Source: Mobula hypostoma (taxonomy: Eukaryota). From it: a stretch of 64,000 nt of DNA. Under the pieces are notes generated by a model. It ran no database searches. It was not told the origin of the DNA and saw only the letters and a list, made by a program, of their open reading frames with translations. Shown piece after piece: positions 1-64,000 of the stretch (the stretch's first letter is position 1; each line of letters begins with the position of its first letter). The stretch lies in NCBI RefSeq assembly GCF_963921235.1, contig NC_086097.1, forward strand, positions 8,184,001 through 8,248,000, written 5' to 3'. The position numbers and the translations under genes are program-made.

Positions 1-40
1 GAATGTCCTAATTCTGCTCCTATGCCTTATGATCTTACGA

Positions 41-1440
41 GTCCACTCCGCCATTTCATCATGGCAGATCCATTTTTCCTCTCTGCCCCAATCTCCTGCT
101 TTCTCCCCATATCCCTTCATGCCCTGACCAATCAAGGATTATTAACCTCTGCCGTTAATATACATACAGACTTGGCAGCAACCTCCACTGATTCTCCACT
201 CTCTGGCTAAAGAAATTCCTCCTCATTTCCACTCTATCAGGACACTCCCTCATTCTGAGGCTGTGTCCTCTGGTCTTAGACTTTCCCACTATAGAATACA
301 TCAACTCTAACAAGGGCTTTCAATGAGATTGCCCCACATTCTTCTGCATTCCAGTGAGTAGAGGCCTCGAGGCATCAAACGTTTTTCATATGATAAGCTT
401 TTCAAACCTGAGTTCTTTTTTGTGACATGACCATACACTTCTCAACACTGTATTGCATCTGCCACTTGTTTGTCCATTCTTCTAATCTGTCTAGGTCCTT
501 CTGTAGCCTCTTGACTTCCTCAAAGTTACCTGCCCCTTCATCCATCCTCATACCATCTGAAAATTTTGCAACAAAGCCATCAATTCCATTATCCAAATCA
601 TGAACATATAACATAAATAGAATCGTTTCCAACACAGACGTTTTATGGGACACCGCTAGTCACCGGCAGACAGTCAGAAAAAGGTCCCTTTATTCCCATT
701 CTTTGCCTCCTGTCAATCAGCTACTACTTTATCCATGCTAAAATTTTCCTTGTAATACCATCGACCCGCAGCTTGTTAAGTGGTCTCATGTGTGGCAACT
801 TGTCAAAGGCCTTCTGAAAATCCAAAGACACAACAGCAACCAATCCTCTTTTGTCTACCCTGCTTGTTATTTCTTCAAAGAGTTCCAACAGATTTGTTGG
901 GCAAGACTTTCCCTTGAGGAAACCACACTGACTATGGCCTATTTTAGCATTTTAGCATGTGCCTCCAAATACCTCGAAACCACATCCTTAACAAGTCAGC
1001 TGCAACATCTTCCTAATCTCTGAGGTCAGGCTATCTGACCTATAGTTTCCTTTTACTTGAAGAGTGGAGTGACGTTTGCAATTTTCCAATCTTCTGGAAC
1101 CTTTCCAGAATCCATTGATTCTTGAAAGATCATTACTAATGCCTCCACAATCTCTTCAGCCATCTCTTTCAGAAACCTTGAGTGTACACCATTGGGTCCA
1201 GGTGACTTATCTACCTTCAGTCCTTTCAGTTTTCCAAGAACCTTTTCACTAGTAATGGTAACTTCACACTCTTCATGACCCCTGATACCTGGAATTTTCA
1301 CCATACTGCTAGAGTCTTCCACAGTAAAGACTGATGCAAAATACTTGTTCAATTCATCCACTATTTCCTCCATTATGACCTCTCCAGCATTGATTTTCAG
1401 TGGTCCGATATCCAATCTCATCTCTCTTTTACACTTCATG
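41..1440 (-). mobile_element. CR1-clade LINE, 5'-truncated, decayed ORF2 (RT region) plus 3' UTR
   Basis: ORF 1053..1439 (LNKYFASVFT...KSPGPNG...PEDWKIANVTPLFK) and ORF 402..653 (KFSDG, LQKDLDRLEEW) are CR1 ORF2 motifs; the 3' UTR matches other copies in the window. Confidence 0.9.
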
Positions 1441-1477
1441 TGTCCTTCTTAATATTATTGGCTTGCTTACTTTCGTA

Positions 1478-1640
1478 TGGCAGCATCCATCATTAGGGAC
1501 CCTCAGCATCTAGATATGCCTGATCCTTACTAATATTTTGGGAGGAAGTACTGGAGCCTGAAGACCCACAGTTATTATTTTGGGAACAGTTTCTTCCCCT
1601 ACCCTATCAGATCGCTGAGTGGTCCATGAACACTGCCTCA
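1478..1640 (+). mobile_element. Rex1/Babar-type LINE 3' fragment
   Basis: Degenerate AASIIRDPQH...RSLKTH...NSFFP..IR, matching the ORF end seen in the other copies (13548..13778, 25130..25534, 61330..61554). Confidence 0.65.
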
Positions 1641-2345
1641 TAGAGTCATAGAAAAGCACAGCACAGGAACAGGTCCTTCAGCCCATCTAGTTCATGCTGA
1701 ACTATTTTAACTGCCTAGCCCATTAACCTGCCCTCCATACCTCTACCATCTCTGTACCTAGCCAAACTTCTCTTAAACTTTGAAATTGAGCTTGCATTCA
1801 CCACTTGCACTGGCAGTAAGCTCCACACTCTCACGACCCTCTGAATGAAGAAGTTTCCTCTCATGCTCCCTTTAAGCTTTTCACCTTTCACCCTTAACAC
1901 ATGACCTCTGGTTATAGTCCCACTCAACTTTGCTGGAAAAAGTCTGCTCGCATTTACCCTGTATTTACCCCTTATAATTTTGTATACCTCTGTAAAATCT
2001 TCTGTCAATCTTTTATGTTCCAAGAAATAAAGTCCTAATCTACTCAAACTTTTCTTATAACTCAGGTATTCCAGTCCCGGCAAGACACGTGTAATTTTTT
2101 TTGTACTCTTTCAACCTTACTTGCATCTTTCCTGTAGTAAAACTGCACATTATACTCTGAATTAGGCCTCACCAATGTCTCATACAACTTCAACGTAACA
2201 TCCCATCTCCTGTACTTAGCACTTCGATTCATGAAGGCCAATGTGCCAAAAGCTTTCTTTATGACCCTATCTACCTGTGCCACCACTTTCAATGAATTAT
2301 GGACCTGTATTCCCAGATCCTTTTGTTCTACCACACACTTCAGTA
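1640..2345 (-). mobile_element. CR1 LINE 3' fragment
   Basis: ORFs 2062..2373 (KDLGIQVHNSLKV...LYETLVRP) and 1715..2083 (TRGH...FFIQRVVRVW). Confidence 0.9.
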
Positions 2346-3334
2346 AAAGTAATTTTTGTTTAACGTCTTGCACTGTTCTGCTGCGGCAAACAACAAAAAA
2401 AAATCATGACATATGTCAGTGATAATAATTCTGATTCTCATTGTTCAAAACTCTAGAGAAATAGCCTGCTTGACCTCTTCACATATGGAAAATCTGCTCC
2501 TGCTGAAAGTAATCGATTTAATCTTTGTTCAGTTCCCTTTTTAGCAAGCCGATTTGTTTTGTTTTTAGGTAAGGGAGCAAAACAATGTACAATACTTCAA
2601 ATGTGGTTTTGTGCTGCATGCTGACTTTCAGACACTTACGTACAAGAACCCTATGTCTCTGAAAATTATGTAATCAATATTATGTAATTTCTCATCTTTA
2701 AAAAAATAATCTGTTTCTCTGTTGTGTGCACCAAAGAAAATAATGTCACAATTTCCACTGTCAGGTTCTTGCCCACTCAGATTGTCCACATGTGATTGAA
2801 CGCAATTTGTTCTGCTTACTCTTCAGAATTCTACCTAATTTAGAATCATCAGCAAATCTTGAAATATGACATTGTGATATATGATTGGCCAGGGCATAAG
2901 GGATACGGGGAGAAGGCAGGAGATTGGGGCTGAGAAGGAAAATGGATCAGCCATGATGAAATGATGGAGCTGACTCAATGGGCCAAATGGCCTAATTCTG
3001 CTTCTATTTCCTATAAACTTATTGTTTCTTCAACAAGTACCCCAATTGTCACAGACTACCAACCTGAGAAACATATCCAATTAATCCCACTCTTTGTTAC
3101 TTTCTGTATGATGACCAATTCCCAACCCATCCGCAATTCTGTGTGCTGTAAACTTGTTGACCAACATCTTATATGGGATCTTATCAAAAGCCTTCTAAAA
3201 ATCTAAAAGCACCACACCCTTAAGTTTTTCTCCTGTTCTATTCTCTTACCAAATCAAAAAAATCTTTCAGCAGATCTATCAAGCATGTTTAATGAGTCTC
3301 CCATTAACTTGAGAAATCTTATCTGACCTGCAGA

Positions 3335-5985
3335 GGAATTTGCAGTGGGAGGAAAAGATCCAGTTGTCATAGTGCATGTGGGTATCAACAACACAGGTAG
3401 AACAAGGAAAGAGGTTCTGCTGAGGGAATTTGAGCAGCTAGGGACTAAACTAAAAAGCAGAACCAAAAAGATGGTAATCTCTGTATTACTACCTGAAATA
3501 GAGAGTTAAATGCGTGGCTCAAGGATTGGTGTAGGAGAAGTGGGTTTGAATTCATGGGAAACTGGCACCAGTGTTGGGGAAGGAGGGAGCTGTTCCACTG
3601 GGACAGGCTCCACCTGGACTGTGATGATACCTGGTTCCTGGCGAATCGCATAACTAGGGTTGTGGTTAGGGCTTTAAACTAAATAACAGAGGGGTAGGTT
3701 CAACAGATTGGAGAAGTATGGATAAAGTAAAAGAGGAAAGTGTGGATAAAGAAAAAGTAAAGGCAAAAGTTAAAAAAAGAGTAAAGAAAGGTTGGAGTAC
3801 AGAAAATTCAAGTGCATAAGAAACAATGATTACTAGATTTTAAAGGCACAATGAGTTTAAGGGCACTTTATCTGAATGCTGGTAGTATTCAAAACAAGGT
3901 CAGTACAAGGGGTCTGATTTAGTGGCCATTACAGAAATGTGGTTGCAGGGTGGAGAGGATTGGGTATTAAATATTCAATAATATCATGTAATAGAGAAAG
4001 ATAGGCAGGAAGGTAAGGGAGGTGAGGTAGAGCTCTTAGTTAAGGATAAAGACCAAGGTGACAGTGAGAGACAATATTAGATCTAAGGAGCAGAATGTTG
4101 AATCCATCTGGGTAAAGATTAGGAATAGTAAAGGAAAAAAATCACCAGTGGGAGTTGTCTATAGGCTACCGAATAATAACATTACAGTGGCACAGGCAAT
4201 AAACAGAGAAATATGTGAGGCATGTAAGAATGGAACAGCAGTTATCATGGGGACTTTAACTTGCACATAGATTGGGTGAATGAAGTTGGTCAAGGCAGTC
4301 TTGAGGAGGACTTCAAAGAATGCATATGTGATAGCTTTCCTGAACACCATGTTACTGAACCTGCAAGGGAACATGCTGTGTGGAATATGGTCCTGTTCAA
4401 TAAAATTAGTGATCTTGTAGTTAGAGATCCTCTTGGAAGGAGTGATCACAGTATGACTGAGTTTCTCATACATGGAGGGTGCAATAGTTCAATCTAAAAC
4501 CAGTATATTATGCCTAAACAAGGAAGACTACAACGGGATGAGGGAGGAGTTGGATAGGGTAGACTGGGAGCACATGCTGTGTGGTGGGATGGTTGAGGAA
4601 CAATAGAAGACTTTCAAAGAGATTTTTCACGGTATCAACAAAAGTGTATTCCAGTTAAAAGCCAGGACAATAATGGTGGGGAGAGCCAGACATGGATAAC
4701 TAAGGAAATATAGGGAAGGCATCAAATTAAAAGCTCATGTGTACAAAGTCACTAACAGTAGTGGGAAACTGGAAGATTGGGAAAACATTAAAAAGCAACA
4801 AAGAACCACTAAGCGAGCAATAAAAAAAAGGGAAGATAGATTATGAAAATAAACTAGCATAAAATATAAAAACAGATAGTGGAAGTATTTATAATTATGT
4901 AAAGCGGAAAAGGGTGGCTCAAGTGAACACAGGTCCCTTGGAGGATGAGACAGGGGTATTGATATTGGTTAATGAGGAAAAGGCTGAGGCTTTGAATGAT
5001 TATATTGTGTCGGTTTTTATGGTGGAGGATACGTTTAACATGCTGAAGAGAGATGATACTAGAGCGAAAAAGCAAATTGTGCAGAGGATACGGAGAGTCT
5101 GCAGAGAGATATCTATAGATTAAGTGAGTGAGCAATGGTCTGGCAGATGGAGTGCAATGTTGGTAAATGCAAGATCATCCAGTTTGGAAAGAAAAATGAA
5201 AGGTCAGATTATTATTTAAATACTAAAGGATTGCAGCATGATGCTGTGCAGAGGGACTTGGGAGTGTTTGTGCATGAATCATAAAAGGTTGGTTTGCAGG
5301 TGTAGCAACCTATCAAGAAGGCAAATGGAATATTGGCCTTCATTGCTAGAGGGATTGAATTTAAGAGCAGGGAGGTTATGCTACAACCGTACAGGGCACT
5401 GGTGAGTCCACACTTGGAGTACTGTGTGCAGTTCTGGTCTCCTTACTTGAGGAAGGATATACTGGCTTTGGATGTAGTGCAGAGGAGGTTCACAAGGTTG
5501 ATTCCAGAGATGAGGGGGATAGAATATGAGGAGAGATTGAGTCGTCTCGGACTGTACTCGCTGGAATTCAGAAAGATGAGAGGAGATCTTATAGAAATGT
5601 GTAAAATTATGAAAGGGATAGATAAGATAGAGGCAGGAAAGTTGTTTCCACTGGTAGGCAAGTCTAGAACTGGGGGACATAGCCTCAAGATTTGGGGGGA
5701 ATAGATTTAGGATGAAGATTTTGGAGGAGGAACTGCCTTTCCCAAAGAATGGTGAATCTGTGGAATTCTCTGCCCAATGAAGGCAGTGGAGGCTACCTCA
5801 GTAAATATATTTAAGACAAAGTTGGATAGGTTTTTACATAGTAGGGGAACTAAGGGTAATGGAGGAAAGGCAGATAAGCGGAGATGAGTCCATGGGCAAA
5901 TCAGCCATGATCTTATTGAATGGCAGAGCAGGCTTGATGGCCAACTCCTGCTGCTATTTTTGTTTGTTTTTATGTTCTTATGAGA
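3335..5985 (+). mobile_element. CR1 LINE retaining ORF1 C-terminus (SGNH-esterase-like), APE endonuclease and ORF2 C-terminus; RT core deleted
   Basis: VVIVHVGINNTGR...LKSRTKKMVIS (~3362-3480); LYLNA, VAITEMWL, GVVYR and GRSDH endonuclease motifs; jump near 5060 to AEDTESLQRD; ORF 5333..5704 (PHLEYCVQFWSP); CR1 3' UTR. Confidence 0.88.
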
Positions 5986-6343
5986 CAGAGAGGGAGAATT
6001 CATCTACCTGACGTCAATGTAATGGGCTCAATAAAAGAAATGCAGAGATATCTTGAATTGCAAGTCCAAGCTTTCTGAAAATGGCAACAATAATTGACAG
6101 GGTGGTAGGGAAGGTGTAGATTCTACACTGTGGAGCATATTTGTCTTCTTTGGTCTGTGAATTGATTATCAGCATGTTGCAGAAGAGGATGTTGCCTAGA
6201 TTAAAGATAGGAAATGTATTGTCTACTTTTATCAATGCCTCTGTCCAGATTCTGGATTATTTTACCAAATGGATCCATGGATACTTTGCTTCTGAAGAAC
6301 TACGATGCTCACGACTAACTCATCAAGCACTTCAACACACACC

Positions 6344-8100
6344 CAGTGGCCACTTTATTAGTTACCTCCTGTACTTAATAATAAGGTCACTAAGCACATG
6401 CTTGATGTTTTCTGCTGCCTTAGCTCATCCACTTCAAGGTTTGATGTGTTCAGAGATGCTCTTCTGCACATCACTGTTGTCTTTCAGTAAAGATTATGGT
6501 GCATAGATACATAGCAGTCTCTTGGGGGTCAACCAAAGGTGTTTTTTCCCTTGCTAAATTTGTTTTTCTACACAGTAAGACTATTCTTGACTCCAATAAC
6601 TACCTGCACAGCAGGTCTACTGCATCAGTGAGCTGCTGTTTGTTCAGAGTAACCGGTCAGAGAGTTGTAAGAGCCAGACGGCAGTTCAGAGAGGCAGAAT
6701 CGGCCTATTGGGCCAGGGAGGTTGAACTGGCCCATCAGGTCATCCAGTCGAGATGGGCTGTTGGCCCGTTGTTCCTGGGGATTTGGATTGGACTGTTGGG
6801 CCTGTGGATTCAAGTTGAGCCATTGGGCTGGGGGATTCAAGCTGGGTCACTGGGCCTGAGGATGCGAACCAGACTGTCAGACTAGGGGATTCGGGCCTGG
6901 GGATTTGAGCCAGGCCATTCTAGGGGATTCAGGTCTGGGGATTCGGGCTTGGGGATTCAAGCCAGGCCTTTGTACCTGGAGGTTCGAGCCAGGCTGTCAT
7001 GCTTGGGGATACAAGCAGGGCCGTCGGCCTGGAGATTTGAGCTGGGGAGTTGGGCCATATTAGAAGCTGGATTGGGTTCAGAAGAGTTGACCTGAGTGCA
7101 GATTAAGCTGCTGCGTGCTTCTCAGAGTTGATGTCTTTAAGTTGGTGTCAAAGGCGGCTTGCAGAGAAACAATGAGTGACTGTCGTGGATGGTTCTTTTG
7201 CAATTGCAAGACCCTGTTGGGCACTGATAGCTGCAGGCCTGCTTCCCTTTTTTGGTGATGGGCCAGGCAACAAGGCAGCAGTGTGCCTCAGTTGTAGCTA
7301 GGACTGGGCCTCAGTCCTCGGACTTGCGTTGCAGCATAGTGTCTGGGTTTGGTTGGCGTGTCCCCTCCTGTGGTGCTGCCCTCTATTGGTGGATCAGTTG
7401 AATTACAAGCTGGACTGCTGTGAACGATCAATTTGCAGGACTTGTCGCTCAGGGACATGGACTTAAAGTTTATTTTTACATGGCTATGTTCTTTTTTTTC
7501 TTTATTGTTATTTTGGATGCGCGTGTAAGTTTTGCATCTTCGTCCTAGAGGAACACTATCTCATTCAGCTGTATCCATGTATGGTTTGAATAGCAATTAA
7601 ACTTGATTTTATTTCATTTGATTTTGAGTTACTGTCCCTTTTCTGACAGCTTGAACCAGTCCGATCATTTTTCTCTGACACCTTGCATTAATAAGTCATT
7701 TTTACCCACAGAACTGCCGCTCACTGGATGCTTTTTCGGTTGTCATACCATTCTCTGTAAACTCTGAAGACTGTTGTGCATGAAAATTCCAGCAGATCAG
7801 CAGCTTCTGAGATACTCAAACCACCCCATCTGGCACCAGGAATCATTCCACAGTCAAAGTTACTTAGATTACATTTCTTCCCTATTTTGATGTTTAATCT
7901 GAGTAACAACGAAGTATACAAATTGAAGAATTTCAGACTTGTATACGTTGATAATAAATGAGCCTTTGAACCTTGCACAACTGCACCTCCTGACTATGTC
8001 TGCATGCTGTTATGCATTGAGTTTCTCCCACATGATTGGCTGATCAGATATTTACAAAGTACATTAAATGTGTACAGGTGAACATACTGAATGTGAGACC
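6344..8100 (-). mobile_element. Tc1-like DNA transposon relic (internally deleted), split by an insertion at ~6481-7625
   Basis: ORF 7721..7978 (GKKCNLSNFDCGMIPGARWGGLSISEAADLLEFSCTTVFRVYREW) is a Tc1 transposase HTH. It continues as SERQFCG...VRKGTVTQ (~7625-7720) and then SDVQKSISEH (~6440-6480). Terminal CAGTGGCCACTTTATTAG near 6344, with a degenerate inverted counterpart near 8070-8100. Confidence 0.8.
6481..7625 (+). mobile_element. Non-coding, probably non-autonomous retroelement with an internal GC-rich degenerate minisatellite
   Basis: Interrupts the Tc1 reading frame; repeated GGGCCTGGGGATTCGAGCCAGGC-like units at ~6690-7080; ends in AATTAAACTTGA(TTTGA-like) tail similar to those at ~37470 and ~62430. 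Confidence 0.55.
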
Positions 8101-8179
8101 TTTGACTGACACGTCAGAACAGGAATGGAAATAAAAGGGTTGTTTTCTCCTTCTGGTAACCCACCCCCCAACCCACTAC

Positions 8180-8420
8180 CCCTCTATTCTTCTTTAGCCA
8201 GAGAGTGGTGAATCTGCAGTATTGGTTGCCACAGGTGGCTGTGGAGGCCAAGTCTTTACGTATATTTAAGGCAAAGGTTGATAGATTCCTGGGCATGAAG
8301 GGATACAAGGAGAAGGCAGGAGATTGTTTTTGAGGGGGAAAATGGATCAGCCATGATGAAATGGTGGAGCAGACTCGATGGACCAAAAGGCCTAATTCTG
8401 CTCCTGTATCTTACGGTCTC
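8180..8420 (+). mobile_element. CR1 3' end fragment
   Basis: FSQRVVNL...FKAKVDRFL followed by the CR1 3' UTR (GGCCTAATTCTGCTCC). Confidence 0.8.
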
Positions 8421-11077
8421 ACCTCTTCTCACCAGCCCCTTTATCTTCCCAACCTGGCTTCAACTATCACCTTCTAGTTATCCTCCTACCCCTCCCCACA
8501 TCTTCCCACTTCTTCCCAGCTGTGAGGAAGCCTCTCAGCCCAAAATGTCAGAAGTCCATTTATTTCCATGGATGCTGCCTGACCTGTTGAATTCCTCCAG
8601 CATTTTGTATGAGTTACAGTATTGACTTGTTCATAATTATGCAACCTCAGAATAAAAACTAAACAACTGAAGTAAAAAAGTTAATATTTTATCTTTCCTT
8701 AATTATAAAATGGATTATTTTAAAAAGAGCATTGTTTGGTTCCTGACTGTTTAGAAACTGTCTAGACAGAACATCTGTATTTTAGTTAGAGTGCAACCAA
8801 GTTCTCAACCACTCAGCTGTCATGGTTTCTGGAAAAAAAATCCCAGGTTGTAAAATAACAGCTGCAGCCATTTGTCAACTAAAGTAACTCCTGTTACAGC
8901 TTACAGTTCATGAAAGGAATGCTTGCCAACTGTCAGTTCCATCAAGTCTCTTGATGGCTGGCAGCAACATTTTCCGGTAATTAGTTTTTAATTAAAAAAA
9001 AGCCCAGATGTATAAAGCAGATATTTTATTTGACAATTTAGGCTTCCCTCAAACACAATTTATAGGTGATGAATCTCACAATTTCCTGAATTACGTTCAG
9101 CAAGTCAGTGTGTTATCTGCTCAGAGGTTGGATGGGCCGCGGTGTGACTTGCCCTCTGACTCTGAAATATCTTTCCATCGTTTTCACCCACAAATCATAG
9201 ACGGAATACTCTTAACTAACCTGCATGAGTGCAGATCGAACAGATAACGTGATTATAATCTCAGAGATTCTGCAATTGCGAAACATTTGAGTCAACGCAC
9301 ACAAAATACTGGAGAAATTCACTGGGTCAGGAAGCATAGAACCATAGAACACTTCAACACAGAAAACAGGCCATTCGGCCCTTCTAGTCTGTGCCGAAAC
9401 ATTATTCCACTAGTCCTGTTGACCTGCATCCAGTCCATAACCCTCCAGACCTCTCCTATCCATGTACTTATCTAATTTATTTTTAAAACTTAAGAGTGAG
9501 CCCGCATTCACCATGTCAGATGGCAGCTCGTTCCACACTGCCATCACTCTCTGAGTGAAGAAGTTCCCCCTAATGTTCCCTCTAAACCTCTCCTCTTTCA
9601 CCCTAAAGCCATGTCCTCTCGTATTTATCTCTCCTATCTAAGTGGAAAGAGCCCATTCACATTTACTCTGTCTATACCCCTCATAATTTTGTAAACCTCT
9701 TATCAAATCTCCCCTCATTCTTCTACGCTCCAAGGAATAAAGTTCTAACCTGTTCAATCTTTCCCTGTAACTTAACTCCTAGTAAATCTCTGCACTCTTT
9801 CAATCTTACTGATATCCTTCCTATAGTTAGGTGACCAGAACTGTACACAATACTCCAAATTTGGCCTCACCAATGTCATATACAACCTCCCCATAACATC
9901 CCAACTCCTATACTCAATACTTTGATTTATGAATGCCAGGATGCCAAAAGCCTTCTTTACAACCCTGTCTACCTGTGACGCCACTTTCAGGGAATTATGT
10001 ATCTGAACTGCCAGATCTATTTGCTCCTCTGCACTCCTCACTGCCCTACCATTTACTGTGTATGTCCTACCTTGATTTGTCCTTCCAAAATGCAGCACCT
10101 CACACTTGTCTGTAAAAAATTCCATCTGCCATTTTCTGGCCCATTTTTCCAGTTGGTCCAGATCCCTTGCAAGCTTTGAAAGCCTTCCTTGCTGTCCACA
10201 ACGCCTCTAATCTTAGTGTCATCAGCAAACTTGCTGATACAATTTACCACATTATTATATAGATCATTGATATAGCCAACAAACAACGGGCCCAGCACAG
10301 ATCCTTGAGGCACACCATTAGTGACAGGCCTCCGGTCTGAGAAGCAATTATCCACTACCACTCTCTGTCTTCTCCCACACAGCCAATTTCAAATCCAGTT
10401 TACAATCTCTCCATGGATACCTAGTGTCTGAACCTTCTGAACTAACCTTCCATGTGGTACCTTGACAAAGGACTTACTAAAGTCCATGTAGAGAACATCC
10501 ACAGCCTTTCCTATAGCTACTTTCTTGGTAACCTCCTCGAAAAACTCTACAAGATTCGTTAAGCATGATCTATCACACACAAAGCCATGCTGACTATCCT
10601 TAATCACCCCTTGGCTGTCCAAGTACTTGTATACCCGACCTCTCAGAACACCTTCCAATAATTTACCTACTACTGATGTCAGGCTTACTGGCCTGTAATT
10701 ACCTGGTTTACTTTTGGAGCCTTTTTTAAACAACGGAACAGCATGAGGTACCCTCCAATCCTTTGGCACCATACCCGTGGCCAAGGACATTTTAAATATT
10801 TCTGTCAGGGCCCCTGCAATTTCTACACTAGTCTCTCTCAAGGTCCGAGGAAATATCATGTCAGGCCCAGGGAATTTATCCACCTTTATTCGCTGTAAGA
10901 CAGCAAGCACCTCCTCCTCTTTAATCTCTATATGTTCCATGACACTACTGCTTGTTTCTCTTCCTTCCATATACGCTATGCCAGTTTCCTGAGTAAATGC
11001 TGATGCAAAAAAATTGTTTAAGATCTCCCACATCTCGTGAGGCTCCACACATAGATGACCACTTTGATCTTCTAGGG

Positions 11078-11334
11078 CAGTGGTCCCCAACCACCGGGCC
11101 GCGGATCGGTACCGGGACACAAAGCATGTGCTACCGGGCCGCGAGGAAACAATATGATTTGGTCATATGAAACGATATGAGTCAGCTGCACCTTTCCTCA
11201 TTCCCTGGCATGCACTGTTGAACTTAAACACCACTACCCCCACCCCGCACCACCCCCCCCCCCAATCAGCTGGTCCGCAAGGATATTGTCAATATTAAAC
11301 CTGTCTGCGGTGCAAAAAAGGTTGGAGACCCTTG
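11078..11334. mobile_element. hAT (Charlie-like) MITE
   Basis: TIRs CAGTGGTCCCCAACC / GGTTGGAGACCCTTG; exact 8-bp TSD TTCTAGGG at 11070-11077 and 11335-11342. Confidence 0.9.
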
Positions 11335-11733
11335 TTCTAGGGGACCAATTTTGTCCCTTACTATCCTTTTACTCTTAATATACTTGTAGAAACCCTTCGG
11401 GTTTACCTTCACATTATCTGCCAAAGTAACCTCATGTCTTCATTTTGCCTTCCTGATTTCTTTCTTCAGTATTTTCTTACATTTTCTATACTCTTCCAGT
11501 ACCTCATTTGTTCCTTGTTGCCTATACCTGCTATACACCTCTCTCTTTTTCTTAACCGGATCACCAATATCCCTTGAAAACCAAGGTTCCCTATGCCTGT
11601 TAACTTTGCCTTTAATCCTGGCTGGAACATACAAACTCTGCACTCTCAAAATTTCGCCTTTGAATGCCTTCCACATACTTAACACATCCTTGCCAGAAAA
11701 CAACTTATCCCAATCCACTCTTCTCAGATCCTT

Positions 11734-11939
11734 CACAAGCATGAGGAAATCTGCAGATGCTGGAATTTCAAGCAACACACATAAAAGTTGCTGGTGAATG
11801 CAGCAGGCCAGGCAGCATCTTTAGGAAGAGGTACAGTTGACGCTTCACGAAGGGTCTCGGCCTGAAACGTCGACTGTACCTCTTCCTAGAGATGCTGCCT
11901 GGCCTGCTGCATTCACCAGCAACTTCTTTGTGTGTTGCT
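11734..11939. mobile_element. Penelope-like element terminal fragment inserted as an inverted repeat
   Basis: Arms ~11769-11847 and ~11863-11940 are reverse complements of the PLE pLTR end; flanked by TTCTCAGATCCTT / TTCTTAGATCCTT (13-bp TSD, 1 mismatch) inside the CR1. Confidence 0.85.
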
Positions 11940-12109
11940 TCTTAGATCCTTTCTCACTTCCTCAAAATGAGCCCTTCTCCAATTTAGAACCTTAACTCGA
12001 GGACCAGATCTATCCTTATCCACAATTAACTTGAAACTAATGACATTATGGTCACTGAACCCAAAATGTTCGCCTATACATACTTCTGTCACCTATGGCA
12101 GAAGTGATC

Positions 12110-12560
12110 TGCATCTATAGCAGGGAATAAACTGAGGATGTTTCGGGCGAAGACCCTCCATCAGGATCAAAAAGGAGGGGGGCAGAAGGCAAGGGCAGTA
12201 CCCTCTCACCCTTTTGCTTTTCACCTCACCATCATCTACCCCTTCTTTTTCCCTTTCTTCCATGGTTCACTGTCCTCACCTGTTAGGTTCCTTCTTCTTC
12301 AGCCTTTTATTTCTTCTACCAACCACCTCCCAGCTTCTTCCTTCAAGCCCACCTCCCCCATCCACCCACCTTCCCCTACACCTGGTCTCACCTATCAGCT
12401 GCCAGCTTGTACTCCTTCCCCTCCAACCACCTTCATAATCTGCCTTCTACACCACCACCACCCCCACTTCCTTTCCAGTCTTAAGCCGAAACATTTATTG
12501 TTTACTCCCTTCCATATTGCTGAGTTGCTGAGTTCCTCCACCATTTTGTGTGTGTTGCAG
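12110..12560. mobile_element. Old PLE pLTR fragments in opposite orientations
   Basis: Minus-strand degenerate CTGATGGAGGGTCTTCGCCCGAAACATC at ~12137-12166, then a plus-strand pyrimidine-rich pLTR ending GCTGAGTTCCTCCACCATTTTGTGTG. Confidence 0.65.
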
Positions 12561-12914
12561 TTGTGATTGGTACCTAATCCTCCTTTGCAAAGATTTACTC
12601 CTTCCACCATGGGGGTGCTCTAGCCATACCGCAGTTTGCTCGTAGAATTCACTGCATCAAGCTTGCAAAGGCTTCCTCGTCTGAACTATGCAAACCCGAA
12701 GACAAGATGAACAAGGGTGCTTGTAAGCACAATGCAAACTCTACACCATCCTGACATGGAAGTATGTCACCATCTAAATATCGTAGTTTCTCACCAAACG
12801 ATATTCAAGAGAGCCATTATCTTTCTCAGGCAATACTCATTGTCCATGCAGTGATAGTTACCTCACTAGAATGTATTTTTAATTTTAAAAAAGCTCATCT
12901 TGATAACCTTGTTC

Positions 12915-13310
12915 CCTAGAGCATAAGAGATTGAGAGGAGGTTTGATAGAGGCATAGAAAATTAAGAGCGGGAGAGACAGGGTAAGTATAAGCAGTCTTT
13001 TTCCACTGAGGTTAGGTGGGACTACAACTAAAGGTCATGGGATAAGGGTGAAAGGCGAAATGTCTGAAGGGAATATGAGGGATAAATTCTTCACTCAGAG
13101 GGTGGTGAGAGTGTGGAACGAGCTGCCAGCAGAAGTGGTGAATGCGGGTTTGATTTCAACAATTGAGGAATTTAGAAATGTACGTGGATGGGATGGGTAT
13201 GGAGGGCTATGGAGCGAATGCAAGTCAATGGGGCTAAGCAGATTAATAGTTCAGCATGGACTAGATCGGCTGAAGGGCCTATTTCTGTGCTGTAGTGCTC
13301 TATGACTATA
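12915..13310 (+). mobile_element. CR1 3' fragment
   Basis: ORF 13048..13305 (FFTQRVVRVWNELPAEVV). Confidence 0.85.
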
Positions 13311-13323
13311 AGTACAAATGGTC

Positions 13324-13700
13324 AGAATCAGAATCAGATTTAATATCTCTGCCACATGTCATGAAATAGGTTGTAATACAGAATAATAAAAAACGATAAA
13401 TTACAATAAGAAGTATATATAAAAATAAATTACAATACTACAAAAAGAGAGGGAAAAATACTGAGGAAGTGCTCAGTGGTTCATTGTTAATTTATAATTC
13501 TGGTGGTGAAGGGGGAAGAAGCTGTTTCTGAAATGTTGAATGTGCGTCTATAGGCTCCTGAACCTTTTCCTTGAGAGTAGCAATGAGAAGAGAGCATGGT
13601 CTGGGTGATGGGACTCCCTAATGATGGATGCTGCCTTTATGAGGCATCGCCTTTTGAAAATGCTGGGGAGGTTGGTGCTCATGATACATTTTTCTGCAGC
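13324..13700 (-). mobile_element. Rex1/Babar-type LINE 3' fragment
   Basis: RRCLIKAASIIRESHHPDHALFSLLLSRKRFRSL; (TTCTGA)n tail. Confidence 0.75.
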
Positions 13701-15929
13701 TTCAAGCAGAAGGCTGATTACTTTCAGCAAGGCGAAAAATTTTAGAACAGTCAAAAAGGAACATTTCCTTCCACACATAACTTCTTAATTCACATCTGTG
13801 TTTTATTTTGCTCTTCTATCAAACAGAAAATAGCTTTGCATTTACATTAAGTACAAAAAGTCATGCAATCTGGGCTGTGACCAGAAGAACCTTGCAGCTG
13901 TACCCATTGTCTGAAGTCAGGGTGTGCAAGCACAGTACAATGTATATCACACACTTAACATTCAGTCTCACAATCAGTTGCCGGTAGATTATAAGGTTTC
14001 AGCACTGTACACTGTTGCATACATGGAATACTTCTCATAATCTCACAGTGTGGGGTAGGACCTTTCATCTCACTGATGTTAGGCAGACAGAGACGTGAAG
14101 TAATAAACTATTTGCAGCCAGTGCTTGATTATGTGTCCTGTGAGTAGCTCAGTCATGAGGATTTATTTTTGAGTTCTGTGATTCTTTTGCCCTGATTGCA
14201 CCATTGCTAATTCAATTAAGGGTCGTCTAACATACTTGGGTTTTAAAAGAGAAGGCAGTCAAGTACTAATGTCATGTTAAGCCACTCATCTAAACCTGGG
14301 GTTATGCAAGTAGCCAGAAGCCAAGTTAAATCACTAAGCCATTAAAAAATAGAATGTGGAAGACTCAGCAAAGAAACAATAACAGTTGATGTAAACTCTT
14401 CATGACCATGGTATGCATGTACTGTAGAATAGATTACTTTGTTATATGTTATTGAAGATCTATAAATAGAGATTGATTTAAAACCATAGAAGCAGAATTA
14501 GGCTATTTGGCCCATCAACCCCATTCTCTTGCCTTGTTCTCAACCCCGTTCTCTTGCCTTGTTCTCAACCCCGTTCTCTTGCCTTCTTCCCGTAATCTTT
14601 GACACCCTTAGAACCTATCAACCTCCGCGTTAAATATACTCAATGACATGGCCTCCACAGCTGTCTGTGGCAATGAATTCCATAATTCATTACTGATTGT
14701 TGAAGGAAAATGTATCAGATCACAAGGTTATTGTTTTCTCAAATATTTGTTCTTAGAGAAGTACTGGTAGGTCAGCCAAGGCACAGATGATCTGGGAATG
14801 GTGGTAAGATTTACTAAATGACAATAAAAGAGGACTGCGTGTCTTCATAATCTAAAGATTTAAATAACTAGCAATTTAACAATTACTGTATTCAACAGTT
14901 TACTGTCCTCTTCCAGCAGACTCCCTTTTCAGCCCTTTACGTCTTCCACCTATCAGCATATCACCATATAACCATATAACTACTACAGCATGGAAACAGG
15001 CCATCTCAGCCCTTCTAGTCTGTGCTGAACTCTTACTCTCACCTAGTCCCACTGACCTGCACTCAGCCCATAACCCTCCACTCCTTTCCTGTCCATATAG
15101 CTGTCCAATTTAACTTTAAAAGACAAATCATTTCACATCATTTCACATCACCTCCTAACATTTCACATCATTCCCTTTCATTTCCCTTCCCCACTCTCCT
15201 GCCCCCCTCCCCCTTCACCTGGACTCACCTAATATCTGCCAGCTTGAGTCCCTTCCCCTCTCCCTACTATTTTATTCCGGATTCTGCAATCTTCCTTTCC
15301 AGTCCAGGTGAGGGGTCTTGTGTTTGTGCATTTTCCCTCCATTGATGATGCCTGACCTGCTGAGTTATTCCAGCATTTTGTGTGTGCGTTGCACAAGATT
15401 TCCAGCCTCTATGGTCTCATTTTGTATCAATTGAGGTACTTGGTACAGGCAGATATTTTAGAGACTTTTAAGACACGTTTAGATAGGCACATGAATGTGA
15501 GGAAATTGGAAAGATATAGACATTGTGTAGGCAGAGGAGTTGAAGCAGAACTGCTTTAGTCAGAAGGTAGTGAATCTCTGGAATTCATTGCTACAGGCTG
15601 TTGAGGATAAATCATTAGGATTATGGTTTCAGTACAATGGTACCTCAAAGTTCAGAGTATATTTATTATTAAAGTACAAGTGTCACCATATTCAACTCTG
15701 AGATTCATTTTCTTGCAGTAAATCCAGGAAACACAATGGAATCAATGAAAGACTGCACCCAAGAGAACAGACTAACAAGCAATGTGCAAAAGACAACAAA
15801 CTGTGCAAATAGAAAAGAGAATAATAATAATAAATAGTTAAGCAATAAATATTGAGAACATGAGATGAAGAATCCTTGAAAGTGAGTCAATAGGTTGTGG
15901 GAACAGTTCAGTGATGGAACAAGTGAAGT

Positions 15930-16660
15930 TATAGAGAGGTACAGCGCAGAAACAGGCCCTTTGCCCCATCTAATTCATGCTGAAATAATTTAAACTGCCT
16001 AATCGCATTGACCTGCACAGTCCATATCCCTGGCATCCATGTACCGATCTAAATTTCTCTTAAATTTTGAAATCAAGCTCGTATGCACCTCTTGTGCTGG
16101 CAGCTCATTCCACACTTTCATGATCCTCTGAGTGAAGAAGCTTCCCCTCATGTTCCCCTTAAACTTTTCATCTTTTACACTTAACCCATGACTTCTGGTT
16201 GTAGCCCACCCAACCTCAGTGAAAAACACCTGCTTGCATTAATCCTATCTGTATCCCTCATAATTTTGTATACCTCTACCAAATTGCCCCTCAGTCTTCT
16301 ACATCCCAACACATAAAGCCCTAACCCATTTAATCTTTCCTTATAACTCAGGTCCTCCATACCCAACAACATCCTTGTAAATTTTCTCTGTATTCCTGCA
16401 ACCTTATTTACCTCTTTCAAGCAGGTAGTTGACCAAAACTGCACATAATTCTCCAAATATGGTCTCACCAATGTCACACAATTTCAACATAATATCCCAT
16501 CTCCTGTACCTAATACAGTGATTTATGAGGACCAATATGCCAAAAACCTTCTTTATGACTTTATCTACCTGTGACGTCACTTTCAATGAATTATAGACCA
16601 GTACTCTCAGATCCCTTCGTTCTACCACACTCCTCAATGCCCTACCGTTCATTGTGTAAG
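15930..16660 (-). mobile_element. CR1 3' fragment nested in a Rex1/Babar 3' UTR fragment (~15650-15930 and ~16660-16745)
   Basis: ORFs 15999..16229, 16181..16477 and 16404..16652; flanks resemble the 61085-61460 element, with GTGAAGTTAT on both sides. Confidence 0.8.
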
Positions 16661-17543
16661 TTGAGTGAAGTTATCCGCTCTGGTTCAAAAGCTTGATAGT
16701 TGAGGGGCAATAACTATTCCTGAACCTGTTGGTGTGGGTCCTGAGGTGACCCATTGAGTGTTTCCCTTTGGCCAATAGTGTATCTAACACCGATTCATCA
16801 GTTACCTTGGGAAAAAAGTTATCTCTTCAAAATTTCTTTAGGAATGGTTACAGACTTTCAAGTTATAATGTTAGAGGGAAATCATTCTGTGTTTGATACC
16901 ATTCCTTTCCATTAAGTACTCGATCAGATATGACCTGAATTGTGGTCGCTATCTGACATCCTATCTGTAGTTATGTCAGAAGTTGATTGCAGCTTCCTGT
17001 TGTTCTTGTTTGCTGCTGTGAAAAACTTCAATTCGTTTAAAATGCATATCAATAGGACCGATGCAATTATTGCTTTCAGTTATGACAAAACCGATGTCAT
17101 ATCTGAAATAGATATGTTGGCTACATTCATATTTATTCAGGTGCTTTTGGTGGTCTCATGTCTACATTTGATAAACTATTCATATTGAAATTAAATCTTC
17201 CAGACCCCTCTCAATAATTGGCCAATTGTTAATGTTTCTGGCAATAGATTTAATTTATTACAATACGATTATATTCTGAGTTTAGTTTGTCTAAGACTGG
17301 CTTATAATTGCATTATGAATACTATGTTATGTTTCCAATCTACAATTTGACTGTGACGGAAACCATACCACAGTTTGAAACACCACGTGTAAGATTCAAT
17401 GTCCTTGATTTGTCCTAGTTTACCAATAACTGTACACGGCTTCATTTCTGCATAAGCTGAATATTTTCCTTTGCTTATTTTATATCAGTACCTGATGCAG
17501 GGAGTGATATTAGAACCCTTAATACTTGGTTCTTATGTCTCTT

Positions 17544-17960
17544 TTGCTTAAATGGAAAGATGCCGCCCCTCCTAATCACGCCCAATGGTTACGTGATGTG
17601 ATGTCATGTTTAAATTTAGAGAAGATTCGATGTTCAATCTCTGAATCTAGTCAAGACTTTCAAACATTGTGGGGACCTTTTCTGGATTATTTTCAAAACC
17701 TTTGATTTGCTGTTAAAGCACTGATGATGACTAATAATTTTTTTTTCCTTTTTTTCTTAGCTTCGGTCTTGGTAGTGGGTTAGATTTTTTTATATAATAA
17801 AATTACTATATTTCGATGTTACGAATTGGTTGACTTGTATGAATATAGGGTAAGGAGTCTTTATATGCGATTTAGTATAATGTATTGATATATATTTTTT
17901 TCCTGTACTCTGTATTCTTATATGTAAATTAATTAATAAAAATATTGGAAAAGAAAAGTA
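17544..17960 (+). mobile_element. L1-clade LINE 3' end (ORF2 C-terminus plus 3' UTR)
   Basis: 17544-17705 translates to LLKWKDAAPPNHAQWLRDVMSCLNLEKIRCSISESSQDFQTLWGPFLDYFQNL*, typical of the fish-type L1 ORF2 end; followed by an AT-rich UTR with AATAAA and an A-rich tail. Confidence 0.75.
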
Positions 17961-18002
17961 CCTTTAATATATCTGCTAAAGTTGATGTATAATTTTGAAC
18001 TT

Positions 18003-18372
18003 GAGTGGCAGAGTGGAGATATGTCTCTACCAAAGGAGGTGAAAGGCACTCCTTCCATCTGCTAGCCTGAAAGTCACCCTTGGGCAAGGTGTAGCACCTG
18101 CTTAGCTCCCTGTTCAGGGTCACAAGAAGCCGTGGGAGCAGCTGGTGCATGGTCATATGATCAGCTGCTGCATATCACAAGTCCTAGTTATGCGACCACA
18201 GATAATCTCTGGAGTATTGATAATGGCTGGGCTCACCCGTTTTATAAAGACACTGCCTAGAAGAAGGCAATGGCAGGCGACTTTTGTAGAAAAATTTGCC
18301 TAGAACAATCATGGTCGTGAATAGGCCGTGATCGCCTACGTCACATGACATGGCATATGATGATGGTGATGA
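18003..18372 (+). mobile_element. RTE/BovB-related SINE or short non-autonomous retroelement (other copies ~21890-22280 minus, ~29445-29750, ~56197-56350, ~58005-58190)
   Basis: Five similar copies in the window; GAAGGCAATGGCA..C.CTT.TGTAGAAAAATTTGCC.AGAACAATCATGG resembles RTE/BovB-type SINE tails; (GAT)n tail like the RTE at 48300. Confidence 0.7.
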
Positions 18373-19413
18373 ATTCTGGACTATATATAAAAACAAAGTT
18401 ATGCATCTCATTTTGATCTCTTTGCCTTTACAAAGGCTCTAATTATGTCGTCATGAGGTCAACAATTGTTGGCATCAATTTTTAATTCCAGATAGACAAT
18501 TACTGTTTTTGGAACCACATCTAAAGTAGAAAGATTGTGTTCCTCATTAATGATGGAATGAAAATGTTGGCCTGGTTACAAGGGCAGGGTTCCATGCTCT
18601 CCAAGTTATTGTCCATTGCTTAGTGGAATATTTTTAATATTTTTGGCGGATGATATCAATCACCAATACAACTGTGTGTGATGGTATAGATCAATATGAA
18701 CATTTAAGGTGAGATATTGCTTACATTTGATCCACTATAAAATGCAACATGTCAAAATTGTGAAAATGCTGTTCCTGCTAATTCCTCATAAGGATGCAAG
18801 ATGTTGGTTCAAAGTACATTCATTATTATAATACAGTGTGTATACTGCGCACAGCCTTGAGATTCTTCTTTCCGTAAGCAGCCACAAAACAAAGAAACAC
18901 AATAGAACCCATTTAAAAAAACCTTACACAACAAATACCATCAAACACCGAATCGTGCAAACAATAAAAAAGTAAACAAATAACAGGCAGAACATGAACC
19001 TGAGAGTTCCCGACAGTGAGTCCACGGTCACGGAGTCAGTTCGGTGCTGAAGCGCTACGATCAAATCTCACAAACTGTATCAAAGTGTCAACAAAAAAGA
19101 CATGGATCATGAGGTGCAGAGTGCACTGCTGTGAAATCCATTCAGCGCTGAGGTGAGTGAAGCAGGTGATGGATGCCATTTAAGACACTTCAGAGTTGCC
19201 ACGTGGTCTAACCGTTCTATCATTCTTGAGCTCTATTCCAAGTGAGTTACCAATTCACTTTTAGTCACTCTGTTAAAGACTACATTTTTTCTCTGACTTG
19301 TCTGTTTTTTGCTTTACTTTTTAGGAGTATAACATTGTGAAGTTTGCAATGCAACACACATAAAAGTTGCTGGTGAACGCAGCAGGCCAGGCAGCATCTC
19401 TAGGAAGAGGTGC

Positions 19414-19449
19414 AGTCGACGTTTCAGGCCGAGACCCTTCGTCAGGACT
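19414..19449 (-). ncRNA. Minimal type-I hammerhead ribozyme motif in the PLE pLTR
   Basis: Minus strand AGTC-CTGACGA-AGG GTCTCGG CCT-GAAA-C-GTC-GACT: stem I AGTC/GACT, core CUGANGA/GAAA, palindromic ACGU stem III, GUC cleavage triplet. Confidence 0.85.
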
Positions 19450-21022
19450 AACTGAAGGAAGAGTGAGTAAGGGATTTGAAAGTTGGAGGGGGAGGGGGAG
19501 ATCCAAAATGATAGGAGAAGACAGGAGGGGGAGGGATGGAGCCAAGAGCTGGACTGGTAATTGGCAAAACGGATAAGAGAGGATCATGGGACAGGAGGTC
19601 CGGGAAGAAAGAAAAGGGGGGGGGGAACCCAGAGGATGGGCAAGAGGTATATTCAGAGGGAGAGAGGGAGAAAAAGGAGAGTGAGAGAAAGAGTGTGTGT
19701 ATAAAAATAAGTAACAGATGGGGTACAAGGGGGAGGTGGGGCATTAGCAGAAGTTAGAGAAGTCGATGTTCATGCCATCAGGTTGGAGGCTACCCAGACG
19801 GAATATAAGGTGTTGTTCGTCCAACCTGAGTGTGGCTTCATCTTTGCAGTAGAGGAGGCCATGGATAGACATGTCAGAATGGGAATGGGATGTGGAATTA
19901 AAATGTGTGGCCACTGGGAGATCCTGCTTTCTCTGGCGGACAGAGCGTAGGTGTTCAGCAAAGCGGTCTCCCAGTCTGCGTCGGGTCTCGCCAATATATA
20001 AAAGGCCACATCGGGAGCACCGGATGCAGTTTTTCACCCCAGTCGACTCACAGGTGAAGTGTCGCCTCACCTGGAAGGACTGTTTGGGGCCCTGAATGGT
20101 GGTAAGGGAGGAAGCGTAAGGGCATGTGTAGCACTTGTTCCGCTTACACGGATAAGTGCCAGGAGGGAGATCAGTGGGGAGGGATGGGGGGGAATGAATG
20201 GACAAGAGAGCCCCCATCCCTCCCCACTGATCTCCCTCATGGCACTTATCCGTGTAAGCGGCGACTCCCTTGTCCATTCGTCCCCCCATCCCTCCCCACT
20301 GATCTCCCTCCTGGCACTTATCCGTGTAAGCGGAACAAGTGCTACACATGCCCTTACACTTCCTCCCTTACCACCATTCAGGGCCCCAAACAGTCCTTCC
20401 AGGTGAGGCGACACTTCACCTGTGAGTCGGCTGGGGTGATATACTGCGTCCGGTGCTCCCGATGTGGCCTTTTATATATTGGCGAGACCCGACGCAGACT
20501 GGGAGACCGCTTTGCTGAACACCTACGCTCTGTCCGCCAGAGAAAGCAGGATCTCCCAGTGGCCACACATTTTAATTCCACATCCCATTCCCATTCTGAC
20601 ATGTCTATCCACGGCCTCCTCTACTGTAAAGATGAAGCCACACTCGGGTTGGAGGAACAACACCTTATATTCCGTCTGGGTAGCCTCCAACCTGATGGCA
20701 TGAACATCGACTTCTCTAACTTCCGCTAATGCCCCACTTCCCCCTCGTACCCCATCTGTTACTTATTTTTATACACACATTCTTTCTCACGCTCTCCTTT
20801 TTCACCCTCTGTCCCTCTGAATATACCCCTTGCCCATCCTCTGGGTTGCCCCCCCCCCGTCTTTCTTCCCGGACCTCCTGTCCCATGATCCTCTCGTATC
20901 CCTTTTGCCTATCACCTGTCCAGCTCTCGGCTCTATCCCTCCCCCTCCTGTCTTCTCCTATCATTTTGGATCTCCTCCTCCCCCTCCCACTTTCAAATCT
21001 CTTACTCACTCTTCCTTCAGTT

Positions 21023-21058
21023 AGTCCTGACGAAGGGTCTCAGCCTGAAACGTTGACT
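21023..21058 (+). ncRNA. Minimal hammerhead ribozyme motif (GUU triplet)
   Basis: AGTC-CTGACGA-AGG GTCTCAG CCT-GAAA-C-GTT-GACT. Confidence 0.8.
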
Positions 21059-21369
21059 GCACCTCTTTCTAGAGATGCTGCCTGGCCTGCTGCGTTCACC
21101 AGCAACTTTGATGTGTGTTGCTTGAATTTCCAGCATCTGCAGAATTCCTGTTGTTGTTGAAGTTTGCAATGTATTGGTTTGACCTATGACGTGGCACACG
21201 GGGTATGGGCCAAATGCAGGCCACTGGATTAGTTCAGGAAAGCACCCTGGTCTACCTGGTTGAGTTGGGCCAGGTGGCTTGCTTCCCTACTTTATTTCTC
21301 TACAGTGGACAAGGAGTATGTTAATGACAACCTCAAGTTCAATACATTTGGAGCACACAGAAGGCCTGG

Positions 21370-21795
21370 ATAAGACCATAAGACAAAGGAGCAGAAGCCG
21401 GCCATTCGGCCCATTTAGTCTGCTCCGCCATTTTATCATGAGCTGATCCATTCTCCCTTTTAATCCCACTCCCCTGCCTTCTCACCATAACCTTTGATAT
21501 CCTGGCTACTCAGATACCTATCAATCTCTGCCTTAAATACGCCCAATGACTTGACCTCCACTGCCACCCATAGCAACAAATTCCACTGATTCACCATCCT
21601 CTGGCTAAAAAAATTTCTTCGCATCTCTGTTCTGAATGGGCGCCCTTCAATCCTTAAGTCATGCCCTCTCATACTAGACTCCCCCACCATGGGAAACAAC
21701 TTTGCCACATCCACTCTGTCCATGCCTTTCAACATTTGAAATGTTTCTATGGGGTTCCCCCTCATTCTTCTAAACTCCAAGGAGTACAGTCCAAG
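21370..21795 (-). mobile_element. CR1 3' fragment
   Basis: ORF 21460..21780 (EFRRMRG...FFSQRMVNQWN). Confidence 0.88.
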
Positions 21796-22619
21796 TTTAT
21801 AAGCTGTGGAAGGAAAACACTCAAACCATCCAGTCCATCAGGCACCTTATGCCCCATCTGTGGCAGAGTCTGTGCTTCATACCCTGGTCTCATTCATCAT
21901 CATCGTCGTCATTATGCACCAAGTTGTATGACGTAGGCGATCATAGTCTATGATTGTTCTTGACAACTTTTTCTACAGAAGAGTTTTGCCATTGACTTCT
22001 TCTGGGCAGTTTCTTTACATGGCAGGTGACCTCAGAGATTGTCTGCCTGGTGTCAGTGTTCGCATAACCAGCTCATGTGATATGCACCAGCTGCCCATAC
22101 AACCATCCACCACCTGCTCCCATGGCTTCAAGTAACCCTGATCCTGGGGTGGGAGTGTGGGGGTGGGGGGGCTGCTGAGCATGCGCTACACCTTGACAAA
22201 AGGTGACTTGCAGACTAGCAGAGGGAAGGAATACCTTACACCTCCTTTGGTAGAGACATATCTCCACCCCACCACCCACCTGGTCTTGTTGGCAACTGGG
22301 CAACTTGAAGTGGAGCCAAGTCAGAATCAGAATCAGGTTTAATATCACTGGCATATGACGTGCAATTTGTTGTTTTGTGGCAGTGGTATGTTGCAATACA
22401 TAATGAAAACTGTAACTTACAGTAAGAAGTATTTATATATTTAAAAAGTTAAATTAAAGAGTAGTGAAAAAGGAGGAAAAAAGTAGTGAGATAGTGTTCA
22501 TGGGTTCAATGTTCCTTCAGAAATCTGGTGGCATCCTCAAATCTCAAGACACCACCTACGAAAAAGAAGGCGGATGGATAAGTTATTCCCTACCAGAACA
22601 GACACTCCTACAGGGCTCA

Positions 22620-23622
22620 AACACGAGGAAATCCGCAGATGCTGGAAGTTCAAGAAACACACACAAAATACTGGTGAACGCAGCAGGCCAGGCAGCATCT
22701 ATAGGAAGACATTTCGGGCCGAGACCCTTCGTCAGGACTAACTGAAAGAAGAGATAGTAAGAGATTTGAAAGTAGGAGGGGGAGGGGGAAATCCGAAATG
22801 ATAGGAGAAGACGGGGGGGGAGGGATGGAGCTAAGAGCTGGGAAATTGATTGGCAGAATGGATATGAGGCTGGAAAAGGGAGAGGATCATGGGACGGGTG
22901 GCCTAGGGAGAAAGAAAGGGGGAGGGAGGAAGCCCAAAGGATGGGCAAGGAGTATAGTGAGATGGACAGAGGGAGAAAAAGGAGAGAGAAAAAAATAATA
23001 ATTAATAATAATAAATAAACAAACAAACAAGCAAACAAACAATAAATAAATAAATATGGGATGGGGTAAGAAAGGAAGGGGGGTATTAACAGACGTTAGA
23101 GAAGTCGATGTTCATGCCATCAGGTTGGAGGCTACCCAGACGGAATATAAGGTGTTGTTCCTCCAACCTGAGTGTGGTTTCATCTTGACAGTAGAGGAGG
23201 CCGTGGATAGACATATCAGAATTTGAATGGGACATGGAATTAAAATGTGTGGCCACTGGGAGATCCTGATTTCTCTGGCGGACAGAGCATAGGTGTTCAG
23301 CGAAACGGTCTCCCAGCCTGCGTCGGGTCTCACCAATATATAGAAGGCCGAATCGGGAGCACCGGACGCAGTATATCTTTCCCTCCCCCCACCTTTGCTT
23401 TCTGCGGGGATTGCTTCCCGCGCAACTCCCTTGTCCAATCGTCCCCCCCGTCCCTTCCCACTGATCTCCCTCCTGGCATTTACCCTTGTAAGTGGAACAA
23501 GTGCTACACATGCCCTTACACTTCCTCCCTCACCACCACTCAGGGCCCCAGACAGTCCTTCCAGGTGAGGCAACACTTCACCTGTGAATCGGCTGGGGTA
23601 ATACACTGCATCCGGTGCTCTC
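22620..23622. mobile_element. Penelope-like element fragment with an internal inversion
   Basis: Minus strand 22620-~23376 holds the pLTR plus GIY-YIG from IYCVRCS; plus strand ~23377-23622 holds the upstream linker ending GVIHCIRCS. Confidence 0.88.
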
Positions 23623-24469
23623 CATCAAACGCTATCTGGGAAATACAATCACAATAATAATTCAGATCATCACCATTGCCAAGAATAGATAACAAAAAGT
23701 TTAAGTCAAGATTCTAGAGAACTAATAATGTCTGCAGAATGGTGCCTTGACAAGATTCAACAGGAAGACGGAGGTGTTGAAAAATGAAAGAGGAGTTCGA
23801 TGGAGTTAGATTAGTAAAGATGTCAGAGGACACCAGTGTAAAACAGTCACTGTATATCAAAGAAGGAATTCACAGTTCTTTGTTCAGAGAGCCGTTACAC
23901 TGTCAGAGATGAATAGCTCAATACATTTAAAGGATCCCCCATGGGTAAAGAGCCTGAGAGTATACTGAGAGGACAGAATAAACAAAGGGAGTATGGTCTT
24001 CCTTTGAGCCGTAAGTAAGGTATTGATTTATTGGCTGAATAACCTGGTTCTGTGATGTATTCTTCCTCCTTGGATTCTGCTGTGAAAGTAGCTTAATGTA
24101 TCAGAAGTTTGCACCCTACTGTTTGAATTGTATGTATCTTTAGTGTGACTCATTGGCTGCAATGTATACCCTGGCTAGATCGGGACCTTCGATTCACGCC
24201 CTGCTGGTTTGCCAGAGGCTTGCACAGCTGGATGCCTTTCCTGATGATAACTTTACTCCTTTGTCAAGAGTTTGGCTCTAACACAGAATGGTTAATATTT
24301 CTGTTCCATAGACTATATTTTATGTAATCCAGCATAGTAGTGAAAGGACGCTTTATTTAAGAAAAAAAAAAGTTGCTCCAGAGAAAATCACCCTAAAATT
24401 ATACATTTTCATCCAACAATGTGGCCATTGTCACTGGCTGTGTTACAAGTGGGACAGGCCACATGTCGC

Positions 24470-24900
24470 CATTGAAGTAGATCTCCACTCACTCAATGGA
24501 ATCTGAAACAAGTACAGGGCCACATAAATAACAATGAGATAGCAGAGAAACATTTCTATTCTTCACAAATTTAGGAACGGTACGTCCGATTCTGTCACAT
24601 AATGGAGCTGAAAAAATAAATTGTGCCTTTCTATCAAATAGACTAGATTACTGCCATGCACATTTTACTGGCCTTCCAAAGTAATGTATTGACAAACTTC
24701 AACTCCTTCAGATTGCCTTTGCTAGAGCTTTAGCTAAAACAAGGATGAGGGAGCATATCACTCCTGTCCTAGCTACTCTGCATTGGCTTCTGGGATCTTT
24801 TAGAATTGACCAAATTTAAAATTCTCTTACTTGTTTTTAAAGCTCTCAATGGTCTGCGACCGGAGTACAGAACAGCACCACTTCTGTTTTAGAGTCTTGC
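24470..24900 (+). mobile_element. L2-clade LINE ORF2 C-terminal relic
   Basis: Translates to VRPILSHNGAEKINCAFLSNRLDYCHAHFTGLPK*CIDKLQLLQIAFARAL.KTRMREHITPVLATLHWL...FKILLLVFKALNGL.PEY, the canonical L2 RLDYC/HITPVL..LHWL signature. Confidence 0.85.
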
Positions 24901-25084
24901 TCGACTTCTCAGCTGTTCTTCTGCCAGTTACTTAACTCTAACCAATCTCTCTCAGAAAAAAAATGTCACTTTATCCCATTGTAAAGAACTTTGAACTATG
25001 ATGTATGAAAAGTACTCTACAAATATTATTATTATTATTTAAAAGAGCAACATTCTGAAGACCAAACATCAGTTCAAGCAATCC

Positions 25085-25500
25085 CATTCTATCACAGGTA
25101 AAGCCCTCCCCACCACTAAGAGCATCTACATGGAGTGCTTTCCCACTATCAGAGACTCCCACCACCCAAGTCATGCTCTCTTCTTGTCGCTGCCATCAGG
25201 AAGAAGGTACAGGAGCCTCGAGACTCACACCACAATTCAGGAACAGTCATTACCCCTCAACCACTGGCTCTTGAACCAGTCGCACAACTTCACTCAATTC
25301 CACTTACCCCAAAACTGCATTGTTCCCAGAACATATGGACTCACTTTCAAGGACTCATCTCGTGCTCTTGATATTTGTTGCTTATTTGTTATTATTATTA
25401 TTATTGTTGTATTTTTTTCCTTTTGTATTTGCACATTTGGTTCTTTATCCATCCTGTCGGGTACAGTCCTGCATAGATTCTTGTCATCTTCACAGAGTCT
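25085..25500 (+). mobile_element. Rex1/Babar-type 3' fragment (outer host; its tail resumes at ~28590-28685)
   Basis: ORF 25130..25534 (IRDSHHPSHALFLSLPSGRRYRSL). Confidence 0.75.
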
Positions 25501-25519
25501 TGTCATCTTCAGAAGTTTT

Positions 25520-28500
25520 CTGATGACTCTGTAATAGTTGGATGCATCAGCAAGGGGGATGAGGCTGAGTACAGGGCTACGGTAGGAAACTTTGTCACAT
25601 GGTGTGAGCAGAATTATCTGCAGCTTAATGTGAAAAAGACTAAGGAGCTGGTGGTAGACCTGAGGAGGGCTAAGGCACTGGTGACCCCTGTTTCAATCCG
25701 GGGGGTCAGTGTGGACATGGTGGAGGATTACAAATACCTGGGGATACGAACTGACAATAAACTGGACTGGTCAAAGAACACTGAGGCTGTCTACAAGAAG
25801 GGTCAGAGCCATCTCTATTTTCTGAGGAGACTGAGGTCCTTTAACATCTGCTGGATGATGCTGAGGATGTTCTACGTATCTGTGGTGGCCAGTGCTAACA
25901 TGTTTGCTGTTGTGTGCTGGGGCAGCAGGCTGAGGGTAGCAGACACCAACAGATTCAACAAACTCATTCGTAAGGCCAGTGATGTTGTGGGAATGGAACT
26001 GGACTCTCTGACGGTGGTGTCTGAAAAGAGGATGCTGTCCAAGTTGCATGCCATCTTGGACAATGTCTCCCATCCACTACTAGGATAGAATCAAAGAGGA
26101 CAGGAAATTTTTTAATTGGGGAAAGGCAAATTATGAGGCTATAAGGCTAGAACTTGCAGGTGTGAATTGGGATGATGTTTTTGCAGGGAAATGTACTTTG
26201 GACATGTGGTCGATGTTTAGACATCTCTTGCGGGATGTAAGGGATAAATTTGTCCCGGTGAGGAAGATAACGAATGGTAGGTGAAGGTACCATGGGTGAC
26301 AAGTGAGGTGGAAAATCTAGTCAGGTGGAAGAAGGCAGCATACATGAGGTTTAGGAAGCATGGATCAGATGGGTCTATTGAGGAATATAGGGATGCAAGA
26401 AAGGAGCTTAAGAAGGGGCTGAGAAGAGCAAGAAGGGGGCATGAGAAGGCCTTGGTGAGTAGGGTAAAGGAAAACCCCAAGGCATTCTTCAATTATGTGA
26501 AGAAAAAAAGGATGACAGGAGTGAAGGTAGGACCGATTAGAGACAAAGGTGGGAAGATGTGCCTGGAGGCTGTGGAAGTGAGCGAGGTCCTAAATGAATA
26601 CTTCTCTTCGGTATTCACCAATGAGAGGGAACTTGATGATGGTGAGGACAATATGAGTGAGGTTGATGTTCTGGAGCATGTTGATATTAAGGGAGAGGTG
26701 GGTGTTGTAGTTGTTAAAATACATTAGGACAGATAAGTCCCCGGGGCCTGACGGAATATTCCCCAGGCTGCTCCACGAGGCGAGAGAAGAGATTGCCAAC
26801 CTTCTGGCTAGGATCTTTATGTCCTCGTTGTCCACGGGAATGGTAGCAGAGGATTGGAGGGAGGCGAATGTTGTTCCCTTGTTCAAAAAAAGTAGTAGGG
26901 ATAGTCCGGGTAATTATAGACCAGTGAGCCTTACGTCTGTGGTGTGAAAGCTGTTGGAAAAGATTCTTAGAGATAGGATCTCTGGTCATTTAGAGAATCA
27001 TGATCTGATCAGGGACAGTCAGCATGGCTTTGTGAAGGGCAGATCGTGTCTAACAAGCCTGATAGAGTTCTTTGAGGAGGTGACCAGGCATATAGATGAG
27101 GGTTGTGCAGTGGACGTGATCTATATGTACTTTAGTAAGGCATTTGACAAGGTTCCACACGGTAGGCTTATTCAGAAAGTTAGAAGGCATGGGATCCAGG
27201 GAAGTTTGGCCAGGTGGATTCAGAATTGGCTTGCCTGCAGAAGGCAGAGGGTGGTGGTGGAGGGAGTACATTCAGATTGGAGGATTGTGACTAGTGGTGT
27301 CCCACAAGCATCTACTCTGGGACCTCTACTTTTCGTGATTTTTATTAACGACCTGGATGTAGGGGTAGAAGGGTGGGTTGGAAAGTTTGCAGACGACACA
27401 AAGGTTGGTGGTGTTGTAGATAGTGCAGAGGATTGTCAAAGATTGCAGAGAGACATTGATAGGATGCAGACGTGGGCTGAGAAGTGGCAGATGGAGTTCA
27501 ACCTGGAGAAGTGTGAGGTGGTACACTTTGGAAGGACAAACTCCAAGGCAGAGTACAAAGTAAATGGCAGGATACTTGGTAGTGTGGATGAGCAGAGGGA
27601 TCTCGGGGTACATGTCCACAGATCCCTGAAAGTTGCCTCACAGGTGGATAGGGTCGTTAAGAAAGCTTATGGGGTGTCAGCTTTCATAAGTCGAGGGATA
27701 CAGTTTAAGAGTCGCGATGTAATGATGCAGCTCTATAAAACTCTGGTTAGGCCACACTTGGAGTACTGTGTCCAGTTCTGGTCACCTCACTATATGAAGG
27801 ATGTGGAAGCATTGGAAAGGGTACAGAGGAGATTTACCAGGATGCTGCTTGGTTTAGAAAGTATGCATTATGATCAGAGATAGGGCTTTACTCTTTGGAG
27901 AGAAGGAGGATGAGAGGAGACATGATAGAGGTGTACAAGATAATAAGAGGAATAGATAGAGTGGATAGCCAGCGCCTCTTCCCCAGGGCACCACTGCTCA
28001 ATACAAGAGGACATGGCTTTAAGGTAAGGGGTGGGAAGTTCAAGGGGGATATTAGAGGAAGGTTTTTTACTCAGAGAGTGGTTGGTGTGTGGAATGCACT
28101 GCCTGAGTCAATGGTGGAGGCAGATACATTAGTGAAGTTTAAGAGACTACTAGACAGGTATATGGAGGAATCTAAGGTGGGGGCTTATATGGGAGGCAGG
28201 GTTTGAGGGTCGGCACAACGTTGTGGGCCGAAGGGCCTGTACTGTGCTGTACTATTCTATGTTCTATGTTCTATACATAATGGACTGGTTGGGCACAGGA
28301 GTACATTCAGCCAGAGACGCATTCCACCAAGATGCAGCACAGAGTGTCATAGGAAGTCATTCCTGCCTGTGGCCATCAAACTTTACAACTCCTCCCTTGG
28401 AGGGTCAGACACCGTGAGTCAATAGGCTGGTCCTGGACTTATTTCTTAATTTACTGGCATAATTTACATATTACTATTTAACTATTTATGGTTTTATTAC

Positions 28501-28590
28501 TATTTAATTATTTATGGTGCAACTGTAATGAAAACCAATTTCCCTCGGTTTCAATAAAGTATGACTATGACTACTATGACCATGACTAGA
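25520..28590 (+). mobile_element. Second Rex1/Babar-type LINE family, split by a CR1 insertion
   Basis: SDDSVIVG, KKTKELVVD, YKYLG, LYFLRRLRSF (25630..26088); resumes at ~28274 with ...RKSFLPVAIKLYNS and a (TATGAC)n tail; an uninterrupted sister copy lies at 57446-57836 (-). Confidence 0.88.
26081..28273 (+). mobile_element. Young CR1 LINE, 5'-truncated, RT nearly intact
   Basis: ORFs 26281..26727, 26711..26947, 26954..27883 (FSKAFDKV, GVPQ, KFADDTK) and 27895..28206; (TGTTCTA)n tail. Confidence 0.95.
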
Positions 28591-30049
28591 TTCTATCATG
28601 GTTCTTGGATTTTCTGAGTAATTATCTCAGGATTGTATATGTCGACACATATGTACTCAGATAAAAATTTACTTTGAACTTTGTAATCAGATGTGGGATG
28701 CCAATAGCAGACCCTCAAAATAAACACACCATTTTACCGATAAATCACCATCAGCTGAGAGTGTCTGACCAGTTCTCAGTCTCTCCTCCGTTGGTACTTG
28801 GCAGGAGAGAGATTGACAAGGGTGTCTTTGACATCGTTTGGAGGATATTATTGTCTAATTTCCCAACAGTGACATTAACTACAGATGTTATTCCATGCCT
28901 CAGCCAGCCTTTCTTCTGACGATTACCCTTGTTCCTTTGTGGAACTCTTGTAGCTTTGTTAAGTCAGGGAACTTAATAATTTGCATGCAAGTTTACATAG
29001 GTCAATAAAAATGCTTCAGTGCAAACTATCAAATCCCATTTTGACTTTATAAAACATAAAAGATCCCAGGATGAAAATTAATCCTTCAATATAATCCTGT
29101 GAGCTTGTTATGCCCTTAGTCACTGCTTCACAGACTGTAACTTTGCTCTGACCGCGGAAATTCTTTTTTGATGACAGAAAATCATGTTAGCAAAGAATAT
29201 TCTAAACATTATATCTTCGTAAAGCTTGATGTTTTGACAACATTATTGTGTAGTGTCATGGTCTGCATGTATTCACATGGGGAAGGAATACTTTTCTAAT
29301 AAAAACACATTTCAAAAAAGAAAACAAGCAGTAAGCTATTTTTTCTCGTAACCGTGTCTATGATTCCAGCTGCAGTATAAGAATAACGTGTGTCACCCTG
29401 ATGTAACTTGTAGACTGTATCATTAGAAAGGAAATACTGTATTTGGTTGGGTAGCAGAGTGGAGATACATCTCTACCGAAGGAGGCATAAGGCGCTTCTT
29501 CCCTCTGCTAGCCTGTGGTCTCCCTTGGCCAAGTTGTAGCACTTGCTTAACTCCCCCCCCCAACCAATCAGGGTCACGTGAAGCTGTGGGAGCATGTGGT
29601 GGATGGTTATATGAGCAGCTGGTGCACATCACAAGTCCTGGTTATGCAACCACTAATGTCAGGCAGACAATCTCTGAAGAGCAAAGACACTGCCCAGAAG
29701 AAGGCAATGGCAAACCACATCTGCAGAAAAAGTTGGCAAGAACAATCACATAACAGGGCACAGAATGTATGAATGGTATATGGAGTGATAGGGTGGGAGA
29801 TAATTATCAAAAGGTACTCCTGATTGTTTACAGTGAAGTTATTCTCCTTTGCACAATTAAACACTTTTTCTACAAAAAGTGGTGGATTTTAGCCCAGTCC
29901 TTCACAAGAAAAGCCCTCCTTACCATTGAGCACATCTAAAATGAGTGCTGCCACAAGAAAGCAGCATCCAACATCATGGTCCCCACTACCAAGTCCATAC
30001 TCTCTTGTCACTGCTTCCCACATCACTGGGTTAGAAGCAGTTGTTACCC

Positions 30050-30294
30050 TTCAACCATTAGGCCCCTGAACCAGCGTGGATAACTTCAACCATCAGGCCC
30101 CTGAACCAGCGTGGATAACTTCAACCATCAGGCCCCTGAACCAGCGTGGATAACTTCAACCATCAGGCCCCTGAACCAGCGTGGATAACTTCAACCATCA
30201 GGCCCCTGAACCAGCGTGGATAACTTCAACCATCAGGCCCCTGAACCAGCGTGGATAACTTCAACCATCAGGCCCCTGAACCAGCATGGATAAC
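30050..30294 (+). repeat. Minisatellite, 7 x 35 bp (TTCAACCATCAGGCCCCTGAACCAGCGTGGATAAC)
   Basis: Seven head-to-tail, near-identical units; the unit equals the ORF-end segment of the surrounding Rex1/Babar fragment. Confidence 0.95.
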
Positions 30295-30364
30295 TTTACT
30301 CACTTCAACACTGGACTGATTACTGAAGGCAACTCACTTTCAAGGACTCGATGATTATTTTTAA

Positions 30365-30657
30365 ATTTTTAAAAATTTATTGAGATACAGCATGGAATAG
30401 GCCTTTCTTGCCTTTTGAGCCCTACTGTCCAACAATTGCTTGATTTCATCCGAGAATAATCGCAGGAGAACTTACAATGACAAATAAATCTACCAACTGG
30501 TACGTCTTTGGTACGTGTGAGGAAACCAGAGCACCTAGAGGAAACCCAAGCAGTCATGGGGAGAACGTACGAACTCCTTACAGGGTAGCGGCAGGAATTG
30601 ATCTGGGTCGCTGCTACTGTGAAGTGTTGTGCTAACCACTATGCTACCGTGCCACCA
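30365..30657 (-). mobile_element. tRNA-derived V-SINE (HE1-like); related copies ~42640-42810, ~42930-43190, ~59957-60375, ~62905-63215
   Basis: Minus strand GGTGGCACGGTAGCATAGTGGTTAGC (A box), degenerate B box, and central GGGTTTCCTCTAGGTGCTCTGGTTTCCTC V-domain-like core. Confidence 0.75.
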
Positions 30658-30944
30658 TGTTCTTGGCATCTTTTCTTTATCTATTTAATTATTTACTATT
30701 ACTATTAATATTTGCACAGTTTGTCTTTCTTTGCATATTGGTTGCTTCTCAGTCTTTGTGTGTAGCTTTTCATTGATTCTATTGTATTTTTTTGTTCTCC
30801 TGTGATTGTCCGCAAGAAGTGCTGTGATAATGTAATGGTTACTGTGACGCTATAACAGCTCAGGGTGTCAGAGTTTAGTTCTGGCATCATCCGTAAGAAA
30901 GCTTGTATGTCCTTCCTCTGTGCACTTGGGTTTCCATCTACAGT

Positions 30945-31700
30945 CTGAAGATAGACAATAGGTGCAGGAGTAGGCCATTCGGCCCTTTGAGCCAGCACCG
31001 CCATTCAGTATGATCATGGCTGATCATCCATAATCAGTACTCCTTTCCTGCCTTCTCCCCATATCCCTTGACTCCCCTATCATTAAGAGCTCTATCTAAC
31101 TCTTTCTTGAAAGCATCCAGAGACTTGGCCTCCACTGCCTTCTGAGGCAGAGCATTCCACAGATCCACAACTCTCTGGGTGAAAAAGTTTTTCCTCGACT
31201 CCATTCTAAATGGCCTACCCCTTATTCTCAAATTGTGGCCTCTGGTTCTGGACTCCCCCAACATCGGGAACATGTTTCCCGCCTCTAGCGTGTCTAATCC
31301 CTTAATAATCTTATATGTATCAATCAGATCCCCTCTCATCCTTCTAAATTCCAGTGTGTACAAGCCCAGTCGCTCCAATCTTTCGACATATGACAGTCCC
31401 GCCATCCCAGGAATTAACCTCGTGAACCTCCACTGCACTACCTCAATAGTAAGAATGTCCTTCCTCGGATTTGGAGACCTGAACTGTACACAATATTCCA
31501 GGTGTGGTTACACCAGGGCCCTGTACAACTGCAGAAGGACCACTTTGCTCCTATACTCAACTCCCCTTGTTATGAAGGCCAACATGCCATTAGCTTTCTT
31601 CACTGCCTGCTGTACCTGCATGCTTACTTTCAGTGACTGATGAACAAGGTCACCTAGATCTCGTTGTACTTCCCCTTTTCCTAACTTGACACCATTCAAA
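30945..31700 (-). mobile_element. CR1 3' portion
   Basis: ORFs 31034..31438 and 31508..31699. Confidence 0.92.
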
Positions 31701-32330
31701 GATGTGATGGTTCATCAGACTCTCAGTCATCCAGGTCATTGTATGTCGAGCAGCAGTGGACTTACAGTGTTGTCTAGAAGATGTTTTGCCACTCATCCAA
31801 GAGGCTTCTTCAGTTCTGACCCATGGTGGGTAGTTTTCTGGAATATAAATGTTAAGACTAAACAGAGCAATATTGTGTATGCTATCCAGTGTAATGAGAA
31901 TTGCACGGATCTGTATATTGGCGAGATAAAGCTACCACTTCACAAACGGATGGCCCAACATCGGAGGGCAAGCACCTCAGGTCAAGACTCAGCTGTACCT
32001 CTGCACCTAACGGACAAGGGACACTCCTTTGATAACAATGTGCACATTTTGGACAGGGAGGACAGGTGGTTTGAAGACGGGATTATTGAAGCCATCTTGG
32101 TCAAACAGGAAAATCCATCCCTATACAGAGAGTGTGGGGTACAGCATCACCAATCAGCTACTTACAAAACAGTCCTAATATCTCCACCCTGGCATCCCCA
32201 CAGCAGTTCACACCTCCATTCATGCAAAGATAAGACTAATAACCCTCTCATTACCTCTATGACTCTTAATGACCCTCATGTGATTTCTACACCTTTAAAC
32301 AACTCACAGAGTTTACTATTGCTTCACATA
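31700..32330. mobile_element. Second PLE family (Penelope/Poseidon-like): GIY-YIG on plus strand, inverted terminal segment with a decayed hammerhead
   Basis: KQSNIVYAIQCNENCTDLYIGE.K.PLHKRMAQH...ILDREDRWFE.GI.EAI in ORF 31686..32471; minus strand AGAA-CTGAAGA-AGCC...GGC-AAAA-CATC-TTCT at 31776-31817. Confidence 0.82.
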
Positions 32331-32379
32331 CCAGTTAGTTGTCCTATGCTTGGACTGGGGTTCAATCAGTGGGTTGCTG

Positions 32380-33205
32380 GGTGCTGCCAGCACCAGGTCA
32401 AGGTGTACCATCATCTCTTTGGGGGGCTCCACCCATTGTGCCATGTGGCAAGTTTGACATGCACCAGCTGAGGCTCCAGGCAGTCGGAACTATTGCAACA
32501 GGGGAGCTTTAGGGTGGACCCTGAGGCATAGATAGCTGGAGCCCATTGGTTTTCTTCTTCCTCTGAGGGCTTTGGAGGTGCCTACCACATTGCCTGTCCT
32601 CCCATGGCTGTGGTGTCTTGGGTTCCCAAGTGTGGGTTATGTTGGGAGGTAGATGATAAGGGTGGGGAGCCTAGCTACACTCGCCCAATCAGGTTTCTCT
32701 CTGGTTTGGCACCCTGTACTCGGGAAATCAGCCCGGGGGACCGGGGAGGCATACCACTCAGTCCCTTGACTAATTCCTTAGATCTAAGGGAGTGTCATCC
32801 AACCTTGGAACTCTTCCATTTCATGGTCAACTTGTAATCCCACACCTGACACAAATATGGCGAGCATTCGGTCCATGATGACAGACGAGAAAAACTCCTG
32901 AATCTCAACCGCTGTTTGTATTGTGACAAGCACAATAACAGACAGAGTGCCATCGCTCGGTAAGTACTAGCTCAGATGGGGGAGGTGATTATTACACACT
33001 TCAGTTATATTGAGGGTGCCACAAAACACAGAAGCAAACAACTGTACAACCCGAGCTAAGATGTAACAATAAATGAACTCGGACATCTTACCGTAATTCT
33101 ACTGATCATGCACATCACCAACGCATATTAAAACAAGAACACTAAGTAGCGTTGTCCACTAGGAATGCTGGAGTGAACTGTTATCCACACCCCTGGAACG
33201 TCACA
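32380..33205 (-). mobile_element. Decayed Ty3/Gypsy 5' end: LTR (~32856-33205), tRNA-Leu-like PBS and gag fragment
   Basis: Minus strand begins TGTGACG; PBS TTGTGTCAGGTGTGGGAT (32837-32854) differs at 2 positions from the complement of a tRNA-Leu 3' end (recalled); downstream LEPQLVHVKLATWHNGW...VHLDL resembles a Gypsy gag. Confidence 0.6.
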
Positions 33206-34914
33206 GTATGTAATTATTGATGTAGTGTGGTAGTGTTCATGGGTTTATTGTCCATTCAGAAATCTGATGGTGGACGGGAAGAAGCTCTTCCAGAATCGTT
33301 GAGTGTGTGCCTTCAGTCCTCTGTACCTCCTCCCTGATGGTAGCAATGAGAACAGGGCATCACCTGGGTGATGGATGCCAACTTTTTGAGGTATCTCTCG
33401 TTGAAAATACCCTGGATGCTGGGGAGGTTCGTGCCTGAGTTTGCAACTCTCTGCAGGTTATTTTGATCCTGTGCAGTGGCTTCCCACCCACCGCCACCCC
33501 CACCGTCCCCCACACCGCCCCATACCAGCTGGCAATGCAGCCAGTTGGAATGCTTTCCATGGTGCATCTGTAGAAATTTGCAAGTGTCTTTGGATCTTCA
33601 AGGCTGAAAGAGAGGTAGTTTTCATACCGAAACTGATTACAAAGCACTCAGTAACCTAATACAGTTGCTTGAGTTTTGTGGTTTCAAGTTCAATGATCAA
33701 TAATAAAACAATTTAATTAAAATAAGCATCCAATCTCACAGATGTGCTAGCACCTCCTCTGTGCAAACCAACAAGAACCACAGAAAGTCACACCCATCTA
33801 CCTTCCAACTCAGTGGAATTACTGGAAAATAGGGATAGGGATCCCATGGGACAATACAAGGAAGGGGTGGGATGTCCATTCTGATTTCCTGACCAAGTGT
33901 AAATCAACACATTGGAATTCATCCTTGTGATAAATGTGTCCATGTTCTAAGAGGTGAACATTGCAAACATCCTCTGAAATTCTCTTCTACTGACATCAGT
34001 GGAATTAAATTTAGAAACTGAGTGCATTGTACAGCCACTAGTATGTTGTATGAAAAACACAGGTACTCAGGGTAAATTCATAAGCAACAGTCTGGCCATT
34101 TATTCTACTTTTTGGATACAATAGGGTCTTTTAAGAGACTCTTAGATAGATACATGGAGCTTAGAAAAATAGAGGGCTATGTGGTAGGAAAATTCTAGGC
34201 AGCTTCTCGAATAGGTTACATGGTTGGCACAACATTGTGGGCCAAACAGTCTGTAATGTCTTGTAGATTTTCTTTGTTCTATGTTCTATGTTTGTGGGAT
34301 TTTGTTATGTACAATTATGCTTTTTTTGTGGGATCTGCATTATAAACAAGGCCAGTGTTTCTAAATGTTCCTGGACTGAGTGGCACATAATAACTCAACC
34401 GTATATGGATTCATAGACTGGGAGGTGATTAAATTAAAAGGTACTCCTGATAGTCGTCAGTGAAGGTATTCTGTTTTACACAATTTTCTACGATGTTAAC
34501 CCAGTCCATTACAGGGAAAGCTCTCCTTATCATTGAGTACATCTACAAGGAGTTCTGCCACGTGAAAGTGGGACCCCCACATTCCAGGCCATGCTCTCTT
34601 CACATTGCTACCATCAGGAAAGATGTACAGTAGTCCAAGGTCTCACATCATCAGGTTCAGGGATCGTTATTACCCTACAACCATCAAGCTCCTGAAGTGA
34701 ATGACTTCACTCACCTCAATACTGAACTGATCACTGAATGCATAATCATTTACAAGGACTCTATAACTGAAAGGCTTGCTGGGGCCATTAAAATCAACAC
34801 TATTGCTGTCATAGAGCATGCAAGCTGATCCTTCAGTCTAACTCATTCATGCCAGACAAGATGCCTACCTGAAACGTTCACACCGGCCTGTGTTTGACTT
34901 GTATCCTTCTAATC

Positions 34915-34993
34915 CAGGATCTCCCAACCTTTTTATGTCATGAACCCGTACTATTAATTGAAAGGACCATGGACACCAGATTGTGAACCCCTG
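34915..34993. mobile_element. Short degenerate hAT MITE
   Basis: CAGGATCTCCCAACC ... GATTGTGAACCCCTG termini; imperfect 8-bp flanks TTCTAATC / CTTTAAAC; interrupts a CR1 3' fragment. Confidence 0.6.
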
Positions 34994-36066
34994 CTTTAAA
35001 CCTTTCCTATTCATGCACCTGTGTACCATTTCCTGTAGAGCTGAGCTGCTTCAGCTAGTCTGGTGTCACAACAAGGATGACTGGGTAAGAATAGTTACAT
35101 GTCTTTAGCTCCACAATATTAGATAACCAGTTGGCAGAGGTGAAAATCAGCTGATACAAATATTGCTAAGAAGTTGTTGATCCTTTCTGTGCCTTGTGGT
35201 GCATCGGGTGGCAACCTTACCATTGCTTTAACGTTAGTCTGTTTTCACAAGGTCAAGTTGCTAGTTGCACTCAAACCAACACGGATGGAAGGCATGCAAA
35301 GAGCTGGCTGGATTCCAGCCTGGGGCCACTCACCTCAACATCTAATGCAGATGCCACTGCACCACAGGCCAACACATTGCCAAGAAGTGGTTTGAAATAA
35401 TTACATAGTAGTACTAGGATAAGTGTAGCTAAGCTTCAGCTCCAGTGACCTTGGTTTGATTCAAACCTCGAGCGTGCCTTGTAATGGATATAGGTGAAAC
35501 CACCGAGAGGATCACCAGGGTCTCCCTCCCTTCCTCCACCCCCACCCCCCATTTGTGACTTTACCGGGAGCGTTGTATATGCAGGGCCCAGGGCATTGTT
35601 GAGGATCTCTACTACCCATCCCACAATCTCCATGGCACACCTCCATTAGGAAGGAGGTACAGGAGCATCAGGACTAAGACTGCCAGGCTGCAACACAGCT
35701 TCTTTCCTCAGGCTCGGAGACTAAAGAATACCCTGCCACAACTGAGATCTCATCACCAGGTCAGCAAGCTGTTTACTGTACAGTTTCCCATTTACTATTT
35801 ACTAGAGCTACACATTACATGCACTTCAATGATTCAAAGATTCAAAGAACATTTATTACCAATGTATGTATACTGCATGCAGTACAACCCCAAGTTTCAT
35901 CTTCCCACAGACAGCCACGAAACAAAGACAATCACAGAACCTGTTCAAAGAAAACATCAAGCCCCCAATGCTCAAAACAAAAAGAACAAATTGCACAAAC
36001 GACAAAGAAACGAGTGAAATACATGGAATATAACCAGATTTGAAAGAAAAGAAAGAAGTGAAAGAA

Positions 36067-37270
36067 GTGGACTTTCAGAAGGCCTTTGAGAAAGTGACAC
36101 ACATGAGGCTGCTTACCAAGTTAAGGGCCCATGGTATTACAGGAAGGTTACTAATATGGTTAGAGCATTGGCTAATTTTTAGGAGGCAGAGAGTGGGAAT
36201 AAAAGGATTCTTGTCTGGTTGGCTGCCAGTGACTAGTGGTGTTCCACAGGGGTCAGTGTTGGGACCGCTTTGTTTTATGCTGTATTTAAATGATTTAGAT
36301 AATGGAAAAGATGGCTTTGTTGCCAAGTTTGCAAATGATACAAAGATTGGTGGATGGCCAGAGAGTGTTGAGCAAACAGGTAGACAGTGGGAGGACTTAG
36401 ACAGATTAGGAGAATGGGAAGAGAGTGGCAAGTAAAATACAATGTTGGAAAATGCATGCTCATGAACTCTGTTAGTAGAAATAAATGCGCAGACTATTTT
36501 CTAAATGGGGAGAAAATCCAAAAATCTGTGATGCAAAGGGATTTGGGAGGTCTTGTGCAGAACATCTTAAAGGTTAACTTGTAGGTTGAGTCGGTGGCGA
36601 AGAAGGCAAATGCAATATTAGCATTCATTTCAAGAGGTCTAGAATACAAGAGCAGGGATGTAATGCTGAATCTTTATAAGGCACTGCTGAGACCTCACCT
36701 TGAGTATTGTGAACAGTATTGGACTCTTTGTCTAAGATATTCTGGCAGTGGAGAAGGTTCAGAGGAAGTTCACAAGGATAATTCCAGGAATGAAAGTGTT
36801 ATCATACGAGAAATGTTTGATGTCTCTGGATCTGTACTTGCTGGAATTTAGAAGGATGGGAAGGGGGGGAGGAATCTCATTGAAACCTTTTGAATATTGA
36901 AAAGCCTAGACAAAGCAGATGTGGAAAGGATATTTCCCTTGGTGGGGGAGTCTAGGACAAGAGGGCACAGCCTCAGGATAGAGGGGTGTCCATTTAAAAC
37001 AGAGACACAGTGAAATTTCCTTAGTTAGATGGTGGTGAGTTTGTGGAATTTGTTAACGCAGGCAGCTGTGGAGGCCAGGTCATAGGGTGTATTTAAGGCA
37101 GAGATTGATAGGTTATTGATTTGACATGGCATCAAAGGTTACAGGGAGAAGGCTGGGGAATGGGGTTAAGGAGCAGAAAAAAAAGATCAGCCATGATTGA
37201 ATAGTGGAGCAGACTCAATGTGTCAAGTGGCCTAATTCTGTTCCTGTGTCTCATGGTCTTACGGTCTAAG
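36067..37270 (+). mobile_element. CR1 RT and 3' end
   Basis: DFQKAFEKV, GVPQGSVLGP, KFANDTK, PHLEYC; CR1 3' UTR. Confidence 0.92.
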
Positions 37271-37648
37271 TAGTTTTGCCAACCATCTGGAAGATATTGC
37301 CCTTAGTCAAGTTGTTTTCTGCCGCAATCTTCTGGAATCATATTGCTTTGTATTTTATTTGTGGCAATATTTTGTTTTATGTGCTGCATGTGATATATGT
37401 TGTGTGGCTGCATGCTGGTACAGAAGAATGTTGTTTTGTTGTGTATATATACAGTCATATGACAGTAAAATGGAACTAGAACTTGAGATGAAATTTGTAC
37501 CTTCTCCATGCCGATTGTTGTAAATCTCCACTGTTTTCAGTGGCTAAGGATTGAATAAGGGGAATAGGTTGCCAGGAAAATGGAACCGGTGAGAATGTTT
37601 TGTGCTAACAGGAAGTCTGACAAAAATGAGTTAAATTGGCAACGTTAG

Positions 37649-37878
37649 TGAAGCACCTTCAATTACTCCAAAAGACTGAGGTTTGGTAAAAATACTGAAA
37701 GGCTTTTATTCGCTGTACAATACGACCTCCACAGTGAGTGTCTGCCCCCGGACTGAGGGGGAGGGGCAAGGCGAACACCTTTATACAGGACTCTGTGGGA
37801 GGAGCCACAGGAGCAGTCAGCAGAGGTGTGTGTCCAGACAGGTAACCAAGTTACAACGTATATACATGGTTTACCACA
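37649..37878 (-). repeat. 3' LTR
   Basis: Direct repeat of 41952-42181 (9 substitutions counted by eye); preceded on the minus strand by PPT AAAAAAAGGAGGGGTGAA. Confidence 0.97.
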
Positions 37879-37947
37879 TTCACCCCTCCTTTTTTTAAAA
37901 AGAGTCCCGCGGGATGAAGTGACTGACAATATTTACAAGAAGTATAT

Positions 37948-40425
37948 TTACAGTTTAAGTCTATCAGGCGGTCGAGTCCGTCGCTGTGATCTACGTAGCA
38001 CCGGCGATGGAGGTTGTGCTGGCTCCGGCCTGACTTCAGGTGCCAGCACGTTAGGCGTCGGTAATCCCTCGTGCGTGTGCATCGCGCCCGGTATGGGAGT
38101 GTCGTGTGGTGTCTGTATAGGGTTTGGGGTGCACGGTGTCTCGTAGGTACATACATTGGTGGGTACGGGGTCAATAGTCACCACGGAGTGTTCAGGGTAG
38201 GGGCCAGGAGCTCCTGCGGGCGCCAGGTCGAGGCTGGAGACCGTGTCCTCCCGCCCATCAGGTAAAACCACTTAGGCATACTGGGGGTTCGCATGAAGTA
38301 AGTGAACCCTCTCGACTATCAGGGAGTATTTATGGCTCCTCGCATGTTTCCGGAGCAGCACTGGCCCCGGGGACGTCAGCCAAGATGGTAGGGTGGTTCC
38401 AGTGGTCAATTTTCTGGGAAAAGAAAAGAGCCGCTCATGAGGGGTGGCATTGGTGGCTGTGCATAACAGGGAGCGGATGGAGTGGAGTGCCTTGGGAAGT
38501 ACCTCCTGCCAGCGGGAGACCGGCAGTCCCTTTGACGTGAGGGCTAAGAGTGTGGCTTTCCACACTGTGCCATTCTCCTTCTCTACCTGTCCATTCCCCC
38601 GGGGATTATAGCTCGTGGTCCTACTGGTTGCAATTCCCCTAGCCAGTAGATATTGGCGCAGCTCGTCACTCATAAACGAGGACCCTCTGTCACTGTGGAT
38701 ATAGCATGGGTATCTGAACAGAGTGAAGAGCTTGCGCAGGGCTTTTATAACTGACGTGGTAGTGGTGTCCGGGCAGGGGATGGCGAAGGGGAACCGCGAG
38801 TACTCATCAATTACGTTAAGAAAGTACACATTGCGGTCGGTGGAGGGAAGGGGGCCCTTAAAGTCAACACTCAGTCGCTCAAAGGGGCGGGTGGCCTTGA
38901 TGAGTGGTGCCTTTTCGGGTCGGTAGAAGTGCAGTTTGCACTCTGCGCAGACTTGGCAGTCCCTGGTCATCGTCCTGATCTCTTCAAGGGAGTAAGGCAG
39001 GTTCCGGGCTTTCACGAAATGGAAAAGCCGGGTGACTCCCGGGTGGCAAAGGTCTACATGTAGGGCGTATAGCCAGTCGATCTGCGCGCTGGTGCATGTT
39101 CCCCGGGATAGGGCATCGGAGGGCTCGTTGAGCTTCCCAGGCCTGTACATGATGTCATAGTTGTAGGTGGAGAGTTCGATTCTCCACCTCAGAATTTTAT
39201 CATTTTTGATTTTGCTCCACTGCTGATTATTAAACATGAATGCGACTGAGCGCTGGTCAGTTAGCAGGGTGAACCTTTTGCCGGCAAGATAGTGCCTCCA
39301 GTGCCTTATAGCTTCCACTATGGCCTGGGCCTCTTTCTCTACCGCAGAGTGCCGAATTTCAGGGCCTTGAAGTGTACGGGAGAAGAACGCCACTGGTCTT
39401 CCTGCCTGGTTGAGGGTAGCAGCCAGCGCAAAGTCGGAGGCGTCACTCTCTACCTGGAAGGGAATGGCCTCATCCACCGCATGCATTGTTGCTTTGGCAA
39501 TGTCCCCTTTTATGCGGTTGAAGGCCGTGTGGGCCTCGGAAGAGAGGGGGAATGTGGTGGACTTGACCAGGGGGCGGGCCTTGTCTGCATAGTTAGAGAC
39601 CCATTGGGCATAATATGAAAAGAAGCCCAGGCACCTTTTGAGGGCTCTGAGGGTATTGGGAAGAGGGAGTTCCAACACGGGGCGCATACGGTCGGGGTCA
39701 GGGCCAATGACTCCATTCTCCATGACACACCCAAGAATAGCAAGTCGGGTGGTCCCAAATACACACTTGCCCTTGTTATAGGTGAGGTTGAAAGATTTGG
39801 CTGCTTGGAGAAATTTTTGGAGTTTGTTGTCGTGATCCTGTTGGTCGTGACCACAGATGGTGATGTTATCCAGATATGGGAACGTGGCCTTCAGTTGGCA
39901 CTGGTCCACCATCTGGTCCATTGCCCTCTGGAAGACAGATACACCATTCGTGACACCAAAGGGGACGCGCAGGAATTGATAAAGCCTGCTGTCCGCCTCA
40001 AAAGCAGTGTAAGGGCAGTCCTCCCGGTGGATGGGGAGCTGATGGTAAGCGGATTTTAGGTCTATGGTCGAGTACACCTTGTACTGTGCTATCTGATTGA
40101 CCATAACCGCAATGCGGGGTAGAGGGTACGCGTCGAGCTGCGCGACCCTATTGATGGTCTGGCTATAGTCCACCACCATCCTATTCTTCTCCCCGTTCCG
40201 AACAACCACCACCTGCGCCCTCCAAGGACTTGTGCTTGCCTCAATGACCCCCTCCCTGAGCAGCCGCTGCACCTCCGACTTAATGAAGGCTCTGTCCCCC
40301 GTGCTGTACCTCCTGCTTTTAGTTGCCACAGGTTTACAGTCGGGGGTCAGGTTGGCGAACAGCGGTGGGGGAGGGATCCTGAGGGTGGAGAGGTGGAGTG
40401 GTGTTGGTAGTGTGGCAGTTGGCAT
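37948..40425 (-). pseudogene. pol: pol (RT, RNase H, integrase) with an in-frame stop at 38272-38274
   Basis: RT IDLKSAYHQ, PFG, YLDN; RNase H ESDASD, EKEA, TDQ; integrase HHCC and D,D35E (VDFKGP, SDRG, VEK); same frame continues after TAA to RRSQRRTRPPDRL. Confidence 0.92.
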
Positions 40426-41925
40426 GATGTTGGGTGGGATGCGCAGGTCGGTGTGTGTGTGTGGTCAGTAGCGGGGTACGTGACATATCTCTACAAAACA
40501 GGGGATTTATGACAGTAATTGGCGGGTGGGGCCCATCATACTTCATTGTCACGCTTTTCAGGTGGCTCTGGAAGTCAAACCCCAACAGCACAGGGGCACA
40601 CAGTTGAGGCAAGACCAGTAACTTAAAGTCCCGATATTCTGTGCCTTGCACCACTAGCATCGCTACACAACCCCGCCGGATGTCTGTTGTATGCGACCCG
40701 GAGGCCATGGTGACCCTCCGACTTACCGGCCGTATCATGAGTCCACAAGGCTGCACCGTGGCCAGGCGGATAAAACTCTCCATGCTGCCTGTGTCAAACA
40801 GGCAGCTTGTCCTGTGCCCCTCCACCAGGATGTCCATCATTGACCTTGCGAGCTGGTGGGGAGCGCTTTGGTCGAGGGTCACAGAAGCCAGGGTGGGGTC
40901 GCTGTCTTGGTCCGGTGTGGTGAGGTGCCCCGTGAGCACCCGTTGGTCGTAGGCGGTGGGAGGTGGTGCCGACCAAGATGGCCGCCCCCATGTCTCGCAC
41001 GTGGTGGTGGCGTGCAGGGAAGATGGCGGCAGGCAAGATGGCGACCCCCACGTCTCGCACGTGGTGGCAGTGTGCAGGGAAGATGGCGGCAGGCAAGATG
41101 GCGGCCCCCATGTCTCAAACGTGGTGGCAGTGTGCAGGAAAGATGGCGACCCCCACGTCTCGCACGCGGCGCTGCTCGATCCCGCTCGCGGTTTTGACTT
41201 ACAGACCTTGGCGAAGTGGCCCTTCTTTCCGCAGCTGGAACAGGTAGCTTGTCGGGCCGTGCAGCGTTTCTGGGGGTGCTTCTCCAGTCCGCAGAAGTAG
41301 CACTTCTCGGACTCATGACTAGCTGCAGCCGAGGTCGATTCGCCGGCAGGTTGCGGGGTCTGCGGCGCCACGAGTCCATCAGGGGATCGCGTGCCTGGAG
41401 AGCCTCGGAGTTATGCAGAGCGGCCTCCAACGTATCAGCCAGCTCGATCGCCGAACTTAGGGTAAGATTGGCTTTTTCCAGCAGCCACTGGCGCACGTAC
41501 ACTGACCTGGTCCCCGTAACGAAGGCGTCTCTCACTAGGAGTTCTTCATGCTGCGCCGCCGTCAGCTCCTGGCAATTGCAGGCCCACACGAGTGTCTGTA
41601 GGGCCCGGACAAACTCAGCACTCGATTCCCCGGACCGTTGTTGCCGTGTCGCTAAGCGATGCCGAGCATAGATTCTGTTTATCGGCCACAGGTATTGTCT
41701 TTTGAGTGCGTTCATCGCGCCGTCGTAGTTCGGCTGGTCTCTGATCAGCGAATAGACCCGTGGACTGACCCTGGAGAGTAGAACTCTGTGCTTCGCTACG
41801 GGGTCGGTCGCTTTAATCTCCTCTAGATACGCTTCGAAGCAGGCCAGCCAGAGTTCGAAAGCGTTTCCAGCGTCAGGCATTTGCGGATGGAGGTCTAATT
41901 TTTCTGGTCTCAGGACCTGTTCCAT
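40334..41925 (-). pseudogene. gag: gag + zinc knuckles + aspartic protease, frameshifted near 41371
   Basis: MEQVLRPEKL... capsid-like region; CYFCGLEKH....C and CSSCGKKGHFAKVC knuckles; protease LFDTGS. Confidence 0.9.
40975..41165 (-). repeat. In-frame 60-bp tandem repeat (~3 units) between NC and protease
   Basis: Encodes repeated (T)CETWGSPSCLPPSSLHTAT units. Confidence 0.9.
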
Positions 41926-41951
41926 GTTTTAAAATGTACAGCGAATAAAAT

Positions 41952-42181
41952 TGAAGCACCTTCAATTACTCCAAAAGACTGAGGTTTGGTAAAAATACTG
42001 AAAGGCTTTTATTCGCTGTACAATACGACCTCCACAGTGAGTATCTGCCCCCGGACTGAGGGGGAGGGGCAAGACGAACATCTTTATACAGGATTCTGTG
42101 GGAGGAGCCACAGGGGCAGTCAGCAGAGGGGTGAGTCCAGACAGGTAACCGAGTTACAACATATATACATGGTTTACCACA
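41952..42181 (-). promoter_or_regulatory. 5' LTR with TATAAA (42083-42088) and AATAAA (42008-42013)
   Basis: Motifs read directly on the minus strand; function inferred from LTR position. Confidence 0.85.
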
Positions 42182-44549
42182 GTTAGTGATGACTGTTTTG
42201 GATTATACCTAATTGGATTTAAGATCCTCTGATGTTGTAGGGTGATTTAAATCAGGCAGTTGTCCAAGCCACCAGATTACTAGTCTTGTAGCATAGTGAC
42301 TAAATTTTAACAGCAACTGCATTTTAAAAACACATTGAAATGTTCTCCAGCCAAGAAAGACATTTTGTAAATGATTTTTCTTTGCTTCTCTTTGATCAAA
42401 GTGAAATCATTGTACAAGGCAAAGCAGCCACGGATCACACAAAAAAAGACCGTCTTTTAAAACTTCATTTATAAAATGATGTTGTCCCAAAATATGGGTC
42501 AGAATCTTTCTGAAATAATACAGTTTTTTTTTAACCAGTCTTTCCAAATGATGGTGGGGAAATGGCTATTTTCTATAGCTGAAAACATATTAGCAAATTG
42601 GTTTGAACACTGTATGTGTACATTCAGTGGCCACTGTAAAATTGATCGGAGTTCAATCCCCACACTTTCTCTAAGGAGTTTGTACATCTTCACGTCACCG
42701 TGTGGGTTTCCTCTGGGTGCTCTGGTTTCCTCCCACATTCTAAAAGTCATAGGTTAATTGGTCACATGGGTATAATGGGGCTGGAAGGGCCTGGTTTCAT
42801 GCTATTGCCTCTAACGATAATGGTGGTGTATAAGGTACTCCAGCATCTGAGGTTATAGATTAGGTGGTGTATTGTTCGAGTTGAGTATGATTGTCCATTG
42901 GTGGGTCCTCAGATGAACACTCAGTCGCCACTGTAAAATTGATTGGAGCTCTATCCCCACCACTGTTTGTTCTCCCTGTGACCACCTGTGTTTCCTCCCA
43001 CATTCTAAAATTCATACGGGTCGGGGTTGGTAGGTTGTGGACATGCAATATTGGCACCAGAAACTTGGCATCACTTGTGGACTGTCCCCAGCATAATCCT
43101 TGGATGGTGTTAGATGTTGATTCAAACGGTGCATTTCACCATATGCTTTGATGCACAAACGAAAAATAAAACTAATCTTATCTTAATCCTTTGGAGCTGA
43201 GGCAAATAGTAAAACTCCAGTTCAGATAGCCACTCATACCCACAAGAACAGATGAACAAGTGCATGTCACTTCCCACACCTTCAACATGATCACGGTTGA
43301 TCTACCCCATTCCTTAGCTCTCCTTCTGTGACAGTTTATAAGAGCCTTTGATTCTCTGAAGTTTCAAAAATGGACCTTCTACTGCACCTCAGTAGGTCAA
43401 ATGCAACGAGACAATATGCTGTTAAAGGCCTGATCCTTTATTTGTTTAAAACTTCTTTGTGCAGCTCCTGTTACTGCACACTCTCAATAAATCTGCCATT
43501 CACAGTATACAGTTTTCAAAGTGAGGAAGTAAAGAATTTCATAGCAAAGATTTATGTAAAAGTTTGATCATTTGTTCCAAATTGGAGAGGGTTGAGGGTA
43601 AAATTATACAAGTGGTAAAAGTTCAACGAAAACACTATCTGTTTATTGAAACTCGATCATTTGTCTGAGGTATTCCAGGACTAAAATCATGGATAACAAG
43701 TAGTTACAGACTTCTGCATTGATTGAATATCAGATGGAATAAAGAAAACTATCCAAAGCTTTACTTTGTTCTAAACTGTTTATGCTATGTCTGACGTTAT
43801 TTAATCCTTTCTTTCTTCCAGTCATTCGTAACGCGGTTTTTGTGACAATTTTTTCTCTAAATTAAACAAAGCATTCAGTTAATGATTTATTTGCAATAAT
43901 ACCAAAAAATGGTTGTAAACAGTAGAGAGAAAAAAATAATTAAGTAACTGATATATCTGTCTTGAGTCAGAAGGTGGGAGGGGTCTTGGCAAGGAAACTA
44001 TTATGACATAAGATCCATTTGAGCTTCTGACTAGAAATATACCTGACGTCAGATATTGCCTGCCAAGCAGTACAATCTCTGTTAATAGAACAATGCTTGA
44101 AGGAACATCTTTGATCATTTTGTTTTGATATTGAAGGTGGAAGGGAAACAAAAATATCAAGACACTCCATCTTTTGGTTCAATGTATTCTGAGCCATTTC
44201 GACCATATAGTAATGTTTTTTCCTGTACATAACTCCCACCAGCACCTTTTTACCCTTGCAGTTCAGATTCAGAATCAGAATCAGGTTTAATATCACCAGC
44301 ATATATTGTGAAACTTGTTGTCTTTGCAATACATAATTACAAAGAATATAGTGTATATACATAGAGTTAACTTAAATAAGTAATGCAAAAATAGAAATAA
44401 AAAAGTAGTGAGGTACTGTTATTGGGTTCAATGACCATTCAAAAATCAGATGGCGGAGGGAAAGAAGCTGTTTCTGAATCGTTGAGTGTGTGCCTTCAGG
44501 TCCCTGTACCTCCTTCAGGATGGTAGTGATGAGAAGAGGGCATGTCCTG

Positions 44550-47123
44550 CAGGGTGGAAGTCAGGAACAGGAAGGGAGCAGTTACTACATTGGGAGTATT
44601 CTATAGGCCCCCTGGTAGCAGCAAAGATACTGAGGAGCAGATTGCGAGGCAGATTTTGGAAAGGTACAAAAATAACAGGGTTGTTATCATGGGTAACTTT
44701 AACTTCCCTAATATTGATTGGCATCTGATTAGTTCCAAGGGTCTGGACGGGGCGGAGTTTTGTTAAGTGTGTCCAGGATGGATTCCTGTCACAGTATGTC
44801 GACAGGCCGACTAGGGGGAATGCCATACTAGATCCAGTATTAGGTAACGAACCGGGTCAGGTCACAGATGTCTCAGTGGGTGAGCATCTGGGGGACAGTG
44901 ACCACCGCTCCCTGGCCTTTAGCATTATCATTGGAAAAGGATAGAATCAGTGAGGACAGGAAAATGTTTAATTGGGGAAGGGCAAATTATGAGGCTATAA
45001 GGCTAGAACTTGCGGATGTGAATTGGGATGATATTTTTGCAGAGAAATGTACCATGGACATGTGGTAGATGTTTAGGGATCTCTTGCAGGATGTTAGGGA
45101 TAAATTTGTCCCGGTGAGGAAGATAAAGAATGGCAGGGTGAAAGAACCATGGGAGACAAGAGAGGTGGAAAATCTAGTCAGGTGGAAGAAGGCAGCATAC
45201 ATGAGGTTTAGGAAGCAAGAATCAGATGTGTCTATTGAGGAATATAGGGTAGCAAGAAAGGAGCTTAAGAAAGGGTTGAGAAGAGCAAGAAGGGGGCATG
45301 AGAAGGCCTTGGTGAGCAGGGTAAAGGAAAAGCCCAAGGCATTCTTCAATTATGTGAACAAAAAAAGGATGACAGGAGTGAAGGTAGGATCAATTAGATA
45401 TCAAGGTGGGAAGATGTGCCTGGAGACTGTGGAAGTGAGCGAGGTCGTCAATGAATACTTCTCTTCAGTATTCACCAATGAGAGGGAACTTGATGATGGT
45501 GAGGACAATATGAGTGAGGTTGATGTTCTGGAGCATGTTGATATTAAGGGAGAGGAGGTGTTGGAGTTGTTAAAATACATTAGGACGGATAAGTCCCCGG
45601 GGCCTGACGGAATATTCCCCAGTCTGCTCCACGAGCCGAGGGACGAGATTGCTGAACCTCTGGCTAGGATCTTTATGTCCTCGTTGTCTACGGGAATGGT
45701 ACCAGAGGATTGGAGGGAGGTAAATGTTGTCCCCAGTTCAAAAAAGGTAGTAGGGATAGTCCGGGTAATTACAGACCAGTGAGCCTTATGTCTGTGGTGG
45801 GAAAGCTGTTGGAAAAGATTCTTAGAGATAGGATCTCTGGTCATTTAGAGAATCATGGTCTGATCAGGGACAGTCAGCATGGCTTTGTGAGGGGCAGATC
45901 GTGTCTAACAAGCCTGATAGAGTTCTTTGAGGAGGTGACTAGGCATATAGATGAGGATAGTGCAGTGGATGTGATCTATATGGATTTTGGTAAGGCATTT
46001 GACAAGGTTCCACACGGTAGGCTTATTCAGAAAGTCAGAAGGCATGGGATCCATGGAAGTTTGGCCAGGTGGATTCAGAATTGGCTTGCCTGCAGAACGC
46101 AGAGGGTCATGGTAGAGGGAGTACATTCAGATTGGAGGATTGTGACTAGTGGTGTCCCACAAGGATCTGTTCTGGGACCTCTACTTTTCGTGATTTTTAT
46201 TAACGACCTGGATGTAGGGGTAGAAGGGTGGGTTGGCAAGTGTGCTGATGACACAAAGGTTGGTGGTGTTGTAGATAGTGTAGAGGCTTGTCAAAGGTTG
46301 CAGAGAGACATTGATAGGATGCAGAAGTGGGCTGAGAAGTGGCAGATGGAGTTCAACCCGGAGAAGTGTGAGGTGATACACTTTGGAAGGACAAACTCCA
46401 AGGCAGAGTACAAAGTAAATGGCAGGATACTTGGTAGTGTGGAGGAGCAGAGGGATCTCGGGATACATGTCCACATATCCCTGAAAGTTGCCTCACAGGT
46501 AGATAGGGTAGTTAAGAAAGCTTATGGGGTGTTAGGTTTCATAAGTCGAGGGATAGCGTTTAAGAGTCGCAATGTAATGATGCAGGTTTATAAAATTCTG
46601 GTTAGGCCACACTTTGGTGTACTGAGTCCAGTTCTGGTTGCCTCTATAGGAAGGATGTGGATGCATTGGAAAGGGAACAGAGGAGATTTACCAGGATGCT
46701 GCCTGGTTTAGAGAGTATGGATTATGATCAGAGATTAAGGGAGCTAGGGCTTTACTCTTTGGAGAGAAGGAGGATGAGAGGAGACATGATAGAGGTGTAC
46801 AAGATAATAAGAGGAATAGATAGAGTGGATAACCAGCGCCTCTTCCCCAGGGCACCACTGCTCAATACAAGAGGACATGGCTTTAAGGTAAGGGGTGGGA
46901 AGTTCAAGGGGGATATTAGAGGAAGGTATTTTACTCAGAGAGTGGTTGCTGCATGGAATGCACTGCCTGAGTCAGTGGTGGATACAATAGTGAAATTTAA
47001 GAGACTACTGGACAGGTATATGGAGGAATTTATGGTGGGGTGTTATATGGGAGGCAGGGTTTGATGGTCAGCACAACATTGTGGGCCAAAGGGCCTGTGC
47101 TGTGCTGTACTATTCAATGTTTT
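44550..47123 (+). mobile_element. Young CR1 LINE (same subfamily as 26081-28273) nested in a minus-strand Rex1/Babar fragment
   Basis: ORFs 44542..44766 (GVFYRPP, MGNFN), 45069..45782, 45710..46711 and 46657..47064; nearly identical to the 26-28 kb copy. Confidence 0.95.
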
Positions 47124-47253
47124 ATGGCGGGGGTCTCTAATGAAGGATGAAGCCTTTATGAGGCATCGCTACTTGAAGAACTCCTGGATAGTACAGAGGC
47201 TTGTGCTCATGATGGAGATGATTGAGTTACTTCAGAGCTGTATACTTCGATAA

Positions 47254-48321
47254 AGCATTTTATAAATTGAAGTACAAGAAGTTATTTGAAATATTACAGA
47301 AAACTATAGATCTAGATTCGAAAGACCTCCGCCTAATCAGAAATCTCTACTGGGAACAAATGGCCGCTGTAAGAATAGAAGGAGAAGTGAGCCAGTTTAC
47401 GAAAATCAAGGGAGTTGTTTGACAACGGTGTGTTTTCTCCCTTATTTAATGTGTACAGTGAAACAATATTAGAAGAAATAAGAGACATCTTGGGAGTCAA
47501 AGTTGGCAGTGAAAACATCAATAATTTCAGATATGCAGATGACACTGTGTCAATTGCAAATACGGAGGAATAACTACAAAACTTAATTGATATAGTTGTT
47601 GAAGAAAGTGAAAAAATGGGTCTATCTATCAATTGCAAAAAAACAGAATGTATGGTGATATCCAAAAAGAAGGAGAATCCTATCTGCAGGCTGAGAATAA
47701 ATGGGGAAGACATAAATCAAGTACAGAACTTTTGCTACTTAGGAAGCTGGGTGACATCAGATGGCAGGTGCGACATGGACATCAAAAGAAGAATAGGGAT
47801 GGCAAAAGACACCTTTATGAGAATGAAGAGTATACTGACCAATACTAAACAGGGCATGACAACCCGCCTCACAGTACTGAAATGTTACGTTTATCCGGTT
47901 ATGTTATATGGCTCAGAATGTTGGACAATATCTAGTAACATGAGGAAACGAATGGAAGCAGCAGAGATGTGGTTTTTGAGGAGGATGCAAAGAATATCAT
48001 GGACAAAACGAATTTCTAACAAGGATGTCATGAACAGAGCAAACACAAAGAGAGAAATAATATATGAGATCACGAAAAGGCAACGTAACTTCCTTGGACA
48101 TGTGATTAGGAAAGAGGAGTAGAATGCACGGTAATTATGGGAACGATTGAAGGGAAGAAAGCAAGAGGAAGACAAAGACAAATGATGATGGAGACAGCAG
48201 CCAGAGAACTGGAAATGAATACCAATGAATTGATCCACTTGACCTGAAACAGGAGTGTGTGGGCCATGGCAGTCAAAGCTCAAACTGGGCACGGCACCTG
48301 ATGATGATGATGATGATGATG
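47254..48321 (+). mobile_element. RTE-clade LINE, 5'-truncated
   Basis: LFNVYSE, NFRYADDT, GLSINCKKTECM, FCYLGS, MLYGSECW, EMWFLRRM; (GAT)n tail; 12-bp TSD ATACTTCGATAA at 47242-47253 and 48322-48333. Confidence 0.92.
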
Positions 48322-49099
48322 ATACTTCGATAATAAAATGAACTTCTGAACTCTCTGCAGCTTATTTTAATCCTGTGCTGTAGCCCTGCCCTCTCATACC
48401 AGATGGTAATGCAACCAGCTTGAATGCTGTCCATGGTACATTTGTAGAAACTTTTGTGTGTTTTCGGTGACATTGGAAATCTCTTCCAACTCCTAATGAA
48501 ATATAGTCGCTGTCTTGCCTTCTTTGTAGTTTCTGTATAGTTTCTTAACTCTACCTCTGTCTAGTGGACTTCTGGATTGGATGCAGTGATGCCTGACTTG
48601 GTGACAGGTTTGCTCATCTCTGTGCTGGACTTGGGCTGTGGCTTGCAACCAGTGAACTTCTGGATTGGGTACAGTGATGCCTGGCTTTGTGAACTACGGT
48701 TCTGAATGCTGTTTTCTTGCTTTTATTCTTTGCACAAATGCTTTTTTTTCCCTCTCTCTGCACATTGGGTGTTTTACAGTCCCTTTTTAATGGATCCTAT
48801 TGGGTTTCTTTGTTTAGCGACTGCCTGTAAGGAAATGAATCTCAGGGTTTTATAAAGTATAGATACTTTGATAATAAATGTACTTTGAATTTTGAACTTT
48901 GCAAATTGGCTGAGTCTAATGTAACACCTCAGTTGCTTTCATTTTGCATTAGATAGACAAATGGATGTGAGCACCTCAGCCCCAATTTCAGCATGACTGC
49001 TGGATGTCCTTCGCTGAAGCCGCTCTTCATCTAATATGAAAACTTCAATGTCTTTTTGTGAACTCAATTTTTCTACAATTCCTGTTTAGTTACTAAAAT

Positions 49100-49750
49100 C
49101 AAAGCATGGCAACACATTTACTTCCTAAGAAGTTTTCAGACATTTGGTATGACATCTAAATCTTTGACAAACTTTTATAGATGTGTATTAGAGAGTATAT
49201 TGATTGACTGGCTGTATTGTGACTTGGTATGGAAACACAAATGCCCTTGAATGGAAAATTCTACAAAAAGTAGTGCATCTGCCCTGTACATCACAAGTAA
49301 AGCTCTCCCCATCACTGAGCACATCTGCATGAAATGGTGTCACAGGAAAGCAGTATCCATCATCAGGGACATGCTCTCTTCTCACTGCTGCCATCAGGCA
49401 ATGGTACCAGAGCCTCAGGCCTCGCATCAAAAAGTTCAAGAACAGTTACTATCGGACTCTTGAATAAAAGGGGATAACTACACTCTCTTGCCCCATCATT
49501 GAAATATTCCCACAACCAATGATCTCAATTTCAAGGACTTATTATCTCATTCTCTCATGTTCTCGTTAGTTATTGCTATTTATTTATATTTGCATTTGCA
49601 CAGTTTGTTGTCTTCTGCACTCTGGTTGATCTTTCGTTGATCCTGTTATAGTTACTATTCTAGAGATGAGGATGCAGAAAAATGAATCTTAGGGTTGTAT
49701 ATGGTGACATATATGTACTTTGAGAATAAATTCGCTTTAAAGTTGAACTT
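49100..49750 (+). mobile_element. Rex1/Babar-type 3' fragment
   Basis: TNFYRCVLESI...WYGN...ITSKALPITEHI...KAVSIIRD; TTTGAACTTT-type tail. Confidence 0.75.
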
Positions 49751-50619
49751 TAAAAAAGAAAGATTCTAGACTGTTTGATGTCTTTTCCAGTATGAAAGTG
49801 TTAAGGAGAGCAAAATAATTGTTACTCAGGATGCAAAACAGCACAAAGTAAACTCAATAAGGTAAACAACATTGGGCTGGAAGTTCCTGTTCCACACAGC
49901 GTCTGTCAATAAAGTAATAAATAAAAATAACATGATTGGCATGGATGAGCATGTTTCTGTGCTATGTAGGACATAAACGATACAGCGCAGGAATGTTCCT
50001 TCAATTCATGATGTTATACGGTACAAAATATTTTTCTTTGCACTTGGTCCCTATCACTCTGTCCTCTACATGTTTGTATGTCCAACTAAGACTCTCTAAA
50101 ATGACTCTGTCAGCTCTGCCTCCAGCAGCAGCCTTGGCAACGTTTCCAGGCACCCACCCACCACTCTGTCTAAACTAAATCCTACCCGCGTATCATCTTT
50201 GAACACCCCCTCACCCCCTCCCCCTCCCAGCTTAAAGGCGTGCCGTCATGTAGTAGAGCTGTGTTTTGTAACAGACAGAATGTTTTGGTATGGGGGGGGC
50301 TACTGCTGAGGATTGAAGTAAGTTGAAGGAGCAGTGCCTTGGGAAGGCAGCGGCCATCATTAAAGATCTCCACAACCCAGGGCACGCCCCCTTCACACTG
50401 TTTCCGGCAGAAAAGAAGATCCGAAGCCTGAAGGCACAGACTGAGCAATTCAGGAACAGTTTCTTCCCCTCTGCCATCCGATTCCTCAATGGACATTAAA
50501 CCCATGAACACTACATCAATACTTTTATTTAATTTCTGTTTTTTGCACTGCTTGATATATCTACTTAATGTAACTGAGTTACCTTTCTTTATTTATCATT
50601 TATAATGGAATTGTTTACT

Positions 50620-51290
50620 TTGTGGCAAAGTTTGGAGATGATATGAAGATAGGTGGAGGGGCAAGTAGATATGAGGAAATAGGGAGGCTACAGAAGGACG
50701 GATTAGGAGAATGGGCAAAGAAATGGCAGATGGAATATAGTGTCAGGAAGTGTATAGTCATGCACTTTGGTAGAAGAAATGAAAGGGTTAACAATTTTCT
50801 AAATGGAGAAAAAATACAAAGAACTGAGGTGCAAAGGGACTGCTTGGGTAGGATTGGTGAGGAAGGCCATTGCGCTGTTAGCATTCATTTCAATGTGACT
50901 AAAAAATAAAAGCAGGGATGTAATATTGAGACTTTATAAAGCAGTGGTAAGTCCTCACTTGGGGTATTGTGAGCAGTTTTGGCTCCTTACCTTAGGAAGG
51001 ACGTGTTGAAACTAGAGTGGATTCAGAGGTTTGCGAAAATGATTCCAGGATTAAATGCCTTACCATATGAAGAGTGTTTGATGGCTCTGAGTGGACATGC
51101 AGAGGATCCTTCCCTTGGTGGGAGTTTCTAAGACCAGAGGACACAGCATCAAAGTAGAGAGGTGTCATTTTAGAATGGAGATGAAGGGAAATTTCTTTGG
51201 CCAGAGAGTAGTAAATCCACGGAATATGTTGCCAGAGGCAGCTACAGAGGCCAACACATTTATGTATATATAAGACAGAGGTTGACAGAT
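50620..51290 (+). mobile_element. CR1 RT/C-terminal fragment
   Basis: AKFGDDMKIGG, WAKKWQMEY, TRGHSIK. Confidence 0.85.
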
Positions 51291-52526
51291 TCAATCATGG
51301 GCTGATGCAATTCTTCCGGTCATCCCGATTCCCCTGCCTTCTCCCCATACCCTTTGATGCCCTGGCTAATCAAGAACCTATCTATCTGTGCCTTAAATGC
51401 ACCCAATAACATGGCCTCCATAGCCATTCATGGCAACAAATTCCACAGATTTACCACCCTCTGACTAAAGTAATTTCTCTGGATCTCTGTTCTAAATGGA
51501 CGTCCTTCAATCCTGAAATCGTGTCCTCTTGGCCCGGACTCCCCTACCATGGGAAATAACTTTGCCATATCTAATCTTTTCAGGCCTTTTAACATTCCGA
51601 ATGTTTCTATGAGATCCCCCGTAATTCTCCTGAACTCCAGGGAATACAGACCAAGAGCTGTCAGACGTTCCTCATACAGTAACCCTTTCATTCCTGGAAT
51701 CATTCTTGTGAATCTTCTCTGAAACCTTTCTAATGTCAGTATATCCTTCCTAAAATAAGGAGACAAAAACTGCACACAATACTCTAAGTGTGGTCTCACG
51801 AGTGACTTATAGAGCCTCAACATCACAGCCCTGCTCTTATATTCTATACCTCTAGAAATAAATGTCAACATTGCATTCGCCTTCTTCACCACCGACTAAA
51901 CCTGGAGCTTAACCTTTAGGGTATCCTGCGCAAAGACTCCCAAGTCCCTTTGCATTTCTGCATTTTGAATTCTCTCCCCATCTAAATAATAGTCTGCCTG
52001 TTTACTTCTTCCACCAAATTGCATGACCATACACTTTCCAACGTAGTATTTCATTTGCCACTTCTTTGCCCATTCACCTAAACTATCTAAGTCTCTCTGC
52101 AAGCTCTCTGTTTCCTGAACACTACCCGCTCCTCCACCTGTCTTTGTATCCTCAGCAAATTTAGCCACAAATCCATTAATCGCGCAGTCCATATCATTGA
52201 AATACATCGTAAAAACTAGCAGTCCCAACACTGACCTCTGTGGAACTCCACTAGTAACTGACAACCAGCCAGAATAGGATTCCTTTATTCTCACTCTCTG
52301 TTTTCTGCCCATCAGCCAATGCTCCACCCTTGTTAGTAACTCCCTTGCAGTTCCATGGGATCTCATCTTGCTAAGCAACCTCATGTGCGGCATTTTATCA
52401 AAGGCCTTCTGAAAATCACCTGTCCAGCTCTTGGCTCCATCCCTCCCCCTCCTGTCTTCTCCTATCATTTTGGATCTCCCCCTCCCCCTCCAACTTTCAA
52501 ATCCCTTACTCACTCTTCCTTCAGTT

Positions 52527-52562
52527 AGTCCTGATGAAGGGTCTCGGCCTGAAACGTCGACT
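52527..52562 (+). ncRNA. Minimal hammerhead ribozyme motif (intact core)
   Basis: AGTC-CTGATGA-AGG GTCTCGG CCT-GAAA-C-GTC-GACT. Confidence 0.85.
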
Positions 52563-52945
52563 GCACCTCTTCCTAGAGATGCTGCCTGGCCTGCTGCGTT
52601 CACCAGCAACTTTGATGTGTGTTGCTTGAATTTCCAGCATCTGCAGAATTCCTGTTGTTTGCGTTTAAATTCACTACTGCGAAGCCTCTTCCAGTGATGC
52701 CTACACCGAAGAAGTTTAGATCCTCTCTTCGACGGGAGTTCAGTGAAACCATCTCTCACTGCTCCCCACCTGTAATTTCTTCGGCTCTTCAACTTTTCGA
52801 CCACACTTTGACTCAGACTCGCCCCTTTTGCCTATCACCTGTCCAGCTCTTGGCTCTATCCCTCCCCCTCCTGTCTTCTCCTATCATTTTGGATCTCCCC
52901 CTCCCCCTCCCACTTTCAAATCTCTTATTAGCTCTTCTTTCAGTT

Positions 52946-52981
52946 AGTCCTGACGAAGGGTCTCGGCCTGAAACATCGACT
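52946..52981 (+). ncRNA. Minimal hammerhead motif (stem III ACGT changed to ACAT)
   Basis: AGTC-CTGACGA-AGG GTCTCGG CCT-GAAA-C-ATC-GACT. Confidence 0.75.
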
Positions 52982-55404
52982 GTACCTCTTCCTAGAGATG
53001 CTGCCTGGCCTGCTGCATTCACCAACAACTTTGATGTGTGTTGCTTGAATTTCCAGCATCTGCAGAATTCCTGTTGTTTGCATATCTACTGCATCTCTTT
53101 TGTAAATAACAATATTCTTCGCATTTCTGGTTAGATGCTAACTGCATTTCATTGGCTTTGTATCTGTACTCGGCACAATGACAATAAAGTTGAATCTAAT
53201 CTAATCTATTGTAACCTTTGTCTACCCTGCTTGTAATTTCCTCAAAAAATTGCAGTAGGTTAGTCAAGCAAGATTTTTCTTTCAGGAAACCATGTTGGCT
53301 TTTACCTATCTTGTCATGCTCCTACAGGTAATCTATAATCTCATCCATAACAATCAATTCCAACAACTTTCCAATCACTGATGTCAGGTTAACAGGTCTA
53401 TAGTTTCCTATCTGTTGCCTCCCACCCTTCTTAAATAGTGGAGTAACATTACAATTTTCCAATCATCTGGTACAATGCCAGAATCTATCAATTTTTGAAA
53501 AATCATTGTTAATGCCTCCGCAATCTCTCCAGCTACATCCTTCAGAACCTGAGGGTGCATTCCATCAGGTCCAGGAGGCTTTTCCACCCTTAGACTATTA
53601 AGCTTCCTGAGCACCTTCTCAGTCCTAATTTTCACTGCACATACTTTACTTCCCTGACACTCTTCAATGTCCGGTATACTGCAGACATTTTCCACTGTGA
53701 AGACTGATGCAAAATTCGCATTCAGTTCCTCTATCATTTCTGCATCTCTCATTACAATATCTCCAGCGTCATTTTGAATTGGTCCTATATCTACCCTCAA
53801 CTCTCTTTTACACTTTATATACCTAAAAAAGCTTTTAGTATCTTCTTTGATATTAGTTGCCAGCTTCCTTTCATAATTCATCTTTTCCTTCCTAATGACC
53901 TTTTTAGTTTCCTTCTGCAAGTTTTTATAAGCTCCCCAATCATCTATCTTCCCACTGGCTTTGGCTTCCTTGTATGCCCTCTCTTTTGTTTTTATTTTGG
54001 CTCTGAATTCACTTGTCAGCCACGGTAGTGTCCTTCGTCCATTCAAAAATTTCTTCTTACTTGGAATATATCTGTCTTACACTTCTCTCATTTTTTCAGA
54101 AACTCCAGCCATTGCTGCTTTGCTGTCCTTCCTTCTAGTGTCTCTTTCCAGTCAACCTTGTCTAGTTCCCCTCTCATGCCATTGTAATTTCCTTTATTCC
54201 GCTGAAATAATAACATATTGGAATTTGTTTTCTCCTTCTCAAATTTCAAAGTGAACGTGATCATATTATGATCACTGTTCCATAAGGGGTCCTTAACCTC
54301 AAGCTCTCTTATCACCTCCGGATCATTGCGCAGCACCCAATCCAGCACAGCCGATCCCCTAGTGGGCACAACAACAGGCTGTGCTGCAAAGCCATCCCTT
54401 GAACATTCTACAAATTCTCTCTCTTGAGGTCCAGTACTGACCTGGTTTTCCCAATCCACTTTCATGTTAAAATCCCCAACGATTATCATGACATTGACCT
54501 TCTGACACGCCTTTTCCATCTCCTGCTGTAATTTGTAATCTACATCCTCGTTGCTGTTTGGAAGCCTGTATACAACTGCCATTTAGGGTCCTTGTACCCT
54601 CGCCATTTCGCAACAACCCAGACAGACTCTACACCTTCTGATCCTATGTCATCAATAATGATTTAATATTATTTCTTATACACAGGGCCACACCACGTCC
54701 TCTGCCTACTAACCTATCTTTTCAATACACTGTATATCCTTGGATGTTCAGCTCCCAATGGCAGCCATCATTTAGTCAAGTTTCAGACATGGCCACAATG
54801 TCATACTTGCCAATTGTAGCTGAATTTCAAGATCATCCATTTTATTTCTTATGGTGTGTACATTCAAATATAACATTTTCAGTCCAGTATTTGTTGCTTT
54901 CTGTTTTAACTGCACCACACCTCTATTGCCCTGTAACTCATTCCACTGGCTTTGACTATGCCTCATCTCCTGCCTGTTCTTTCTATCATCTCTGTTGCGT
55001 GCTATCATTGATTTATTTCTGTTTTCCACTTCCTCAGCCCTATCAGTCTGGTTCCCATCCCCCTGCCAAATTAGTTTAAACCCTCCTGAACAGCTCTATT
55101 AAACCCATCTGCTATGATATTGGACCCCTTTGGGTTCATGTGTAACTTGTCCTTTTTGTGCAGTTCACACCTCCCTCAGACAAGGCCCTAATGATCCGGG
55201 AACCAAAATTCTGCCCCTACACCAGTCTCATAACCATGCATTAATATGACTGATCATGCTATTCTTGCACTCGTTAGCACGTGGCACAGGCAGTAATCCT
55301 GAGATTACTACCCTGGAAGTTCTGTTTTTCAGCTTTCTATCCCACTCCTTGAATTCTCTCTTCAGGACCTTCTCCCTTTTTCTACCTAATCACGTGGTAG
55401 CGTG

Positions 55405-56020
55405 ATGATATATGTAATTAATGTATTTTTACTGTTGCTAAGGTTGTCATAGCCAGGGGTGGTAGTGGGGATAAGCTCCCACTACCTATAAGGTGCTCCA
55501 AATGGCATGCATCTCTAACAGCCTCTGACAAACATGTCCAACCCTTGGCCTTTGCGTGTGGCTTAGCTACTAGGCCCAGTAGAACTGTTTCTACTAAGAA
55601 GAGAGGGCAAAGGCGGACCACCGGCGCCTCAAAAACAGTTGCTTTGGGCAGGTGGGGCTCAGCAGCCTTGGATGGCAGCCCACCTAGGAGAAGGAAAACT
55701 CTGATTTTAAACCTCCACTACCCACCCATGGGAAAGGCTTCGGGAGTAAACCCCAAGGAAGAAATCCGGAGCTGGGGTCCCTAAGGCAGGTTGATGCTGT
55801 TTACAACTTCACTCTGGCAACCTCTGCGATGACACTGGTGCCAAACCGTATCAGTGCTTGCCCTTCCCTTGGATACGTCAGTGACGTGGAGAGGCAGAAT
55901 CCGCTGCATGGGCAACAGCCAGTTCTTCAAATCTTCCTGCCCTGGCTTGCACCCTGGAGAGGACACCGTCCACCAGAAGCGCAAACTCGTGATCTCCTAG
56001 GATTGATGGCTGCCTACCCT
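55405..56020 (+). mobile_element. Probable non-autonomous RTE-derived element
   Basis: GGCAGCCCACCTAGGAGAAGGAAAACTCTGATTTTAAACC resembles RTE 5' UTR motifs from memory; GC-richer than its flanks; no RT ORF. Confidence 0.45.
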
Positions 56021-56354
56021 ATTACATATTACCCAAACTGAATTAGTTGAACGAGCAAGAATGCTTACTCAAACAATATATATACAAAAATGTTCAAATA
56101 ATATTGAAATGCACAACAATTAGACATTTGATAGAAGAATGAACAGAGTTTTGATCGAGGTATGATATACAAAATTGAAGGGGATAGATAGAATAACTGG
56201 GTGGCAGGGTGGAAATACGTCTCTATCCAAGGAGGTGTAAGGCCCTTCTTCCCTCTGCTAGCCCGCAGGTAAGCTGTAGCAAGCCCCTGCCCGAATCAGA
56301 GTTATGTGAGCAGGTGGTGGATAATCATATGAATGGCTGATCCATTTCACAAGT

Positions 56355-58005
56355 CAGAATTAAAATCCGGTTTAATATCACTGGCATATGTCGTGAAATT
56401 GGTTAACTTTACAGCAGCAGTACAATGAAATACAGAGAAATAAATACAGAGAAAAAAATTACTGAATTAAAGGAAATGTATATATGTCTTTTAAATAGAT
56501 AAGTTAAAATAAGTAGAGCAAAATAACAGAAATAAAAAAGTAGTAAGGTAGTGCTCATGGGTTCAATGTTCATTTAGGAATCGTATGGCAGAGGGGAAGA
56601 AGCTGTTCCTGAATCACTGAGTGTGTGCCTTCAGGCTTCTGTACCTCCCTCCCAATGGTCACAATGAGAAGAGGGCATGTCCTAGGCAGTGGTTCTTTAT
56701 GATGGACGCTGCCTTCCTAAGGCACCACTCCTTGAAGGTGTCTTAGATACTACGGAGGCTAGTACTCAGGATGGGGCTGACTAATCTTACAAGTTTCTGC
56801 AACGTACTTCAATCTTGTGCAGGAGCCTCCTCCCCACCCCATACCAGATGGTGATGCGGCCAGACGGTATGCACTCCATGATACATTTGTAGAAGTTTTT
56901 GAGTGTTTTAGTTGATAAGCCAAATCTGTTCAATCTCCAAATGAAATATAGCTGCTGTCTTGCCTCCTTTATAGTTGCATCAATATGTTGGGACCAGGTT
57001 AGGTCCTCAGAGATCTTGACACCCAGGAACTTGAAATTTCTCACTCTCTCCACTTGTGATCTCTCTTTGACGATTGGTTTGTGATCCGTCATCTTACCCT
57101 TTCTGCAGTTCACAATCAGCTCCTTGGTCATGCCGATGGTGAATGCAAGGATGTTTCTGTGACTCCTCTCAACTAACTGGTATATCTAGCTCCTGGACGT
57201 CCTTTTGACACCACCTGAAATTCTGCCAACAATTGTTGTATCATCAGCAAATTTATAGATGTCACTGGAGCTGTGCCTAGCCACCCAGTCATGATTATAA
57301 TGAGATTTGAGCACACACCCCTGAGTTGATTGTCAGTGAGGTTTGGGATGTTATTTCCTATCCACACGTATTGTGGTCTTCTGGTTTGGAAGTCAAGGAT
57401 CCAGTTTCAGATGGAGGTATAGAGGGTTAGGATCTGTAGCTTTTTCATAGTCATAGCCATACTTTATTGATCCCGGGGGAAACTGGTTTTTGTTACAGTT
57501 GCACCATAAATAATAAATATTAATAGAACCATAAATAGTTAAATAGTAATATGTAAATTATGCCAGTAAATTATGAAATAAATCCAGGACCAGCCTATTG
57601 GCTCAGGGTGTTTGACCCTCCAAGGGAAGAGTTGTAAAGGTTGATGGCCACAGGCAGGAATGACTTCCTATGATGCTCTGTGTTGCATCTCAGTGGAATG
57701 AGTCTCTGGCTGAATGTACTTCTGTGCCCAACCAGTACATTATGTAGTGGATGGGAGACATTGTCCAAGATGGCATGCAACTTGGACAGCATCCTCTTTT
57801 CAGACACCACCGTCAGAGAGTCCAGTTCCATCCCACAGTCTTTTTGATCAGGACTGTAGGAATGATGGTGTCAAACGCTGAGCTGTACTCAATAAACAGC
57901 ATCTTGACAAAGGAACTTGCATTACCCAGGTGAGGCAAGGCTGCTTGGAGAGTGATTGAGATCACATCTGCTGTAGACCTATTGTGGCTGTGGGCAAATT
58001 GCAGT
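56355..58005 (-). mobile_element. Rex1/Babar LINE with RT core, hosting a second Rex family copy at 57446-57836
   Basis: RSTADVI...VKMLFIEYSSAFDTIIP, QGCVL, IYKFADD, TKELIV, FKFLGV (ORF 56787..57131). Confidence 0.88.
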
Positions 58006-61000
58006 GGTTATGCGACCACTGACGCCAGGTAGACAACCTCTGAAGAGCATTGATAATGGCTGAGGTCACCTGTCTTGTAAAGACACTGCCCAGAAGAAGG
58101 GAAACCACTTCTGTAGAAAAAATTGCCAAGAACAATCATGGTGAAGACCGTGATTAGCCACGTCGTACGACATGGCAAATAATGAATGAAGCTAGGGTCA
58201 ATGCAAGCAGACTTTTTCCACTGAGATTGAGTGGGACTACAACTAGAGGCCATGGATTAAGGGTGAACGGTAAAATACTTAAAGGGGACGCGAGGGGATC
58301 TTCTCCACTCAAAGGGTGGTGAGAGTGTGGAACGGGCTGCCAGTGCAAGTGTGGATATAGGTTTGATTTCAGCATTTAATAGAAATTTGGAGAGGTACAT
58401 TGATGCATGGTGTATGGAGGGCTATGGTTTAGGTGTAGGTCGATGGGACTAGACAGAAAAATTCCACAGACCGCCACTCTCTGGCTAGATAAAGTCCACT
58501 TGGTCTCTGTTCCAAATGGACGTCTCTCTATTCTGATGCTGTGCCTGGTTCAGGACTCCCTCACTTGTGGCTGGCTAGTCTGAAGGATTAGAGCACATGA
58601 ATCCATGACGAGATAGCAGATTGGATTCCTAAACTGGAGCAGTGATAGGAAACAGATGATGTCAGCATGTGAATAATATTCATAATTAGTATGCGAATGT
58701 ACAAGGCATGACTAGCAGATTTGCAGATTATTATTATGTATTGCACTACACTTCTGCCACAAATTTCATGATATTTGCTGGTGATATTAAACCTGATTCT
58801 GATTCTGAATGCACACAGACTCAAGGTGAAATGGGGGTTCTGCTCTTGCAGCTCTGATTTTGCTGCACTAAGCACAAACCTTCCGTTTTGGAGTTAAGAA
58901 CGATTGCATGGATTGTAACGTTGAAATTCTAACTGTAATTGAATTAAATACAATCGGCCTTCAACTGTAAGGAATTCAAAGATACTCATTGTCAAGTTGA
59001 TCGTCTTGAAGTTAACACTATGAAAAACCTGGAACAAGTTATCAAAAGTTTTGTGACTTGAAAGGGACATCAGTATGAGACAAGAGTGTCCCTGTTAGAA
59101 ACTTCAGTGGCTTACACAGCTCTTGAATATCCAAACTCTGTTCCAATATCAGAAAATTCATGAAAGGATGGTTCCCAAGATCACAAGAACTGGTGAGAGG
59201 CATCAGTAGTAAATAGCTTTGTACAAGGGTCTATGCCACAATGAAGAGTCAGCTTTCATTACACCAGTGCACTGTAATTATGGGCATTCACCATCGCTGC
59301 CGCAAAATGGACAGCCTCTGGGATTTCCATGCACGAATAGTTTAAAGTGAAAATTCCAAAGTCGCTGTCAGTGATTCATCACACCTTTACAGTCTGCACT
59401 GTAAACACATTTTTTCATCCATCTCTTGGGAAATCATTGGAACTGATGTAACTTTAAGGTTTTTACAGACTTGTTCCTCCATAAAATATCTCGAAACCTT
59501 GTGCCTGTGAGCTTTTATTGCCCTATACCATAATTACTGATAGCAATTTACTTTCTCCTTAATGAAAGTAATTTTAGAAAAGTGGCTTTTAATTTTGTGA
59601 CTCAAAATAATTATTAAATGTTTGTTCATTATATTCAGTTTCTACCTGAATTGTAGTTATGTGTGGCAATGCTAAATAATGCTTGAGGTTCATTAAAATT
59701 TGTACATTTTGCTTCCAAGTCAATGGACTGAAAATTACTTGATGTGATTAGTTGCTCAACCCGATTTATAACAGTCACAAGGAGTCCATGTGAACAAATA
59801 CCTAGTAGGTCTTTGAGGAAAGTTGTTTTCTCAGGTAGTAGCAATTAGTATAACAGTAACTGCAAATTCTGGACCTACATTTCCCAGGCATTTCGTGCAC
59901 GGGGGTAAAGTCAACTGCTTGAATCCCATTAGAATCAGAATCGGGTTTAATACCATGGGGCACGATGGTAGTGCAGCAGTTAGCGCGACACTATTACAGC
60001 TCAGAGTGTTGGAGTTTGGAGTTCAATTCTAGTGCCGCCTCTAAGGCATTTATATGTTCTCCATGTGAGAAGCCATGAAGGGATACAGGGAGAAGGCAGG
60101 AGATTGAGTCTGAGAGGAAAAATGGATCAGTCATGATGAAATGGCAGAGCAGATTTGATGGGCCAAATGGCCTAATTCAGCTCCTATATCTTATGGTCCT
60201 ATGGTCTGTGACCAGGTAGGTTTCCTTCAGGTGCTCCCACGGTCCAAAGGTGTACTGGTTAGTAGGTGAATTGGTCATTGTAAGTTGTCCTGTGATTAGG
60301 TAAGTGTTAAACAGGTGGGTTGCTGGGCGGTGTGGTTCATTGAGCCAGATGGACCTGTTTTGTGCTGCATCTATAAAAAGATATATATCACTGACATATG
60401 TTCTGAAATTTGTTGTTTTGTGTCAGCAGTATGGCGCAATAACGACCACAAGAAAATCTGCAGATGCTGGAGATCCAAGCCACACCCGCAAAATGCTGGA
60501 GGAATTCAGCAGGTCAGGAAACAAGTAACCAGTCGACATTTTGGGCCGAGACGCTTTATCGGTACAATAATGCAAGTTAACCCTGCATTCCCTCTGTTTG
60601 GGAATGATCACAATCAACAGGGGTAACTTAGAGAGACACTTAGGAGGTGAACTGTTTCTGTAAATGATCTTTGGCAATCATTAATTGTATAACAAAGCAT
60701 GGAAATGTAATGCATTAGCATTCAGTAATAGGGTTAACTACAATGTATTACCATGTTATTCACAGCATTCAGCAGATTTCATTACACTGGACATTTGCAC
60801 ATGGGACCTCTTTCCCATCAGAGTAATATAATAGTTTTTAACTTGCTTCTCATTCCAAATGCTGACTTTACTGTTTAAAATCCCATTATAGATATATTCC
60901 TTTCCATCCTCTGCATTAGCACTTGTGTGGGTCACAGCCCATTTGATGTTAAACATGAACTACTCTCATATGTGTTGATTCTTATTGAAACCATAACAGG

Positions 61001-61084
61001 AAAATATTAAAATTCTTATTTATTATTATCATTATCATCATCATTATATTTGTTAATTTATTTGTGGTAATATTGCTTTAAAGT

Positions 61085-62330
61085 TTAAAATTCAGAGTAA
61101 GTTTATTATCAAGTCCATAAATGTCACTATATATAACTGAGATTCACTTTCTTGCAGGCATACTTAATAAGTCCATAATAGAATAATAACCACAATAAAA
61201 TTAATGAAAGACCACACCACTGGGCATTCAACCAGTGTACAAGAGACAACAAACTGTGCAAGTGTAAACAGAAAGAAATAATTATAAAAAGTAAATAAGC
61301 AATAAAAATAAATAACATGAGATGAAGAGTCATTGAAAGTGAGTCCACAGGTTGTGGAGCATCTCAGTAATGGGCCAGGTGAAGTTGAATAAAGTTTGGT
61401 TCAAGAGCCTGATGGTTGAGGGGTAGTAACTGTTCCTAAACCTGGTGGTGTGAGTCCTGAGTCTCCTGTAACTTCTTCCTGATGGCATCAGTGAGAAGAG
61501 AGCATGACCTGGGTGCTGGGGACCCCTGATGATGGAACATTGAACATAGAACATAGAAATCTACAGCACGTTACAGACCCTTTGGCCCTTGTGCTGACCA
61601 TGTAACCTACTCCAGAAACTGCCCAGAATTACCCTACTGCATAGCTCTCTACTTTCCTAAGCTCTGTGTACCTATTTAAGAGTCTCTTAGAAGACCCTAT
61701 TGTATCCGCTTCCATCACTCTCTATGTGAAAAACTTTCCCTTGAACCTACATCCCAGCACCTTAAAACTAAGCCCCCTCTTGCTGCTTTCCTGTGACAGC
61801 GCTCTGTGTCGACATGCACAATGCTGGGGAGGGCTTTACGTGTGATGGATGGGGCCGTGTCCACAACTTTGTGCAGTATTCTCCATTCAAGAGCAATGGT
61901 GTTTCTGTACCAGGCTGTGATGCAACAAGACAATATACTCTCCACTACACATCTCCAGACATTTGTCGATGTTTTAGATGTCATGTCAAATCTATGCAAA
62001 CTGTCAAGGAAGTAGAGGAGCAGCAGTGTTTTCCCCATAATTACACTTACTCAGGCCAGGACAGGCTCACCAAAAGGATAATACAGAGGAAGATAGACTT
62101 GATGACCCTCTCCATATCTGATCATCCGATGAGGACTGGCTCATGGATCTCTAGTTTTCTCCTGAAGTCCATAATCAGCTCATTGGTCTTGCTGACACTG
62201 AGTGAGAGATGGTTGATGTAGCACCACTTAGCCAAATTTTCAGTCTCGCTCCTACGTGCTGATTCATCACCACCTTTGGTTTGGCCAACGACAGTGGTGT
62301 AGTCAGCATACTTGAATATGGCATTGGAGC
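61085..62330 (-). mobile_element. Rex1/Babar LINE 3' part with a CR1 3' fragment at ~61535-61790
   Basis: FKYADYTT, KTNELIMDF, ORFs 61715..62038 and 61330..61554. Confidence 0.82.
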
Positions 62331-63529
62331 TTATGTGTTGTGTGTTAGTTATAATGTACAGTTTGAGCAGCTTGGTCCAGAGGATTATTATTTCATTTAG
62401 CAGAATATATTATACGCCTCAATGACAATAAACTTGATCTTGAACTTGAACTTGAAAAGGTCTATGCAAAGATGAGTGTGACCATGGATCACTTCCATAT
62501 TTGATTGTTCAGTATGTGTCAGGCTGTGGTCGGGTGCTTCCAATGCATCGGCAGTTGTCAGCTGTCGGTGCCTGGAGGTTTATGGCAGGGGAGTTTCTCC
62601 CTTTTTGCCACCTGCTATCGGGGACTATTGGAGTCGATCAGGACTTGAGACTTTTTTTTTACCATGCCTATGGTCTATTCTTTATCAAATTATGGTATTG
62701 TTTTGCACTGCTGTAACTATATGTTATAATTATGTGGTTTTGTCAATATTAGTCCTTGGTTTGTCCTATTTTTGTGTGAATATCACTCTGGAGGAACATT
62801 GTATCATTTCTTAATGCATGCATTTCTAAATGACAATAAACAAGGACTGAGTGTCCTCATAATCTAATCTAAATTCTTGTCCTGTTAAAGATCAAAGATG
62901 AGCTTTATCTGTCGCATGTACATCAAATCATTGAAAATTGCTGTGAAATGTGCAGTTAAGTCAACGATTAGCACAGTGTAAGGATTGTGCTGAGGACAGG
63001 CCACAAGTGTCACCACACTTCGAGCACCAACATAGCATGCCCGTAACTTACTAACCCTATCCTGTATGGTTTTTGGAATGTGGCAGCACCCAGAGGAAAC
63101 TCACCCGGTCCCGGGCAGAATATACAAACTTCTTATAGTGATGGGATTTGAACCCTCATCCTTCAATCATTGGTGCTGTAAAACGTTATGCTAACTGCTA
63201 CAGTATCATGCCACTCTCAACACCAGAGTTTAAATGGTGGAAATTTAACTGTTTCAGTCATTGCTGGCTATAACTGTCAAGGCCTTAAATTTTTCTCTCT
63301 AAACTTTTGCAGCCCTTTACATCTTTCTTCAAAATGTTCTTAAAATGTATCTCTGGACAAGCTTTTAGCATTCTTCATCTAATGTACTTCACTTAAGCAG
63401 AGAATCTAAATTTAGTTAAAGAACTAAATTGGAGAAGAAGAATAAAATGCTTGGACTTTGCATTTCCAACATCCATTGTTGGTCTTTACCTCGTTTAATC
63501 TCATTGATTCTTTATTTCCTTCAATTGGA

Positions 63530-63996
63530 GAGGAACCAGAGGAGGTTCTGGGAAAGAAAGAGTTAACATATGAGGAGTGTTTGAGCCTGGACTCACTGGA
63601 GTTTAGAAGAATGAGTGGGGTTCTCATTGTAACCTATCAAATATTGAAAGGCCTTGATAGGCTGGATGTGAAAAGGGTATTTCCTGTTGTGAGGGATACG
63701 AGGACCAGGAGGTACAGCTGAGTTCCCTTTAGAGTACAGATTAGGAGTATTTTTCTTCAGACAGGGGGTGGTGAATCTGTGGAATTTGTTGCACAGACAT
63801 CTGTGAAGTCTAGTTCACTGGGTATATTTACAGTGGAGGTTGATAGGTTCTTGACTAGTCAGGGTATCAAAGGTTATGTGGAGAAGGCAGGAGAATGGGA
63901 TTGAGAGGGATAATAAATCAGCCATAACAAAATGGTGGAGCGAATTTAATAGGCTAAATTGGTCTAATTTTGCTCCTATGTCTTATGGTCTCATGG
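63530..63996 (+). mobile_element. CR1 3' fragment
   Basis: LTYEECL..SLEFRRMSG.LI.TY.ILKGLD; CR1 3' UTR. Confidence 0.85.
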
Positions 63997-64000
63997 TGTT

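Follow-up and report, generated by a model that had tools for sequence, protein, structure and literature searches.

A leader hairpin in a Ty3/gypsy retrotransposon of Mobula hypostoma and in its relatives suggests self-primed reverse transcription outside the chromoviruses

A Ty3/gypsy element and its 5′ leader hairpin

The DNA analyzed here, hereafter the window, is a 64,000-nucleotide stretch of Mobula hypostoma contig NC_086097.1 (positions 8,184,001 to 8,248,000). Its minus strand carries a Ty3/gypsy LTR retrotransposon of 4,533 bp (window 42181..37649) with the coding order gag-PR-RT-RH-IN, and all features of the element described below lie on that strand. The 5′ LTR (41952..42181) is 230 nt long, runs from TGTGG to GCTTCA with TG...CA ends, and is repeated directly, at 96% identity, by a 3′ LTR of 230 nt (37649..37878). 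When both LTRs were aligned together with their flanks, a 5-bp target-site duplication, CTAAC, was found (upstream copy 42182..42186, downstream copy 37644-37648), and a polypurine tract, AAAAAAAGGAGGGGTGAA (37879..37896), abuts the 3′ LTR. The edges of the LTR are also marked by contigs of four sequencing runs from other organisms, which end at 41952 and 42181 and thereby point to many insertion sites and to multiple copies in several organisms. No second copy of the element was found within the 64-kb window.

Comparison by tblastn with the full-length relatives P0014 and P0002, together with the list of open reading frames (ORFs), placed the N-terminal part of gag at 41401..41925. The C-terminal part of gag and the protease occupy 40511..41308, in a frame that differs from those of both neighbors, as identified by tblastn and Pfam (PF13975, PF13650, and PF00098); according to Pfam, this segment contains two CCHC zinc knuckles in its gag part (about 41198-41245) and, in the same frame, an aspartic protease (about 40571-40834). 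The Pol ORF (37951..40392), delimited with Pfam, tblastn, and the ORF list, encodes a reverse transcriptase (RT) with the motif YLDN (about 39727-40182; PF00078), an RNase H (about 39163-39540; PF17917/PF17919), an integrase core (about 38602-38892; PF00665), and a C-terminal tail. The reading frame changes at two places (about 41401 to 41308 and about 40511 to 40392), and an in-frame stop interrupts the Pol ORF at 38272-38274. Set against full-length relatives with a single ORF, the broken frames and the stop indicated that this copy is old and dead.

The best solved relatives are Ty3 Gag-Pol (E value of 3.7e-57) and Ty3 RT (E value of 1.1e-48). An RT nearest to the Ty3 type, LTRs with TG...CA ends, a target-site duplication, a polypurine tract, and the order PR-RT-RH-IN place the element in Ty3/gypsy (Metaviridae). 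The best protein matches were obtained in Mobula hypostoma itself (94%), Hypanus sabinus (81-86%), and Scyliorhinus canicula (79%), and farther ones in a sea anemone and Trichuris muris (about 60%), plus many further assemblies. Pfam detected no chromodomain in the Pol ORF, the integrase C-terminal tail (37948-38271) matched no Pfam family, and the precomputed domains placed PF00385 (chromodomain) in none of the best 120 homologues listed. An earlier sequence-only reading of this locus had described the element as free of a chromodomain, and this description held.

The catalytic motif of the RT reads YLDN, not YxDD (FPYLDNITICG, in ORF 40464..38272, window region 39860-39880). Among the 120 best homologues listed (P0001-P0120), Y[LMIV]DN is present in 86, xxDD in 27, and neither in 7, and a full-text search of the literature found no report that pairs the YLDN motif with a reverse transcriptase. 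The spacer between gag and the protease holds a 60-nt tandem repeat (40974-41148; 2.9 copies with 90% matches by Tandem Repeats Finder), which encodes a repeated peptide block. Elsewhere in the window, a tandem array with a 35-nt spacing (30014-30331) consists of seven overlapping 108-nt copies that are up to 99% alike. The element is flanked on both sides by a 159-nt direct repeat (33222-33380 and 44405-44563; 80% alike, 11.2 kb apart), which may represent two copies of another repeat family.

Inspection of the region that follows the 5′ LTR revealed no TGG-type primer-binding site (PBS). Instead, a single A (41951) separates the LTR from TTTTATTCGCTGTACA (41935..41950), a putative PBS that is the exact complement of TGTACAGCGAATAAAA (42007..42022), a segment of the LTR itself and a candidate self-primer whose putative 3′ end is its last A, at 42007. 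The two arms enclose a loop of 56 nt (41951..42006; the rest of R plus U5), which starts with GCC, ends with CAA, and is predicted to fold further through two inner stems, GCCUUUCAG.. with ..UUGAAGG.UGC and CCAAA with UUUGG. The LTR arm holds the hexamer AATAAA at 42013-42008, the sole AATAAA of the LTR, and the gag ATG (41925-41923) lies 9 nt beyond the end of the PBS arm. The lack of a tRNA-type PBS, the exact 16-nt complementarity at a distance of 1 nt from the LTR end, the AATAAA inside the pairing segment, and the further folding of the loop had all been noted in the sequence-only reading; each was found again in our analysis, the inner stems in the predicted fold of 42027-41930.

That 98-nt segment folds with a predicted energy of −32.1 kcal/mol, versus −13.9 ± 3.0 kcal/mol for 200 shuffled sequences (z = −6.1), none of which folded as well. 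An exact complement of a 16-mer among the about 215 positions of a 230-nt LTR is expected by chance with a probability on the order of 5e-8 by simple arithmetic. When the whole window was searched with the 16-mer of the arm, three exact matches and two with three mismatches were recovered, where shuffled sequences gave a mean of 0.52 at up to three mismatches. The 5′ LTR contains TGTACAGCGAATAAAA itself at 42022-42007, and the 3′ LTR contains it at 37719-37704. The two three-mismatch matches (10884-10899 and 48721-48736) are not copies of the LTR. Rfam placed no family in the window at the gathering score and none in the hairpin region at E values up to 1. ARAGORN called a 91-nt tRNA-Gly(CCC) at 39103-39193 on the plus strand; this call is probably spurious, as it lies on the opposite strand inside the RT frame and corresponds to no Rfam tRNA.

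The pairing among relatives

Relatives were taken as the DNA around Pol matches in metagenome contigs. A metagenome scan with protein alignment A2 yielded 80 loci at 46-66% Pol identity; a metagenome scan with a single protein query had returned nothing, and a scan of viral_contigs returned no relative. The loci were then scanned, without regard to any LTR, for exact stems of at least 11 bp that enclose 25-90 nt of loop; the region searched was the 1,600 nt that span 700-2,300 nt upstream of the RT match. Such a stem was present at the homologous place in 37 of the 56 loci with enough upstream sequence to be evaluated, and its 5′ arm has a TAAA-like end in 36 of these 37, the other one being L062. 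The same scan on 1,600 nt of RT-coding sequence found one stem in 62 loci. Together with the fold shuffles and the 16-mer search, this control led us to reject a chance origin of the pairing. Five more stems of 11-12 bp were detected elsewhere in the upstream regions, and weaker stems were seen in L073 (14 bp with one G-U pair) and L055 (9 bp). No stem of at least 11 bp was found in 19 of the 56 loci, and most of those inspected are 5′ truncated or decayed.

An independent view was obtained from 31 elements, the one in the window included, whose LTR edges were set by LTR pairs irrespective of any pairing. An exact complement of 13-19 nt to the element's own LTR was found in 18 of them, starting between −6 and +1 nt of the computed LTR end, and the partner segment ends 35-56 nt short of the end of the LTR. 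With the boundary defined in this way, the 3′ arm starts 0-1 nt past the LTR. The 13 elements without such a match comprise three decayed members of stem families (9-11 nt), four with 7-nt matches only, and six with none; several of the 13 are contigs whose repeat runs out at the contig end. In none of the relative lineages inspected does a TGG-type PBS follow the LTR. In a quick Pol tree restricted to this clade, stem-bearing elements fall on either side of the midpoint root. Copies with a tRNA-type PBS, or copies devoid of the complementarity, had been named in the sequence-only reading as evidence that would speak against it; what we observed is that the relatives keep the pairing with other, co-varying sequences, and at the level of sequence the pairing is a clade-wide trait.

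Copies of the element in other organisms, represented by contigs of the four sequencing runs, carry changes in the arms at 41935 (G-U kept) and, left unpaired, at 41940, 41942, 42015, and 42019; position 41942 belongs to a CpG. One contig that spans the PBS and most of the LTR arm contains one mismatch and one G-U pair. The unpaired changes fit the decay of dead copies and say nothing for or against compensation.

Altogether, 25 different arm sequences were recognized, namely a set of 23 lineages plus L062 and L073. For the 23 distinct arms, 296 of 299 cells pair at positions 1-13 counted from the loop. When partners were swapped among lineages in 2,000 trials, on average 216 and at most 237 of the 299 cells paired, and sliding the partner by 1-3 nt left 73-141 paired. 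In a MAFFT alignment of the 23 hairpins (A3), changes on both sides of the stem were found at 14 of 17 stem pairs; the double-change cells numbered 77, versus 21.0 ± 3.6 after shuffling, and none of 500 shuffles reached the observed value. In A3, 91.4% of the cells were paired, versus 32-47% with the partner slid by 1-3 columns. Since the rows were picked for having a stem, the percentage paired is partly built in, but the diversity of pair types is not; the rows of L028 and L043 are misaligned in the 3′ arm and count against the structure. Single compensated changes also distinguish close lineages (L015/L011, L002/L004, and L078/L079). The core stems contain Watson-Crick pairs only, with G-U pairs confined to outer extensions, in a scan that favored exact stems. 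The compensatory covariation between PBS and LTR that the sequence-only reading had proposed to look for in relatives is therefore present.

These data bear on the idea that the PBS binds a host RNA, either an internal tRNA fragment, as in the half-tRNA priming of copia, or another small RNA. PBSs of the half-tRNA kind do occur in Ty1/copia lineages, according to PMC6317226. A primer shared by all hosts would, however, keep the PBS from changing and place no constraint on the LTR, and we found 25 different PBS sequences, each matching its own LTR; a shared host tRNA as primer was rejected on this ground. In the window, moreover, no tRNA reaches the Rfam gathering score, and the lone ARAGORN call is the one opposite the RT frame described above. 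We regard priming by a host RNA as highly improbable. The poly(A) tail was considered as a primer as well and was rejected, because the PBS begins with only 3-4 U and is preceded by CAA, so that the 3′ end of a tail could not stay paired.

Beyond the pairing itself, the leaders of the clade share a common anatomy. The LTR ends with CA and is followed by one A as a spacer and then by the 3′ arm, whose first letters are TTTA in 23 of the 25 lineages. The 5′ arm ends with TAAA in 23 of 25, and RCC comes next in 23 of 25, where it often opens a small stem-loop (RCCUA...UAGGY). A stem of at least 4 bp that starts at the first nucleotide of the loop was found in 18 of 25 lineages, versus 12.5 expected from shuffled loops, which is suggestive only. 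Arms are 11-19 nt and loops 31-87 nt long across the clade, and the gag AUG is located 0-46 nt past the stem.

Many leaders are extremely short (L005, L008, L015, L059, L060, and others), with a gag ATG that overlaps the PBS arm or lies 0-5 nt farther on, and in many relatives the LTRs measure 150-220 nt and the whole element no more than about 4.0-4.2 kb. L062 carries a hairpin at the same place (L062:1276-1361) with 15 exact base pairs, GCCU after the 5′ arm, and CAA before the 3′ arm, and its 5′ arm ends with GAAGA, not UAAA. A short TTACCT(G) block is common to the otherwise unalignable LTRs of L005, L008, L015, and the window's element (42140-42150); the block precedes the arm by 15-45 nt in the compact relatives and, in the longer LTR of the window, by about 125 nt.

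An identical arm is present in the 3′ LTR (37704-37719), and sequence alone cannot tell which of the two copies pairs with the PBS. The PBS could thus pair mainly with the copy in the 3′ R, in the same or a co-packaged RNA, as an aid to strand transfer or as a means of priming in trans. Against this stand the cis partner, just 56 nt away, which would form its duplex first, and the conserved RCC stem-loop after the 5′ arm, which suggests a local structure. We consider such pairing quite unlikely to be the main one, and with respect to priming, it would be a variant of self-priming by the LTR arm, not an alternative to it.

Priming, the poly(A) signal, and competing readings

The element and its relatives display the feature of the self-primed class: a tRNA-type PBS is lacking, and the putative PBS, placed against the 5′ LTR, is the complement of an LTR segment farther upstream in the same RNA. 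That segment of the element's own LTR is the only conserved partner of the PBS. The edge of an LTR is where minus-strand synthesis starts, and because that start sets the edge, a duplex whose 3′ arm lies 0-1 nt past it occupies the place expected of a primer on its PBS. We consider Tf1-like self-primed reverse transcription in a non-chromoviral Ty3/gypsy lineage to be the probable explanation of these findings. As far as sequence comparison goes, the self-priming interpretation of the sequence-only reading is supported, and the conservation across lineages suggests that the whole group primes its own copying.

By analogy with Tf1, the LTR arm (42022-42007) would pair with the PBS (41950-41935) in the genomic RNA and close the 56-nt loop, and the RNase H of the element would cut the RNA just 3′ of the arm, after ...UAAA and before RCC. 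The freed 3′-OH would then be extended over the spacer A and the loop, yielding minus-strand strong-stop DNA, which would move to the 3′ R by way of the short segment that separates the arm from the poly(A) site. The PBS would be re-copied from the primer in each cycle, and from such re-copying it would follow that the complementarity stays perfect, with a Watson-Crick core, while the sequence drifts. The polypurine tracts of the clade end with ...AA before TG, a context similar to that of UAAA before RCC, and it is possible that one RNase H preference underlies both the end of the polypurine tract and the UAAA|RCC site.

AATAAA or ATTAAA is present at the 3′ end of the arm in 15 of the 25 lineages, among them that of the window; another three have a canonical hexamer in the loop, and in the other seven the region contains no such hexamer. 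In the 15 lineages with the overlap, the 5′ poly(A) signal would in addition be concealed by the duplex, and the 3′ copy of the signal, having no partner, would stay active. The sequence-only reading had offered the hairpin as a primer, as a mask of the poly(A) signal, or as both. The co-varying PBS that abuts the LTR argues for the primer; masking cannot be the universal role because 10 of the 25 lineages lack AATAAA/ATTAAA in the arm, and it is plausible as an additional role where the overlap exists.

HIV-1 is said to occlude its own 5′ poly(A) signal with a hairpin. A hairpin of purely regulatory or structural function, which hides the 5′ poly(A) signal, gates gag translation, or serves packaging and leaves priming to some other, unrecognized primer, would agree with the hexamer located exactly at the end of the arm in 15 of the 25 lineages, with the strength of the stem (−32 kcal/mol), and with the gag AUG close behind it. 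We nevertheless judge it unlikely, since the stem is kept in the 10 lineages without a hexamer in the arm (three with a hexamer in the loop; the arm of L062 ends with GAAGA), and since a masking stem need not begin exactly 0-1 nt past the LTR edge. In addition, no alternative TGG-type PBS follows the LTR in any lineage inspected, and a core composed only of Watson-Crick pairs fits copying better than selection on structure alone, with the qualification that detection favored exact stems. Masking of the signal would account neither for the occurrence of the stem throughout the clade nor for its constant position.

The start of the RNA has been predicted from motifs only. From a TATAAA (42083..42088) and an Inr-like TCAGTCC, whose A is position 42057, transcription would begin 35 nt before the LTR arm, in line with the sequence-only reading. 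Among 20 lineages, promoter motifs show no consistent distance to the arm, and TATA-like motifs lie about 30 nt before the arm in L001 and L063. A primer with an unpaired 5′ tail of 35 nt would form a flap at plus-strand transfer, which implies that the start prediction is wrong, that a second cut is needed, or that the mechanism differs from that of Tf1. In our view, a transcript that begins at the arm, or a second cut, would make for a simpler mechanism than an internal primer with an unpaired tail.

A more far-reaching proposal can be put forward tentatively, as one that we think more apt to fail than to hold in full. In this proposal, a clade of compact Ty3/gypsy elements from animals and environmental eukaryotes dropped tRNA priming independently of Tf1/sushi, with a primer cut from inside R that ends at the element's own poly(A) hexamer. 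A single duplex of 13-19 bp would then perform three jobs: creation of the primer by an RNase H cut after UAAA (in a context like that of ...AA|TG at the polypurine tract), silencing of the 5′ poly(A) signal, and reduction of the working R to the stretch from the hexamer to the poly(A) site. The mostly YxDN RT of the clade would hint at an unusual active-site chemistry, possibly co-evolved with this mode of initiation.

If self-priming is confirmed, the clade would constitute a second, non-chromoviral group of self-priming Ty3/gypsy elements, distributed in vertebrates and many invertebrates, and freedom from tRNA primers would have emerged, or been retained, more widely than has been assumed. 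It would also bear on the idea, discussed in PMC3601003, that hairpin priming preceded tRNA priming, and the clade would evade host defenses directed at tRNA-type PBSs, such as the targeting by 3′-tRFs described in PMC7472051. Annotation pipelines for LTR elements will mis-score or overlook the clade if they require a tRNA PBS. The way in which primer and poly(A) signal overlap provides a compact model of how a single LTR sequence can act differently at either end of an RNA.

Comparison with known systems

Self-priming by an LTR segment that loops back to the region just after the LTR is established for Tf1, has been proposed for Tj1, and is implicated in further chromoviruses (PMC4600332, PMC5006619, and PMC3601003); it has also been predicted in plants for Tcn1-clade chromoviruses and for the TAR lineage of Ty1/copia, which includes Houba and Osr-1 (PMC6317226). 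In the literature examined, experimental demonstration of self-priming is confined to the Tf1 type of fission yeast. Our full-text search found no published self-priming in a non-chromoviral Ty3/gypsy lineage of animals, and older key papers outside the reach of that search may hold priority.

Like Tf1 and Tf2 of Schizosaccharomyces pombe, Tj1 of S. japonicus, and the Tf1/sushi group, the clade has no tRNA-type PBS and a region after the LTR that is complementary to an upstream segment of its own LTR, and in the Tf1/sushi group a cleavage is required to free the primer, as we infer here (PMC4600332, PMC5006619, and PMC3601003). Unlike the Tf1/sushi chromoviruses, the element and its relatives lack a chromodomain, the hallmark of that group. 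Their hosts are animals, e.g., rays, sharks, a sea anemone, and a whipworm, in contrast to the S. pombe and S. japonicus of Tf1 and Tj1. The self-primer of Tf1 is 11 nt long, compared with arms of 11-19 nt in the clade. The arm of the clade, unlike that of Tf1, ends with UAAA, usually as part of the poly(A) hexamer, and is followed by RCC, and in the window, motifs predict that the RNA begins 35 nt before the arm and not with the first base of the arm. A report by Lin and Levin from 1998 is said to describe that Tf1 needs a stem-loop like the U5-IR.

The plant Tcn1 and TAR self-primers resemble the clade in that self-priming was inferred from PBS-LTR complementarity across whole lineages (PMC6317226). 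They differ in that they belong to another superfamily or to a chromovirus branch and reside in plant hosts, and an overlap with the poly(A) signal goes unmentioned in the passages of that paper examined.

In other respects the clade is like the Mag lineage (Mag, Steamer, the mosquito Mag families, and Jule), whose elements are compact (4.5-5 kb), have LTRs of 145-300 nt and a 5-bp target-site duplication, and lack a chromodomain (Table 1 of PMC3286476; PMC8905726). The end motifs of Mag LTRs (TGT... and ...AYAACA), as given in Table 3 of PMC3601003, resemble those of the clade relatives. In contrast to the clade, the described Mag elements of Culex carry a tRNA PBS for Leu, Ser, or Arg (PMC3286476), and Steamer carries a tRNA-Leu PBS, TGGTGTCAGAAG (PMC8905726). 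The clade thus resembles Mag in element size, in LTR length, and in its LTR ends, and differs from it in the type of PBS.
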